A stretch of DNA of 64,000 nucleotides, from NCBI GenBank assembly GCA_010015805.1, contig ML978131.1, positions 186,001 to 250,000 of the forward strand, given 5' to 3'. Below the pieces are notes generated by a model, which had not been told where the DNA came from, made no database searches, and saw only the letters and a list, made by a program, of their open reading frames with translations. The stretch is from Rhizodiscina lignyota. Taxonomy: Eukaryota. A program made the position numbers and the translations under genes. Every line of letters starts with the position of its first letter. Within the stretch, counting starts at the first letter, position 1. Below, one piece after another: positions 1-64,000 of this stretch.

Positions 1-697
1 CCCCTATGTGGAGAGCCCGCACTTTCGAGGGCGGGAACGTCGTTGGTTTCAAAATGACGTCGCGATTCCAACTGTATGTCCTTGTATTGAAAATACAAGA
101 AAGTGAGGAGAAAAAGTATCACACACACGAAGAGAACCAAGACCACGACTTCAGTAAAGGAGCTATCTAATTCGGTAACGACGCGTTCAGGGGCCATGAA
201 GCTGTTGCTTTGCAATTGTCGAAACCTGAGGGGTAGAAAGGTATGCAATGCTCTCGAGAATGCGCAGGAAGACCGTGTTATATATACTGACACGGTGCAA
301 GGGCCACGTTCATCACCAGCAGGCCTTAACCGCCTGTACGACGATGGGCATGACGCTCGACGAGCACAGTGCTATTCACGTTCAAATGACACTATCAAAA
401 GCACGAGGTGAAGGAATTTATGGCAGGATTTGTTGAGAAAGATCATGTGCAGGGTTTCTGATGGATATCAAGTCATATGATATGTAAGTAATGTCACATA
501 GAATAAAACCTTCCATAAATTGTTCCAACGCCGCTGCCCATGGACTCTACAGTTTTCCCCTTGCCCTACACGGTGAAGAATATCCTCCGCTAAAAGTACA
601 TGCCCAGACTCGTGCCTTGGTCACAATGCCAGCTAAATCATCGCCGGAAATGTCCCACCAGCCCTTCTAATTGGTGATCAAGTCCGCGCCGTTCTGC

Positions 698-1243
698 TTA
701 AGTGACGGCTCCATTCCCACGAGGAGCACCGGCATCCGCGCGATCCATAGCCGCCTTCAGTTCCAGTTGTGCAATCTCCAACTGGCTGCTCAGGAAGCGG
801 ATTTCCTCAAATTTAGCACGGATCTCCGGAGTAATCGGTCGCGTTGACACACTGCCGCTGACGCGGGAATTGCCACCAGCCATTTGCCCATCGATGCGAG
901 AGCCGCGCTTAAGCAGGTCGAGGACTTCGAAGGTCGCATCTTTTCGAATTGCCTCCATGGCGGGATTGGCCCAGATCGAGACCATGCGGCTGTAGAGCGT
1001 CTGCTCTGTTGGTGAGAGACGCTCATGTCGGTCCGTTTTCGGCTTTATCAGCATGGCGATGGCCATGGCGTAGAAGACATCGAATGCTTCGGTTGTGCTC
1101 TCGGAGTCATTGTTCGCAGTAGAAGATGCGCTGTGCTGTGCGGAAGATGCGATGCTCGGTGGATAAGATGCACCGCTCGATGGGTAAGCACCTCTCGGCA
1201 GATATGAATGACCACCTGTTGATCGGGAGTAGAAGCTCGACAT
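698..1243 (-). CDS. Orphan protein (~181 aa), member 1 of a local paralogous family
   Basis: Single-exon ORF from ATG 1243 (MSSFYSRS...); TATAAA-like box ~90 bp upstream; motif LSPTEQTLYSRM and C-terminal helix EIAQLELKAA. Confidence 0.6.
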   Translation of the reverse strand: MSSFYSRSTGGHSYLPRGAYPSSGASYPPSIASSAQHSASSTANNDSESTTEAFDVFYAMAIAMLIKPKTDRHERLSPTEQTLYSRMVSIWANPAMEAIRKDATFEVLDLLKRGSRIDGQMAGGNSRVSGSVSTRPITPEIRAKFEEIRFLSSQLEIAQLELKAAMDRADAGAPRGNGAVT

Positions 1244-1639
1244 TATGTTCGATGAGTTCTTTGGAGACCAGGTGTGCAGATGTAGTTGGAAGAGTGTGTT
1301 CAATCGCCAACCGAGCAGGCCGGTATGGCTTTATATCCTGTGATCTGACCCGTTGTCAATGGCTCTTGTCGGACTCGGCAAACTTGATGTGTTTTGTACT
1401 CTGTACAACATCTCCTTCACCACCAGTATATCCGAATCGGATAATCCTTGTGGGCGCTTGTAGCAAATGATACACAGGCGCTAAATGAGCTCATTTTCAG
1501 GTTACCCAATTTATAGAATTTGAATCGACCGAAAAGCAGTACTGCTAAATCACGAACATGAATTGACATCGACCATTTTCCGATGATCAACGACTCCATC
1601 ATACCGATTGATGAACACAGCCCGTAGATATTACTACTA

Positions 1640-2665
1640 TCAACCCTGACCCCAACCAGAGTCCCAGCCCCAGCGGCCCCAACCTGGGCCAAAAGCGGAC
1701 CATTCAATGCCAGTCCCGCCATTGTTATTCCTGCCAGGTGATCGTCCCCCTTGAGTTCGTGCCCCTCTGCCCTGCTGAGAAGCACCTCCAGCATTCTGAG
1801 AAATCCGTCGAGACTTGGCCCTGACACGTTTATTTTCTTGCTGGGCTTCTCGAAGTTGTAACTGAGCAGCCCGACGCTCATGACGCACGCGTTGTAAGTC
1901 CCTCCTCATCTGTGCCAGTTCGGCTAGCAAGTGATCCACCAATGGGCCTCCCCACGCTGGGGTTCTTTCGCGCTCATGATGATGGCCAAGACCACGTGTC
2001 GAGGCTCGCCCTTGAACTCGCTGCATCCTAGATTCAAACCATTCATAGCGTTGAAGCATATGCTCCAAACTCCGCTGTAGTCTTGTCGTACCAGCTTCAG
2101 CTCTCTCATGCACTTGATCCGTGTGCTGTTGGTGCTCTGTCATGCGAGCGCCAGGCCATTGGAATTGTCGTTCCATGTCCTCCAAGTGTCGCTGAAATTC
2201 GGTAATAACCCGAGGATCGAGAGTCTGAGGAGTTTGACTATTGCCTTCGCTGGCTGCAGCTGCAGCCTTTTGCACGTTTTTATCATTGTCTACATCTTCT
2301 TCGATGATAGAGGCTTCTGGAGTGAGTTGCTGCAAGTCTTCAAACACCATGGTGGCTTCGCTGGACACAGACTCTGCTCCAGGAGATATTGGTCGAAATT
2401 CTAGGTCTCCAGATCGATACTGAGTCGCCGCACTAGACTCCGCGACTTCATTGTCGTAGCGTTGGTGTATGTGAGCATACAGATCTTGCTCTTCTTTTGT
2501 GAGGGCAGTATTCTTGCCCTTATCTTCAAGTCGCTGTCGTATGCTTTCCAAGACCAGGGTCGGATATTGTTTAAATATTTTGTGGGCAAGCTTCCTTGAC
2601 GGTTCGGATTTGTCGGAGACATCAGAGTTGGGTGCTCCGACAGGTTCGGGAGATTTTTGGTCCAT
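1640..2665 (-). CDS. Orphan coiled-coil protein (341 aa) with Gly/Trp-rich tail, family member 2
   Basis: 1-kb uninterrupted ATG ORF; motifs LTKEEQDLYAHI and ELAQMRRDLQRVR; ends WSAFGPGWGRWGWDSGWGQG. Confidence 0.7.
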   Translation of the reverse strand: MDQKSPEPVGAPNSDVSDKSEPSRKLAHKIFKQYPTLVLESIRQRLEDKGKNTALTKEEQDLYAHIHQRYDNEVAESSAATQYRSGDLEFRPISPGAESVSSEATMVFEDLQQLTPEASIIEEDVDNDKNVQKAAAAASEGNSQTPQTLDPRVITEFQRHLEDMERQFQWPGARMTEHQQHTDQVHERAEAGTTRLQRSLEHMLQRYEWFESRMQRVQGRASTRGLGHHHERERTPAWGGPLVDHLLAELAQMRRDLQRVRHERRAAQLQLREAQQENKRVRAKSRRISQNAGGASQQGRGARTQGGRSPGRNNNGGTGIEWSAFGPGWGRWGWDSGWGQG

Positions 2666-3071
2666 TGCGGCCGGGAATATTGTTCGCGTTATAAAGCTTT
2701 AGTAATAGATTGCAATAGTTGCGAGATTGAGTTATCCAAGGAAATCCGAGAGTCTGTCTCCATCAAGAAGGATCGAGGAGTGGAGAGAGAGGAGGAGGAT
2801 GCTGGCTATTTATGTAACCTGCGGGCAGTTGAATCATTTTTAAGCGCCGAAGAAGAGTCCCACAAAATCCACCTGACATTCAACGCCATATGAATCTTGC
2901 TCAAGTGATTTCGGAAGCGAGCGCGTGTAACGTTGAATCGTGAGTCATGATACCACCTCGCTATATGATTGAATGAAAACTAGTAGACCCTAAGCGATGC
3001 GCGTTAAGTGGTGGGTAGAGAAACAAGTGGTCATTTTTACTCACAGAATAGAAATCGGATCACAGGACTTA

Positions 3072-4651
3072 TCAGAAAAAGCCTCTCAGTATATTGGTTT
3101 GATAGACCAAAAAGTCTTCAGCCCAAACAAGCTGGCTAATAATAGCCAGCAGTGCTTCAAAGCTTACAATATTTTCAGCGGCCAAGACCTCACGAGAAAT
3201 CTCGGCGAACCAGTTCCGTTCTGCTGGGATATGCTCCGCTGAGGATGCAGTAGACAAGATCCAAACCAGTAATCTCGGCGGAGCTTCCTGTCTGAGTGAT
3301 GAAAACATCAAGAGGGTGCGAAGTTTTGCGCCGTACACAGGATCTGCAGAAAGTGTGTCGACGCCAAATTTGGCTCTAAGGCTGCTGACGTAGAGGATTG
3401 CGGCCAGCCTGAAAGCCTCTAGCATTACAGAGGCAATGTCTTCGTAATCGACCTCTACGCGCATGGCCAAGAGGTCCCCGAGAACTGGGGACAGGTGGAA
3501 CCCAGGGAAGAGAGGGTCATCCCATAGATGGCGTTTCCTTCTTTCAGCTCGCATGATATCTTGCACCTCTTGTAGCTCTGAACAAAATCCGGAGATTAGC
3601 CGGGCTATCAGTGTCTCGCTGGGAGCTTGAGAGAGAACTGCATCATCTCTAAAGCTAGGCCTGGGAAGTAGATGCTCGGGTTTGGGAAATCGGGGTGCCA
3701 CATCTTGCAGAACAGCCCCATTGATATCTGCCCTGCAAGCGAGAATCATCAGAAACCCTACATGGACAGGAATATGAGTTACGTACCAATAGAGTACCGT
3801 CCTGAGTGTATAATTTGAATCCAACGTATGGACGCCTCCCCTTCCCTCTATGAGCAACTTCAATCCATTCATATGGATTGTCAAGGACTCGGTATCGTGA
3901 AGAAGATTCTGACTAGTTGAGCACCGGATGAAGCAAGACTTAATGATTACTTACTGCACAGCAGGCGAATACAAGAACTGCACCTATAGCATCATCCGTG
4001 CTCGATTCCCTTGGGTTACCGATTTGATTTTGCAGCTGCTGTGTTGCAGTCAAATTGTATCCCAGGTGCTCTGTCGTCCGTTCGTCTCGGTTCAAATGTG
4101 ACAAATGCCATGAAGCCATTGCAAGTAATTGAGAAAAAGCAAGGGTTGCTCGAACTCGGTTCAAAAATCCGATGTTCCTCATGATTCGAAACATGACGCA
4201 AGTTTCATCGTAGACTATTCACCAATTAGAAGCTTCAGCCTTCTCGCGACAACGATGTATTTCACTCACGATGATCATAGAGCTCACGTTCGCGGTGACC
4301 CATACTGACTGGGTACTTGAAAAATGGGTCTAATCGACTGACACTGAGAGGCGTTGTCGGGCTTGGGGGTGTTGCTTCCCCTTCAGCCTTGCGCTCAGCA
4401 CTGGAAGTGCGACCGTTGGACTCCGCTGTTCTCTGCAGCAGAGGGCTAATATCCAATTCGATTTCATTTTTCCTTCGCTTGGGCAACTCTGAACGTCCAT
4501 GAAAATCTCGCATAGCCTGGCTCCTCACACGTTGTCGATTTGCCGCTGACCGTGCCATATTCGGATTAGTATATGTGATGAACTCTAGCGTCCTTCTCGC
4601 CCCACGAGCACGACCGAGGGGTAAGGAACCGGAAGATGCCTGGCTATCCAT
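3072..4651 (-). CDS. Fungal-specific transcription-factor-like protein (ACR-2-related type) lacking a Zn cluster, multi-exon
   Basis: ATG 4651 (MDSQASS); motifs RVRSQAM, SRLDPF, IHMNGLKLLIEGRGG; ORFs 4262-4840, 3940-4194 and 3072-3884 joined by short GT-AG introns. Confidence 0.75.
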
Positions 4652-5229
4652 TCTTGGGATTTTCTGGATACAGATTATATCCTGGATCTGCAAGACGCAA
4701 TTTCTGGGTGAAACGAATGCAGGTGGATAGGGCGTCAGTGATTGCCGGGATATGTCGAGCCCGGGAGACGCGAGAAAGGTCTCAAGGGTGTTGATGAGGA
4801 GCGCTGGAGGAAGAGCCGACTTGATTGGGTATTTTGTCAACAGTGAAGAGTTGTTCCAAGGGGATCAGACTGGCATCAGGCTGTGATTTACAGCTCTTTG
4901 TGCTGCCCATGTTGCGCTAAGCCTATTATAGCAAACGTACCGCCCATGTTCTTGCATTAGCGCTAATCCCAAATTTCCCAGGGGTCCTTGCTTATATGAA
5001 CGACGTCTGTACAAAAGCCCTCGATGGCTATTCTCTTTCGTGCTGTAGTCCACACTTACTAATGACGCTTTATCTAACGTGGGATGACAAACAAAGTCTA
5101 GTTAGAGCCTTGTCACCGTATCATGCCCACGCGTCACCTGAATTCGAAGTATCAACAGTCCAGTAGTCTGTTCTGGTAGGAAGATGTCGCAGGCAAAATC
5201 TAAGAAGTCTCATACCATTCATCATTATA

Positions 5230-6219
5230 CTAATAGCCCATGACAACTATTTTCCCATTTGCCCGACCTTCTTCCACCATGCGGTGCGCTTCACGAATCT
5301 GGTCGAAAGAAAACGTCTTTGTTGGTTTGGCATTCAGCTTCCCATCTGTGGCCAATTGAACGATGTCGCGAATGGGGACATCCGAGACCGGGAAAGCCGG
5401 TTGCCCAAAGTCAGGGCTTCTGAAGAGACTGAAATGGACCCCACCTGACATCTGGAGTAAAGGGTTGAAGTCCGAAATAGGCGCAAGACCACCCAACCAC
5501 CCTGCAAGACAGAGTCGACCTCCACGGCGGACAAGTGTCAGAGAATCCAGCAGCACACTATTCCCAATAAGGTCAAGAACAGCGTCGAATTTATCCTCCA
5601 ATCGAAGATTCAATCGCTTTGAGAGATCTGGCCCTTCCTGCTCGACCTTTTCGACCCCCAAAGTCAGAAGATCTTGATGACGATCGGCATTTCGAGTGGT
5701 TCCAACGACCCTGACTCCGTGGTTCACCGCAAGATTGACAGCTGCTTTGCCTAGGGCAGAAGTAGCGCCTCGAATCAGGAGGGTCTGGCCTTTCTGGATT
5801 TCGAGGTTTCGGAAGAGAGAGCTCCATGCTGTAGCATAAGACTCTGGAATGGCCGCGAGTTGATCCCAAGGTAATGGAGGTTCATTTGAGCCGAGGGAGA
5901 CCACATTTCCGACGGAAGCATTCGTGTATTCTGCGTAGCTCCCGTTAATTGTTCGCCCCAGCCCGCCCATGAGTGCGACTACTGCTGTTCCAAGTTCGAA
6001 TTCTCCTCCGGGACATGCCTCGACAATCCCCACGCACTCAACGCCACTGATTGGCATCCATTCTGCCCATTCACCCTTTCTCATGTGCATCTCTGCATGG
6101 TTTATCCCGAAGGCCTTCACTCTGATCAGAGCAAAGCCTGCTTTGGGTTCTGGTTTGTCGACGTCCTTAATGACGAGAACATCTGGATTGCCAAACTTCT
6201 CAATAACGATAGCTTTCAT
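5230..6219 (-). CDS. Medium-chain reductase, quinone oxidoreductase-like (NADPH), intronless
   Basis: ATG 6219 MKAIVIEKFGNPDVL; VKAFGINHAE, GSYAEY, LIRGATSALG, EAHRMVEEGRANGKIVV. Confidence 0.92.
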   Translation of the reverse strand: MKAIVIEKFGNPDVLVIKDVDKPEPKAGFALIRVKAFGINHAEMHMRKGEWAEWMPISGVECVGIVEACPGGEFELGTAVVALMGGLGRTINGSYAEYTNASVGNVVSLGSNEPPLPWDQLAAIPESYATAWSSLFRNLEIQKGQTLLIRGATSALGKAAVNLAVNHGVRVVGTTRNADRHQDLLTLGVEKVEQEGPDLSKRLNLRLEDKFDAVLDLIGNSVLLDSLTLVRRGGRLCLAGWLGGLAPISDFNPLLQMSGGVHFSLFRSPDFGQPAFPVSDVPIRDIVQLATDGKLNAKPTKTFSFDQIREAHRMVEEGRANGKIVVMGY

Positions 6220-6870
6220 GGCCAATGTAGACTGATTGGGAAAAAAAATGGAGGAAATACAAATATGCTTTTCAGCGAAAATACAATTTCGAATTGCAGA
6301 ACGAAAAATGCTCGCAGAGCTTGCTATGAATATATACTTACCGATGAATAATGGCTGATTGCCCGCCTGTACTCTTCCTTGCTCCAATGTCCATGGTTCT
6401 CTGCATGGTTGGGCAAATCGGATGATGAATGCGAAATATTCCGAAAGCCTGATGCAATGAATGCAAGTGCGTTATCCATATCAGGTCTAGTGGGCATGTT
6501 GTGACTGACTCTTTCCCAGGACTGCTCGAGAATAAGCGAGCTTATGAATGTATTACTTATTGTAGAAGAACACATTTCTGTTTTTGATGACATTACATGA
6601 GGCTCTCTTAACAACCTGGAGGTGTGCCGAGAAAAGCTTATCTATTACTGAAGCAGATCATTACCATGGGTCTACTTCAGATGTGCGCTTGACATAGAAC
6701 TGAATAGTGGCAGTAAGAAGATGTGACAGCAATGTACCAATCTCCACAGTCTTCCCTTAGTTCCTAAAGACCGCTTTCAGTCCTGCAACGCCAGCAAATG
6801 TAACGGCTAAAACGGCCAGCAACCAACACAAGGAAAGAGGTGTAGACTTCGTTTCGTTGCTCTTATTGTC

Positions 6871-7278
6871 CTAGAAAATATAGTCAGCAAGAAACTTTCG
6901 AAGCTTATGGGGAAAAGGTTTTCCAACCTTCTTTCCCTGTAGCTCAGCACATTTCTCGACACTGCGCCTCAGATTTCCGAGCATCCGACGGATTTCAGCG
7001 AGCTCAGGGCTTTGAGCAGCATTCCGAACATGATCGATTGCTTGAAGTAACGCAGGGTAGCCGCTTTCATTCGGTCCCGGAGGATGTGTGTAGAAGTAAT
7101 CCTGAATGCGATCATAGAGCTGCAATTCTTGCGAGGTGACCGAATAAGAAAGATACTTCGGTTTGGGTGTTCGGCTCGCCAGATTGAGGATTGATGCGAG
7201 CTCATCTTGACCAACTTCTTTAGCAAGAGCATTAAGTGCTTCTCTCAATACGCGGGTCCGCTCGAGCTTTTGATCCAT
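6871..7278 (-). CDS. Orphan protein (135 aa), family member 3
   Basis: ATG ORF with VTSQELQLYDRIQDYFY and ELAEIRRMLGNLRR. Confidence 0.6.
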   Translation of the reverse strand: MDQKLERTRVLREALNALAKEVGQDELASILNLASRTPKPKYLSYSVTSQELQLYDRIQDYFYTHPPGPNESGYPALLQAIDHVRNAAQSPELAEIRRMLGNLRRSVEKCAELQGKKVGKPFPHKLRKFLADYIF

Positions 7279-7653
7279 TGGTAGAGCCTATTTTGTGTGG
7301 GAAATATAGAGGTCTTAAGCTTAAGCAGTATATGGGAGATGTTACAGTATTGCGTACCGATACAAATGGTTTGTGATATGAACAAAGAGATCCAAGAAGT
7401 ATCCTGAAAACAGCTACAACGATTTAAATAGTCGCTAATGACGCCAGTTTTAACTTTTTCTTCAAGTGATCATACACTTCACATTGTTGTGTTACCTTTC
7501 TGAGCCGCGCAATTTCAACAGAATCTATCACCCATCGCAACACCAAGTCTAATGATAAATGGGCCGCTAACACGAGGATATTTTCTTTTTTTGCTGACCT
7601 CTTTCTTACTCTCTTCGGTGGCACGGTCTCCTTCGTAGTAACACGATTCCCAG

Positions 7654-8003
7654 TTAGACGTCTAAGTTCATCGGTTGGCGAAGACCCGTGAATTCAACCT
7701 GCTGCCCGGCTTTGATGTCATATAGCCATATCACTGCCCGGGGCAAGATCGAATCTCTTCTACTAACCCGGGGTGGTGAGCGCACGTAAAAGTGGCTGCA
7801 GATATGGTCGTAAAAGTGCCGTTCTTGAGGCGCCATCGGACTATATCAGTTTAGAGGACACGGATGCTGCTCGAATTCGCCGAGATCTTCAAAAGCGCTT
7901 GTACTGCGAGAGCATGTTCCTCCATCGCGTCGGCTTGGTCCTGCAGTGCTCCAGCTTGCTCTGTGTGGCCTATTACTTGCACTCCTGTCACGTATGGGTT
8001 CAT
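7654..8003 (-). pseudogene. Disrupted paralog of 6871-7278 (family member 4)
   Basis: ATG 8003 frame (MNPYVTG...AVQALLKISANSSSIRVL*) stops at ~7851; a different frame continues PQERHFYDHICSHFYVRSPP, matching SQELQLYDRIQDYFYTHPP. Confidence 0.5.
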
Positions 8004-8240
8004 TGTTCATAGTGGCATACGGTACGCCGAGCGCTGTTTGCGAAATATCAGTTGCAGTAAAGAGATGTGAAGACGAGAATCTGAAACCATGAGAGATTCC
8101 TGAACTTGTTCAAATACTTGAAAGAGCTAAATTAGCCACAACTCATAACCCGTTCTCATGTGAGCGCCACCCGGCCAGTCCTGCGAAAGTAGTGTAATAC
8201 TATGCAATACGGTAAGCCATGGATATCCCGACTTTCCAGT

Positions 8241-11200
8241 CTATAGACTTTCACTGCTGTCGCCGTCACCAGCATCCTTCTTCTCAAAGGGGAATAGCAG
8301 CTCCTTCCGCGCCCGATGGAATTTTTCCAGGCAATCCCTCCTTTGTGCTTGCGTCCACCCTTCGACAACCAGCGCAAATTCGGTCACATTCTCAAACCCA
8401 AAGTGCTTAGCCATGCTGCAAAACTGTCTCCTCTTGACATCTTCTGGTGGGTTGTATTTCCAGCTGACGTTTCGCAAACCGTCGGGGCCATCGCTGGGCG
8501 GAGCTGGTGCATAAAATGGCGCCTGCTGTGAGTCGGAGAAGATCTTCTCGCCAATTGTTTCGACGTCGCCGGTACGCTCGACAGCCGCGCGGGAAAGTTT
8601 TGACTCGATCTTGGAAGTGCCAATCACTTCGGAATTCTCATGAGTGTAGCTGACCCCGGCGCCTGCAAGGATCGCCTGCACGGCGTCAGTCTTGCTCTTC
8701 GCCTTTGCCCGTTTCTTGGACTTCTGGTTATCGTCTTCTCCTGTAATTATAGCAGTAAGTTTTACCATTGCTGCATTCTCATCGTTATCGTCGCCTCGGA
8801 TAATGTCGTCTTGATCGCCTTCGGGGTCATCTTGACTCATGTCAATATCTGCCACTAACACGCCTGCGCGCGACTCCGCTATATTGGTCTTGTTCACAAT
8901 TTCCCGCAGCACGACGTTGTCAGGTTGGTACGAGAACATATTCTTGAGGCCAAAGATTTCACCCTTCTTCTGCGATTCATCCTGCACACCACGAAAGTAG
9001 CGTCTTTCGAGACTCGCATTGTAACCGATATTTGCCTGTTGCTGCTTGTAGATTTGTCTCGCATATACAATCTCCTCAATCGTGCCAGCGCTAATAAGCC
9101 GGAAGACCTCAACATCTCGGGTCTGGCCAATACGGTAGGCACGATCTTGGGCCTGTAGGTCATAACTGGGGTTCCAATTCGGGTCGACAACGACAACCTT
9201 GTTTGCGGAAGTAATATTCAGGCCCACGCCTCCAGCTCTGGTACTGATGAGGAAAATGAATTGGTTAGGATCAGCGTTGAAGTCGTCAACTATTTGAGAG
9301 CGATCGTTTAGGGGCACATTGCCGTCAAGATATGAGACATTGTAAGACGTTGTGGATTTGAGGAGCAATTCTAGCATCCGCAACAGCCGAACAGAGTGGC
9401 TGAAGATGAGGACTTTGTTTGGCACGCTGTTCGATGGATTGTCATACCAGTATCGAAGTAATTTTCTAAGAGGCTTCCATTTGCCGCATAACTCTTCATT
9501 TGCAAAATGCATGATCGAATCCTTCTGGCGGTATAAGTTCGTCCACTCGTTGGGTAGCGCGAGCTGCAAATTCTCCAGATCTTTTGTTTGCTTCTCCTGA
9601 AGATCTTCGCTCCTTGGGATGAGCAGTGCAACATGGTTCGCAATCTTCTGCAACGTAACGATGCATGGAAAGACGAGGGCTTTCCAACTGCTGCCATCCT
9701 CGAGTTGAGCGCCACAACACCATCCCCGCTTTTTTCCGGATGCGCAAGGACACATGTCTGTGGAAGTAATGATAGCTTCAATCGCTTCACCGTCCAGGAT
9801 GCGCAGATATGCTTCGGTTTGTATCTCTGTCAGAGGGCAGAAAACGATGCGATCACTCTTTTTGGGAAGCTGGTCCGCAATGAGTGTCTTCATACGGCGG
9901 AGGAAGAAACGCGGGAGGAGATGATCAACGAGCTTCTTTGCCGTCTTGCGCGCGACACCAAGCTGTTCCATGGTACAATCATGAGCCTGGCCCATTTTCA
10001 GAGGATTGCTGATGCACTGCTTCCAGCTTCCAACAGACCCAAATCGCCCGGGATTAGCCCAGTTGAGCAGTGTCCACAGCTCTTCGTAGTTGTTTTGAAT
10101 AGCGGTTCCAGTAAGGCCAATTCGACAGAGGGCATTAATCCCATTCATGGCTCTCGTTGTCTCTGCTCTCCAGCCCTTGATCTGGTGGCACTCATCGGCG
10201 ATAACGCAATCCCAATCGATTAAGTTGATTTCGCTCGCATGATTCCTATAAGTCGCATACGTTGTGATCATGATCTCCACTCGGCCATTTGCTGCAGCCT
10301 TAAGCGCATCTGCCTTGCTGTTGGGATCTCCGTGGAATACATAAATGTGCCACCAGCCCCAGCGTCGCAGCTCAGATTGCCAGTTGGCCATTAACGTTCC
10401 CGGGCAAATGATCAACACTCGAGGATACCATTGGTCATCTGATGCTCTGCGCACCTTGCGCATGCGTTTACGGTCCCGTTCATCGCCCGTCTTGCCGAAT
10501 GCAGCCGTCAAAAATCCAATGACCTGAATCGTCTTCCCTAAACCCATGTCGTCACCCAAGATACATCCACGTTGGTAGACAAAACTCTCATGAAGGAATG
10601 CAACTCCCTCAACTTGATAGTCCCGGAGCCATTGTGCGATTGATGCAGGTATGAGACCTGCGGAGTATTGCAGGGTGATGTCTTCGTACGGGGTACACGG
10701 TTTGAGATGAGGCAGAACAGGCCTTTCTTGAAGATCCCCAAGTCTCTCATCATCGGAAAATTCGATATCATCGTATCTTGGAGGCAACTTCAGGCCCGCC
10801 TCGCCAAGCTTCTTTTGAATCTTTTCGAATTTAGTCTTTCTGGTTTTCACATAGTCCGGTAGCACTTCATCAGGCAGCTGATCAGAATCGGAATCTGTGG
10901 CGTAGGTGTTGTAACTTTTGAGTTTAGGCGTCTGCCCTTTTGAGCCTGCCGTTCGCTTTCCGGGACGTTTCCCAACCACGCTCGGCGCGGTCTTCTGCTT
11001 CTTCACAGGTGCAGGACGCTTTCCCTTGGCCACCGTGCGCGTCTTTTTCGAGTTGGCTACAGTGTCTATGTCGTCATCATCATCAGACCACTCAATCTTC
11101 GTTCCTTCCGACGCATGATCATGCATTCGGGTCCACCGGCGCTTTCGATTTTTCGTCATACCATCCTCGGTACGGGAGCTTTCTGTCTCATCTCCGACGA

Positions 11201-11324
11201 CGTCTTGGATGTAGCTGTCAAGGCCTAATTCTTTTTGTACGACCTTCGTGATGTCGAGGTCGCTATCCTCGTCCTCGCCTTCTATGATATCAATCGTGCG
11301 ACTAACCGTTTGGAAACGCGACAT
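8241..11324 (-). CDS. ERCC6L2: SNF2-family helicase, ERCC6L2/Rad26-like DNA repair protein
   Basis: LGDDMGLGKT, DECH, LTGTAIQNN, STRAGGVGLN, QAQDRAYRIGQ; C-terminal YTHENSEVIGTSK (VIGSSK-type) motif; first ATG 11324. Confidence 0.92.
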   Translation of the reverse strand: MSRFQTVSRTIDIIEGEDEDSDLDITKVVQKELGLDSYIQDVVGDETESSRTEDGMTKNRKRRWTRMHDHASEGTKIEWSDDDDDIDTVANSKKTRTVAKGKRPAPVKKQKTAPSVVGKRPGKRTAGSKGQTPKLKSYNTYATDSDSDQLPDEVLPDYVKTRKTKFEKIQKKLGEAGLKLPPRYDDIEFSDDERLGDLQERPVLPHLKPCTPYEDITLQYSAGLIPASIAQWLRDYQVEGVAFLHESFVYQRGCILGDDMGLGKTIQVIGFLTAAFGKTGDERDRKRMRKVRRASDDQWYPRVLIICPGTLMANWQSELRRWGWWHIYVFHGDPNSKADALKAAANGRVEIMITTYATYRNHASEINLIDWDCVIADECHQIKGWRAETTRAMNGINALCRIGLTGTAIQNNYEELWTLLNWANPGRFGSVGSWKQCISNPLKMGQAHDCTMEQLGVARKTAKKLVDHLLPRFFLRRMKTLIADQLPKKSDRIVFCPLTEIQTEAYLRILDGEAIEAIITSTDMCPCASGKKRGWCCGAQLEDGSSWKALVFPCIVTLQKIANHVALLIPRSEDLQEKQTKDLENLQLALPNEWTNLYRQKDSIMHFANEELCGKWKPLRKLLRYWYDNPSNSVPNKVLIFSHSVRLLRMLELLLKSTTSYNVSYLDGNVPLNDRSQIVDDFNADPNQFIFLISTRAGGVGLNITSANKVVVVDPNWNPSYDLQAQDRAYRIGQTRDVEVFRLISAGTIEEIVYARQIYKQQQANIGYNASLERRYFRGVQDESQKKGEIFGLKNMFSYQPDNVVLREIVNKTNIAESRAGVLVADIDMSQDDPEGDQDDIIRGDDNDENAAMVKLTAIITGEDDNQKSKKRAKAKSKTDAVQAILAGAGVSYTHENSEVIGTSKIESKLSRAAVERTGDVETIGEKIFSDSQQAPFYAPAPPSDGPDGLRNVSWKYNPPEDVKRRQFCSMAKHFGFENVTEFALVVEGWTQAQRRDCLEKFHRARKELLFPFEKKDAGDGDSSESL

Positions 11325-11601
11325 GTTGGTAGCGTTCTTGGTGTTTTCGCATGTTATTGATGAAGTCAAGCTTCGAAGATTTATAAGAAGACCGAAGAAG
11401 CGCGTTTTTAAGGTGTCCTTGATGAGTGTTGCTGATGATGAACGTGAAGGTAGTTGAAGTGGGGCAATCCAAACGCGAGGTCAAAAAGCGCGACACGAAG
11501 TCACGTGAGCCACTCTACCTCGTTGCAGTGTCGCCAAGGATCCGCATTCAAGTTGCGTGCTCTTCAGCTGAGCCTCTGTAACTACTCAATTGAGGCCCGA
11601 A

Positions 11602-12501
11602 ATGCCTCTCGATACCTCCACCTACTCCCTCGCACTCCTCCGCCTCGACGGTAGAAGATGGAACGAGCTTCGCCGGATCCACGCCCAAATTTCTACCCAA
11701 GCTGCCGCAGATGGATCGAGCTACCTAGAAATGGGCAACACAAAGGTCATCTGCACAGTGGCTGGTCCAGCAGAGGGTAGAAGAGGTGCTGTAGGAGGCG
11801 GTTCGCAGAGCGAGATGAGGATAGAGGTAGAAATCAATATTGCAGGTTTCGCTGGCGTTGAGAGAAAGAAGAGGAGTAGAGCAGACAGGTGAGCAAAATA
11901 TATCACCATGTTTTCCAGCCTTCCGTGTGAAAAATTCAGATGATACGAGTACTAATCATGCCTCTACAGGAGAAACGCAGAGCTCTCACACACCGTCCAA
12001 TCGGCCCTCGAGTCCACCCTTCTCACCCACCTTTACCCCCATAGCACCCTCACTCTCACATTGCATATCCTTGCCCAAGACGGCGCTCTCCTCGCCGCAT
12101 GTATCAATGCTGCCACTCTCGCGCTCGTTGACGCTGGCGTACCTATGTACGACTACCTGGTCGCCTGCTCAGCAGGCAGCACATCTGCCTCAGCGGCAGC
12201 ACCACCTTCATCATCTGCAATACCAGGACTAGGAGGCATTGGTGGGAACAGAAGTGTGGGTGCAGACGCAGACGATCCGCTGCTGGACCTAAATGGGCTG
12301 GAAGAGCAGGAACTCCCGTACCTGACGGTTGGGACACAAGGAGATAGCGACAAGGTCGTCGTATGTGTTATGGAGACCAGGTGTCATGCGAGCAGGCTAG
12401 AGGAGATGCTCGCTGTAGGCATTGATGGGTGTAAGAGGGTCAGGGAGATACTGGACGGGGTAGTGAGGGCACACGGGAAGAAGATGATTGAGAACGAGTG
12501 A
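11602..12501 (+). CDS. RRP41: Exosome core subunit Rrp41/Ski6 (RNase PH domain), intron 11889-11969
   Basis: RLDGRRWNELR, ADGSSYLEMGNTKV, LAACINAATLALVDAGVPM, DPLLDLN.LEE. Confidence 0.93.
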
Positions 12502-12612
12502 TATGAAATTCCTAGAGCGGAAAGCGTTCATGTCGTTGCATATACAGCCGGAGTGGAGGCGTTTCGAAAGATACCCCAATACAGATATTTGGTCCGTTTT
12601 CCAAGACTCCAA

Positions 12613-14225
12613 TTATGCCACAGCCTCCTGGTTTGTATTCTGTCTCCTACGCCTCCAGACCTTCCTCACAGATCCTCCAGCCCAAATAAACGTCGGTACA
12701 GCGCTGATGGCACTCAACAAGCCCAAAGACCACGCCATGGTTCCCCAACCTGCATTCTCAACGACAAACCCAGCCCAAAATGGCCCAATCATAGCTCCTG
12801 CTGCGAAAGCCGTGTTAAACAGTGCATAGGCTTGCGCGTAAGCTCCTCCTTTGCCGAAAGGGCTTCCCATGCCCCGTCGTTTAGCAGAGGCTTCCTTCGC
12901 CTCTACGACAGATGAGATTTCTGCCATGACGGGTGGGAAGACGAGGTCAAGGCTGAAGCCAAACAATGCCAGCATTGTGCAGAGCAGGACTTTCTGGCCA
13001 ATAGAATTGTGGTCCACCAGTCGAAGTAGGATCAGCCATGGGGCAGCTGTCAGGAATCCTGCCGTAGCTAACCATCGTGGCCCGTACCGGTCAGACGCCC
13101 AGCCAACGAGAGGAGAGAGGAAAGACGGTATAACAATAGGAAGATATACCAGCCCAGCGCCGAGAGACGTCCATCCGAATGTCTTCTTAACGAATAGTGG
13201 AAGGACAGCGTCGAAAGAAGTCATAAGTGCAGCGATAACCATGACGTCCCAGAGGCCAGTTAGAAGGCGCCGCGAGGCAAGGAGAGAGATCATGGGAGGC
13301 AAATGCGACGCAGGGCTGTCTGAGGTCTCATGTTCTTCTCCCAATACATTGGCATCCATAGCCTTGTTAGGCGTCTGTGATGATGTATTCTTCGGAATCG
13401 GTGTGATTGGATCGTCATTTTTCTTCTCACTGGCCTGCGATATGGCGGAGATCGGTCTGTCCGCTGTTTCAATGCCCTTTCCAGCGGTCTCGGGCGTTTC
13501 CCATTTGTCGGCAAAGCGTCTTTCGATCAGCAGGAATCGGAAAACGACATCCACACCTATCAGTCCGTATTGCATGGCGAAGACTGCATTGTAACCGGCC
13601 CGTGAAAAAACTATACCTCCAAGCAATGGAGCGACAAGGATACCTAAACTCATCGCAAGACTCACGTAGCCTGAGATCTGTCAGTTTTAATTTCTCGTTG
13701 ACGACGTGACATATCCATACCCATATACTGAGCCACATTCTGTGCCTTTGCTGTATCGACAAGTAATGCAAGACCAACAGTCCAAACCACTGCTGCAGAT
13801 ATGCCTTGCAGAATTCGACCGGCAATCATAACAGGCACAGACGAACCGACATGCAACATCACAGTCGCACCAGTCAATGCCAAAAGCCCCAGCAGCAATG
13901 GAAAGCGCCTCGACGTCGTCCTATCTGCAAACCATCCACAGAAAGGAGACGCAACGAGGCATGCAGCGCCGTACACGGCAACGAGGATGGATACCCAATA
14001 CTGCACACGGTCTTGGTCGACATGAGCACGCGCATTTAGTGCAAATGGGACGACAGGAACGATGACGGCATAGAGGAAGATGTCAGTGAATATGGCGACA
14101 GCAATACATGTCGTAATGAACCATCGAGATGATCTTGTTGATAGGAATATGGGCGGGCTGTCCGGGCGGAATTGCATCCATCGTGGCCGCTGAAGCGACG
14201 CTTCGAACTTTTCAAGGAAACTCAT
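12613..14225 (-). CDS. MFS transporter, vesicular amine transporter-like, intron 13671-13720
   Basis: About 12 hydrophobic segments; FTDIFLYAVIVPVVPF, GWFADRTTSRR, GWASDRYGPR, AYAQAYALFN. Confidence 0.9.
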
Positions 14226-16528
14226 GCTCTAAGAATGTACAAGAAATAATATTCATTCGAGGGAAATGGAAAATATATGGAAATTGGAATAGGAATAAAG
14301 ACGAAATAACGTAGATGACGAAATGAGACCCAACGTCCTCAACAGCACAACGGTGCGAGTTTCCATGGGCCAGACATCCGAAGTGCCCCACCAAAGCATG
14401 AGTCGAACTTCGTAAAAAGTTTCCGGCACGCCTTTGAGTTTGACGTGCTCCAGATCAGCCTACACTGCATTTGGCAAATTCTTGCTGTCAACGGCATTAC
14501 GTGCCGTCCCTCTCCGCAGACCGCCAGAGCTAGGGGAGGAGAAGCTGGATGAGGCGAAACGAACTCCGGTGGAGTTCAAGAACATCGCACGTGACGAAGA
14601 ACCTTCATCCAGAACTGGAACGTTTGGGATAGAGACACTAAGTGATCCTTGTGATGAATTTATCCAAACATCGACGTTACTTCGATCTCATTCCTGTGTC
14701 TTTCTGGTCGGTTAAGAAGTTTGGTTGAGAACCCGTAGTGCGTTGACGATGGCATGGGCATATTTATTATCCAGGCCTCGCCGAATGAAGACTGTTAACC
14801 TCAAAATGAACGAATAGAATACATTCACGATATACGGTTCGGGTTATGTGGTCGAAAGATTGTAAACGTATTCATTGATCTGCCTTCAAGGAATGTGAAT
14901 AGCTCTGTCTCGAGAGAAGAAGATGAGCGTTGGACCACTTCGGCGTCTCGAAACTATGGCGGCGAAATGTTTTGATAGCCAATGAGGCCAACTTTCGACC
15001 GAACGTCATCATCCTTGGGAGTCCGGAGTCCGGGAGCTCATCGATATCTGAGCCATTTTTGGCCAGAGGTGTTACGATAGATCACGTGTGGTACAGCAAC
15101 GAATATAAATTTCTCACTCCTCATGGATTTTCCTCTCTCAATCAATTCTTCCTTAAAGAGGATCCTTTGAGATACTTCTCTTCGCGTTTTCTGATATTTT
15201 CGTGGCGCTGCTCACCCAGTTAGCAGTCTTCACATTCGCATTGGAGGTCACCTTCTCGTAGTTTCATTACACACCCCAGAAAGTAACCCTTGCGATATAA
15301 TGATCTGTTTATTTCTAAAGCGGCGTATTCGGTTCGAGGAAATTCGTGTTATGAAGTAAGTCATGATCGAGGGAAGGTGCGAAAGGGTGGCAAGGCATCG
15401 TGCCTTCCGCAGCAGCGCTGGGGTGTAACTTTATTCCAACTGCATATTTTCAGACCAGTGGAGGAGTACAATGATTTCGTGCAGTTGCTTCGATTATACT
15501 GTCCAGTCGAGCTTGGTGTATCACTGGTTACGTGGTAGACCTGCGCGGTGATCAGCCTTTGCCACCAAGATCAAGTCGGTGATTGAACCCACCAAGTAAC
15601 GCTCTCTTCCAAATGTAGCTTCATTTCACCCTGCGTTCTCTGATGTCGAAAGTGGCTGCTTTGTCTCGTATTCCACGTTCTTCTCATCATTCCACCTTAT
15701 CTCAGCCTTGGGGTATGCGCCTCGTATGCGGAGTAGAAATTCACTACCGAACCTTCGCTCCGGTTTGCGATGCTAATTTGATTGATAACACTTTCCCACA
15801 TCTGCTCATTTTTCCCCTCTGATGTTTTTCGCCAGCCTACTACGAATATTCCTCCGGAGAACGTGGTCGGTCTCGAAGTCCATTTCGTCAAAAGTTCATT
15901 GTTCTGTCTGCTTGAAACCGCCATCAGCACCTCTTTTGCAGGAATCACAGGAATTATCGCCTATCCGGGAAGGTATTTGATATAACGATCGAAAAGGGCA
16001 GTATCACAATCCAGGCTATCATACAGCTGTGTCAAATGCTTACGCCAGCTTGGCGGTCCGATGTGCCTGTGTGCCTAAGCTAGGGGGTCACCGAAACGAA
16101 AAAGCGTTGCACGCAGTCCTGGCGTGAATTTGCAGGTTAAAAAGGGGGTCTGGTTGCACACCTTCCCATAACGACAGCTGCGCCCTTGTCGGCGAGTAAT
16201 AGTTTACCTGCCATTCGCCCAGTCGCTGCAGGTATGCTGTTATTAGGCGCCGCACCTTCCTTAACTTAAAATAGCGGGTGAGAGACGTGGGGCGCTCTGG
16301 CCAAAGCGTCACGCAGAGAAATAGCCACTTGCAGCGCGCCGCAGACAGTGAGACGCGGCTGAACCACCAAAGCAGAAGATTCACTTGCCGCCGGATCTTG
16401 TCGAACTGACCGATGAGTATGTAATAGAGACAGCGCCGCTTTGTTGTCACCGAGGGGCGGGTGTAATACCGTAGCTTCTTTCCTTTCAATCTTTCCCTTT
16501 CAACCCTCTTTTGGCGCGCAAAATAAGC

Positions 16529-18137
16529 ATGCGCAAGCTTTTGAAGAACGCGGCTCTGGTCGCCGCCGCGGCGTTTGGTATGCAGCCCCCACACGACTTG
16601 AGAGCTTGGCTGGCACTGACAGAAACGTAGCGACACTTTCAAGTGCTTTTGATCTTTCCTCAGTACCTTCGCTCGAAGCACGAGAGTCGAGTAACAACAC
16701 GAATGCCTCCGCCACCTTCTTCTACAGCCCACCTCACAGTACCGATGTCAACTTCACATTTACCCTCACGGCCGTGCAAAAGACTGGAGACCTCTTCTTT
16801 AGACTCTCCGTTCCAAATGAGTGGTCATGGGTTGCAGTTGGCACTGGCAGCCAGATGAAAAGCGCTTTGATCTTTCTCACCTATGCCAATACGAATGGGA
16901 AAGGTAGGCTGCAGAGAATGAGTGGCCGTTTAACGGAATCACCAAGTGCTGATACGTATGTTCATCAGATATTGTTCTCTCTCCGCGCATCGCAACCGGC
17001 CACAGCGAGCCCTCTTACAATTCCAAAATCAACCTTAGTCAGGTCGACCCTCCGTCTGGCGATTCCCATCCGAACGGTGTACATGATGACACATGGTTTA
17101 CATCTGGCATATGCAGAAACTGCACAGCTCCCGGCCTTGGTGCAAATTCAATCGACTTAACCTCCACATCGCAGCCCTTCATATTCGCGTTTGGCCCTCA
17201 GGACAAAAATCCGGATTCCAATTCGCTTTCTGCGCCCCTGAGACGACATACTGCATATGGATATTTCGAGATGGACATGACAAAGGCCACGGTGACCAGC
17301 ACGGACGATGATGATATCAGCAAAATTACGGTACCTGCGCTTGGAACGGGCTCGAATGGCGCATCGATCCAGGGCGATATTCATGACGATCACGAGACTT
17401 CCAGTCCGATTCACGCGGTTCTCATGTGTTTTGCTTTCCTGGTTGCATTCCCATTGGGTGTTTTTGCGGCTAGAATAATGGGCAAAGTTGCTTGGCATCA
17501 AGCAGTACAAAGTGTGGGAATGATCATAGTCATTGGCGGAATGGGCGCGGGGTTGTATGCCGGGAAGTTCTATAACAGAGTGAGTTTTCTCATGTCTATC
17601 GTTGATCCCTGATGCTAAGAGTATGCGTAGTCTAAGCACGTCACGAACGGACACCAAATTTTCGGACTTCTCATCGTAGCTCTGATTCTCGTCCAATGGG
17701 TTCTCGGCTTCATTCACCACAGGCACTACGTTAAGACCCAGCAGCCTTTCAAGAATGGCCTGTTCGTCAAAATCCACCGCGTTCTCGGGCCGGTCGTCAT
17801 GGCCGCAGGCGTCATCAACGGCGCATTTGGGTTCCGCTTCGCGCTGACACGCTGGAACCTCATCTACGTACCGCTCGTCCTCGTAGTTATAATACTGCTC
17901 ATCGCAAGCGCTGGTATCAAATTCTTCCTTGGTAAAAAGCACAGGGCGAAGGAGCAGCCGACATACGGAAATGCACCGCCTGTCTATCCGAACGCCCCAG
18001 CGCCGCCGTATAGTGGCGTGGGAACGTTCTATCCTCCGCCGGCACAGCCATACAATGACAATAATAGCTGGCAGGCAACGAGAAGCGATATTCAGCTGAC
18101 GAGCTTTGAGCCCGAGCGGCCGAAGCAGATGGTATGA
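16529..18137 (+). CDS. Membrane protein with signal peptide, DOMON/CDH-cytochrome domain and cytochrome b561 domain, 4 exons
   Basis: MRKLLKNAALVAAAAF signal; WVAVGTGSQM (Met ligand), LSPRIATGHSEP, LRRHTAYG (His); TM histidines IHAVLM, WHQ, GHQIFG, IHR; PPxY motifs in the tail. Confidence 0.85.
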
Positions 18138-20003
18138 GCATAGATACCCGGGATAAGGCGTTTTGCTGAGTATTTCGGCACATGTGGGTTTTGGCCTGTG
18201 GCGTTGGGTGATAGCGTTGGGAGCGGACGAATCGCCCTCGGATATCCACGATTAGATACGAACTTTTGAACCTTTTCCAAATCTCCTTGATGTGAATTTG
18301 ACATAGAGACGTCCGCTCTGCATTTGCCCAGTGTGTACTGGTACTACAGAGTTAGTGGGAAAGGTAACACTGTACGAATGACAGCGAACTGCTTAGATCT
18401 ACTGTCCCCATCGCACCGCCAAAGAGGACCAGCTCAATGGCCCCAATTCTCTTTCCATCAATCAAATCCGGTCGTTCTTCACCAGGCATTCGTGGCGCTT
18501 TGAATTTCGAGCCAAGTACGATGCCCACCTTGGCTCTGCTGACCACTGTCAGAGCCGAGAATATACTTAGATGCATGCCCAGAATGCAGAGTAAACACAA
18601 ACAGAAATGCCAGCGAAACGCAAGCTAGGCAAATAAAGCGAGTATGTATGCTGACTAGCAGTTTCCTGAATTGAGATATACTAATTGAACCTTGCATCGG
18701 AGTAATTCCGTAGAGACTTCGTTGGAGCTTCAGTATCCGTATATTGCAATTTATTCCGCAAATGGGCATTTGTGTAGTGGAATCTACAGTTCGAATGCGC
18801 GATACATCCCACGAAGCAGGACAACAAGCAGGAGCTCATTCAAGAGCACTTGTATTCTACACGTTCTCGACATGGGATCTGAACGGATGAAGACCCGAAA
18901 GAGCAGAGCAAGAATCTAAGATCTGCTTGGTTCCTTACCCGTAATCACAGTTCCAGGCAGTGTTGGTGCAGTTGAGATTGCAAATGCCTTGCTGAAAGAA
19001 TTGCCATTGCTGTCTGAAGAACATTTGTTCGACGATGCACTCTAACTAGACTCTTTCGCGTTATGCGGCACCATACGAACCTTCGATTCGAAAGATGTCG
19101 GGAAGAGAAACTGATACAACCGAATCCAATGCTATCAAGCCCAATCTTTCGAGCCTGTCCAGGGAAGCGCTCATGTCATCCGACTTCCTGACGGAACTGG
19201 ATCGGTGGAGGTACGATTGGCCTTTGCTACTGAGCCCGGGCCGGCCATCCCAAGCTCGGGCTTGTGAGACATAGTATACGGAGCCGATAGCAAGTATAGG
19301 ATTTGGATTATATAGACCATCCTCGAAAACTTGAGAGGATTGGGAGACGTGGATGATCTCAAAGCCGATGAAAGGACGGCCTCACACCTGACAAGCGGAA
19401 TCACAAACGGGGTTGAAGAGAGCGAAATGGGCGACGTGGCTACCATCGGAGGAGAGAAATGCGTATTGTGGAAGCAGAGCTAACGAGAAGCTCTCTTGAT
19501 TAGATCCGAGGCTTTGGTATACGGGCTATTCATTCGCGCATGGGAGGTCCTTTGGTCGTTTCTTAGCTATGCACATAAAGCCGAGCCCGTGGGGACGCCA
19601 TTGTCGGTATATAGTGAAAACTGAGAAGGTTGGTGAGTCGATGAAAATGGCTTGTCGTCTCAAGCCTGAGATTAATACAAAAGTGGAGACTCCTTACCTA
19701 TTCTTAGACAGGCCCACGTGAGGTTTTTCTCGAATAGGAAACATGAAGGTCTCAGGCGTGAACCTTGGGGAAATACACCTCGCATTTGTACTTATTGACG
19801 AGGCAACTTAAAGGTGTGTAAGCTGATTTTAAACCGCTGATCTATAGGTTTTAGTTTTCGTATATGATATCGTGACTGCAGCACAGTTCTGCGGCACAGC
19901 AGAATTGAAAGGAACTTTTGGTATCAATCTAAACATAATACAAAATAAATACAAGTTACGTCCAGCTAGAAGGTAGCTTCCACACTACGGTTCCGGAAAT
20001 CGT

Positions 20004-21751
20004 TTACCGTCCGAAGTACTTCAGCTCTATCGGCCTAGTGATCGCATACGCCGTCGCCGCAAAAGCAAAGCCCAGCTCGAAACCAACATCACCACCGAAT
20101 GGTGCCTCGCCCGCATGCAGCGCAATAGGGCCGACATACCACACCTGGCTCATGCCTGTAACCATACCCGCGATACCACAGCAGAAGGCGAAGATTGCGG
20201 CGAAGCCAGGAGGGAGCTTTTTGCCGTCATCATAGCTGGCGGGATTGTAGCCACTGAATCCTCGCCTGAAAACGAAGTGCTCGGTCACGGAAATGCCTTC
20301 GTAGATGGCGAGCCAGTATCTAAGGAAATCGGTCAGTAAACTGTACAATTAATTTAACATGGTCCGGAAAGTACATACCCAATGAAATCCATGAAGTTGC
20401 TTAGTACGGTCTCGAAATGATAGTATCCCGGAATTGCGATCGCGATGTAAACACCAGTGGCGACGGCCGTCCAGATGAAACGGGGGACGACGCGAGTCCA
20501 GCGGCCAAGGACCATCATGGTCAACGCCACCGAGTAGATGTTGGGGCAGTTGTTCGCAATGATGGACAGGGCCAGGATTACCAGGCAGAATTTGCCGAAG
20601 GTTCCAAGTGGTGGGAAGAGCACAGCAGCGAGGAGACCACCAGTGCCAGAAGCGGTATATCCATCCATCCAGCGGTTGTTGCCGCCATCCGCAGTGGTGG
20701 CAGTCATGATTGCGATTCCCAAAAATTCAGTAAAGAGGAGTGCGGGAATGAGACCGAGCCAGGTGGCGAAGAAGACCTTGGTACGGCTCTGGGTAACAGG
20801 CTGGTAGACGGTGTAATCTGCTGCGTACGATGTCCAACCGGTGGCAAAGCCATACACAACAGCGCCGAAGGAGAGGACGGATCCCATTTCAGAGGTTCCA
20901 ACGCCCATCGGGATGTTGACGAATGCGCCAGAGTGTGCAAATACACCCAGAACGATCAGGAAGATGATGAATGTCGGGATCCAGCTCCAGAATTCGTAAG
21001 CGTGAACAATCTTGTACCCAAAGAGGGTGACGAAGAATGTGCATACTGCAATAATGATGATTCCAGCGTATCCAGGGACGTCGTTGTTGACAGCATTGAG
21101 TAGTTGGGCCCCGACGATGGAGTTAACGCTAGACCAACCGATGCAAGCGAGAACATTGAAGACGGCAACTGTAAGAGTCAGAGAATGAACGGAGGTTCCA
21201 TATGCAGGAATACTGACTGATCTTCACTCCCCACCATCCAAACCAGAATCTCGAGAGCACCATCTGTCGAAGTCCGAACCGAGGCCCAAATGAGGAGAAG
21301 TAGCAAACCGGGAGAACGCCAATCAAGTTGAAGAAGAGGCACGTCAAGATGGCGTCGACAAAGCCGAGGAAGAATACGCCGTTTGCGAGCAGTCCAATGG
21401 CGAAGGACGATACGACCATGTTGGCGGAGAGCCACTGTAAATCAAATTTCATTAGAGGCTGAGCTCGTTTCCTGAGTTGTCACCTCATACCATTGTTCCC
21501 ACGTTCAACAGGCCCATAAACGCTCCCTCGGTCCGCTCATCATCTGGCACGCGCTCGATGCCACGCTGTTCAATTTTGAATCTTCCCGCCAGGCGCTGCA
21601 GCTTTGCATACGTCGAATCGCCGACCTCGAAACTCTCACCTGGAACGGCATTATTGTCGTCGACTATCGATGGGTGTCTCGCGCTGTATGAGAAGGCACT
21701 TTCGCCGGGATGCTTCTCTGGATCGTAGTCCATTTTCGCGTTGTATTCCAT
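20004..21751 (-). CDS. FCY2: Purine-cytosine permease (NCS1 family, Fcy2-like), 4 exons
   Basis: IEQRGIERVP, WLSANM, GPRFGLRQMVLSRFWFG, GWTSYAADY, ANNCPNIYS, GGDVGFEL. Confidence 0.9.
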
Positions 21752-23876
21752 GTTGTCCTGGAAACGACGATGCGAAGAAAATTTTCTGGAAGGGCTGCTG
21801 AGAGTTTGATCCCTTGCGAAGGCCTATATGAATAGGAGAGACTCGAACGTTGAAGCGACGGCAGGCGTTGACGATGAAAAACATCATTGCTAGGGCCCCA
21901 GTCCGAATACTTATAACGATGCTTCCCGCCCACGCGCTGGGGGTCTGCTTGTCGCACATCGGCGAGCCTGATCGCTGGGTGTCGCGATAAGTCTAAGCTA
22001 CATGCGGTAGGCACTGGCAGGAATGGCGGAGGTTAGTGGCCACATCCGCGTTTGGCCTGGCGGGACCGTCCATCATCATGCATAGAGGGAGCAGGCCGCT
22101 CGCTTGTCTTTGCGCTTCTCATATGTTTCAGCAGCAGCGAATACAGCCAGTAGTCAGCATGCCGGTAGATGCAGACGCAGGTGCGCGATGTTGCGAAACA
22201 TTCGCTGCCATAACCACGCGGGAGCAGATATCGCCATGGGAGCATCAAGATCGAAATACGACTTGGAGGCCTTCAGAAGCTTGCTGAGTGGCTCTCGCGT
22301 TGCCTCGTTGTTGCCGTCAAGCACCGCTTGGCCTGCTCTAGTCGTAGTTGCGGCGATACTACGTTAGCTTTCCCAATTGCGTTTGCCATAGCAGTCTCTA
22401 GACCCTCCCGTCCGCGATGATCCTGGGCCCGTGAATCTGTCATGTTAGTGGGGATCTCACGAACATCCAACGAGCCCATCAGCAAGGTGTCGTATGTACC
22501 GCCGAACCCTATCGTCGGACGGTGGCGAGCAGCGAGATCTGGGCAAAAGCAAGCATGCAACCCAATCTCCCCAGACTCGCTAGACGAATAGATAGCCCAA
22601 TCTTCTTTCGCACAGCTCGTGTTTCTCCAGCCCACAATGGGTGCAAAAAGCAGTGGCGTTCCGAGATAACGCTTGTCGCGAGAGACCCAATGAGCATGGC
22701 AGACGCGTTGCGGCTTGACGTTCGAGAATTTGTCGTCGAAGCTCAAGTACCGAGGACGCCTAACCCTTTGTAGAAGGGGTGGCCGAAGTGGTGGCTCGAC
22801 CAGGGAAAAATAGGTGGATGCCAGCTGTGATTGGAGCCGACTTTGTCGCCATCCCCGAAGCCTTTCGCTGCAACGTCGGGCTGACAATTGCGGGCTTTGC
22901 TGGCTCAAACTTTTCTCTACAGCTGCAAAGACGCTTCCATCCATCTCTGCCTGCGGACTTGCCGACGCAGATGCGCTATAGCCTATACGCCGTCCTCTAT
23001 GATTCCAATGCTAAGTCAGATTGCTTAGGCTAAGCTTGGTGTCTCTACTTCAGGGGCTGCTGCGGGGAGTTACCATGTCGGCGCCCTCCGCGTTGTGCAC
23101 GATCGAGATAGGACCCTGCCGTTTGGGGAGGTGTGGTGATGAAATTGGCAAATAGCATGCCATTATTAGAAAGCGAAGTTGCTGGACGGACAAATACGTG
23201 CTCGCGAGATCCTGTGAGATGAAAGTAGCGTTAATGCGAAAAATTTTTCCGGTCCAATAAGTGCTACGTGATAGTGTGCAGACATACTGCATGAGTCTCA
23301 CCATTACCCTTAAGGATACAGCACATTCCCAGAGCTTGTCTAACGTGGCTGTATTCCAAAATTTGTATCAAGGCTGACAGAGACGAGAGCCTGGAACATC
23401 TGAAGGTGGTCTTCCAAGATAGCACCTTTCATTCACTAGACGATATCGGAGCAGTACAATATCGTCTCGGAAGAACAGCACCTTTCGATGCCTACGTGGA
23501 CTTCTCTATGGGACAAGCGCAGGCAGACGACAATTTACTCGGCGTTCGAGTCCCTTGAAGCTGCCACGAAAGGCACACTTCAACGAGGCAAGAGCTAGTA
23601 ATACAGCACGACTTCGAACCTCTCATCACCGAGGCTCCTCTTTAGCACATCCCAAGACATTGGGAGACATTACAACGTGTGGTTCGAGCGAATCCAACAC
23701 CTTCTGACGCTGATGCAAATGCAGCAAACAACCTGAGCAATGCGGATGATCGTATGAGAAAACAAACATGAGTTCGGCCTCGGAAAAAAAGACTCCAAGG
23801 CTGATGCACCGACCCCCTCAAGATGATGAAGATATGAGATAATATATATTATTAGCAGCCTCATGCTGCGACAATG

Positions 23877-26725
23877 TTACATCTCCAAAGGACAAGCCAT
23901 ATCGGCCGTCAACTCGCCGCTCTCGATGCGATCGACTCGGAGTACGAGTTCCTGCAACGTCGTTAGTATAACTCGCGTACTCTGACATCAAATAACGGGG
24001 ACGATCATCGTCGTAAGGATAATCATACCTTCGTCGCTCTTGCAATCCTAAACGCAATCGGAGGCATTCCTTGCCTATCCCCTTTCTCCTGCCTCGTCAC
24101 CAAACCGCGTCTGCACTCCTCGAGCACCTCTACAACCGGAGGTCCATGCCGCTCTAGACTATCATTTCCACTGGCACTGATCGTTTCTCTGGTCTTCTCG
24201 CCAACGTCCATGATAGCCTTGCTGATCTCATTCACATATTGGTCGATAGCGGCGTCATTCTTCGAACCTGAGCGAATCGTGTTGACGAGTGGCTGGATAT
24301 TCTGCACTAGCAGTGCGGTCTGGTCTTCAAGATAAGTTTTGTACTCGTCAAGTCCTGCGCTGCCCTCGGCCTCTGGGATGCCACCGACACCAAGACCAAC
24401 GGTGGGAGATCTATTGGCTCCGTTAATGAAACCAGGGAAATCCTCACTCGTCCTTGAGCTCAGTATCTCGCGGCGTGGAGAAGACGCCGCGCTGTATCCC
24501 AGAGAGTTGATGCTGCTTCTGCTCAGCTGACTTGAATGCGTACGGCGTGCCATTCCGTTCGCGAGGCCGCTATATGTCTTTCGCAACGTGCCTCCGAGCG
24601 GTGCGGGCTCCTCCTCGTCCAGCTCATCCTCCGGCGTTGGCCGGATCTTAACAAGTTTGACGAGCTCGATGATTGAGGTAGTCAGGTGTGATGCCGCCGC
24701 ATCAATCAAGGACACTGGGCTCAGGCCATTTGCAGCAGCGTGATTCTTGGATGCTGTGATGAGATTGTTCGCGGTGGCGGAGACGCGGGACTTCGCCCGT
24801 GCGTGTTCCTTAGCCGGATTCGCGCTTCCACCATCATCGCTACTCTCCAGTGGACTGTCGCGCGGTAGATCCTCGATACTGGAAGTGATGTTGCGGACGT
24901 TCATAACGACTTGTTTCATGGGCTCGAGAACAGCAGAAGCAGCCGGCAGACGGGCAGACTGCAGCAGCTCATCGATACTGATCTGGAACTTGGTGAGATG
25001 CACATCCTTAACGAGCCCGTTCGGATCTGTGAGCCCATCATCACGGGCGATTCCTGTGGCGTCTGGTGGAGAAGTCGCAAGCCCAACGGAGGAGGCACGC
25101 AATGAACGGAGCTGCGTCTTCGACCGCGCGTATCGTGACTTCCAGTCTTTGAGTTCGCGTTCTAACTGCGCGATTTGTTCGACGAGCTGCTCTTCTCTCT
25201 CGAATGATTGTGACGAATTGGCAGACATGCTGCGCATTTCAGTTAGATATTGGAGGGCTTCGCGGCGGACTTCATCTGTAAGGCGTTGTTGGTCGGCTAG
25301 CTCATTTTGCAACGCTTCGTATTGACGGGCCATGTCTGGGTTAGGTGCCGTACTGCTTGCCGCTTCTCTAGCCTCTTCCCTAGCCTCTTCCACCTGTGTG
25401 CGCAAATCGATCTCCATGTCCGTTTTTTCCCTTTGTATCCTGTTCAACTCGTCCTGCAAATTCTGGTTCAAGCTCTGCGCTTCTGACAATTTCCCCTCAA
25501 GATCAAATTGTATCCGCGACCATTCTTCCTTGTCTGAACCAGCTGAAGCCTCCTTCTCTTTGCTTGCCTGCCGGATGTTGTCTAACTCTTGATCCTTGTC
25601 GCGAAGCTGGGTATTCAGACCCGCTATTGTAGTTTCCAGCGCTGCAATCTGCGTCTGATGTACTGCGCTCATCTTCTCCGAAACGCCGCCATTTGTCGTC
25701 GCTTTGCTTATGCGACTTCCAGCATCCATAATCGCATCCATTTCATCATCATCGCCATCGTCGTCTTCAACCATGATGTCCTTGTTTGGAACGATAGTAT
25801 TGCTCTGGAACGACTTTGGTACAAGCTTGCCATTCGTATCAATTGGAGCAGGGCCGTTTGAAGACATGGACGATCCTCGTGGAGGTGCCCGAAACTGCGG
25901 AGGCGGAGGTCCACGATAGCCGTTTGGCGGCCCTGGCGGCCCTGATCTGTATGGAGGCGGAGGCCCGCCTCCTCTGCTACTCATACTCATCATGCTACCC
26001 GCCGGGCTGGCCGGTCTTACGTCGCCAAATCTTGGAAACCTTCGCTGCAACTCGTAAAAGACATCGGTAGCTAATTGGCGGAAACGGTCTGGAGGGAGGG
26101 TTGAGAGCTTCTGGCGCGCCTGATTTCGTTTGTAGTGGAAATTACTCTTCGGGAGCAAGTATGGTGGGATGTCGCCGCCCGGACCGCGCTTTTCGGGGTC
26201 CCCGCTGCGCTTCTCGTCCTCTCTGCGCAGCAGTTCATCATATACGTCGGTACTCAGTTCCTGGAATTGCACGACTGAGAGCCTGAGCAGCTTGTCCCTT
26301 GCCTTGTTCTGCGGCGGCCCGCGCTCCTCGCGAATGTACGGCGCAAGGTAACGCTTCACCGTCTGATAGTGCTCTGCCAGCGCCTCTTCCATCATAAATT
26401 GTTTGCGACCGTCCATGCTGCCTGCCATGCTCGGGGCATACAGCCCCGTCCCATCGCTTGATCGTGCTATCGAACTGGGCGGTGAGGGATTCCCGTTGCT
26501 GGGTCGTCTGGAGGCCGACTTGGACATGCCGCCATCTGTATGCGTTGTATCTGCGCTGGTGTGTCCCGAGGCCGGTGGTGTGATCAGATTGCCCTTCCCT
26601 TGGTTCGGAGCGGGATATGGTCCAGAATCGCTGCCGCCTGGAAAGGCTTGGTATTTCGAGAGCGGCGACCAGTCGCCGTTGCTGTCGAGAGAAACAGGAG
26701 AGAGCGGCCCATTCCGCCCATTCAT
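23877..26725 (-). CDS. SPA2: Polarisome scaffold Spa2; short terminal exon after an intron at ~23952-24028
   Basis: Two SHD repeats (KARDKLLRLS..QFQELSTDVYDELLRR; RNQARQKLSTLP..RFRQLATDVFYEL), coiled coil, GLSPVSLIDAAASHL; final exon ELVLRVDRIE...PLEM*. Confidence 0.92.
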
Positions 26726-28417
26726 GACGGTGAAGGTTTCGTGGCAGGCGCCTTTCGGGCCGGATTGGGTACGTCAACTGCCAGTCGGGCTGTCGCGTCT
26801 GGGCCAATGCTCAAAGGAGTGAGACTTTCTTTGTTTGAGGTCGTGTGTGTGGGCCGAAGTCGACGCGGCCGTCACTGCCCTGTCCCTTGTTGCTAGGCTG
26901 GACAATGGGCGTGGAAAAGAACGACGGTTGCTTGTAGACGCCCTCTTGCTCAGCGAAGAGAAGAGAAAAGCGAAAAGGAGTGTATGCGACTTCGCGGCGC
27001 GGAGTTTGCGGTGCAAAGGAGAGGTTCACGGTGCTCCTTGTGCCTGGGGGAGGCTGTGGTTGGTCCGCGCCTCCCCTGCTAGGGCGGCTAACGGGAAGTG
27101 GTCTAACGGCCAGAAGCGCCAATTACAAGGCACAGCGCCTAATCAAACTGGCCTGTCAACCCAAGCATTCCACCGCTCCTGGGAGCGCTGCTTGCTTCTC
27201 GATTCTTTCGATGCATACCAGCGCGTGGCATTGGAAAGATACTGAATGACCTTGTGCTGACTCGCCTGAACGCCATTGGTCCAGCTTCTCGAGCCATTCT
27301 AGGGGCGTGTGGATGACATAACTGCCGAATAAGCACCTCCACAACCCCTTCACAGTGCAATCGGGTCCGACCCGATACTGCTCTTATGCCGTCGGTTACG
27401 GTGATTTTTTAAGCATCAATTTGGATGCATGGACGTCTTGCCAACAGCTTGGTCGTTAGTGTCAATCCGGCAAATCAGCCGAGTCAACGCACAGCCCAGC
27501 AAGCGCCTGTCCGGTTCTAGTTCTTCGTCTCAAATCTCGACCAGGGATCTGTAGCCAACGTGAATATAAGCGTAAGAAGCTTGAATCATGTAAGGGTTTC
27601 CAAATCACTTCCTTCTTCGGGACGGTCCGTATATTGGTGAGGACTGAGTTCCATGCTACGGCCGTGGAGTTGTGTCTGTCCAGCTCCGGCGAATGCTCAC
27701 TTGATGCAAACATATTTACTGCAACAATTTCTACCTTTCCATCTAGAACTTGAAACTTTCTGATAGACTATCGAATCAAAACATCTTGGCAACTCATACT
27801 TAGCCTTTTCTTCAAACAACCAAGCCTCTCTGACCATTCTCCAGATCCTGAATGGTAACAGTACACACTGCATACACGGGATCAAAAGAGGTGAAAGTTT
27901 CCAATGCATCCATGAAGATTTCAGTTATCCTATTCTTCTTTCTTCTGGTTTAATAATCACGGAAGCATTCCATTCACCCATTGACCATAACACGTGATCC
28001 CCTCCACTGCATCCCTGCCGCTTTTACCTCCCTTTCTGGCGCCAAGAGCGCCTTACAGCTCGCTCTGCAGATCGGCTTGCTCATTCCTTACTCATCCACG
28101 TCCTCGAAACCTCACCATCCGTATTATCAAACCCCCCAAAGAGATTCCTTCGAGGTAATTACGGCCGCTTGGAAGACTAAACGGCAATGAATACCGCGGC
28201 CGATGGACAACGAGTTCAAAAGTTCACCGTCTTAGCTTATTCAGCGCCGAGACGGATGTCTGCCTCCAAATATCCGCTCTTTCCTGTCCGGGACGCAATT
28301 CCCAGGACCAGAGTCTCATAAAACAATAAAACCCGATTCTCCGGTGCTCATTGACAGCTGCCGTTACTACTCAAGTCTCTGAGATCAAAGATAACTGCTG
28401 TACTGTGGCTAGATATC

Positions 28418-30230
28418 ATGGTTTACACAGGACAACCAAGTAAAGCGTGTGGTCTTTGCAGATTTCGAAAAATCAAGGTCGGTTGATATATCGAGTGTCG
28501 GCTGACGTACAAATGCTAACCAATCATCCAGTGCGACGAGAAGCGCCCAGAATGTACACAATGCATAAGGCTGAAGGCGAAGTGCCCTGGGTATCGTGAT
28601 CCACTAGATCTCAAGTTTAAAGATCAGGGGAAAGTGATTGAGCAGAGAATGAACCGCAGGCAGCAGCTCGAGGCCAGTTCTTCAGCGTCTATTAGCTTTG
28701 CTGCACCCGAAGCCTCTTCAACGGTTCTCAGCAATTCCTCGCGTAGAGTTGATCGGCAGGCACCATCTCTTACGGTACAGCGCGTCTCCCCTTCCATCGA
28801 GGCGCTCGTCACGCCATTCTTCTTCAGTTACTTCTTTGCCGACGATGCTGTGAACGGCCGACTACTCATCCCATGCCTACCGAGGACAATGCGAGAGGCT
28901 GAGAAGGACGATGCACTCTCTTTGGCAATATCTTGTGTCGGGCACGCAGTGTTGTCCAATGTGCGCTCGTCTCCACAGGAAATAATGGCTTCTCGTCAGA
29001 CATACGCAAATGCAGTGCGCTTAACGAGCGCTGCGCTGCAGGAGCCAGCATCTTGCAATGCATACAATATGATCATGACAATAATTTTATTAGCCATGTT
29101 CGAAGTAAGTCCTTGAACAACCTAGAAACTTCGCTGATGAAACGCATCTATCTCGTGGAAGACTTACTATCTGCGACAGGTAATTACGTGCCAAGATCCT
29201 CAATCTATGCAGGCTTGGCACAGTCATCTGGAGGGAGCTGTTGCACTTCTGAATCTTCAAGGTTCGTCATTGGTAAAAGATCGATCCGGAGTCAATCTCT
29301 TCATGCAGTTGCGGAGCCAAATCGTAAGGATAATGTATCCTTCCACATGCCGTTCGTTCTGACAATACACAGCTCGTCCGATGTGCACAAGGAAGCACGC
29401 CTATTCCAACACCGATCGCGAAGTGGGCGAGACGCTTGAAGAAGCTCATGGGTCCCGATGAGCTCATTTATACACAGCTTTCCGACCACATGGATCGATT
29501 CGTCAATGTTCGGGCCTCACTCTTGAACTTGGACTACCTCAACTCTCCTTCGACCGTGTCTGCACTGCTTTCGATTGATCAGGATTTGGATCGTTGGGCG
29601 GCGTCTCTTCCGGGCTCATGGCAATATGAAACCCACACAACTGCGCCGAACGAGGACTTCTTCGACGCGACCTATCACAAGTACCCAAGCTACTCGATCG
29701 CCCTGGCATGGAATGATTATCGTGCCATCCGACTTGTACTGTGTGACACCCTCTTCCTCCATTTCAACTCTCGAATTGCCATGGGCAAACACATCGGCTT
29801 TCCAGAGCTTCTAGCCCAGCGCGATAGGGTTATCGAAACAACGCGCCGCATAAGCAGAGACATCTGCTACAGCGTACCTTACTTTCTAGGTCGCACCAGC
29901 CATCCTTATACGGCTAAGCCAACGGTCGGCGGTGTCCAGATCATGTGGGGTTTGTTCGTCACTGCTTGCCAGCTTTGCAACCCGGATCATCAGCGGATGT
30001 GGGCTCTAAAGAAGTTGGAATCCATCGGTTATCTCATGGGGGTCGCGCAGGCCGTGCAGCTGCACTGTACGATGCAGAAGAAAGTACTCCTGACGCCCGG
30101 GGAGAAGACGACATGGGACAGGACGATCATGTCAAAGCATTGGTACGAGGACTGCAGGGTCCCAATGCTCATGAAGGCAGAAGAAGTTCTTGCAGCGACG
30201 AGCTTTAGTCTCCCTGTTTTGCACACCTGA
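28418..30230 (+). CDS. Zn(II)2Cys6 transcription factor, 4 exons
   Basis: MVYTGQPSKACGLCRFRKIK|CDEKRPECTQCIRLKAKCPGY with the usual intron inside the cluster; fungal TF middle region (AWHSHLEGAVALL, DICYSVPYFLG). Confidence 0.92.
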
Positions 30231-30373
30231 AAACGCAGCTGAAAACACTCAGATACGAATGCCGTGCCAACACGCCATAGAGTGCTTGAGCAGAGCAGAT
30301 GCTTCGAAGATGCTCTTCAAAACGGAATTGAATCGATAAAAGGTTCAAATTGACATCACCGATTATACATACA

Positions 30374-31703
30374 TCATTTCTGAGGCAGCATCTTTGTTGC
30401 CTTCATCAAGTCGAAAACTTCCAGATACATCTGCACAATATCCTCCTTCTCTTTGAAGCCTGCGCTGTTGGCCTTGCTGAGATCGTACACTCGGTCAAAA
30501 ACCACCAGCTCAAGGATAATCTGCATGAACTCCCAGCCACTCCCACCGATGAGTCCCGGCTTCAGCCCGTTTTCTCTCTCGAAGTCTGCCCATTGTGCCT
30601 GATGAGCTTGCATGAACTCGACAGCCCGCAAATGTTCTGCTCCTTCGTCCGGGGCAAGGCCAACGAGCCCGAAATACGCACAAAGCGCGGTCCATTTCTG
30701 CGCCCAGCTCGTCGACGCGGTATCCGCTACGTTTATGATATCGCCATTCGCAGCGTCGTGACTGGAGGCAAAGAGATGGCCGCGAGCCAATGTCTTCTGG
30801 CTGGTTTCGGTGTTCAGGGCCTTGAACGACGCCACTGGGCCCGGGAACTGTACTGTGATCGGTTCACTTGCAGATTTGGCCGCCTTTCTCTTCTGCCATG
30901 CGTAAAAGGCGAGGAAGATCCCGAGCGATTGGGCAATATTCATCGCGTTGCTGCCCGTAGGCACGAACCCAACAACATCATTCGGCCGTATTTCCGCGAA
31001 CCTCCACTTCTTCCCCGAGGACAGGCGCACTAGAGCGTCGTGTTGTGCGTAGTAGAACATCATGTCCGCATAAGGCTGCGGAATGCGAGCGTCGGATTCG
31101 TGGCAGGGACCTGCTGGTGGGCCAATTTCGCGTGCATGGGCGAAGCCATAAGCCTTGCGATGTGTCAGCTCTGACCGATACTGAGAATGGGGGAGTCTCG
31201 ACCGACCTTTCCGCCAGTCTGCAGGGACCAGTAGCGCATGTTCGGGGATACGGACTCGACGGCAGCTACGGCCGTCTCAAGGATGTCGACGTTGGCGAGC
31301 TTGAGTTGCTCCCAGCCTTCGACGTCAGACGTCCCAGGCGGCTGGACGTATGCTATGCCTCATGTTAATTCCCTTTTTCCTAAAGTGTCTTTACCCACAG
31401 TTAAGACGTACCAGCAAAGAATACATCAGTGACTTCCTCGATACCCGGCACTTCGCGAAGCTTCGCTGTCACTGCCTCCGGTCCAGCGCTGAGATCGAGT
31501 CCAGCTACAAGTTCTATCCTATTGTCATCAGGCAGTAAGGATGTGTTCCGGTCGAAAGGTCGATTGGTGAGCCCAATGATGCGTCTGAAGGTCTCTGGCG
31601 TTGGGTACTGGACTGCCTCCCGTACGATGGCCCAGCCGGTTATACCAGAAGCGCCAAAGATAAGAGCTGTTCTATCAAGGCGAGACGCCTCGTTAGTAGA
31701 CAT
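30374..31703 (-). CDS. Atypical SDR, PRISE/SirQ-like (progesterone 5-beta-reductase-like), 3 exons
   Basis: ALIFGASGITGWAI, GLTNRP, LQTGGK|AYG, FYYAQHD, EIRPNDVVGFVP; spliced frame is open. Confidence 0.88.
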
Positions 31704-32824
31704 GTGGAATGAATCTCGTGGTGTTCTTTGTATGATGGACGTTTGTGAAGGATATGATCTGGAGAGGTCGACTGTATCATCTGAAGAGAAAGACAGTCCT
31801 TACGGTTTTATGCAAAGAACTTAGAACACATTAAGGGCAATCGTTCCGTTAACGTATCTTGGTTACAGCCTCTTCAAAATGCGTCGTCCGTCAATTCAAC
31901 TTAGGTAGACTGTTCCGCCTAATCCACGGACAGCTCGACGTACCAAAAGAGGAGGAGTTGAAGGAGGTTACGCAGGCTCAGGCTGCTTGAAGAGCGATTA
32001 TTGATTACTCCGTGGTATGATATGAATGGAATATAATAAGTCACCGAAACAAAATGTGATTAAGCGGTTCAATTACCGAAGTCATGGATCCAGTGCTTTC
32101 ATTTTTGGAAAGCAGTTCGGCGTAGCCCTGTCACGTCGTATCCTGTGGATCCTTCATGCGAGACGGCCGCAATGACATAGAACAGCAAGACTGACTAACT
32201 CCAAGATACTCAGTTAAGACGCCACTCCTTTGAAAACAAAGGGAGACGTTCACAATGTCATGATGCAGTGCAGAAATGCTGCGAGCTTGCGAGCAGAAAG
32301 GATATGTATTGCCGAACGCGGTTAGAGTTACGTTAGCGTGACAGCATGTTGACCTGATTGGCCAATGCGAATTGTGCACCCTTTTTCGTCCGCTAGCACC
32401 ACGCATCCACCGACATCATCCACCGACATCGATACTCTTCCCGACCCCGTTATAGATGCGGTTTTACTCCTTTGGACTACAGTGGCTGCAGTGGCTGCAG
32501 TGTGTAATCACTGAGCGGTTCATCCATCATTCCGGCGGTTCATGCAGTTGCGCGTCTGCCGCGAAAGTTGTTCCCGACCATCAGGGTTTCTTCGTGAGTG
32601 TTGAAGTAGATATGGTTCAGCTCTTCCTTCATTTGCTACTTTTGTGAAGCAAAACTCCACTTGGTTCGATGCTCATCAAACAAGACTTGCTCTCTGCTGA
32701 TATCATTAAAGATTTACGCTGAGCTCGCCCTTCTCTATTGTCATTCAGCAATTGCAATACTTTCTTGATCACTCATCATACTTGCTCCTATCTCGTACTT
32801 CAACCGACCCCCCCAAACAACAGA

Positions 32825-33728
32825 ATGGCACCTACAGTCCTCATCACAGGCTGCACGAAAGGTTCAATGGGCTATTCCCTTGCAAAAGAATTTGCACGCC
32901 GCGGTTGGCACGTCTACGCGACAGCCCGCAAAGTGGAATCCATGGAAGGTCTTGATGCAGCCGGGAAAGTTACGCTGTTGAGCCTCGATGTTACGAACCA
33001 CGAATCTCTTGTAGCCGCTCGCGATCGCGTCAGCAGCGAGAACGGTGGCAAGCTCGATGTTCTGTACCATAACGCTGGCCGGCGCTCCCTCGTTATGGCG
33101 ATAGACTCGGACCCAAAATCGGATTTCGATGACGACGTAGCTCTATTCAAAACGAATTTGTTCGGCATCATGGACGCGAACAGGCTGTTTGCGCCGCTGT
33201 TGATCTCTGCCATGGGAACAGTCGTACTCACCGGCAGCGTGTCCGGACGCATTCCTCAGCCAAGCCAGGCGGCATATAATGCAAGCAAAGCCGCGTTAGA
33301 GATGTACTCCAAAATCCTACGATTGGAACTCGCGCCGTTGAGTGTGAAGGTGGTCTATACTCTCACCGGTGGTGTACAGACACACCAGTCTGCTCAGAGA
33401 GTCAAGTTTCCTCCAGGTATGTTTGGATTCCATCGCGTTATATCGAGCTTGAAGAAACGAGGTTCTGAAATTGGATCAAACAGAATCGCTGTATCGCCCA
33501 ATCGAGAAGAAGATGAACGATGCCTGGGAGAAATATGAGCGCATCGGTATGGATCCGGACAGCTATGCAAAATATGTTGTCGGCAAAGTTGTTCAAAAAC
33601 ATCCGCCGGAGAATATCTGGGCCGGATATGGCTCCAGGATTACATGGTTTATTGAGACAACCGGCATGCAATGGATATATGATCGTATGATGAAGTCCGA
33701 TTACGGACTCGACCGTCCGTTGCGGTAG
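32825..33728 (+). CDS. Classical SDR, Ayr1/1-acyl-DHAP reductase-like, 2 exons
   Basis: VLITGCTKGSMG, HNAG, catalytic YNASKAA, LRLELAPLSVKV. Confidence 0.88.
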
Positions 33729-34462
33729 GTGCTTCTGTTTCTCTAGTGGCTATTTCAATGCTGCAAACGGAAGCTGTTGTCTTCTGAATTGGATATGGAT
33801 AGCCCGTCACTTGTTCAGCTTTCCGCGCCAAGATCAATTTGTTTTCTTTTTCTCATGCAGGACGGATCTGCGCACCGCATTCTGTTTGGGCGAGAAGGAG
33901 GCCGATTACCTCACAAGTTAGTCATCTTTTTTGTCAGATTCTTTCAATCTGCGTGGGCAATGGATCTAGATTTCACGATACTTTATGATATTCGATTTCC
34001 ACGGAATCAGCTGGCTTTGGAAGAGGTTTTCTGGCGCTATTTGGAATTATGCAACGTTCCGGCTCACCGAGTGTACTCCGGTACCCCGCTTACGTCAACA
34101 TGGCTCCACAACATGCAGGCACCCGATCACCGCTCAAGGGGCTTGAGTGGCTTCTTGACATTATTTGGAATGATGGCCAGCCTCAGTTATCGCAAATTCA
34201 CAGCGCAACTTTCCGTTGCAGACACGCCAGCATCTCCGATGATCCTATGAGAGCGGCTCGCGCAGAGCATTTGGAAAGCCTAACGGCTATCATATTCGCG
34301 CGAGAAGTATGCCAATCCCGGCGGAGCTAAGATGCAGCTTCCAAGTGATATAAAGGACGACGGTTTTCCCTCAAACACTTTGAAGCTCCAATCCACCAGC
34401 TCTTCTCAGTTCACAGGATCAAGCCTTACCTCAGACACTTCCAATTAGCCTTAAAATTCACC

Positions 34463-34956
34463 ATGGCGACGACGACGTACAAAGGGCACTGCGATTGCGG
34501 TCAAACTGAGTGGGAAGTTAAACTCACCGCCGACCAGGCCAGCCACGTCCTCTGTCATTGCGATGACTGCAAGCGTGTCAGCACCGGAGCATACACACTC
34601 AACCAAATCATCCCAAAGTCTGCTCTTACCTTCACCAAGGGTGGTGATGCACTGAAAGTATATACATACAAGGCGCTGTCTGGCAACCCGACTCACTGTT
34701 ATTATTGCCCAAATTGTACGTCGCAGTGTTGGAATTCCAGAAGACTAGTTAGTGCTCACTACTGATTTTAGGTACCACGCATCCTTATCACCATCAAACG
34801 GTGCTAGGCCCAGACACTATTGTGCTCCGCACAGGGCTTCTTGATGGAGCCAAGGACTTCCCGGTCGCGGCTGAGATCTTCTGCAAGGACATGTACAAGT
34901 GGGAGAGCAAGGTCGCACCAGCCGGTGCCTCATTTGATATAACGCCGCCGTCTTAA
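34463..34956 (+). CDS. GFA/CENP-V (Mss4-like) zinc-binding protein, 2 exons
   Basis: GHCDCG, CHCDDCKR, YYCPNC|TTHPYHHQ; second exon ends ...ITPPS*; TATAAA at ~34349. Confidence 0.88.
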
Positions 34957-35177
34957 TTCTGGAGACAGAGCTACAGCTCCGGCTGTATCAGATGGCGATA
35001 GGTGGCTTTGGTTAGGATATGGAGAACTCGTGGGTCATAGGTTGGGCGTGGGTAGAATCTTGATACCGTCGATGAAGATGTATTTGAGTTTCAAAATACA
35101 CAAAATCTCTATCCCATGCATACATGATACATCAAAATTCTCTACTTTCGATATCATTGCATATCTCGGATCCAACA

Positions 35178-36809
35178 CTAAATAATGATGGGGTTATTGA
35201 AATTGAATACGCCTTTCGGGTCCCAGTTCCTCTTCAGCCCCCTCAGCCTGTCCAATTTGCTCTTTCCATACAGCGTTTCTTGGTCTTCGTCTCCGGAAGC
35301 ATAGCTGATGTACACTTGGAGTGGATTAGAACCGCTTGTTGCTTGGTATCGTGCGCGCACGTTCTTCAACCATTCCTCGAGCATTGGCTCCAGCGCCGGG
35401 TCAGTACTTTGTCCTATGAGAAGCCTATGTTGTGTCAATATTTACTCAACCCCTTCGTATATTACAACAGAGACCCGCGAAAATACTCACATGTGGCAGA
35501 TGATATCTCTGTGGGGATACGCTGTCTCATCATCCGGAACCTCCGCCGCGGCTTTGGTTGCCCAGTCCTCTATGACAAGCAGAGTATGTCGAGCGGCAGG
35601 ATATTTCTCCCACAGCTTGACTAGTTCCGCAAAATGCCATTCAAAAGTTGGATTGTCAAATCGTCTAATGTGGCCGGAATAAAAGATTCGACGTTTTCCG
35701 TACGCACCGAGCATCGCATCGATACCGAAAAGCCACTTCTTGTTGACTTCGTTCCATGGGATAGGGCGGATATCTTGGACCATGGGTTGCAAATCCAGGA
35801 AAGGTTGGAGGTGCTTTTTGCCTTCCTCAATACCATCCACGTAAAGCGCGCCAACCCGGAAACAGGGCTGTATAACATCAGCATACCATTTCCGAGTGAT
35901 GCGAATTTGACCTTACTCCGCCAGCCTCATCATTCCAAGTGGCTACAACTGCAACCGAGAGCGCTGGAGGCTGGTTTTCCTCCCACCCTTTCAAAATGCG
36001 CATGATTTCGCTGCCCACAGTGTACGGGAGAATCATATCCGCGATCAGAACATCTCCACCACTGCGAGCGTCGTAGATTTTGTACGTGGCCGACACGACA
36101 GTTCCAAAGTTGAATCCCGCACCTCGCAAACCCCAGAAGAGTTCCTGGTTCTCTTTCGCTGAAGCTTTGACAAGTTCTCCGGTGGCGGTGATCATCTCAA
36201 CAGAAAGGAGATTATCGATCATTAGCCCGTACAGCCCTTGCCACCGATTGAGACCACCGCCGAGGGTGACCCCGACGATACCAGTGGTAGAACATCCGCC
36301 AATGGCTAAATGCAAAGTCAGTGCCTGCTCGAGTTCATGAAAGGGAGGAGAGACTTGCGGAATTCCTTTCCGGCTTCGTACAGTGGATCCATTATTTCAC
36401 AAGTCCTAACAGCGCCTCCGATAGTCATCGTGTTCGCAGCTTTGTCTATTTTGATGTCTTTCAAGGAGCTGATGTCGATCTCCAGGACGTTCTTCATCTT
36501 TTCGAACATTCCGGTGAAGTGATGTCCGGTCGCCGTTACGTGGAACGGAATCCCATTTTCGGTTGCATATTTGATCTATGTTATAAATGAGTTAGGCGTC
36601 CAAGTGCGTCAGGCCCATGTTAGACTCACAGCACTCTGAATGTCGGCAACATTTGCAGGCTTGACTGTAGCGGAGAAAGATGGAGCTTTGTAAGTAGTCC
36701 ATCGAGCGTTTCCAATGCTATTCTGCGGATCAGGAGGGACTGCAAATTGCGACTGTGCTGAGAGATTTTTCTTGAGCAATTCAATCACGCTGGCTCCGTC
36801 TAGTGCCAT
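35178..36809 (-). CDS. FAD-linked oxidoreductase (berberine-bridge/VAO superfamily), 5 exons
   Basis: ATG 36809; ATGHH FAD-His motif, GVTLGGG, LFWGLRGAGFNFGTV, YISYASGDE, LKRNWDPKGVF. Confidence 0.9.
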
Positions 36810-36830
36810 GCTGTATAGTCTAACAGGATA

Positions 36831-37562
36831 CCGGCGATGAAGAGTGACGAGCAACAACTGAGACACGCAAAATGGAAGTAAACAACTAATAAAGCAGAAT
36901 CGGAACGAGGTAACGAGACTTATTTAGCTTTTTCTGATCAGATCAAGCCTAAGAACTTACGTAGGATGACATTTTATTCATCTAAAGCCATACGGAGTAT
37001 GAAGTGGCTATTCTACTATCATCTGCTGCTGACGAGCTTATTCCGATAGTAATATACTAAGTATCTTACTATAAAGGATACGGCAGGTCTAATCCGAAGT
37101 GACTTGAAGCTAAAGTTGCACCGGTGCTTACGCCTGTCCTAGGCGTCGTGGCTTAGGCTTTATTCTCATTCGAGATTGCTTTCCTTTGAGATCCGGCGAT
37201 AAAGAGTGACGAGCAATAACTAAGACACGCAAAATGGAAGTAAACAACCAATAAAGCAGAATCGGAACGAGGTAACGAGACTTATTTAGCTTTTTCTAAT
37301 CAGATCAAGCCTAAGAACTTACGTAGGATAACATTTTGTTCATCTGAAGCCATACGGAGTATAAAGTGGCCATTCCACTATCATCCGCTACTGACGAGCT
37401 TATTCCGACAGTAACATACTAAGTGTCTTACTGTAAAGGATACGGCAGGTCTAATCCGAAGTGACTTAAAGCTAAAGTTGCACCGGTGCTTACGCCTGTC
37501 CTGGGCGTCGTGGCTTGGGCTTCATTCTCATTCGAGATTGCTTTCCTTTGAGATCCGGCGAT
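36831..37562. repeat. Tandem direct duplication, 2 x 362 bp, RIP-mutated
   Basis: Units start at 36831 and 37193; CCGGCGAT at 36831, 37193 and 37555; 21 mismatches counted by eye, all transitions, no indels. Confidence 0.97.
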
Positions 37563-38162
37563 ATTTTCGCGCTTTGATTCTGCATTGGTCACGTTAAATG
37601 GAGGGAAGGGCGCTACGATGACTTCTTGAGGAAGATAAAGTCATCGCGAAGCCGTGCTGTTGTGGTTAAGTGTAATTTACCATCCATTTAGGACTAGCTC
37701 AGAAGCGTATATCAAATTTCTACTAGGTTTTAAATATTAGTGGCGCAGCTTGCGACTTCTTCGTGATGCCCATTTTCCCAAATCGGTGATTGCATTTATT
37801 GCTAGGGAATATGGTGTGGTATCGTCTTTGTCAGACAACCAGCTCTAGTTAACCCATATATTGTCTTTCCATCTGGAATCTCGTTGAAATGCTTCAAGTT
37901 AGCTGTGGACATCATTCTTCGCTACTCTGAGACAGGTCTGCTATTCCGCACTTGGAGTATTCCAACCCTGAAGCTGGTAGCTTGTAGTGGTGATGAAGGG
38001 ACAGTTCAAACCCATTCTCCAAGTCGGTGGAAGAAGTAGGAATGGCCACTTGAGGACACGCTCGTCAGACGTTCGCTGCTGACACCACATGCTCCTAATT
38101 ACGAGCCGCCGAGAGATTGGCATCTCACTATGGAATATGGATTGTATATTCGCTAGGAAGCC

Positions 38163-39264
38163 TCATTCTTTCTTCAACCACTGTAAGTTCACAGGAGAGA
38201 TCGGCTTTCCATTCTCAAAGAACCCCAAAATATTCTCCATACCCATCGTCTCAAATCCCATATGGCTGTCTATACTTGCACCGGCTGTATGTGCTGTTAT
38301 TTGAACGTTCCGCATTCCCACGAGCTTCTTATTCATATTAGGCTCGTCGAAGAATACGTCGAGTCCTGCAGAGCTCAGCTTCCCGCTCTCTAGAGCCTCT
38401 ATGAGTGCATCTTCGTTGACGAGCTTGCCACGGGCAATGTTGACAAACCGACTTCCTTGTTTCATCTTTGCAAATGTATCGTGCGTCACGACCTGATCAC
38501 CGCCAAATGGAGTCGCAACGACCAAGCAGTCTACCTGCGGTAACATCTCGTCCAGCTTTTCGTAGTACGTCGCTTCCACGCTCTTCTCTACATCTTCAGA
38601 CATTTGTCTGATATCGTTATACAGGATCTTCATGCCAAACGCTAAGTAGGCCTTTTGCGCGATGCGATACCCGATCCTCCCAAGGCCAATGATTCCCAGC
38701 TTCTTTCCGAGAGGGTCAGTCGTGTAAAGGGCGATGCCATTGTGCGTGTCGAAGAACTGTTTAGGATCACAGCTCTCGGCTGCCTGCTCTGCCCAGCGCG
38801 TAAGGCGAAATGTGCCAATCATGTGCCATATACCGGCATCAGCGACGGACTCAGTACATGCAGCGGCAGCGTTGCAGTAGATCACGCCGCGCTCCGCCAG
38901 ACGCTTGACATCGACCCAGTCGAAGCCCGCTGCGGAAGACGCATAGATCTTGCACGATTTGGGAAGGATATCACTTCTTGATGTCAGTGATGATGGGCTC
39001 AAGGCTTTGACATAAGCGCAACAGAAATTGGAGAATGACGCACATTAGCTCACTGTCCCATCGCCCCATTTCACCGCCGGTTGGCCAGAATGGTCGGTAG
39101 ATTGCCACAAAATCGCCAAAGGTCTTGTCTTTGAGAGCTTTTATGAAGTCTGCCCGGTTCATGCTGTAGCTACGGCGGATCTCAAACTTGTCTTGAATCT
39201 TTTTGTAGAGTTCCTTGTTCCATTTGATATCGTCTCCGCAATGGAGGAGGATTGGCTTTGCCAT
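38163..39264 (-). CDS. D-isomer-specific 2-hydroxyacid dehydrogenase (glyoxylate reductase-like), 2 exons
   Basis: AAGFDWVD, LGIIGLGRIG, VNIARGKLV, AGLDVFFDEP, TAHTAG. Confidence 0.92.
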
Positions 39265-40448
39265 GTTTAAATTCGAAGCTGGTAATGTATGTGCAAGTAA
39301 AATAATTATGAAAAGGGTAGAGAAAAGCCTAGACTCTGTAGATACTGAAAACGAAGTTCCCAATTAGGTTTGATCAAGGCAGTGGAGGGAGGGGACAACC
39401 CTAGAGCAATGCACAGGTAAAGGAGAGCTCTAGTGCTTCAATGCAAACGATCAAGATTATCAGTGTGCAAGAATTTAGGAAGAGCTTAAATGAGATTTGA
39501 AAAGCATGCTATTATTGATACTACCACCTTGGATTGCCCAGAGTCGGCGGGGCTCATTCCAGCAATCACGAAACCCGCTGGTAGCCGTCCCATCCAGATA
39601 ACCGAACGTCATGGCGTATGAATATCCGCTTCAAAATCCGCCATGCTGGCAAGCTCTAGAAACAGATCTCTGTTTTCCAAGCTTCCAAGTTGTCCTATTC
39701 ATCATGATTCTGTTTGATGATATGGACAGAGGCTCTGGCTTGCGACAGCTTCGGAGCTCGTAGAAAGCCTCCTACAGGGCTATCCAGACATGCATGGCGA
39801 TAGTGTCTAGAAGATCTACATTCCGAACTGTTGTGCTCTGAAGCTACTATTTCATGGAAGGGTGAAAGATGCAGTTGTCGTTGATGGGAGCAGACGGAAA
39901 ATCAAGCCACATGACTCGCACGTGCCACTTCCCCGCAAACTCTGATTCTTTGCGGCCGACGTGCGTCCGTTCTCCTCTCCTCTTCAACAAAGTTGATACA
40001 CCCAGGCAATTTGACGAAGAGACAGCCGTTACCGGTCCTACCCGTATCTCAGAGTTGTATTAGCTGGGGAGACTGACCATCCACCGCTTTATAAAGAAGC
40101 GTAGCTGTATTCTCTCTGAGCTACGACTCCCGTTGGAAGCGGACATTTCGAGCCACGTCACACGACCTCTCCTCGCCTTCAAGATGGATGTTTGAAAGAG
40201 CAGGCCTTATCCAGGCCTCTACTACTCTATTTTCTTCTTCGTGTATCCCATTGAACCTCTCAACGCCTAAGCTGTCCATTGACTCCGAACCCAATTGTTC
40301 CCAACATCGCGGCAAAGATTTGTTATCCCCCAGCGAGACCTCCGGCATTTGTCAACATCACACCTTCAAATACCTCTGAGCGGAGCGTTTGGCTGTGAAG
40401 AGCAGATTGTTGGCTTGCAGGGTCAGGCTTTAGTGAAGCGATATCATC

Positions 40449-41282
40449 ATGGCTACTGCTGTCTCTACCCGCGGTTCCAAGGCCACCAACCGCAAAAAGC
40501 GTGCCACTTTCCGCTTCTTTGACCTTCCCACCGAGCTGCGCCTTCGCGTCTACGAGCTTCTACTCACCTTACCCGAGTCATATGTCGTTGATCTTGATCC
40601 GCAAAACTACCGCCGTCTCGCGCCGATTTTCCTCTCCCTCTTCCTAACTTCTCATCGCGTCCACGAGGAGGCGAGCGCCGTCTTCTTCCGTACAAATACC
40701 TTTCGCCTCTTCCCAACGCACGGGCGCTTCTTCCACACCAAGCGCCCTCTATTGTCGCGCCTACCTACGACTCATCGTGGACAACTTACAACGTGTGAGC
40801 TGCGGCTTGGACCTGGTTGGACAAAGCCACCGCGCGGATGGGTGGTCAACGATGCGCTCGGTCTGCAAGAGGTGAAGAAGCTTCGACGACTGAATGTCTT
40901 CGTGGAGTGCGATCCCGCGTCTCATGATGTTTTCCGTGGCTTCCGTCCCAGCGAAACCTTTTACACCGACTTTTGCGTTGGTCTGATTCGGGACGTCTTC
41001 GCCGCCGCTCCATCGATTGTCGAAATTGAGTTCGATGGCTACCCCTCTGTGCATAAAGATTCACCATTGATGGTTGCATTGAAGTGCGAGGCGAAGGCTA
41101 AAGGAAAGCGAGTAACATGGGGTGCCCAGTTCCGGGGCCAAGAGGAGCTCGAAGCAGTGCTGAGCAGAATTTCAAGCTTGACAAGCTTGTCTGATGCTAT
41201 TGCCGCGGTTGGCATCGCGGATGATACACCAACAGCATTCGGCGTGCAGTCTGCTGTGCAACAGGTGGCCTCTGAGGCTTGA
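40449..41282 (+). CDS. Fungal hypothetical protein with F-box-like N-terminus
   Basis: 277-aa ATG ORF; FRFFDLPTELRLRVYELLL ... VHEEASAVFFRTNTF. Confidence 0.8.
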   Translation: MATAVSTRGSKATNRKKRATFRFFDLPTELRLRVYELLLTLPESYVVDLDPQNYRRLAPIFLSLFLTSHRVHEEASAVFFRTNTFRLFPTHGRFFHTKRPLLSRLPTTHRGQLTTCELRLGPGWTKPPRGWVVNDALGLQEVKKLRRLNVFVECDPASHDVFRGFRPSETFYTDFCVGLIRDVFAAAPSIVEIEFDGYPSVHKDSPLMVALKCEAKAKGKRVTWGAQFRGQEELEAVLSRISSLTSLSDAIAAVGIADDTPTAFGVQSAVQQVASEA

Positions 41283-41739
41283 ATATGCTAATGGTCTCTC
41301 CATGGTGATTATACTGGATCTGAACCACGCTTATTAATGGCTGTTAAAACTTAGCGTTCGTCTCTTGCGGCAGTAGCGCAGTGTTGCATTATGTATTGAG
41401 TAGTCAAAATGCATTGTAATGACCATATTCCACATAAGGAAATGGTAATGGCGCTGGTTGATAGTAGCTCGAATGCTCACATTTGTCAAGGCCACACACC
41501 GCTTCAATTTAAACTAGCAAAGCCAATAATCTTTGCCAATTAATACTTACCTTAATACAAGCTATGAAAACGTTTGTGATATAGACGTATGAATATATCA
41601 TTATTCCAAAAGCGGCTTGGCGCGTCTCGTGGAGAGCTCCAAGTTCCACCTCACCACCAATTTTCACACAAACTGTCCCAGCTTCGGTATTTTAGCTTTC
41701 AGGTCCCTTAACTTCCTCCCAAGCAAGCAATTACCTCCA

Positions 41740-42465
41740 ATGGCTGCTCCATCTGCAAAAATGTCCTCCCCGGACCAGGACGTCACCCCATCATCCTCCG
41801 TCACCGCCGCTCTCCTCCACTACAAAGAGCTCCAAAACCAAGAGCGCCTCTCTCTCTCCCCCGCTGTCCGCGCCATCTTCGCCACAGGCGCCGGTTTCCT
41901 CGTCGGCCTCGCTCTTGGCTCCTCACATGGCTCCCAGACCGCCGGCCTACGCTTCAGAGCAGAGAACGCGCACCGCCTGCCGACGAGCCAGAAGGGATGG
42001 TTCTTCTACCATAAGAGCAAGAACTACCACATGGCGCTGGGCGCGATGAAGGAGGGGATTAAGATGGGTGTCAGAACTGGATTTTTGGTCGGGCTGTTTG
42101 CGGTGACGGAAGATATGGTTGATGAGGGGAGGGCGAGTCTGGCGGAGGTGCTGGGGAGGAGGGAGGGATTGCTGGAGAGTAAAGATTTTGTGAGCACGGT
42201 CGTTGCGGGGTTGGGGACGGCTGGGGCGTTTAGTGTGTGGAGTGAGTGATATTTGTTTCTTGTGGTGAGCTGGAAGGGGAGAATAAATGGCTGATATCGT
42301 ACAGATCGTTTCACAGTCGCTGAGGCTGCAAGAACGGCGAAACTGGGTCTGGTGGTTGGACTTGGATATGGCCTTCTCCAAGACGGAATCAGCCTGCTTC
42401 GAGGGAGGAGACTGGGCTATGTGGAGTTGATTCGACATGTTCGGTCAAACAAGGCTGAAGAGTGA
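41740..42465 (+). CDS. Fungal membrane protein, possibly Tim17/22-like, 2 exons
   Basis: Gly-rich TM segments; GLRFRAENAHRLPTSQKGWFFYHKSKNY; intron 42242-42304. Confidence 0.78.
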
Positions 42466-43205
42466 GGCTGCACATTGAAGGGTCTGCGTTCCATTGCCGA
42501 ATGAGACGCAAGGCAACTTCAAGCCTTTTTGACGAACAATCGTCCAACAAGACCAAGTGAGCCAAGCTATCTCGGCCTATCGGATATCACGACAAAGAAA
42601 AGATATGTGCCTGGTTGCCTGACTGTCTCGTCCACCTGGTGCAGTCGGGGCAACAATGCATGGGAATCACTCCAATCCCAAGTTCGCCTTATCAACCAGG
42701 ACTATGGAGGATTCTACGACAACTCCACGTGCCACATTTACGGATAATTCACCGATGAGAACTGGGGCGGAAGCGACAACAGCAGCAGGTTGCGAACGGA
42801 AGGGCCGAGATGAGAGAGCGCAGGAATGCGAGGCATGGGAGGGATCGCGACAGACGCAGGAACGACAGGGGCGCTGATGGAGACAATGCGCTCAGAGCGG
42901 CCATTGAGAATCTGGCGGTGCAAGTCGCGGCTATGAATCGAGAATCGCCACGTGCTGCGGAAAGAGACGGAGGTCGGAATGCGCAGAGGAGAGGGCAGGG
43001 GCAGGAACATGACGCAAATGAAGCGCCTCCGCCATATGATCCAGGTCTCTTTGATGCTAGGCCGCCAAGGCCGTGATTCAATGATCGTTCGTTACATTCG
43101 TTCATTCGTATTGCCAACACTCGCTGCATCACTCATACATCTCATCTCCGCTATTTACATTTCAACTATGATATCCACTCATATCCAAATACACAGATAC
43201 ACACC

Positions 43206-45279
43206 TTATTTGCTCTGTTTAAAGTCCTTCACCCATCTCGCATCAAACTCATGCAACTCAACGGCGCTAGGCGCCCTCTTCCGTTTCGCAGGCTGTCCGC
43301 CCGTCGCAGCAGTGATATTTCCACAGTCCGGTGTCTTGAGCTCCTTTCCAAAGACGTCGCCTGCCCAGAGCAGCACGCCATTGGTCCAGCCAAACCCTTC
43401 AACAACTTGATACTCTCCACCGCCGCCGACGCCATTGATCGTGCTGGAGTTATACTTCTCGAAGACAATTCCATCGCTCTGGGCGCCAGCAAGCTTTGGG
43501 AAGTCCGGCGTGGAGCCGCCAGTGGCGCGCCACGTGCAGAAGGCGCTGTCGACGTAGCGTTGTGCGATTTCAAGGGCGGTCTTCCGTGTCCAGGTATAAC
43601 TGGGGTCTGACGTTCCAAACGTAGAGGGTGTGTTGAGCAGGCCATTCATCAGAACATACTGAAGAGGTGGCCACACATTTGGCTCGTCCCATTGCTGGCC
43701 CGAGGCAAAGTTGGTTGCAGGGATTCCACCTGCGTTAGCAGCGAGGAGATTCGCAACAGGCTGGTATGCGAGGCGTACAGCGGTCGGATTCGACTTGAGG
43801 AAGTCTGGGGCTGCGCCGGTCCAAAAGGGGTAGTACTGCGCAACTGCGAAGTATACTTCAGACTTTGAAGGGTGAGATGTATCATCGACATCCTGGATGG
43901 CTGGATCCTTTGGTAACAAGACATTCTGGCCTTTCGAGGTCATGTTGTAATCGAAATAGCGATTGTGCTCATCATTCCACATGATGGTGTACATTGCTTC
44001 GCTGCGTGCAGATGCCAGTTTCGCCCAAGCTGATGCGGCGGTGTTGTTCCCCGTGGATTTGTGGAAACCTGAAATGATGATTTCGTTGGCGTAGAGAATC
44101 GAGTTCAGATCGATAGGGACTATTTCTTCGACGTTCAGAGAGCGAAGTGGAAAGTAAACATCGCGTGAGGCATCGAACGGTGTCTTCAGCCAGCGAGAGG
44201 AATAATCCATGCCACTCTGTGCTCCAGCAGCGAGGTTTGCGTATAGCAGCTCCTTTTGGGCCTCTGTTAGAGGTTTGGTCTCGGGATATATAATTCCGGA
44301 TGCTGAATAGTAGGAATTATTATTCGCAGTGATGTAGTCTTCTCTATATGACTCCGGCCGGGGCTGGTTGTTCAAGACTTGGTAACCGTTCAATTTATAC
44401 GACTTGCCTCCTTTCTTCACAGTCATTGTCCGGTTATTGATCCAAAGATTGTACTCTTTCTCGAGGATTGGAAGCGCTCTTTCAAGGACGCTTTTATCGT
44501 TCGTGGCCTCGATGTATGCTTGTACCATCATTGCCAGAAGCGGCGGCTGAGAGCGGTTCAAATAGTATTGTCGCGAGCCATTTGGCACGAATCCGACTAA
44601 ATCTACGAGGTCCAGGAAGTTCTCAATGATGTTCAGAGCTATCTTGGTGAAAGATCCCTTAGTGAGCAGAAGTCCGCGAACAATCCAGTATGAATCCCAG
44701 TAATACGCTTCCCTGAAACGACCGCCTGCAACGACGAACGTCCGATTCAGTGGAATGAAGGAGCTCACACAGCCTGAGCAGTTTGCCGAGCCGACATATG
44801 TGCGAGTGAGGTCCGGCCAAATGTCAATAACCTTCTCCAGAAAGCTACGGACAGTGGAGCTATTCACATTATCCAAAAAGTCGGGGCTGGTCTTGAGCTG
44901 ATCTGTTGGTACAGGGGCGAGCTCGGATCCGGCTTGACCGAAATAAGTGGTAAGGAAGTTTTGCAGAGCGGAATCGTTCTTAATTGGCTGTTTGAGGTCA
45001 CTGAATGCTGCAATAACTTCATCCAGAGGCTTCAAAGTTGGCCTATGGAGGATACTTTAGCACCAACTGCGAGGTAAGACATGCAATTCCTGTATCGACT
45101 TACAGATCAACGAAGGTCTTCGAGTCTGAAAATGGTTGAGCGAGCTCAATATCCTTGAGAATATCTCCCTGACAGTACAATGGAGAGCCACAGGGAGCTA
45201 TAACAGACCCATTCTCATAGAGGGCATACGAGAGACTCGAAGTAAACAAGAGAAGGGTACTGAACTTGAAGAAACCCAT
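43206..45279 (-). CDS. Secreted GH37 alpha,alpha-trehalase, 2 exons
   Basis: Signal MGFFKFSTLLLFTSSLSYA; DSKTFVD, AGGRFREAYYWDSYW, NRSQPP, PRPESYRED, QQWDEPNVWPPLQ, EGFGWTNG. Confidence 0.93.
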
Positions 45280-46070
45280 GATAGCTCAATCGAAGTCTTG
45301 GATTTCAGCTGGATCTGAACTAGAGTACCAAGCGGCTCTGATGAGCATGATGGCCTTACAAGAGATTATATCCAAGTCATCTACCGACTTTCGGGTCCAG
45401 GTACAGACCTTGGCCTACGTCGTCACGGTGAGCTCCATGATCTTCCCTGTAACCATGCCCAGTCGCCAAAGTGCTTGCGAGAGCTTCTGGAAGCTCGGTT
45501 TGTTCTTGGACATGCCAAATCGAAGACTGTGCTTACAGGCGATCTCCTGAGTCAGCGGTGATCGAATCATCTCGCTCACAAACACGGCAGCAAAGGCAGG
45601 CCATGCCCAGAGCAGACAGCCAAGACTTGGAATGCTACAATTGTAATACGAATTGCGGGGGCGGGGAACAGTTGCAGGCTGACAGCTGGGGACGGACGGG
45701 AGGACGTTGGTGGAGTGCCAAGGATGTCACGGGACTGCGCGTTTTCTCATTATTTCTACTTTCGGCTTAGAGTAGCGCAGACGCGATCAAGTGCCGCTTA
45801 ACTCCATCTACCATGGACTTCATTGCTCTCCATCAGCGTCTTATGGATACTGATCAGCGCAGTCCTCAAGACTAACCAACAAACGATTGCACCCCTCGGT
45901 CTGGCACTACCACCCCGCAAAACGCTTTTTGAACTTAGAAACGCACCGCCACTTCAACCACCGTACCGTCACACGGAGTGTTTCAATAAGCTTCTCGGCC
46001 ACGTCCCGGTGTTCATAACGGTTTGCAACCCTCCATCAAAGCTGCCCTCTCTACATCATATTGCGCAACA

Positions 46071-46670
46071 ATGGCGCCGATTGAATCAACACCAGCGACT
46101 TACATAATCCGCTTCAAGCTCCACAAAACCACCGTCATACTACACGTGGACCCGCTTCAGACAATTGCGAGTGTCAAGGCTGAACTGCTGAATGCGCTGC
46201 GGCAGACGAGTAAAGATGGCATAGTGGAAGGTTTCCAAATACCAGAGGATGATGCGGAGGTGGCATTGGCAAGACCTGTGGATCTGAACGACATGGAGAA
46301 AGGCTGGAGGAGATTGCGAGATGAGGAGGCCGCGAGCGGAACCGCAACAAGAAGCTCGAAGGGCAAGGGCAAACAGAAGGCAGGGTCAAAGCGGGAGCCC
46401 AAGGGTGTAGATGCGGAGTGTCTCAAGAGCCTCGGAATCAAGGACAATGCTGTCCTTGCATTCAGGTTCGGAGATGCAGCGGAGGAAGACACAAACACCA
46501 AAAAGAGGAAGGCGGACGAGCTGGATGCGAAAGATACTCTTGAGGTTGATGAGGAGGAATCCGATCAATCTAAAGCGGAAGAGTGGGATGTCATACTGCC
46601 CAGCTGGGACGACATGTACGGCGTGGAGAACGTTGGAGATGTGGGAGTTATACAAGAATATGAAGGATGA
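46071..46670 (+). CDS. Hypothetical protein with possible ubiquitin-like N-terminal fold and acidic tail
   Basis: ATG 46071; IRFKLHKTTVILHVDPLQTIASVKAELL, LGIKDNAVLAFRF, WDVILPS. Confidence 0.75.
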   Translation: MAPIESTPATYIIRFKLHKTTVILHVDPLQTIASVKAELLNALRQTSKDGIVEGFQIPEDDAEVALARPVDLNDMEKGWRRLRDEEAASGTATRSSKGKGKQKAGSKREPKGVDAECLKSLGIKDNAVLAFRFGDAAEEDTNTKKRKADELDAKDTLEVDEEESDQSKAEEWDVILPSWDDMYGVENVGDVGVIQEYEG

Positions 46671-47268
46671 ATTGTTTGCGCTCGACATGGGCTTACGAAG
46701 GGAACGAGACATGAAAGAAGGCACATGGCTTGTACGAATCAGTTTTCGTATATCTTGAATGTGGTTGATGCAGCCGCTGGGGGGTATCCACGCTGATACT
46801 TTAAGAGGTTCTGGACTCTAGATATAGCAGAGTCACCATTTCAAACCTCCAAGTTCACTTATTTGCTCACTCTCGAACCCAGATATTTACAATCGATTCC
46901 TTGAACGCCACAGCTTCATCAAGAACTCAGAGAAGACCCCAACACCGAGAACTCCTGTAATCTAATGGTAACCTCGTAATCCAAGCACGTCCACGCTTCT
47001 GAAAGTTTAATTCGTCGTAGGTTGGCTTTTGTAAAGCTGGGACGCAATGAATCATTTTGCTGTCTCCATCAACCAAGACTTCCGATCATTTCGGCCACCG
47101 TCATCCATTCGAGCAACTTGACCAGTTACTACCAGAAAGACCCAAATCCTGCCTGAGACACCGTCGAAACCCTCCACAAAGTCGAGTCATGTCAGAAATA
47201 AACACGAACTAGTCAATGGGTCCATTGATCTCAGTCCACGTCATCTCAGACAATGCTCTGAGCAGTCG

Positions 47269-48160
47269 TCAGTCGATTTCGAAAAGATCACCCTGGCTCT
47301 GAGCACGTTGGAAGCTCCTCCAGTGTTCCAGGTATGTGCTTAGATAAAAGTCCTTCTCAGGCGCTTCGATGGCCTTTGCATCTTCTCCCTCCTTCATTCG
47401 CTGATAGTAATCAGCTTGCTTATTCCGCAACTTGTCACTGAACTCTTTAACAACTCCTTCAAGTTGGTCGGTATTCTCTTCTCGGCCTTCACATGCCCAA
47501 AGTTCAAGCATGAGTTTCCGTAATGGGTGTGACTTCTGCGTCTCGTGATAGACTTTGTTGATAACGCCGACAGAAGGGAGGCCCTTTCCCGCTTTCGCCC
47601 TTCTCATCATCCAGCTCACAACTTGGTCCGCTAGCGTAGGTACTTTCAGCATCTCTGCGAGTCTGAAAAGATGAACCATCGGCAGGTAAGCGCTGAACTT
47701 GCCACCATCATCTAGAGCTGCAGAACTTCTCTTGAACAGTCTTGGGTTGTACGTGTATCTGATGTTATACAGCCAGTACAGAAACAACTTGAAAACATCG
47801 GGGTTGTGTTGAAGACCGGTTTCGTTTCTGCCGCCCGTTCGACGCAGAGGTCACGGAAATACTCCACGCGGGATTCCGCGACGGCCTTGTGTAGGTAGAA
47901 TGTCTGAGTTTCGCTGCCGTCCGTGCCGACTTCGATGATGATTATTGTAGACACGAAATCTCTGCAATCACAATAAGCATGATCGCCCACCAAGGGATGG
48001 GTATCACATACATGTCGGTCATTGGCGCAATTATGGGCTGATCCCGTAGAGTGTGCCCAGAAGTAGCATCTGAATCAGGCGTCTCGGGTACTTGACGCTT
48101 GCGAGCAGAGTTGGATGGATTGTCCGTTGCTCTTCGTTTTCTGCCCGACTGCTGAGCCAT
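47269..48160 (-). pseudogene. BTB/POZ-domain gene with an apparent frameshift inside the domain
   Basis: IIIEVG...QTFYLHK...EYFR in one frame, PDVFKLFLYWLY...LFRLAEMLKVPTLAD in another; switch near 47800-47850. Confidence 0.65.
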
Positions 48161-49457
48161 ACTTGCTTGTGATCGCAAGGTGCCTCGATGAAGACAAGGT
48201 GAAAGAAGGATCAGATTTGGTAAGCTTTGAACGCCGTCCAAGAGACGGGCTGTGGTGAGGCAGGGTCGTTAGCAGTTAGAGTTTGATGTGAATTGAGGAG
48301 TTGAAGGTGCAATGATGTATTGAAATGAGGTAAGGTTGAGGGGCTGGTGCCTTTCACAAGACGGGCGGTGTAAGCAGATGCAAAGCTGTGGTTTTAAACG
48401 GTGTAGGAAGAAAGAAACGGGTGGAAGTGGGCAGGGCGGAGGAGAATATTTATATTCGCGTCTTTGAGGGCTTAGCGCGAAGAGCATTCGCCGTAAGCTA
48501 CGAGTGAAATCCACTCGTTGAGAGCCGCCTGGTATGATGAGCTGTAAGTGAAATGGCGTGCTATCTGTTGCCTGACTGCATCACTGCACAGAAACCACGT
48601 TGATACTGCTGGATAACACTGTTATTCACATGACCATTGACGCTGCCTCTTCCGCTGAGTCATTCGAGTTGTCAAGGCGCAGTCAGTCTTTTCTCAAAGG
48701 TTCCAATTCGCATACGAACAGAGCACTCGATTCGATTCTTGCAACGTTGTTGGTTATACCAGTCAACGCACATCGGGAGCTCCTAGACACGATAATGTTC
48801 AAATCCTACTCTATGAGATGTTCCGGTAAACTTCGAAAATTACAAAATTGCGCCCTTGTCGAATGTGGTGGTAAAGTTGCATCCCCTATCTGGTACACGT
48901 CGTCGTTTTCATCAAGGGATCGGCGAGGTCGCCATATCGTAGCACCTTCATACCAGAATGGTCCATCTTTAGCAGTTGACGCTAGAAGTGATGAGTCGTC
49001 GTGGGCTCGTGATCCTTAGAGAGGCTAGAATGAATAGGGACGTACGCATACGAAGCTGCTCAAGAATTTCTGTGAACACGGGGATGGATATCTGAGTTCG
49101 GAAATTGGAATATCCGATTCAACGCTGAGCACAACTCTTATCAAATAGAGCAGACAACATCCCAATTCACGTTGAGTGCTATTTCTATTCGTCTATCCAT
49201 CTATGTGGCCCAAGACCGTTCGCACGGCCATTTTGCCTCACCGTTAAGTGACGCCGTGTTGAACATCATAAGGTATCCTAAAGTGCAGAAACTTTTGCAC
49301 AATTTTGCTGAGATTGTTACGCTCGTTGAAGCTCGTTGAGAGGCCGAAGATGATCTGAATGCGCCAGGAAATGGTCGTGGAGTCAAATGAAGTGCCAGTT
49401 GAGAGGCATGCCGAAATAAATACATTCGAAGAGAGGAAACATCATCGCATCATGGAA

Positions 49458-52400
49458 CTAGAACAAGCCGTCGATCTCGCCCGTTTCAGGATCGACGTCG
49501 ACATTGAAGTAGCCAGGGGCAGTTGGCAAACCAGGAATTGTCTGGATGTCGGCAGCAAGTGCGTACCTGTTGACAAGTTATTAGTTCCTTCGCTAGGCCT
49601 CACTGGTCTCTCTGAGAGACTGAAACTTACAGATACCCAGCACCAGCGGCCATCCTCACATCCCTAATTGGTACGGTGAAGCCCGTTGGCGCGCCCTTCA
49701 AGCTGGGATCATGACTCAGACTGTACTGTGTCTTCGCAATGCAAATCGGTAAGCTACCAAAGCCCTGCTTCTCATACATCTCGACCTTCTTTCTCGCCAA
49801 GTCGCTCAACTCCACTGCTGCCGCGCCATACATATCTTTGCAGATCTTCTCGAGCCGACTCTGCACGCTCCCTTCGAGATCGTATAGGAGCTTGAAGTCT
49901 GGCTTAGGAAGCGACGACGCAGCGATGACTCCTTTGGCCAGATCTATGGCTCCTGCACCGCCCTCGCTAAAGTGAGTGCATGGAATGGCGTCTTTCGCAC
50001 CTGCAGCGAGCGCTTCTTCGCGGACGACAGCGATCTCAGCGTCGGTATCTGTGGCAAAGCGGTTGATGGCTACGACGACGGGGACACCAAAGCTCTTAGC
50101 ATTGCTGATATGCTTCTTCAAGTTCACACAGCCTTTTCTGAGGAGGTCGATGTTCTCTTCTTTGTATACGGCTGGCAATGGCGTTCCGGCTTTTAACTCT
50201 GGACCACCACCGTGAACCTTCAGTGCACGGACAGTGGCGACAACTACGACAGTGTCCGGGACCAGTCCAGATGAGCGGCACTTGATGTTGAAGAAGCGCT
50301 CTCCTCCCATGGTGAAGTCGAAACCCGCTTCTGTGACTACGAAGCCAACCTTGTCGTCATGTTCCTCGTCCGGCTCTGTACCAGCCAGTTTCAGTGCAAG
50401 TTTGTCAGCCAATACACTGGAAGCGCCAATACTGATATTGGCAAATGGGCCTGCATGTACGAAAACAGGAGTTCCTTCGAGAGTCTGCATAAGATTGGGT
50501 TTGATCGCATCACGCATCAGTGCCGTGAGGGCTCCACCAACGCCGAGGTCATCGCAGGTTACAGGATCGCCCTGTCGAGAAGAGGCGACAACCATCCGGC
50601 CCAGACGTTCGCGCATATCAGCAAGGGAATTTGATAGAGCGAGAACAGCCATGCATTCAGATGCAACGGAAATATCAAAGCCAGTATAACGAGAGTTGGG
50701 TCGGTCGGGATTCTTTGACGCCTCAGTCGGAGCTTCGCCAATGGTGATGCCGCGAAGGTGTCTATCGTTGACATCTAGAACACGACGCCATGTGATTGTC
50801 TCAGGGTCAATATCTAAGCGAGCAAAGCGGTGAATTTCATCTCCGGTCAAGTCCTTAGGATTGGTCTTGTCAATACCAAGCTTCTTGAGGCGCCTGAAAT
50901 GAATAGGTGCGAACTTTGTGCCTTCGTATGTCAAACGGCGGAAGAGTGGACCGTCCTTCTGTGCGTTCTCGTGAAACATGCGCGTGTCAATGGCAGCAGC
51001 AAGAAGGTTGTTTGCTGCCGTGATAGCATGAATGTCACCCGTCAAGTGAAGGTTGAACTCGTCCATGGGAATGACTTGGCTGTAACCTCCCCCAGCGGCA
51101 CCTCCCTTGATACCAAAAGTCGGGCCTTGAGAAGGCTGTCGTACGTTTGCAAAGCAGATGCGATTCAAATGGGCAGCCAGGGCCTGACTGAGGCCCATTG
51201 TGGTTGTAGATTTTCCCTCACCAAGTGGTGTAGGAGTGATCCCGGTGACCACAACGTAGCGTCCATTTCTACGGTGATCAAGGCGGTTGAGCAGAGCGAG
51301 ATCAACCTTGGCTTTCGTCGCACCGTATGGCTCAAGCTCGTGAGCAAGAATGCCAACCTCCTTCGCGACCCGAGTGATCCGCTTTGGATGTTGAGCTCTT
51401 GATATGGCAATATCGGAAGGTGGTGGAGAGCTAATTTTGAGAGGCAGTGGAGAAATCTTCCTGGCTTTTTGTCGCTCGAAGAACGCTGTGCAAGAGTCTA
51501 CAGTGTTCTGTAACAGCACCGCGACCGTCATTGGACCAACACCGCCTGGTACTGGAGTTATATGAGACGCGACCTCAACGGCGGACTCAAAATCCACGTC
51601 TCCAACCAGACGTTGGCCGGACTTCTTCGATTGATCTGGGATATAGTTCGTCCCAACATCTATGACCACTGATCCTGGTTTAAGCCACTCGCCCTTAACA
51701 AATTTTGCTTTCCCAATCGCAGCAACAACAATGTCCGCCTCTTTCACGATACTCTCGAGATTTTGCGTCTTCGAGTGGCATACGGTGACTGTGGCATCTG
51801 CATTTTTCAGCAGATAGCTCACTGGACTTCCAACGATGTCACTGCGGCCAATAACGACGGCTGTCTTTCCGGAAATCTTTATGCCAGTGTCCTGGAGCAA
51901 GGTCATGACACCTTTCGGCGTGCAGGGCGTAAATAGAGGGTGTCCTCCACGCTTTGCCAGCTCGCCGACATTCTCGACGCCAAACCCATCAACATCTTTC
52001 TCCTCCAATACCGCAGATGTGATTTCATGCTCGGATATGTGCTCGGGAAGAGGGAGTTGGACAATGATGCCATGGACTGTAGGGTCGTTGTTAAGCTGGA
52101 TGACGGCCTCGAGGAGTTCGGCTTCGGTGACAGATTCGTCGTACTGCGCAAGTTGGCAGTCTATGTGGGCCTGCAAATTATTTTAGCAGCAGCAAACGAC
52201 TTCATGGCTGTCCAACCCTCACTTCTTCAGCGGCTTTGAGCTTCATCCGCACATAGGTGCCTTTGGCGGTCAGCAAAATCAGCGAAATATCGGGACATCC
52301 TGTATGACATACTCGAGTCTGGTCTGCTTCCAACTATAATTACAATCAGCGTATGTCAATTTGCCATTTGCAGAGCAACCGGACCTTGAACAATCCTTAA

Positions 52401-52688
52401 TGAAGGCTTGAAGCGGGGATTGATTTGCTGCTTCTCCTTGATCTCCTCCCTCAGGCGCTCCCGAATTGACTTGGCGATGGCAGTGCCATCAATTTTCTGA
52501 GCAGTCATAACGATGCGACTGCTAGAAAACCATCTATGACTACAAGGAAAAGTTCGCGAAGTCGCGAGAGAAGGCGTGAAGGAAGCACGAGAGCGTGGGG
52601 CCGAGTTTGAGGGACGTGCAGCGAGAACGAGCGGCCGAGGCGATATGATCCGCATTGCAGGCGATCGTCTTCCACAGGAACACAGCAT
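49458..52688 (-). CDS. ADE3: Trifunctional C1-tetrahydrofolate synthase (Ade3/Mis1 ortholog), 5 exons including a 21-nt exon (52313-52333)
   Basis: [58 protein letters not shown], last exon [13 protein letters not shown]...GEIDGLF*. Confidence 0.96.
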
Positions 52689-52785
52689 AACTAATGGCAA
52701 TTATCAAACGAATGTCTTCGATATCAATCGTGTCGTATCCATCGATGGCATTGGTCTCACGAACGGGAAGCGGCATGTGCAATTG

Positions 52786-52792
52786 TGACTCA
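52786..52792. promoter_or_regulatory. TGACTCA, candidate CpcA/Gcn4 response element
   Basis: Perfect consensus ~100 bp upstream of the first C1-THF synthase ATG, in the divergent promoter shared with TIF34. Confidence 0.45.
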
Positions 52793-53066
52793 AAGGACAA
52801 GTGCCAGCGCCCGGGGCACAATCATTGGATCAAACGACAAGGCCATCAGGGGCCGCACAAACATTTTTTTGTGTCTCCTCTCGTCATCCTGCCCAGAAAC
52901 CTGGGAGACGTTGTGGGGCTTTGTCTTCCTCTGATCGACGCTGGATCCCACCCCGTTCCGCCCCACCCCTCGCACGGCGGAGAATACGCCACACTGAGTC
53001 CCACTTTGATTTTCAGTTGTATCGGCGGCAACCTCATATCTTTCTTCTTCCCACACACAGAGCAAA

Positions 53067-54268
53067 ATGAGACCAATATTATTGTCAGGCCATGTAAGCG
53101 ACCGTACCAATATAATGACTTTGTTGAAAAGGCGACTCTAACGAAGCACAGGAACGGGCCTTGACGCAAGTCAAGTATGGCTTTATCCTTTGTTGGTTCT
53201 GATGCATCCACTGATTCTGTCCAAGGTACAACAAAGACGGCGATATTATCTTCTCTGTTTCCAAGGATCACATCGTGTGCGCATGGTACAGCGCAAATGG
53301 TGAGCGACTCGGTACTTATCATGGCCACCAAGGCGCCCTCTGGACCGTCGATGTCGATCCTACCAGCACCCTCCTCGCAACCGGTGGCGCAGATAACACC
53401 ATGCGGTTATGGGAGGTCGAAACGGGAAAGCTTCTCAAGACATGGGATTTCGGCAGTTCGATAAAGAGGGTCGAGTTCTCGCCTGATGGAAGACAATTAC
53501 TGGGTGTTACTGAGAAGAGAGTGGGGCATGTGAGCAGCATCGTCGTATACGACATTGATGCAGAGAAGGGCACGGAGCAGAGCGATGAGCATGCGTTGAG
53601 AATAGTCATCGACTACAGCAAGGCTACCGTTGCGGGTTTCAGTTATCATGCGAAATACATCATTGTTGGACACGAGGACGGGAAGATTTCGCAATGGGAT
53701 GGCAAGGTTAGTCATTGCTATAAAATCCCAAACCCTTCTTTCGTTGCAGTTTCACTAACTAATGAGCAAAAACAAGACCGGAGAGTGGCTCAACGAAATT
53801 GAGCCCCACGAGGCCGACATCACAGACATCCAGTGGGCCCCCGATCGAACCTACTTCATCAGTGCCTCGAAAGACAAGACCGCCAAGTTAATCGGCACCA
53901 CCGATCTCGAAATCATGAAATCCTACGCCACCGACACCCCTCTGAACTCCGCAGCCATTACCCCCATCAAAGACTATGTTATCCTGGGTGGCGGCCAAGC
54001 CGCCATGGACGTTACCACCACTTCCGCACGACAAGGCAAATTCGAGGCGCGCTTCTGGCATAAGATATTTGAGGAGGAGATTGGACGTGTGAGGGGACAC
54101 TTCGGTCCGCTCAATTATGTCGCTGTGGATCCGACAGGCAAAGGTTATTGTTCTGGAGGTGAGGATGGATACGTGAGAGTACATCATTTCGACAAGACTT
54201 ATTTCGACTTTGCGTATGAGGTTGAGAGGGAATTGGGCACGAACGGGACGACACAGGCAAGGATATGA
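53067..54268 (+). CDS. TIF34: Translation initiation factor eIF3 subunit i (WD40), 4 exons
   Basis: [66 protein letters not shown]. Confidence 0.96.
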
Positions 54269-54809
54269 GGATCGGAAAAGTAATGGTCTATGCGGCTTGA
54301 GATGCACTGTCTTGCACCAAGCAAAAGCCGTGCAAGTGCTCCGTCATTGGAGAATCTCGTGGTTTCTGATGCATTAAACGGCGTTCATGGACTGACGAGG
54401 ACAAACTAGCTCTTAGACGTATCAGGATGGGGCCAGTGGATCATGTAGTCCAGAAAGCAGGAGCAAAGTTCAACTGCAAAAGGGACCGATTCACTCTTGG
54501 CAAATAGTGTCTAGAGTCGTATCGAAAAATTCTCAAATTCTTCCCTTCACTCACCTTTCCCCCAAAACTTTTCACGGTCCTGTGTTGAGCAGGGTCCGAA
54601 CGGTTTTGTCTCCCTCAACCTTTAGCTCCTTGCTCCTTCACCTTCGCCTTTGTTTTTGTTTCCGTCGAAACACATTATGCCCAAGAAGCTCACATTCACA
54701 GTTGGCTCCATTCGCTTTTTGACGCAATAGTTGCTACGTCTGCCTCTGCGTCGAAGCTCAAAACCAACATCCAACCTCTATTTCAATAAACAACACAACA
54801 TCCTCCAAC

Positions 54810-55562
54810 ATGGACTCAACAGCTCCTTCCCCAATTGCTACCACACTGGACACGATGTCGGCCACACATACAACTGCACACCAAACCGTAGAACTGGGCG
54901 ACCGCCCCTGGGTATTCCGGCGCCAGAACGTCGGAATATAGCGATTTACGCTGGCTCGGAGGAGCTCTCACCAGAGCAGCGCGATATGCTTCTCCGCCCT
55001 CCCCCACTAAGAGCGCATGATGTTGCCGTTGCCGAGGACGATCGTGAACACACCCATGGACATCGAGACAGAGCTGAGGAGAGGCGACATGTCAGCCGAA
55101 GACCTGATTGCAGAACTGTACCGTCTAACCCATCGCCTGCCACCTGTCTACCATTTGCTTCCAAATGCTTCCACCAGGTCTTTAGTGGAACTTCAGCGAC
55201 GCATGTCTCACGTACGCAACTACGTGAGCGTCTTTTCCACAGCTACTGACGCCACCACCGAACAGCACCCAGAACTGGATGCTTCCCTCAGGCTCGAAAT
55301 ACGCCGCATTTGGCTCTCAGTCTAGAACCTGTTCGATGAGATGCTCTGCGACCAACGGATCCAACCTCCGGCTTTCCCGTCGTATCTAGAACTTCGCTGT
55401 CGTAGGGAGCTACATGAGATTCCGCCACGAATACTGCAGCGCATTGCACAGCAGGAGATGGACAGATACCCTCTACTTCTGTACTTACCTATGGGTTCTG
55501 AACTACTGACCGTTCGTGCCGATCAGCACCCTGCCTCCGCTCCTCTGCCGGCTCTGAGGTAG
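54810..55562 (+). pseudogene. Degenerate ORF with three in-frame stops
   Basis: ATG 54810 and ORFs 55017-55325 and 55341-55562 are in one frame, broken by TAG 54939, TAA 55008, TAG 55323. Confidence 0.45.
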
Positions 55563-57026
55563 AGCATAAGAAGTATGCGCAGGGGCCATTCCTCTTTTGC
55601 GGGTCCTTCTTCCACGCTGGACGCGCTTTGCGATAGATGTCATACTCCTCTTTTTGCACCTTCTTCCATGCTAGCAACACGGCTGTTGCAAATATCATGC
55701 TTCTTCTGCGGATCCCTTTTCGGCGCTGGTAGTGCTGTTTTTGAATAGGCCATCCTCCTGCAACGGGTCTTTCTTCCGCCCCAATGGCATTATTGTTGTA
55801 GAGCTTATCAAACTTTTCTAATTGCTTCTTTTCCCAGGCTGCACTGTTCCGGTGAAGGTCATTCTGCTTCTGTGAATACCTCTTCCGCGCTGGCGGCTCC
55901 CTTGATAGAGGCGTTATTGAATTGTCATAGAAACTTGCTCCTCAGTGATGATCCCTTCTCATAGACGTGATGATCTACTTAGAGATAACTACTCGAAGCT
56001 AGCCGTACCTTTGATCGAGAGTCAGTACTCACTTTCCGTGACCTTCTACCTCGCAAGCGGAGTTATTGATGGAGAGTCGACAGGTTTTTTTTAGAGTGTT
56101 GTTCCACGACGGGAGTCTGCTTGACCGAGAGCTAGATATCTTCTTGTAGAAGCCTTTCCCCGACGAATGATACTCTTCGTAGAGCATTGAATAGTTTCTC
56201 ATAGATCGTTCTTCCATCTTTATATTATCTCTCGGTGAACCAGTGACCACTGACCAGCGAGTCTCAAATAGCAGAGCAGCTTGTCCCTTGCTAAAACGGC
56301 CGCTAACAAATGGCAGTCTTACCAGAATCCGACTCAGATCTTCGAGGATGGAGCTACAGAGGAATAGACTAGCACTCATATATTATATATGTTCCACTTT
56401 CCAGGGTGACAAATATTTGACCTCCAGGCAAGCCGTAACGCAGAAGGCCAACCAGCTCTTATACTTTAAGACAGGTAGGCACATATCTGAAAGCTCAGTT
56501 ATACATTATTCAGAGTATTACCAAAGCATAGCGGCTCATTGAAAATCTGTGTACTTATTAATGACAGAGGTGATAGACAATTTTTGTTTTGGGCCTTTAA
56601 AGCTGAGGGTAACTGTTTTGTCGCCCTCCAGCCACCTTGATGCGCCCTTTGATATAGCTTTACAGACTCCGTCTGATGCGTTTTTCCCATTTATGAGGCG
56701 CATTTGATCGAGAGCTAATTGTCCTACCGTAGCCGCTACCTCCATGATGAGGCTGCTTCTAACAGAGCATCCCTTATCACCTAGGAGGGAGCTTCTTCCA
56801 TGCTAAGGAAACCATTAACATAGACCTGACCATCCCAATGCGGAAGCTTCCTCAGGGAGTGGACAGGACACCGACGCAAGTATTCAGAGATTTGAGATAT
56901 GCAGTATGGATGCAGCCCTGAGTATTGAGTGGGACATGAGCTTTACTGGGCGTGGAATCTCCTTCAAACACTTTGTATTGCTCTCGAAACTTCATGTCTT
57001 CGTTGTCATGAATGGTGTTGACGTCT

Positions 57027-57650
57027 CTAATCGTCATTGTGAATGGTCACACCGCCCTCGACGGTGTCTTCAGCCTCCTCTCCTCCCACATCCTCCATCT
57101 CCTCGTCCTTATCCTCCTCGGCCTCCTCAGCCTTGTTGGAGTTGGGCTTCTCCATCTCCTTAACCTTCTTCTTCTTCATCCTCCTAAACGCGTTCTTGCT
57201 CAACTTGTGAGCAGGAACCCCAGTCTTCGCCTTCAACTCCGCCCTGATGACCGCGTATTCTTCGGGAGTAAGCGGGCCCCTCTTAGCCTCCTGCGCCTTT
57301 AACTCCGCCATCTTGGCCACATGCTCCGCGTCACGCTTCTCCTTCTCCACTTGCTCGTCCATCATGCGCAGGCGCTCAGTCTCTCGGCGACGACTGGCCT
57401 TGTAGACGTGGAACTCGCCACTACCGGCACCGGCGCTACTGCCTTGCACATTGGCGACAATCTCAGGCGGAGGTGCGAGGCCCCTGGACCTCTTGGCGTG
57501 CGGGAGCTCGACCTCGCGTTCTGGGTGCTTCATGAGTGTTGCGATTTGAGCCGACTGCTGCGTAATGACGGCGGCGTTACCGCGAGGGCGGTCCTTCTTC
57601 TTGGACTGGCCATCGGAGGTTGGGATGGACTCGGGGATTGGCTCCGACAT
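57027..57650 (-). CDS. PRKRIP1: PRKR-interacting protein 1 (DUF1168) homolog
   Basis: PPPEIVANVQGSSAGAGSGEFHVYKASRRRE..RLRMMDE. Confidence 0.9.
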   Translation of the reverse strand: MSEPIPESIPTSDGQSKKKDRPRGNAAVITQQSAQIATLMKHPEREVELPHAKRSRGLAPPPEIVANVQGSSAGAGSGEFHVYKASRRRETERLRMMDEQVEKEKRDAEHVAKMAELKAQEAKRGPLTPEEYAVIRAELKAKTGVPAHKLSKNAFRRMKKKKVKEMEKPNSNKAEEAEEDKDEEMEDVGGEEAEDTVEGGVTIHNDD

Positions 57651-58686
57651 ATTGGAGGTCCTGTTTTATCAAATCAGTTGAGCTGGAGACGGGCGTTGGG
57701 AGGCCCTGAAGTTCGTCAATGGGAGCGGCTTACGTGTTGCGGTTCTTGTTTTTGAGCGAGAGATCAACGTCCTGGGCGATCCACAACTTATCGATGCTTC
57801 TTTTGAGGAGCCTGGTCTAAAATCAAATAGTTGAGCTGGAGATGCAGGTTGAGGAGCACCACAGTTCGAAGAGGGATTTGGCTTCGTCTTCCTCAATGAG
57901 CCTGAGCAGATAGTCATGCACAGCCACCTGGTTGTAGAAGTCTAAAGGCATTGGGAATGCTGGGCCGCAGAAAACTTGAGAAAGGTGTTATTCTGCGGGT
58001 GTTGAAGTTTAGAAAGCTTAGAGAGAGAGCACCACAATTAAAGCGGGCTTGCCAAGCCACAACACCCCGCGCCCGCATGTCACAGCGCCTTAGCATGCGC
58101 CACAGCACGTGCATGCGCCACACAACCCAGTTTACCTAAGCAAGAAGGATTCAAGGAATTCTGTGCCTGTGGCTCCTAAAGACACACTGGTCTAACGCTC
58201 CAGCTTCACATCCATCAAATTGGAATGGGATCCGTCTTTCCGTGATGTCACCATACGGCGTGCCATCACATGCTTGCATTCTCATTGCTTCAATGCTTCC
58301 AAGCAAAGCTTCGCCTGCGCCACCTCTTCCTGACAGAATGCGAAAAGCAGCCTTGCTGGCATTTGGGGCCCCAATCGCCTTACCCCGGATTTAGACGAAA
58401 AGGCTTGCCACTTCCTTCGTCTATGTACTTGGCATCCAATAAGACGATACTTTGACCTAAGGAGTGCCTCGACCTTGTCATGCAGTTGTACATGACGATA
58501 GATCTGCCTCGACTGATGTAAACAAGGCACAAGGCTTTCTTTTGCGGCGGAGGATAATACAGCCGCAGAATGTGTACATTGACGGCATATAAGTAGGCAC
58601 GACAGATGTAATCATTGATTGTAGTAATTGCTACATGCAGTTTTCTGAATTATCCAGATTCTCCCTTCTTCTCCAATACCATCACC

Positions 58687-59345
58687 ATGCAGTTCTCCTC
58701 GGCCAAGTTCATTTTTCACCTCTCCCTTCTCGCGCTGTTGCAGATAGCCATCGTTCATGATGCTTCTGCTTTAAGCATTCCCACTAGCCTCCTCCGGTCG
58801 CTCAGTGAGAGGTTGGCAGGAGAGGATGCCATCCAAGCTTCTCCAGTCGCCAACAGTTTATCTGCGAATACGCAGCCGAATACGCAGCTACATGAATACA
58901 GTTGGCTCCATTTCGACCCTGCTACCGAATTGTCCGATGGCACACACGGGGCACGAGTAGAGCTGAGTAAAAGAGGTGGTAGTAGCGGAGGTTCTTCTGG
59001 TGGCTCCTCTGGCGGTTCATCTGGTGGTTCATCTGGCGGTTCGTCAGGTGGATCGTCTGGCGGCTCGTCGAGCGGAAGCAGTGGAGGAAGCAGTGGCGGA
59101 GAGGGCTCTAGCTCTGGCTCTAGCTCCGGGGAGAGCTCAAGCGGAAGCAGCTCAGGAGGGAAGACTGGTGGATCTAGTGGTGCCGCAGGTGCCAATAGCC
59201 ATGGGTCAAGCTCCGGCGCTGATCTGAGGGTGGTGAGTTTGGCTGTGGAAAGCTTCTGAGAGTCTATACTGACAGGTGGGCATAGACACAAGCCACGCTG
59301 ATCTTGGTGCCGCTTCTCGTGAGTTCGGCCTCGTTGTATACGTGA
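58687..59345 (+). CDS. Secreted Gly/Ser-rich, probably GPI-anchored protein, 2 exons
   Basis: Signal MQFSSAKFIFHLSLLALLQIAIV; KR at ~58969-58974; (GGSS)n; intron 59233-59285 gives hydrophobic tail TQATLILVPLLVSSASLYT*. Confidence 0.8.
58975..59185 (+). repeat. Coding 12-nt degenerate tandem repeat, (GGSS)n
   Basis: ggtggtagtagc/ggaggttcttct/ggtggctcctct/ggcggttcatct...; synonymous codons vary between units. Confidence 0.9.
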
Positions 59346-59966
59346 CCGTGACTAACTTGTATTCTGTAACAGGCAACGTTTTACGCGATCGTCTAATTAA
59401 AAAGATTTAAATTTGCAGGCATCTGCTGCATGTTGGTTTCGCATATCGCACTCTCTACAAGAGCTTGACGGGCAGCTCCATCTAAAGATAACGGCATTGC
59501 TAAGGCCACAATATCATCAAAATGGATTACCCGCAATTGGTCATACCAAGCTCGAATCACACCCCGGCATGCTCTTATCAGTATCTATTGAAAGACTTAT
59601 GGTGTTCGAAGCTGCTTGAAACACAAACGTAGCAGTCAGTCACCGTGAGCGCCTTTAAGACCAAGTTTCAGAATCATTGCGACTTAATGCTCCACGCACT
59701 ATATGTTCTTTCATTACTCGAGCAGCTTAATTAATGCATCCACGCATGCAATATTTCTACGTTTTCGTATGTACGTGGAGATTTCTAGAAATCAACTACT
59801 CAGCTCGTTGGTCTCCCCGAGTCAGATCCCTGTAGCCGTGTAACTGACGTTGTTGCGGGAGCTACCCCCTTTCATAGTCGTAGACCGCATTTAAATCTTC
59901 AGAAATCTCTTTTTGTTCCAACCCTTTCAGCTCAAAAGAAAAAGTTCTGCTCCTGAAGTTCTCAAT

Positions 59967-60833
59967 ATGAGTGCAAATCACTCAAGGTTGGACTGTGCCG
60001 ACGAGAAGCAGTCCTTCGATAAATCACACACACATCATTTCGGTGGCCGTTGTGACAGTTCTCACGCAGATAAACCCCGGGAATTGTATCCCTAAAGATT
60101 TCCATCTCCGATATGGCTGGATTATGGCTGCGATGATGAAGACCTCGAGACCGGAGGATACAACGGTTTCTACCATGTCCGATGCCCAGGTTCATTCACT
60201 CCATGTCCACATGGCTGTGGCCGCTACGCCTCCCATATCGACTCCATAGTCGTCGCAGCCGACGGTGCCTGTCCTAAAAATGGAATGGATGCCAACACCT
60301 CGGCCGTTGGCGTTTACTTTGGATGGGGCACGCCATCTCGAAATCGTACACTCCGAATCCGCAGCGACCCACGATATGCGCACACAAGCCAGCGGGCCGA
60401 GCTGCACGCTGCGCTTGCTGCGTTGCGGCTATCGAAAACGTACGCACGAGACGGCGGGCAGTGGAATTGCCATCACAAGCGTCCACACGCTCCTAGCTGT
60501 CGCGTACAACATCTGGTGATTAAATCAGACTCTGCGTATCTCGTCAACTCAATGACAAAGCACATCCACAAGTGGCGTGCCAACGGATGGATGACGGCGA
60601 AAAAGACTCCGGTCAGCAATCACGATCTCTTCGTCAAACGGATGGAGGAAGTGGAGGGCCTTGAGAAACTTTTGACGGCTGTGGACTTCTGGCTTGTGCC
60701 GCGGGAGTTGAATGCTGATGCGGATCGACTCGCGAAGGAGGGTCTCAGATCTTCCCGTTTTATAGATGAGGAAGAAAGGAGCTTTGAAGACTGTACCGCC
60801 GAGCTCAGTTCATTCCGGCTCCGAAATGGATGA
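59967..60833 (+). pseudogene. RNase H1-like gene with one in-frame TAA (60093-60095)
   Basis: One frame from ATG 59967; IVVAADGAC, SQRAELHA, IKSDSAYLV, W..NGW, NADADRLA all lie downstream of the stop. Confidence 0.7.
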
Positions 60834-61742
60834 GGGCATCTTCTCCTGAGACAAGCACTTCATGTGCAAGCCAGACTAGGCTCGAGGCCGTTCAGTCGCA
60901 GCTACGGTTGTACGCTGCCGGCTTCGTCCACCTCAGCAGTGTCCTGGTCAAGACGGAAAGTTGTAGGGCTGGACCTTCGCACACCGGAGATGTCTATGTC
61001 TCTGTATCAAAACAGGAGTACCAAGGTATCGAGTAGAAGCACCGGAGCTAGAAATGGTATTTTCAATGGAGCAAGAATCATGCTCGTTGTTCGAAGCTCG
61101 TACAGGATGCTGCCCTCGATGGCAAAGAATTGCGGTCCTGAGAACAAGTATGTGAGGCAAAAGATCATTCATTTGCTGCTCATGGGAGTCGTTACTTAGC
61201 TCTCATAGCTACTGCTATCTCGGCGCAGTAATGAGAAGAAATATTAGCACCTTTTCTCCGCCCTCTCCAGAGTGCATTTCGATTCTCCCAGATATGTCAG
61301 CGAGAACGGTAATTGGAGACATAATTTGATATGCTTTGTTCTTAATGGGTTATGGTGTTACTTGCCATTTAAACTCAAGCAACCCATTATCCGTTACATG
61401 CATAATGGGAGTACATATGCAGCTCCTCAATACAAGGAAATAGATCAAAGGAATCGTTGTAAATTACCTCATATTGAGATCTAATGGTATTCTCTAGAAT
61501 CTGACATCGACCAAAAAGGTCAATAGTCTCTCCCAGGTGAACTTCAGCAAGCGGTGGAGCTCTCCAGTGCTCCACCACCGCTAATGCCGAGCCAGTACAC
61601 GCTCCCAGACAAATCCTCTCATCCCAAAAATGCATCACAGAGAACGCTCTACTAAGAGCTCATTCTTCCCGCCTCGTTCCTCACGCACATTAACCCAGTC
61701 CCAAACGCCGAGCAAGATGACCATCGCCAACATTAATCCCAA

Positions 61743-63085
61743 TCAAACAACCTCCACACCCAGTTGGCCCACAAGCTTCTCCCTCCACCTCTCACACACC
61801 TCCTCAAACCCGCCCACCACCCTTTCACACGTCCTCCCCGCCTCTCTCCCCTTCAGCCTCTCATCCCATCCCCCCTTCTCAATCCACCGTACCCCCTCCT
61901 CCCGCACCTCGCTCTCGCGCTTCCACTCCGCCATTGCCTCCCTTACCGTCCGCAGCCTCCTCGACGCTGTGGTCGTGGTCTGTCGCGACATCTGCAGGGT
62001 GTCCGCGAGGTAGGACAGGGTGGATACTAAGTCGGCGGTGCTGCGGGCGAGGGTATGGATCGCCATGAGGGAGGTGCCCGGGGAGTGTAGGTCCGCGAGA
62101 CAGGACATGGTAGGTTCCAGCATGGGGAGGAGTTCGTCGATGAGCTCGGGTGGTGGTGGGATGGCGAGGGGTGAGATGAGGGAGGTGGAGAGGGAGGCGA
62201 GCTGGCGGGTTTGGTGGGCGAGGTGGGTTGCTACTGCGGAGTGGGCGGTTGCGAGTCTGCGCAGGCGGCTGGGTTAATAAGGACAGTTCGTGCAGCATAG
62301 ATCCAGGAGGTTGCTCTGTGATTGTTAAAGCTTTAGGAATTCTGGGAAACTCACCTCGTCGCACCACCCTCCACCCCAGCCTGACTCCCCAAATCCCTCA
62401 GCTTCTCCACGACCCTCTCAACGATCGCATCGTCTGCGCTACCATTAGTCTCCATGCCTCTCCGCGCCAAACTCTCCACAGCCGCCATCCTCGCCTCCAA
62501 CGTCGCAGATATCAACGGTGCCTCTTCCAAATCGCTCTCCCCGTAGTCCGACCCATCATACTCCGAATACTGTCTCCGATGCCTAGTCCCTTTCTGCTTC
62601 TGCTGCTGCGTAGGCGAGAGATGCGGCCCGGGCTCCAAGCTACCCGCCTTCCTGCCCGTGCCCACCGACGTGTCGGCCGTGAGAGGGGAAGACGAGACGT
62701 CTATGCCGCTATCGCGCGTCTTGTCCGCGTCCAGTCTCCGCCCGTTGACATGGCCATTTGAATGTGAGGCCCCGCCCAACTCTGACACGCCTTCTTCGCC
62801 GAATGTGTCGTCGAGTCCCTCTGCATCGTCCTCCTCATCGCCGTCCCACTCGTCTGCGTCCGCGAGTTCATCTGCTAAATTCCCTAACCCGTCGCCCCCG
62901 CCGCCAAGCGCGCTGCTGTCGCCAACATCGTCGTCGCCGCGGCTGAAGCGCCGCGACACAGGCGACTGTGGTGAGAAGGCGGCAGACGAGCGTCTGCTTG
63001 CGAAGTGTGCGGTGGGCGAGGTGTCGTGAGAGAGGTCGAGGCTCGAGGGATGCCGTCGATGCGGCGTTGTTGCTCGCGCGGACAT
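61743..63085 (-). CDS. Conserved-looking fungal hypothetical protein (acidic N-terminus, helical C-terminus), 2 exons
   Basis: LADELADA, RDSGIDV, EYDGSDYG, GGATR|LATAHSAVATHLAHQTR, LSYLADTLQMSRQ; intron ~62258-62354. Confidence 0.82.
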
Positions 63086-63805
63086 GGTAAGTCTATGTTG
63101 TAGGAATCTTCGTAGGGCCTAGGAGTTCGGAGGAGGTTATGGAGCTGATGATGGGGCTCTTTGTTCCTGGATTCGGGAGAGCTAGATGTCGGCGGAGTGC
63201 GCGTGGCTCATGCAGGGACGTGACGCCTAGTCCGCGGAAATTTATGGTGGCACCATGAAACCTTCGAGATGTGATGGATCCTGTTGAAATTTAAGGGCCG
63301 TGATGGGGGAATGTTCAAGTGCTTCGACACGAACACACAAAGGGCCCGGTGACTTGCAGATGTTGGAGTGGATTCGGACATGCAGACAACAAAGCACTCC
63401 ATCGTCGTCGATAGTTGCATGATGTATCGACAGGGTTCAAGGATGCGGCTCCATTTTCAAGGATCTGCGCCATCGTATAGTGCCCATCGCCATGTAAAGC
63501 ACATCGCAATTAAAGTATGAAGATATCGCTACATGAAAAAGGTATCTGGGGGAGATGGATTTCCACAGCAAATGTGAAAATGCAAGTGATAAAGAGGGCA
63601 GTCGATGCTAATGGAGTGAATCACAACGCCGCCTTCCATGCCTGTAATGCCAATGTACAAAGCCAAAGTAAAGCACCATCGCTTCTTGGGGTCAGAAGCC
63701 ATGCGCACCGCTCAAGATTGCTATGCAACGCCCGCAATGCACCCCAATATGCCGCCCGAGTAATTTGTGGTATATGTGCAAGGAAAGAGGGATCACACGT
63801 GGCAG

Positions 63806-64000
63806 CTAGGTGGACTTGCCCTGCTCGAGGCTGTTCACTTGCTTGATAAAGCCATTCCAAAAGTCCCGGCCACCGTGCATTCGGTCAGCTACAGAGCGTT
63901 AGCAATTGTGAAGATGCTGAGCGTCGAATGTATGAAGCTCACGCCGAGTTCCCCAAACAGACTTGGCTTGAGCGGGACTGTCCTGGGGCTGCTTCCAAAG
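63806..64000 (-). CDS. 3' end of an unidentified gene entering from the right edge
   Basis: LWKQPQDSPAQAKSVWGTR, intron GTGAGC...GCTAAC...TAG, then PDRMHGGRDFWNGFIKQVNSLEQGKST*. Confidence 0.55.

What the first reader, a model, noticed from the sequence alone, without database searches (positions are those of the whole stretch)
698..8003. Array of four divergent orphan paralogs: a candidate undescribed fast-evolving gene family
Seen: four intronless minus-strand ORFs I cannot assign share a motif: LSPTEQTLYSRM (698-1243), LTKEEQDLYAHI (1640-2665), VTSQELQLYDRI (6871-7278), MAPQERHFYDHI (7654-7836). Second-site matches: ELAQMRRDLQRVR (ORF2) vs ELAEIRRMLGNLR (ORF3); EIAQLELKAA (ORF1) vs RAAQLQLREA (ORF2); RPITP (ORF1) vs RPISP (ORF2). 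ORF4 is broken by a stop and frameshift, and a TF-like plus quinone reductase pair splits the array. Inference: local birth-and-death with extreme divergence, the pattern known from fungal conflict loci (meiotic-drive poison/antidote, allorecognition). RIP would also favour survival of only highly diverged copies. Function is unknown.
Basis: partly seen in the sequence, partly recalled or inferred. Interest (0 to 1): 0.72.

Follow-up and report, generated by a model that had tools for sequence, protein, structure and literature searches.

The report
Real but ancient fungal orphan family
Four neighbouring genes of a wood-dwelling fungus are probably very old, very diverged relatives sharing a small three-helix protein module that also occurs in three genes elsewhere in its genome; one copy is broken, and nothing yet shows that they form a poison-antidote or self-recognition system.

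Summary
It is the third helix of an unnamed ~55-residue three-helix module. The module is clear in ORF2, a stop-broken paralog on contig C12, two double-module genes 0.8 Mb along C11 and one unnamed public protein. ORF4 is a decayed copy of ORF3. Corrections: ORF3 is probably spliced and ends in a membrane-anchor-like helix; the second-site matches look like chance; the family is not confined to this array; there is no RIP signature. No Pfam, HET or NLR match. Best reading: an old lineage-restricted family grown by head-to-tail duplication and loss, as described for Neurospora orphans, whose module is a docking unit carrying different tails. The function is inferred; a conflict role is untested. 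New member of a known kind.

The parts
698..1243 (-). ORF1, 181 aa: Ser-rich N-terminus, remote copy of the module (helices 2-3 only recognisable), short helical C-terminal part
   Evidence: exact sequence is a public gene model; profile tests; pairwise tests
983..1018 (-). ORF1 motif LSPTEQTLYSRM (residues 76-87) = start of module helix 3
1640..2665 (-). ORF2, 341 aa: module, low-complexity linker, Arg/Gln/Glu-rich predicted coiled-coil region, Gly/Trp tail
   Evidence: homologous along its length to P0012
2435..2608 (-). ORF2 module (about residues 20-77), three predicted helices
   Evidence: 52% to the C12 paralog over residues 20-86, E 5e-12; 58% over 60 aa to P0012; AlphaFold2 mean pLDDT 83.8, pTM 0.60, three helices
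2468..2503 (-). ORF2 motif LTKEEQDLYAHI (residues 55-66)
1643..1708 (-). ORF2 C-terminal Gly/Trp tail (7 overlapping GW/WG dipeptides), matched by a like tail in P0012
3072..4651 (-).
   Evidence: the TF label is recalled resemblance only
5230..6219 (-). Intervening zinc-binding dehydrogenase / quinone-reductase-type gene, 329 aa
   Evidence: Pfam PF13602, PF00107, PF08240 above cut-offs
6928..7278 (-). ORF3 exon 1: module (about residues 11-62) and a helical hairpin
7105..7140 (-). ORF3 motif VTSQELQLYDRI (residues 47-58)
6871..6927 (-). Probable 57-nt intron of ORF3 (GTTGGA donor, GCTGAC branch-like site, TAG acceptor)
   Evidence: Public model P0013; pattern scan; no RNA evidence
6757..6870 (-). 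Probable ORF3 exon 2, 37 codons, ending in a hydrophobic helix (6766-6822; Kyte-Doolittle 19-mer mean 2.17) close to the C-terminus: tail-anchor-like
7629..8003 (-). ORF4: decayed paralog of ORF3, broken by a stop and frame changes; pieces 7851-8003 and 7654-7836; motif MAPQERHFYDHI at 7801-7836
8241..11324 (-). Flanking conserved gene: SNF2-family helicase with VIGSSK and ERCC6L2-type RHH domains (not part of the family)

Best explanation
SHOWN: the module in ORF2, the C12 paralog, P0012 and twice each in two genes at C11:1.00 Mb; decay of the C12 copy and of ORF4. PROBABLE (statistical): the module in ORF3 (about 0.85) and ORF1 (about 0.7); ORF4 joins through ORF3. INFERRED: the module is a non-catalytic protein-docking unit at the N-terminus of small intracellular adaptors, and the members differ in what they append to it: a coiled coil with a Gly/Trp tail (ORF2 type), a helical hairpin with a C-terminal membrane anchor (ORF3 type), a second module (C11:1.00 Mb pair), or a short helical tail (ORF1). 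Duplicates would then bring one kind of binding surface to different places in the cell, and are dispensable enough to be lost. I put the family claim at about 0.75 and the docking-adaptor mechanism, given the family, at about 0.6.
For: Local HMMER with seven units: ORF1 0 of 2000 shuffles, ORF3 9 of 2000. ORF1's best pairwise alignments with P0012, P0008 and P0009 pair the motifs. ORF3-ORF4: near-colinear DNA alignment over about 335 nt, transition-aware score 171 vs 124, sd 11 (1 of 500 shuffles, 1 of 378 real stretches); frameshift-aware protein score 50 vs 31 (0 of 150, 0 of 184). All six genes in arrays are head-to-tail. Adaptor inference: the module is small and all-helical; its invariant columns are Ala, Pro and Glu, without a set of catalytic-type residues; it stays conserved while everything behind it differs; no member has an obvious N-terminal signal peptide (by eye and by hydropathy maxima).
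Against: ORF1 and ORF3 share only 10-23% identity with the other units. Most single pairs are not significant: ORF1-ORF3 1335 of 2000, ORF2-ORF3 350 of 2000; ORF1 vs C12 584 of 1000, ORF3 vs P0008 465 of 1000. The six-unit HMM gave ORF1 only 6 bits (E 2 among 2913 pieces) and did not list ORF3 or ORF4 at E 20; the library-wide search returned 5 proteins at E 0.001 and neither ORF1 nor the ORF3 model among them. The ORF2-type profile alone does not single out ORF1 (37 of 300) and no profile singles out ORF4 (25, 71 and 187 of 300); eighteen profile-target tests were run. ORF1 lacks a recognisable helix 1 and has a competing register against ORF2 and C12. The plain DNA score for ORF3-ORF4 is not significant (269 of 500). 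In the ORF3 model the module part is unreliable (residues 18-47 under pLDDT 50), so a common fold was not shown. The adaptor role rests on anatomy alone.
Confidence: 0.45

Rival explanations
1. Only the ORF2-type and double-module genes form a family. ORF1 and the ORF3/ORF4 pair are unrelated orphans whose helix start (Ser/Thr-x-x-Glu capping box plus an amphipathic helix) converges on the same 12 residues.
For: Weak pairwise scores and 10-23% identity; HMMER misses; an unrelated neighbour has a look-alike 12-mer; helices 2-3 of the model overlay on unrelated helical hairpins such as YnzC (3bhp, Z 4.8, rmsd 1.5 over 41 residues). That the capping box is a common helix start is my own knowledge.
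Against: Four-way block far beyond both nulls; whole-module profile fits in the same register from seed sets that do not contain the tested ORF; motif pattern rare in control ORFs (2 loose and 0 strict hits in 16,536 aa); adjacency and common orientation.
Confidence: 0.2
2. One reading: a genetic-conflict family (spore-killer poison/antidote or allorecognition). The module would be the recognition surface between a membrane-inserting poison (ORF3 type) and soluble antidotes or decoys (ORF1, ORF2, double-module genes).
For: Copy gain and loss, two broken copies of seven; dispersed and clustered copies; one member with a probable membrane helix. wtf drivers vary in copy number and evolve fast (PMC6526906, abstract); Neurospora lineage-specific genes cluster with HET-domain genes (PMC10684091, abstract).
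Against: No Pfam family above its cut-off in any member; no HET, NACHT/NB-ARC or transposase family in the 54 ORFs scanned around the three loci (not an exhaustive gene list); no long repeat in 1-8300; no recent near-identical copies, which gene conversion in wtf families would leave (closest pair 52%); GC and dinucleotides like the rest of the window; the array sits between IMPDH and a SNF2 helicase. The same pattern is common among Neurospora orphans of no known conflict role (PMC2684829).
Confidence: 0.13
3. ORF2-type proteins are RNA-silencing adaptors: the Gly/Trp tail is an Argonaute hook, the coiled coil oligomerises, and the module docks a partner; tail-less paralogs compete for that partner.
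For: ORF2 and P0012 both end in a Gly/Trp tail with 7 overlapping GW/WG dipeptides and are homologous beyond the module (score 113; 0 of 1000 shuffles, 4 of 1000 block shuffles); a third gene on C7 shares coiled coil and tail with P0012 (0 of 1000 both nulls). GW/WG repeats mediate Argonaute binding from fission yeast to mammals (PMC2965232, abstract).
Against: The tail is about 22 residues, found in one of the four window genes; Gly/Trp-rich ends have other uses (membrane interface, aggregation; own knowledge); the C7 tail mixes Tyr and Trp; composition bias inflates these scores (block shuffles raise the null from 47 to 74).
Confidence: 0.08
4. The module is a degenerate HMG box (or other small DNA-binding three-helix domain) that lost its signature residues.
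For: hhalign of seven units against 12 HMG-box pieces of this genome aligns 51 columns in a sensible register, score 13.7, 1 of 300 column shuffles, E 0.04 for the single comparison; SRY and Sox2 are among the weak Foldseek rows (E 3.8-7); language-model neighbours of P0009 are HTH/transposase clusters at 0.77-0.78 (below the tool's own bar).
Against: hhalign probability 1.3%; the nine units score -10 to -26 on the HMG profile, background mean -21, true boxes left out 17-55; the helix-2 Trp present in 9 of 10 HMG rows that cover it is missing in all seven units; no HMG family in Pfam scans to E 10; TM-score 0.27, rmsd 10 to SRY.
Confidence: 0.06
5. The ORFs are mostly non-functional decaying sequence; only some are still genes.
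For: Two of seven copies are broken; each protein looked up is a singleton cluster from one contig.
Against: Long intact frames despite 10-58% identity between copies; strong conservation of the ORF2 module in an outside protein (58% over 60 aa); coding-type GC by codon position in ORF2 and ORF3 (0.65/0.47/0.45 and 0.62/0.38/0.44, like the dehydrogenase 0.63/0.42/0.50).
Confidence: 0.08

Closest known systems
Lineage-specific (orphan) tandem paralog families of filamentous ascomycetes, as described for Neurospora crassa (PMC2684829)
   Same: Adjacent, head-to-tail, very diverged paralogs without annotation or RIP traces. In N. crassa 82 of 250 orphan-orphan pairs were adjacent, 73 of the 82 head-to-tail, mean identity 36.1%, no RIP traces (section 7 read).
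   Different: Here the shared part is one 55-residue module with unlike tails, identity is lower for ORF1 and ORF3 (10-23%), one homolog exists outside the genome (P0012), and a subtelomeric position is not shown (187-194 kb into a 1.11-Mb contig).
Fungal killer meiotic drivers and allorecognition genes (wtf, Spok, rfk-1/rsk, het/HET-domain and NLR genes)
   Same: Multi-copy, diverged, with broken copies; one member may be membrane-bound.
   Different: No sequence or domain match; no near-identical recent copies; no HET/NLR/transposon neighbours among ORFs scanned; wtf proteins have several membrane helices and Spok is a large nuclease-kinase protein (both recalled), unlike these 154-341 aa proteins.
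HMG box (Pfam PF00505)
   Same: About 55-70 residues, three helices, an Asn-Pro at the end of helix 1 in some copies, similar start of helix 3.
   Different: No Pfam match, no helix-2 Trp, background-level profile scores.
GW/WG Argonaute-hook proteins (GW182, Tas3)
   Same: Several GW/WG dipeptides in a low-complexity tail (ORF2, P0012).
   Different: Very short tail, no other shared domain, absent from ORF1, ORF3, ORF4 and the double-module genes.
Disordered septal-pore proteins (SPA/SPP; PMC10023807, passages read)
   Same: Lineage-restricted, partly disordered, Arg-rich and Lys-poor (ORF2 beyond the module: Arg 12%, His 4%, Lys 2%).
   Different: ORF2 is Gly-rich (10%), which those proteins avoid according to the paper; no sequence link was tested.

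Membership tests
Lineage-specific tandem orphan family (Neurospora type) | No recognisable homolog or domain outside the lineage | tested here: met
   ORF2, ORF3, P0009 searches return only the genome's own proteins (near lengths only); the six-unit profile finds 5 of 1.84 billion representatives, 4 from this genome and one unnamed; no Pfam above cut-off. ORF1 was not searched alone against the large collections.
Lineage-specific tandem orphan family (Neurospora type) | Adjacent head-to-tail paralogs of low identity | tested here: met
   ORF1/ORF2, ORF3/ORF4 and the C11:1.00 Mb pair are each adjacent and co-oriented; unit identities 10-47%.
Lineage-specific tandem orphan family (Neurospora type) | No RIP signature | tested here: met
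   Dinucleotide indices like the window average; the usual thresholds 0.89 and 1.03 are recalled.
Lineage-specific tandem orphan family (Neurospora type) | Subtelomeric enrichment | tested here: inconclusive
   Loci at 0.19 and 1.00 Mb of a 1.11-Mb contig and 0.35 Mb of a 0.91-Mb contig; contig ends are not known to be telomeres.
Spore killers / allorecognition genes (wtf, Spok, HET, NLR) | Family domain (Wtf, HET, NACHT, NB-ARC and the like) | tested here: not met
   Pfam scans of all members at E 1 or 10.
Spore killers / allorecognition genes (wtf, Spok, HET, NLR) | Clustered with HET/NLR genes or mobile elements | tested here: not met
   0 of 54 ORFs scanned hit HET, NACHT, NB-ARC or a transposase at E 0.001 (selection of long frames, not every gene); no long repeats in 1-8300.
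Spore killers / allorecognition genes (wtf, Spok, HET, NLR) | Toxicity with rescue; drive or incompatibility in crosses; polymorphism between isolates; expression in sexual stages | not testable with these tools
   One genome, no relatives held.
HMG box (PF00505) | Profile match | tested here: not met
   No Pfam hit to E 10; not among the 12 own-genome matches; background scores on an own-genome HMG profile; hhalign probability 1.3%.
HMG box (PF00505) | Conserved helix-2 Trp | tested here: not met
   Trp in 9 of 10 HMG rows covering the column, in 0 of 7 units.
HMG box (PF00505) | L-shaped three-helix fold | tested here: inconclusive
   Model from 7 sequences, pTM 0.60; SRY row at E 3.8, TM 0.27.
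GW/WG Argonaute-hook proteins | Multiple GW/WG dipeptides in a disordered region | tested here: met
   7 overlapping dipeptides each in ORF2 and P0012, 0 in the truncated C12 protein.
GW/WG Argonaute-hook proteins | Binds Argonaute | not testable with these tools
   No test run.
Tail-anchored membrane proteins (ORF3 only) | Single hydrophobic helix close to the C-terminus, no signal peptide | tested here: inconclusive
   Met by the spliced model P0013 (19-mer mean 2.17 at residues 134-152 of 154) but the splice has no RNA evidence.

The most novel reading that the evidence does not exclude
The module is an undescribed recognition domain at the core of a new kind of fungal conflict or surveillance system: a tail-anchored member (ORF3) acts at a membrane, while soluble members with the same module (ORF1, the double-module genes, and ORF2 with its coiled coil and Argonaute-hook-like tail) neutralise it or couple it to RNA silencing; copies turn over as pairs are gained and lost.
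Probability: 0.1. Interest if true: 0.8.

Novelty: new member of a known kind. Interest (0 to 1): 0.36.

Why it matters
It defines a small protein module that has no Pfam model and that five literature searches did not turn up, and it shows that genes filed as unrelated orphans in a poorly sampled fungal lineage can be traced to one family by walking through dispersed paralogs. That is useful annotation and a modest example of domain shuffling among orphans. It would matter much more if the membrane-anchored and soluble members proved to be a toxin-antidote set or the Gly/Trp tail an Argonaute hook; nothing here shows either, and the genomic pattern by itself is ordinary.

Tried and rejected
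Homolog searches: ORF2 (1 of 2774 candidates, itself), P0009 (1 of 333, itself), ORF3 (1 of 43, its own spliced model); only near lengths were searched. ORF2-type patterns in metagenome contigs (217 pattern matches, 0 confirmed) and viral contigs (124, 0 confirmed). ESM Atlas: no usable hit for ORF3; for P0009 best 0.81, HTH/transposase leads at 0.77-0.78, structure TM at most 0.35 by query. PDB by sequence profile: 2 rows at E 1.8 and 9.6. Fold searches: ORF2 module, 0 matches at E 0.001 in PDB and BFVD, best Z 5.0 of 48,161 chains; ORF3 model (mean pLDDT 59), 0 at E 0.001, best Z 7.2 on residues 46-120, generic helical bundles. These blanks show neither a new fold nor absence of kin. Homodimer prediction of the ORF2 module: no answer, score 0.05, alignment not used. 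Sequencing runs: one DNA holder, no RNA holder listed. Rfam: 0 matches in 1-12000. Repeats in 1-8300: only short chance-like families. ORF0 (orphan just left of the window, C11:185081-185905) tested as a fifth member and rejected: 87-102 of 300 shuffles, 594 of 2000, 136 of 1000 against ORF1. Weak own-genome hits L004, L011, L021, L022, L025, L026 (E 0.01-0.5) were read and showed no module (L025 and L026 by eye only); L047 (E 1.8) was not examined. An intron that would rescue ORF4 was looked for and not found. HMG-box origin considered and not supported. Earlier scan notes: none near the locus or by sequence. The genome cannot be searched with a profile, so the count of seven genes is a lower bound.

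Full report
Setting. The window is G000:C11:186001-250000 of a 33.4-Mb assembly in 33 contigs. A source label on a protein from the same contig names Rhizodiscina lignyota, a Dothideomycete of the order Aulographales, an order described as saprobic on leaves and wood (PMC7082219, passages read). The search tool holds no relatives of this genome. The array lies between an IMP dehydrogenase gene plus one more orphan ORF on the left and a SNF2-family helicase on the right.

1. The observation. All ORFs and motifs are at the stated coordinates. The four 12-mers are the best four-way ungapped block of these proteins, score 139, against a maximum of 110 in 300 shuffles (mean 80.5, sd 7.6) and 104 in 397 quartets from 18 unrelated ORFs. 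Pairwise support is much thinner. Of the pairs among ORF1, ORF2, ORF3 and the motif-bearing piece of ORF4, only ORF1-ORF2 and ORF3-ORF4b (each 6 of 2000 shuffles) stand out; ORF2-ORF3 (350), ORF1-ORF4b (828), ORF2-ORF4b (1207) and ORF1-ORF3 (1335) do not. The 'second-site' coiled-coil matches are therefore not evidence, and RPITP/RPISP belongs to a register that does not pair the motifs and is not kept in ORF2's close relatives. The intervening spliced gene has a similar 12-mer without the rest of the module, a warning that the 12-mer alone can converge. ORF4's break is present in a depth-157 contig of run X1 with 0 differences over 1-11765.

2. What it is. ORF2 finds a paralog at C12:346105 (52% over residues 20-86, E 5e-12). 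That paralog finds a gene at C11:1000605 (E 0.005), which carries the shared stretch twice and has a head-to-tail neighbour at C11:1001983 that also carries it twice (E 1e-17). The six units align over about 55 columns with invariant Ala, Pro and Glu. A profile of them scored against 1.84 billion cluster representatives returned 5 proteins at E 0.001: four from this genome and P0012, an unnamed 532-residue protein (E 1.4e-10) whose best match in G000 is 50-55% identical. P0012 has ORF2's layout: module (58% over 60 residues), linker, Arg/Gln/Glu-rich helical region and a Gly/Trp tail; the parts beyond the module align at score 113 (0 of 1000 shuffles, 4 of 1000 block shuffles), although BLASTP found nothing significant there. 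P0012 also aligns with the C12 copy across a TGA at codon 196 (score 116, 0 of 1000 in both nulls), so the C12 copy is truncated.

Do ORF1, ORF3 and ORF4 belong? I aligned whole-module profiles to each, with free ends in the target, against 300 shuffles and 300 segments drawn with replacement from 40 control ORFs (3 profiles by 6 targets, one parameter set). With only the four C11:1.00 Mb units: ORF2 0 and 0 of 300, ORF1 0 and 0, ORF3 7 and 1, ORF4 187 and 151. With the three ORF2-type units: ORF3 0 and 0 (31.0 vs 3.6, sd 5.6), ORF1 37 and 44, ORF4 25 and 27. With all seven: ORF1 1 and 0, ORF3 0 and 0, ORF4 71 and 63. The controls ORF0 and the neighbour's exon reached 36-215 of 300 shuffles (5-140 of 300 real segments). 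HMMER is less convincing: with seven units ORF1 0 of 2000 and ORF3 9 of 2000 shuffles, ORF4b 316; with six units ORF1 6 bits at E 2, ranked behind two unrelated pieces, and ORF3 and ORF4 unlisted. Identities of ORF1 and ORF3 to other units are 10-23%, and the ORF3 model is unreliable over the module. ORF4 is tied to ORF3 directly: transition-aware DNA score 171 vs 124, sd 11 (1 of 500 shuffles; 1 of 378 real stretches), frameshift-aware protein score 50 vs 31 (0 of 150; 0 of 184), but a plain match/mismatch score is not significant (269 of 500). I conclude ORF3 is likely a member (0.85), ORF1 probably (0.7), and ORF4 a decayed copy of ORF3 (0.85).

3. How it most likely works. Shown: a small helical module kept at the N-terminus while what follows differs among members; duplication in head-to-tail pairs at two places on C11, one dispersed copy, an internal duplication, and two broken copies among seven genes. 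Inferred: the module is a docking surface, since it is too small and lacks invariant residues of a catalytic kind, and the tails look like addresses: coiled coil plus Gly/Trp tail, helical hairpin plus membrane anchor, a second module. This adaptor reading is the most economical, but it rests on anatomy only (overall 0.45). Rivals: convergence of ORF1 and ORF3/4 on a common helix start (0.2); a poison/antidote or allorecognition family (0.13); Argonaute-hook adaptor (0.08); decaying non-genes (0.08); degenerate HMG box (0.06).

The conflict reading was tested as far as sequence allows. No member matches a Pfam family above cut-off. Of 54 long frames scanned around the three loci none hit HET, NACHT, NB-ARC or a transposase. 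There is no long repeat in 1-8300, no recent near-identical copy, and no RIP-type dinucleotide shift. What remains in its favour is turnover and one probable membrane helix. The HMG idea arose from weak Foldseek rows and a recalled resemblance; hhalign against 12 HMG pieces of this genome gave probability 1.3%, though 1 of 300 column shuffles, and the units score like background on that profile whereas left-out true boxes score 17-55.

4. Comparison with what is known. The closest kind is the lineage-specific tandem orphan family. In Neurospora crassa 82 of 250 orphan-orphan paralog pairs are adjacent, 73 of these head-to-tail, with mean identity 36.1% and no RIP traces (PMC2684829, passages and section 7 read). 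Neurospora lineage-specific genes often cluster with HET-domain genes (PMC10684091, abstract), which was not seen here. wtf drivers vary in copy number and undergo gene conversion (PMC6526906, abstract). GW/WG repeats bind Argonaute (PMC2965232, abstract). Septal-pore proteins are disordered and Arg/His-biased but Gly-poor (PMC10023807, passages). Other papers were seen only as search listings; none of these five searches listed a description of this module. No supplements were read; gene-family tables in genome papers might list these genes as a cluster. Unchecked earlier notes of this scan report several other old orphan paralog clusters in the same genome, which fits an isolated lineage but is not independent evidence.

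5. Novelty and verdict. The phenomenon is a known kind, the conflict interpretation has no positive support beyond turnover, and function is unknown by experiment. New member of a known kind; interest 0.36. The boldest reading not excluded, a new membrane-toxin/antidote or silencing-linked system built on this module, has probability about 0.1 and would deserve 0.8.

Noticed in passing
G000:C11:1000605-1001294 and 1001983-1002684 (L017:605-1294, 1983-2684, +): Two head-to-tail genes, each with two copies of the module preceded by a Pro-rich P-x-F/W-P-x-P-P-Y/F stretch; 33% identical to each other. The public model of the first (P0011) is spliced and ends in a moderately hydrophobic stretch (1.73).
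   Followed up: yes
G000:C12:346105-346900 (L003:1462 onward, +): ORF2-type paralog broken by in-frame stops at codons 196 and 266; annotated publicly as the truncated 195-aa protein.
   Followed up: yes
G000:C7:1457889-1458731 (L030:760-1923, +): Gene with a Gln/Met-rich coiled-coil region and a Gly/Trp/Tyr tail that aligns with the C-terminus of P0012 (score 107, 0 of 1000 in both nulls) and more weakly with ORF2 (45 of 1000 block shuffles); no module seen by eye; no Pfam match.
   Followed up: partly
G000:C11:185081-185905 (L008:9081-9905, -), just left of the window: A fifth co-oriented orphan ORF (275 aa) between IMPDH and ORF1; single copy, no Pfam, does not fit the module.
   Followed up: yes
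window 3072-4651 (-): Spliced gene with no Pfam match in three exon frames; its first exon ends in a DPF..P-type stretch that I recall from fungal-specific transcription-factor-like proteins, followed by the look-alike 12-mer. No Zn2Cys6 domain was detected.
   Followed up: partly
L007:5116-8734 (+), about 6 kb from the C12 paralog: An ankyrin-repeat gene with an N-terminal region that looks like an alpha/beta-hydrolase (recalled resemblance to SesB-like NLR effector domains, no Pfam hit for that part), followed by a CorA-like domain gene.
   Followed up: no
window 60096-60830 (+): RNase H domain ORF (Pfam E 4e-15), 52 kb from the array; not examined for host or transposon origin.
   Followed up: no
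window 11736-11858: Several short alternative contigs of run X1 with 1-2 differing letters meet here, suggesting a small repeat or variant site.
   Followed up: no
L008-L009 (C11:175364-176776) and L006 (C12:343424-345297): DUF3176-type or similar membrane-protein genes lie within about 10 kb of both the C11 array and the C12 paralog (Pfam DUF3176 hit only for the C11 one); whether this reflects shared ancestry of the regions was not tested.
   Followed up: no
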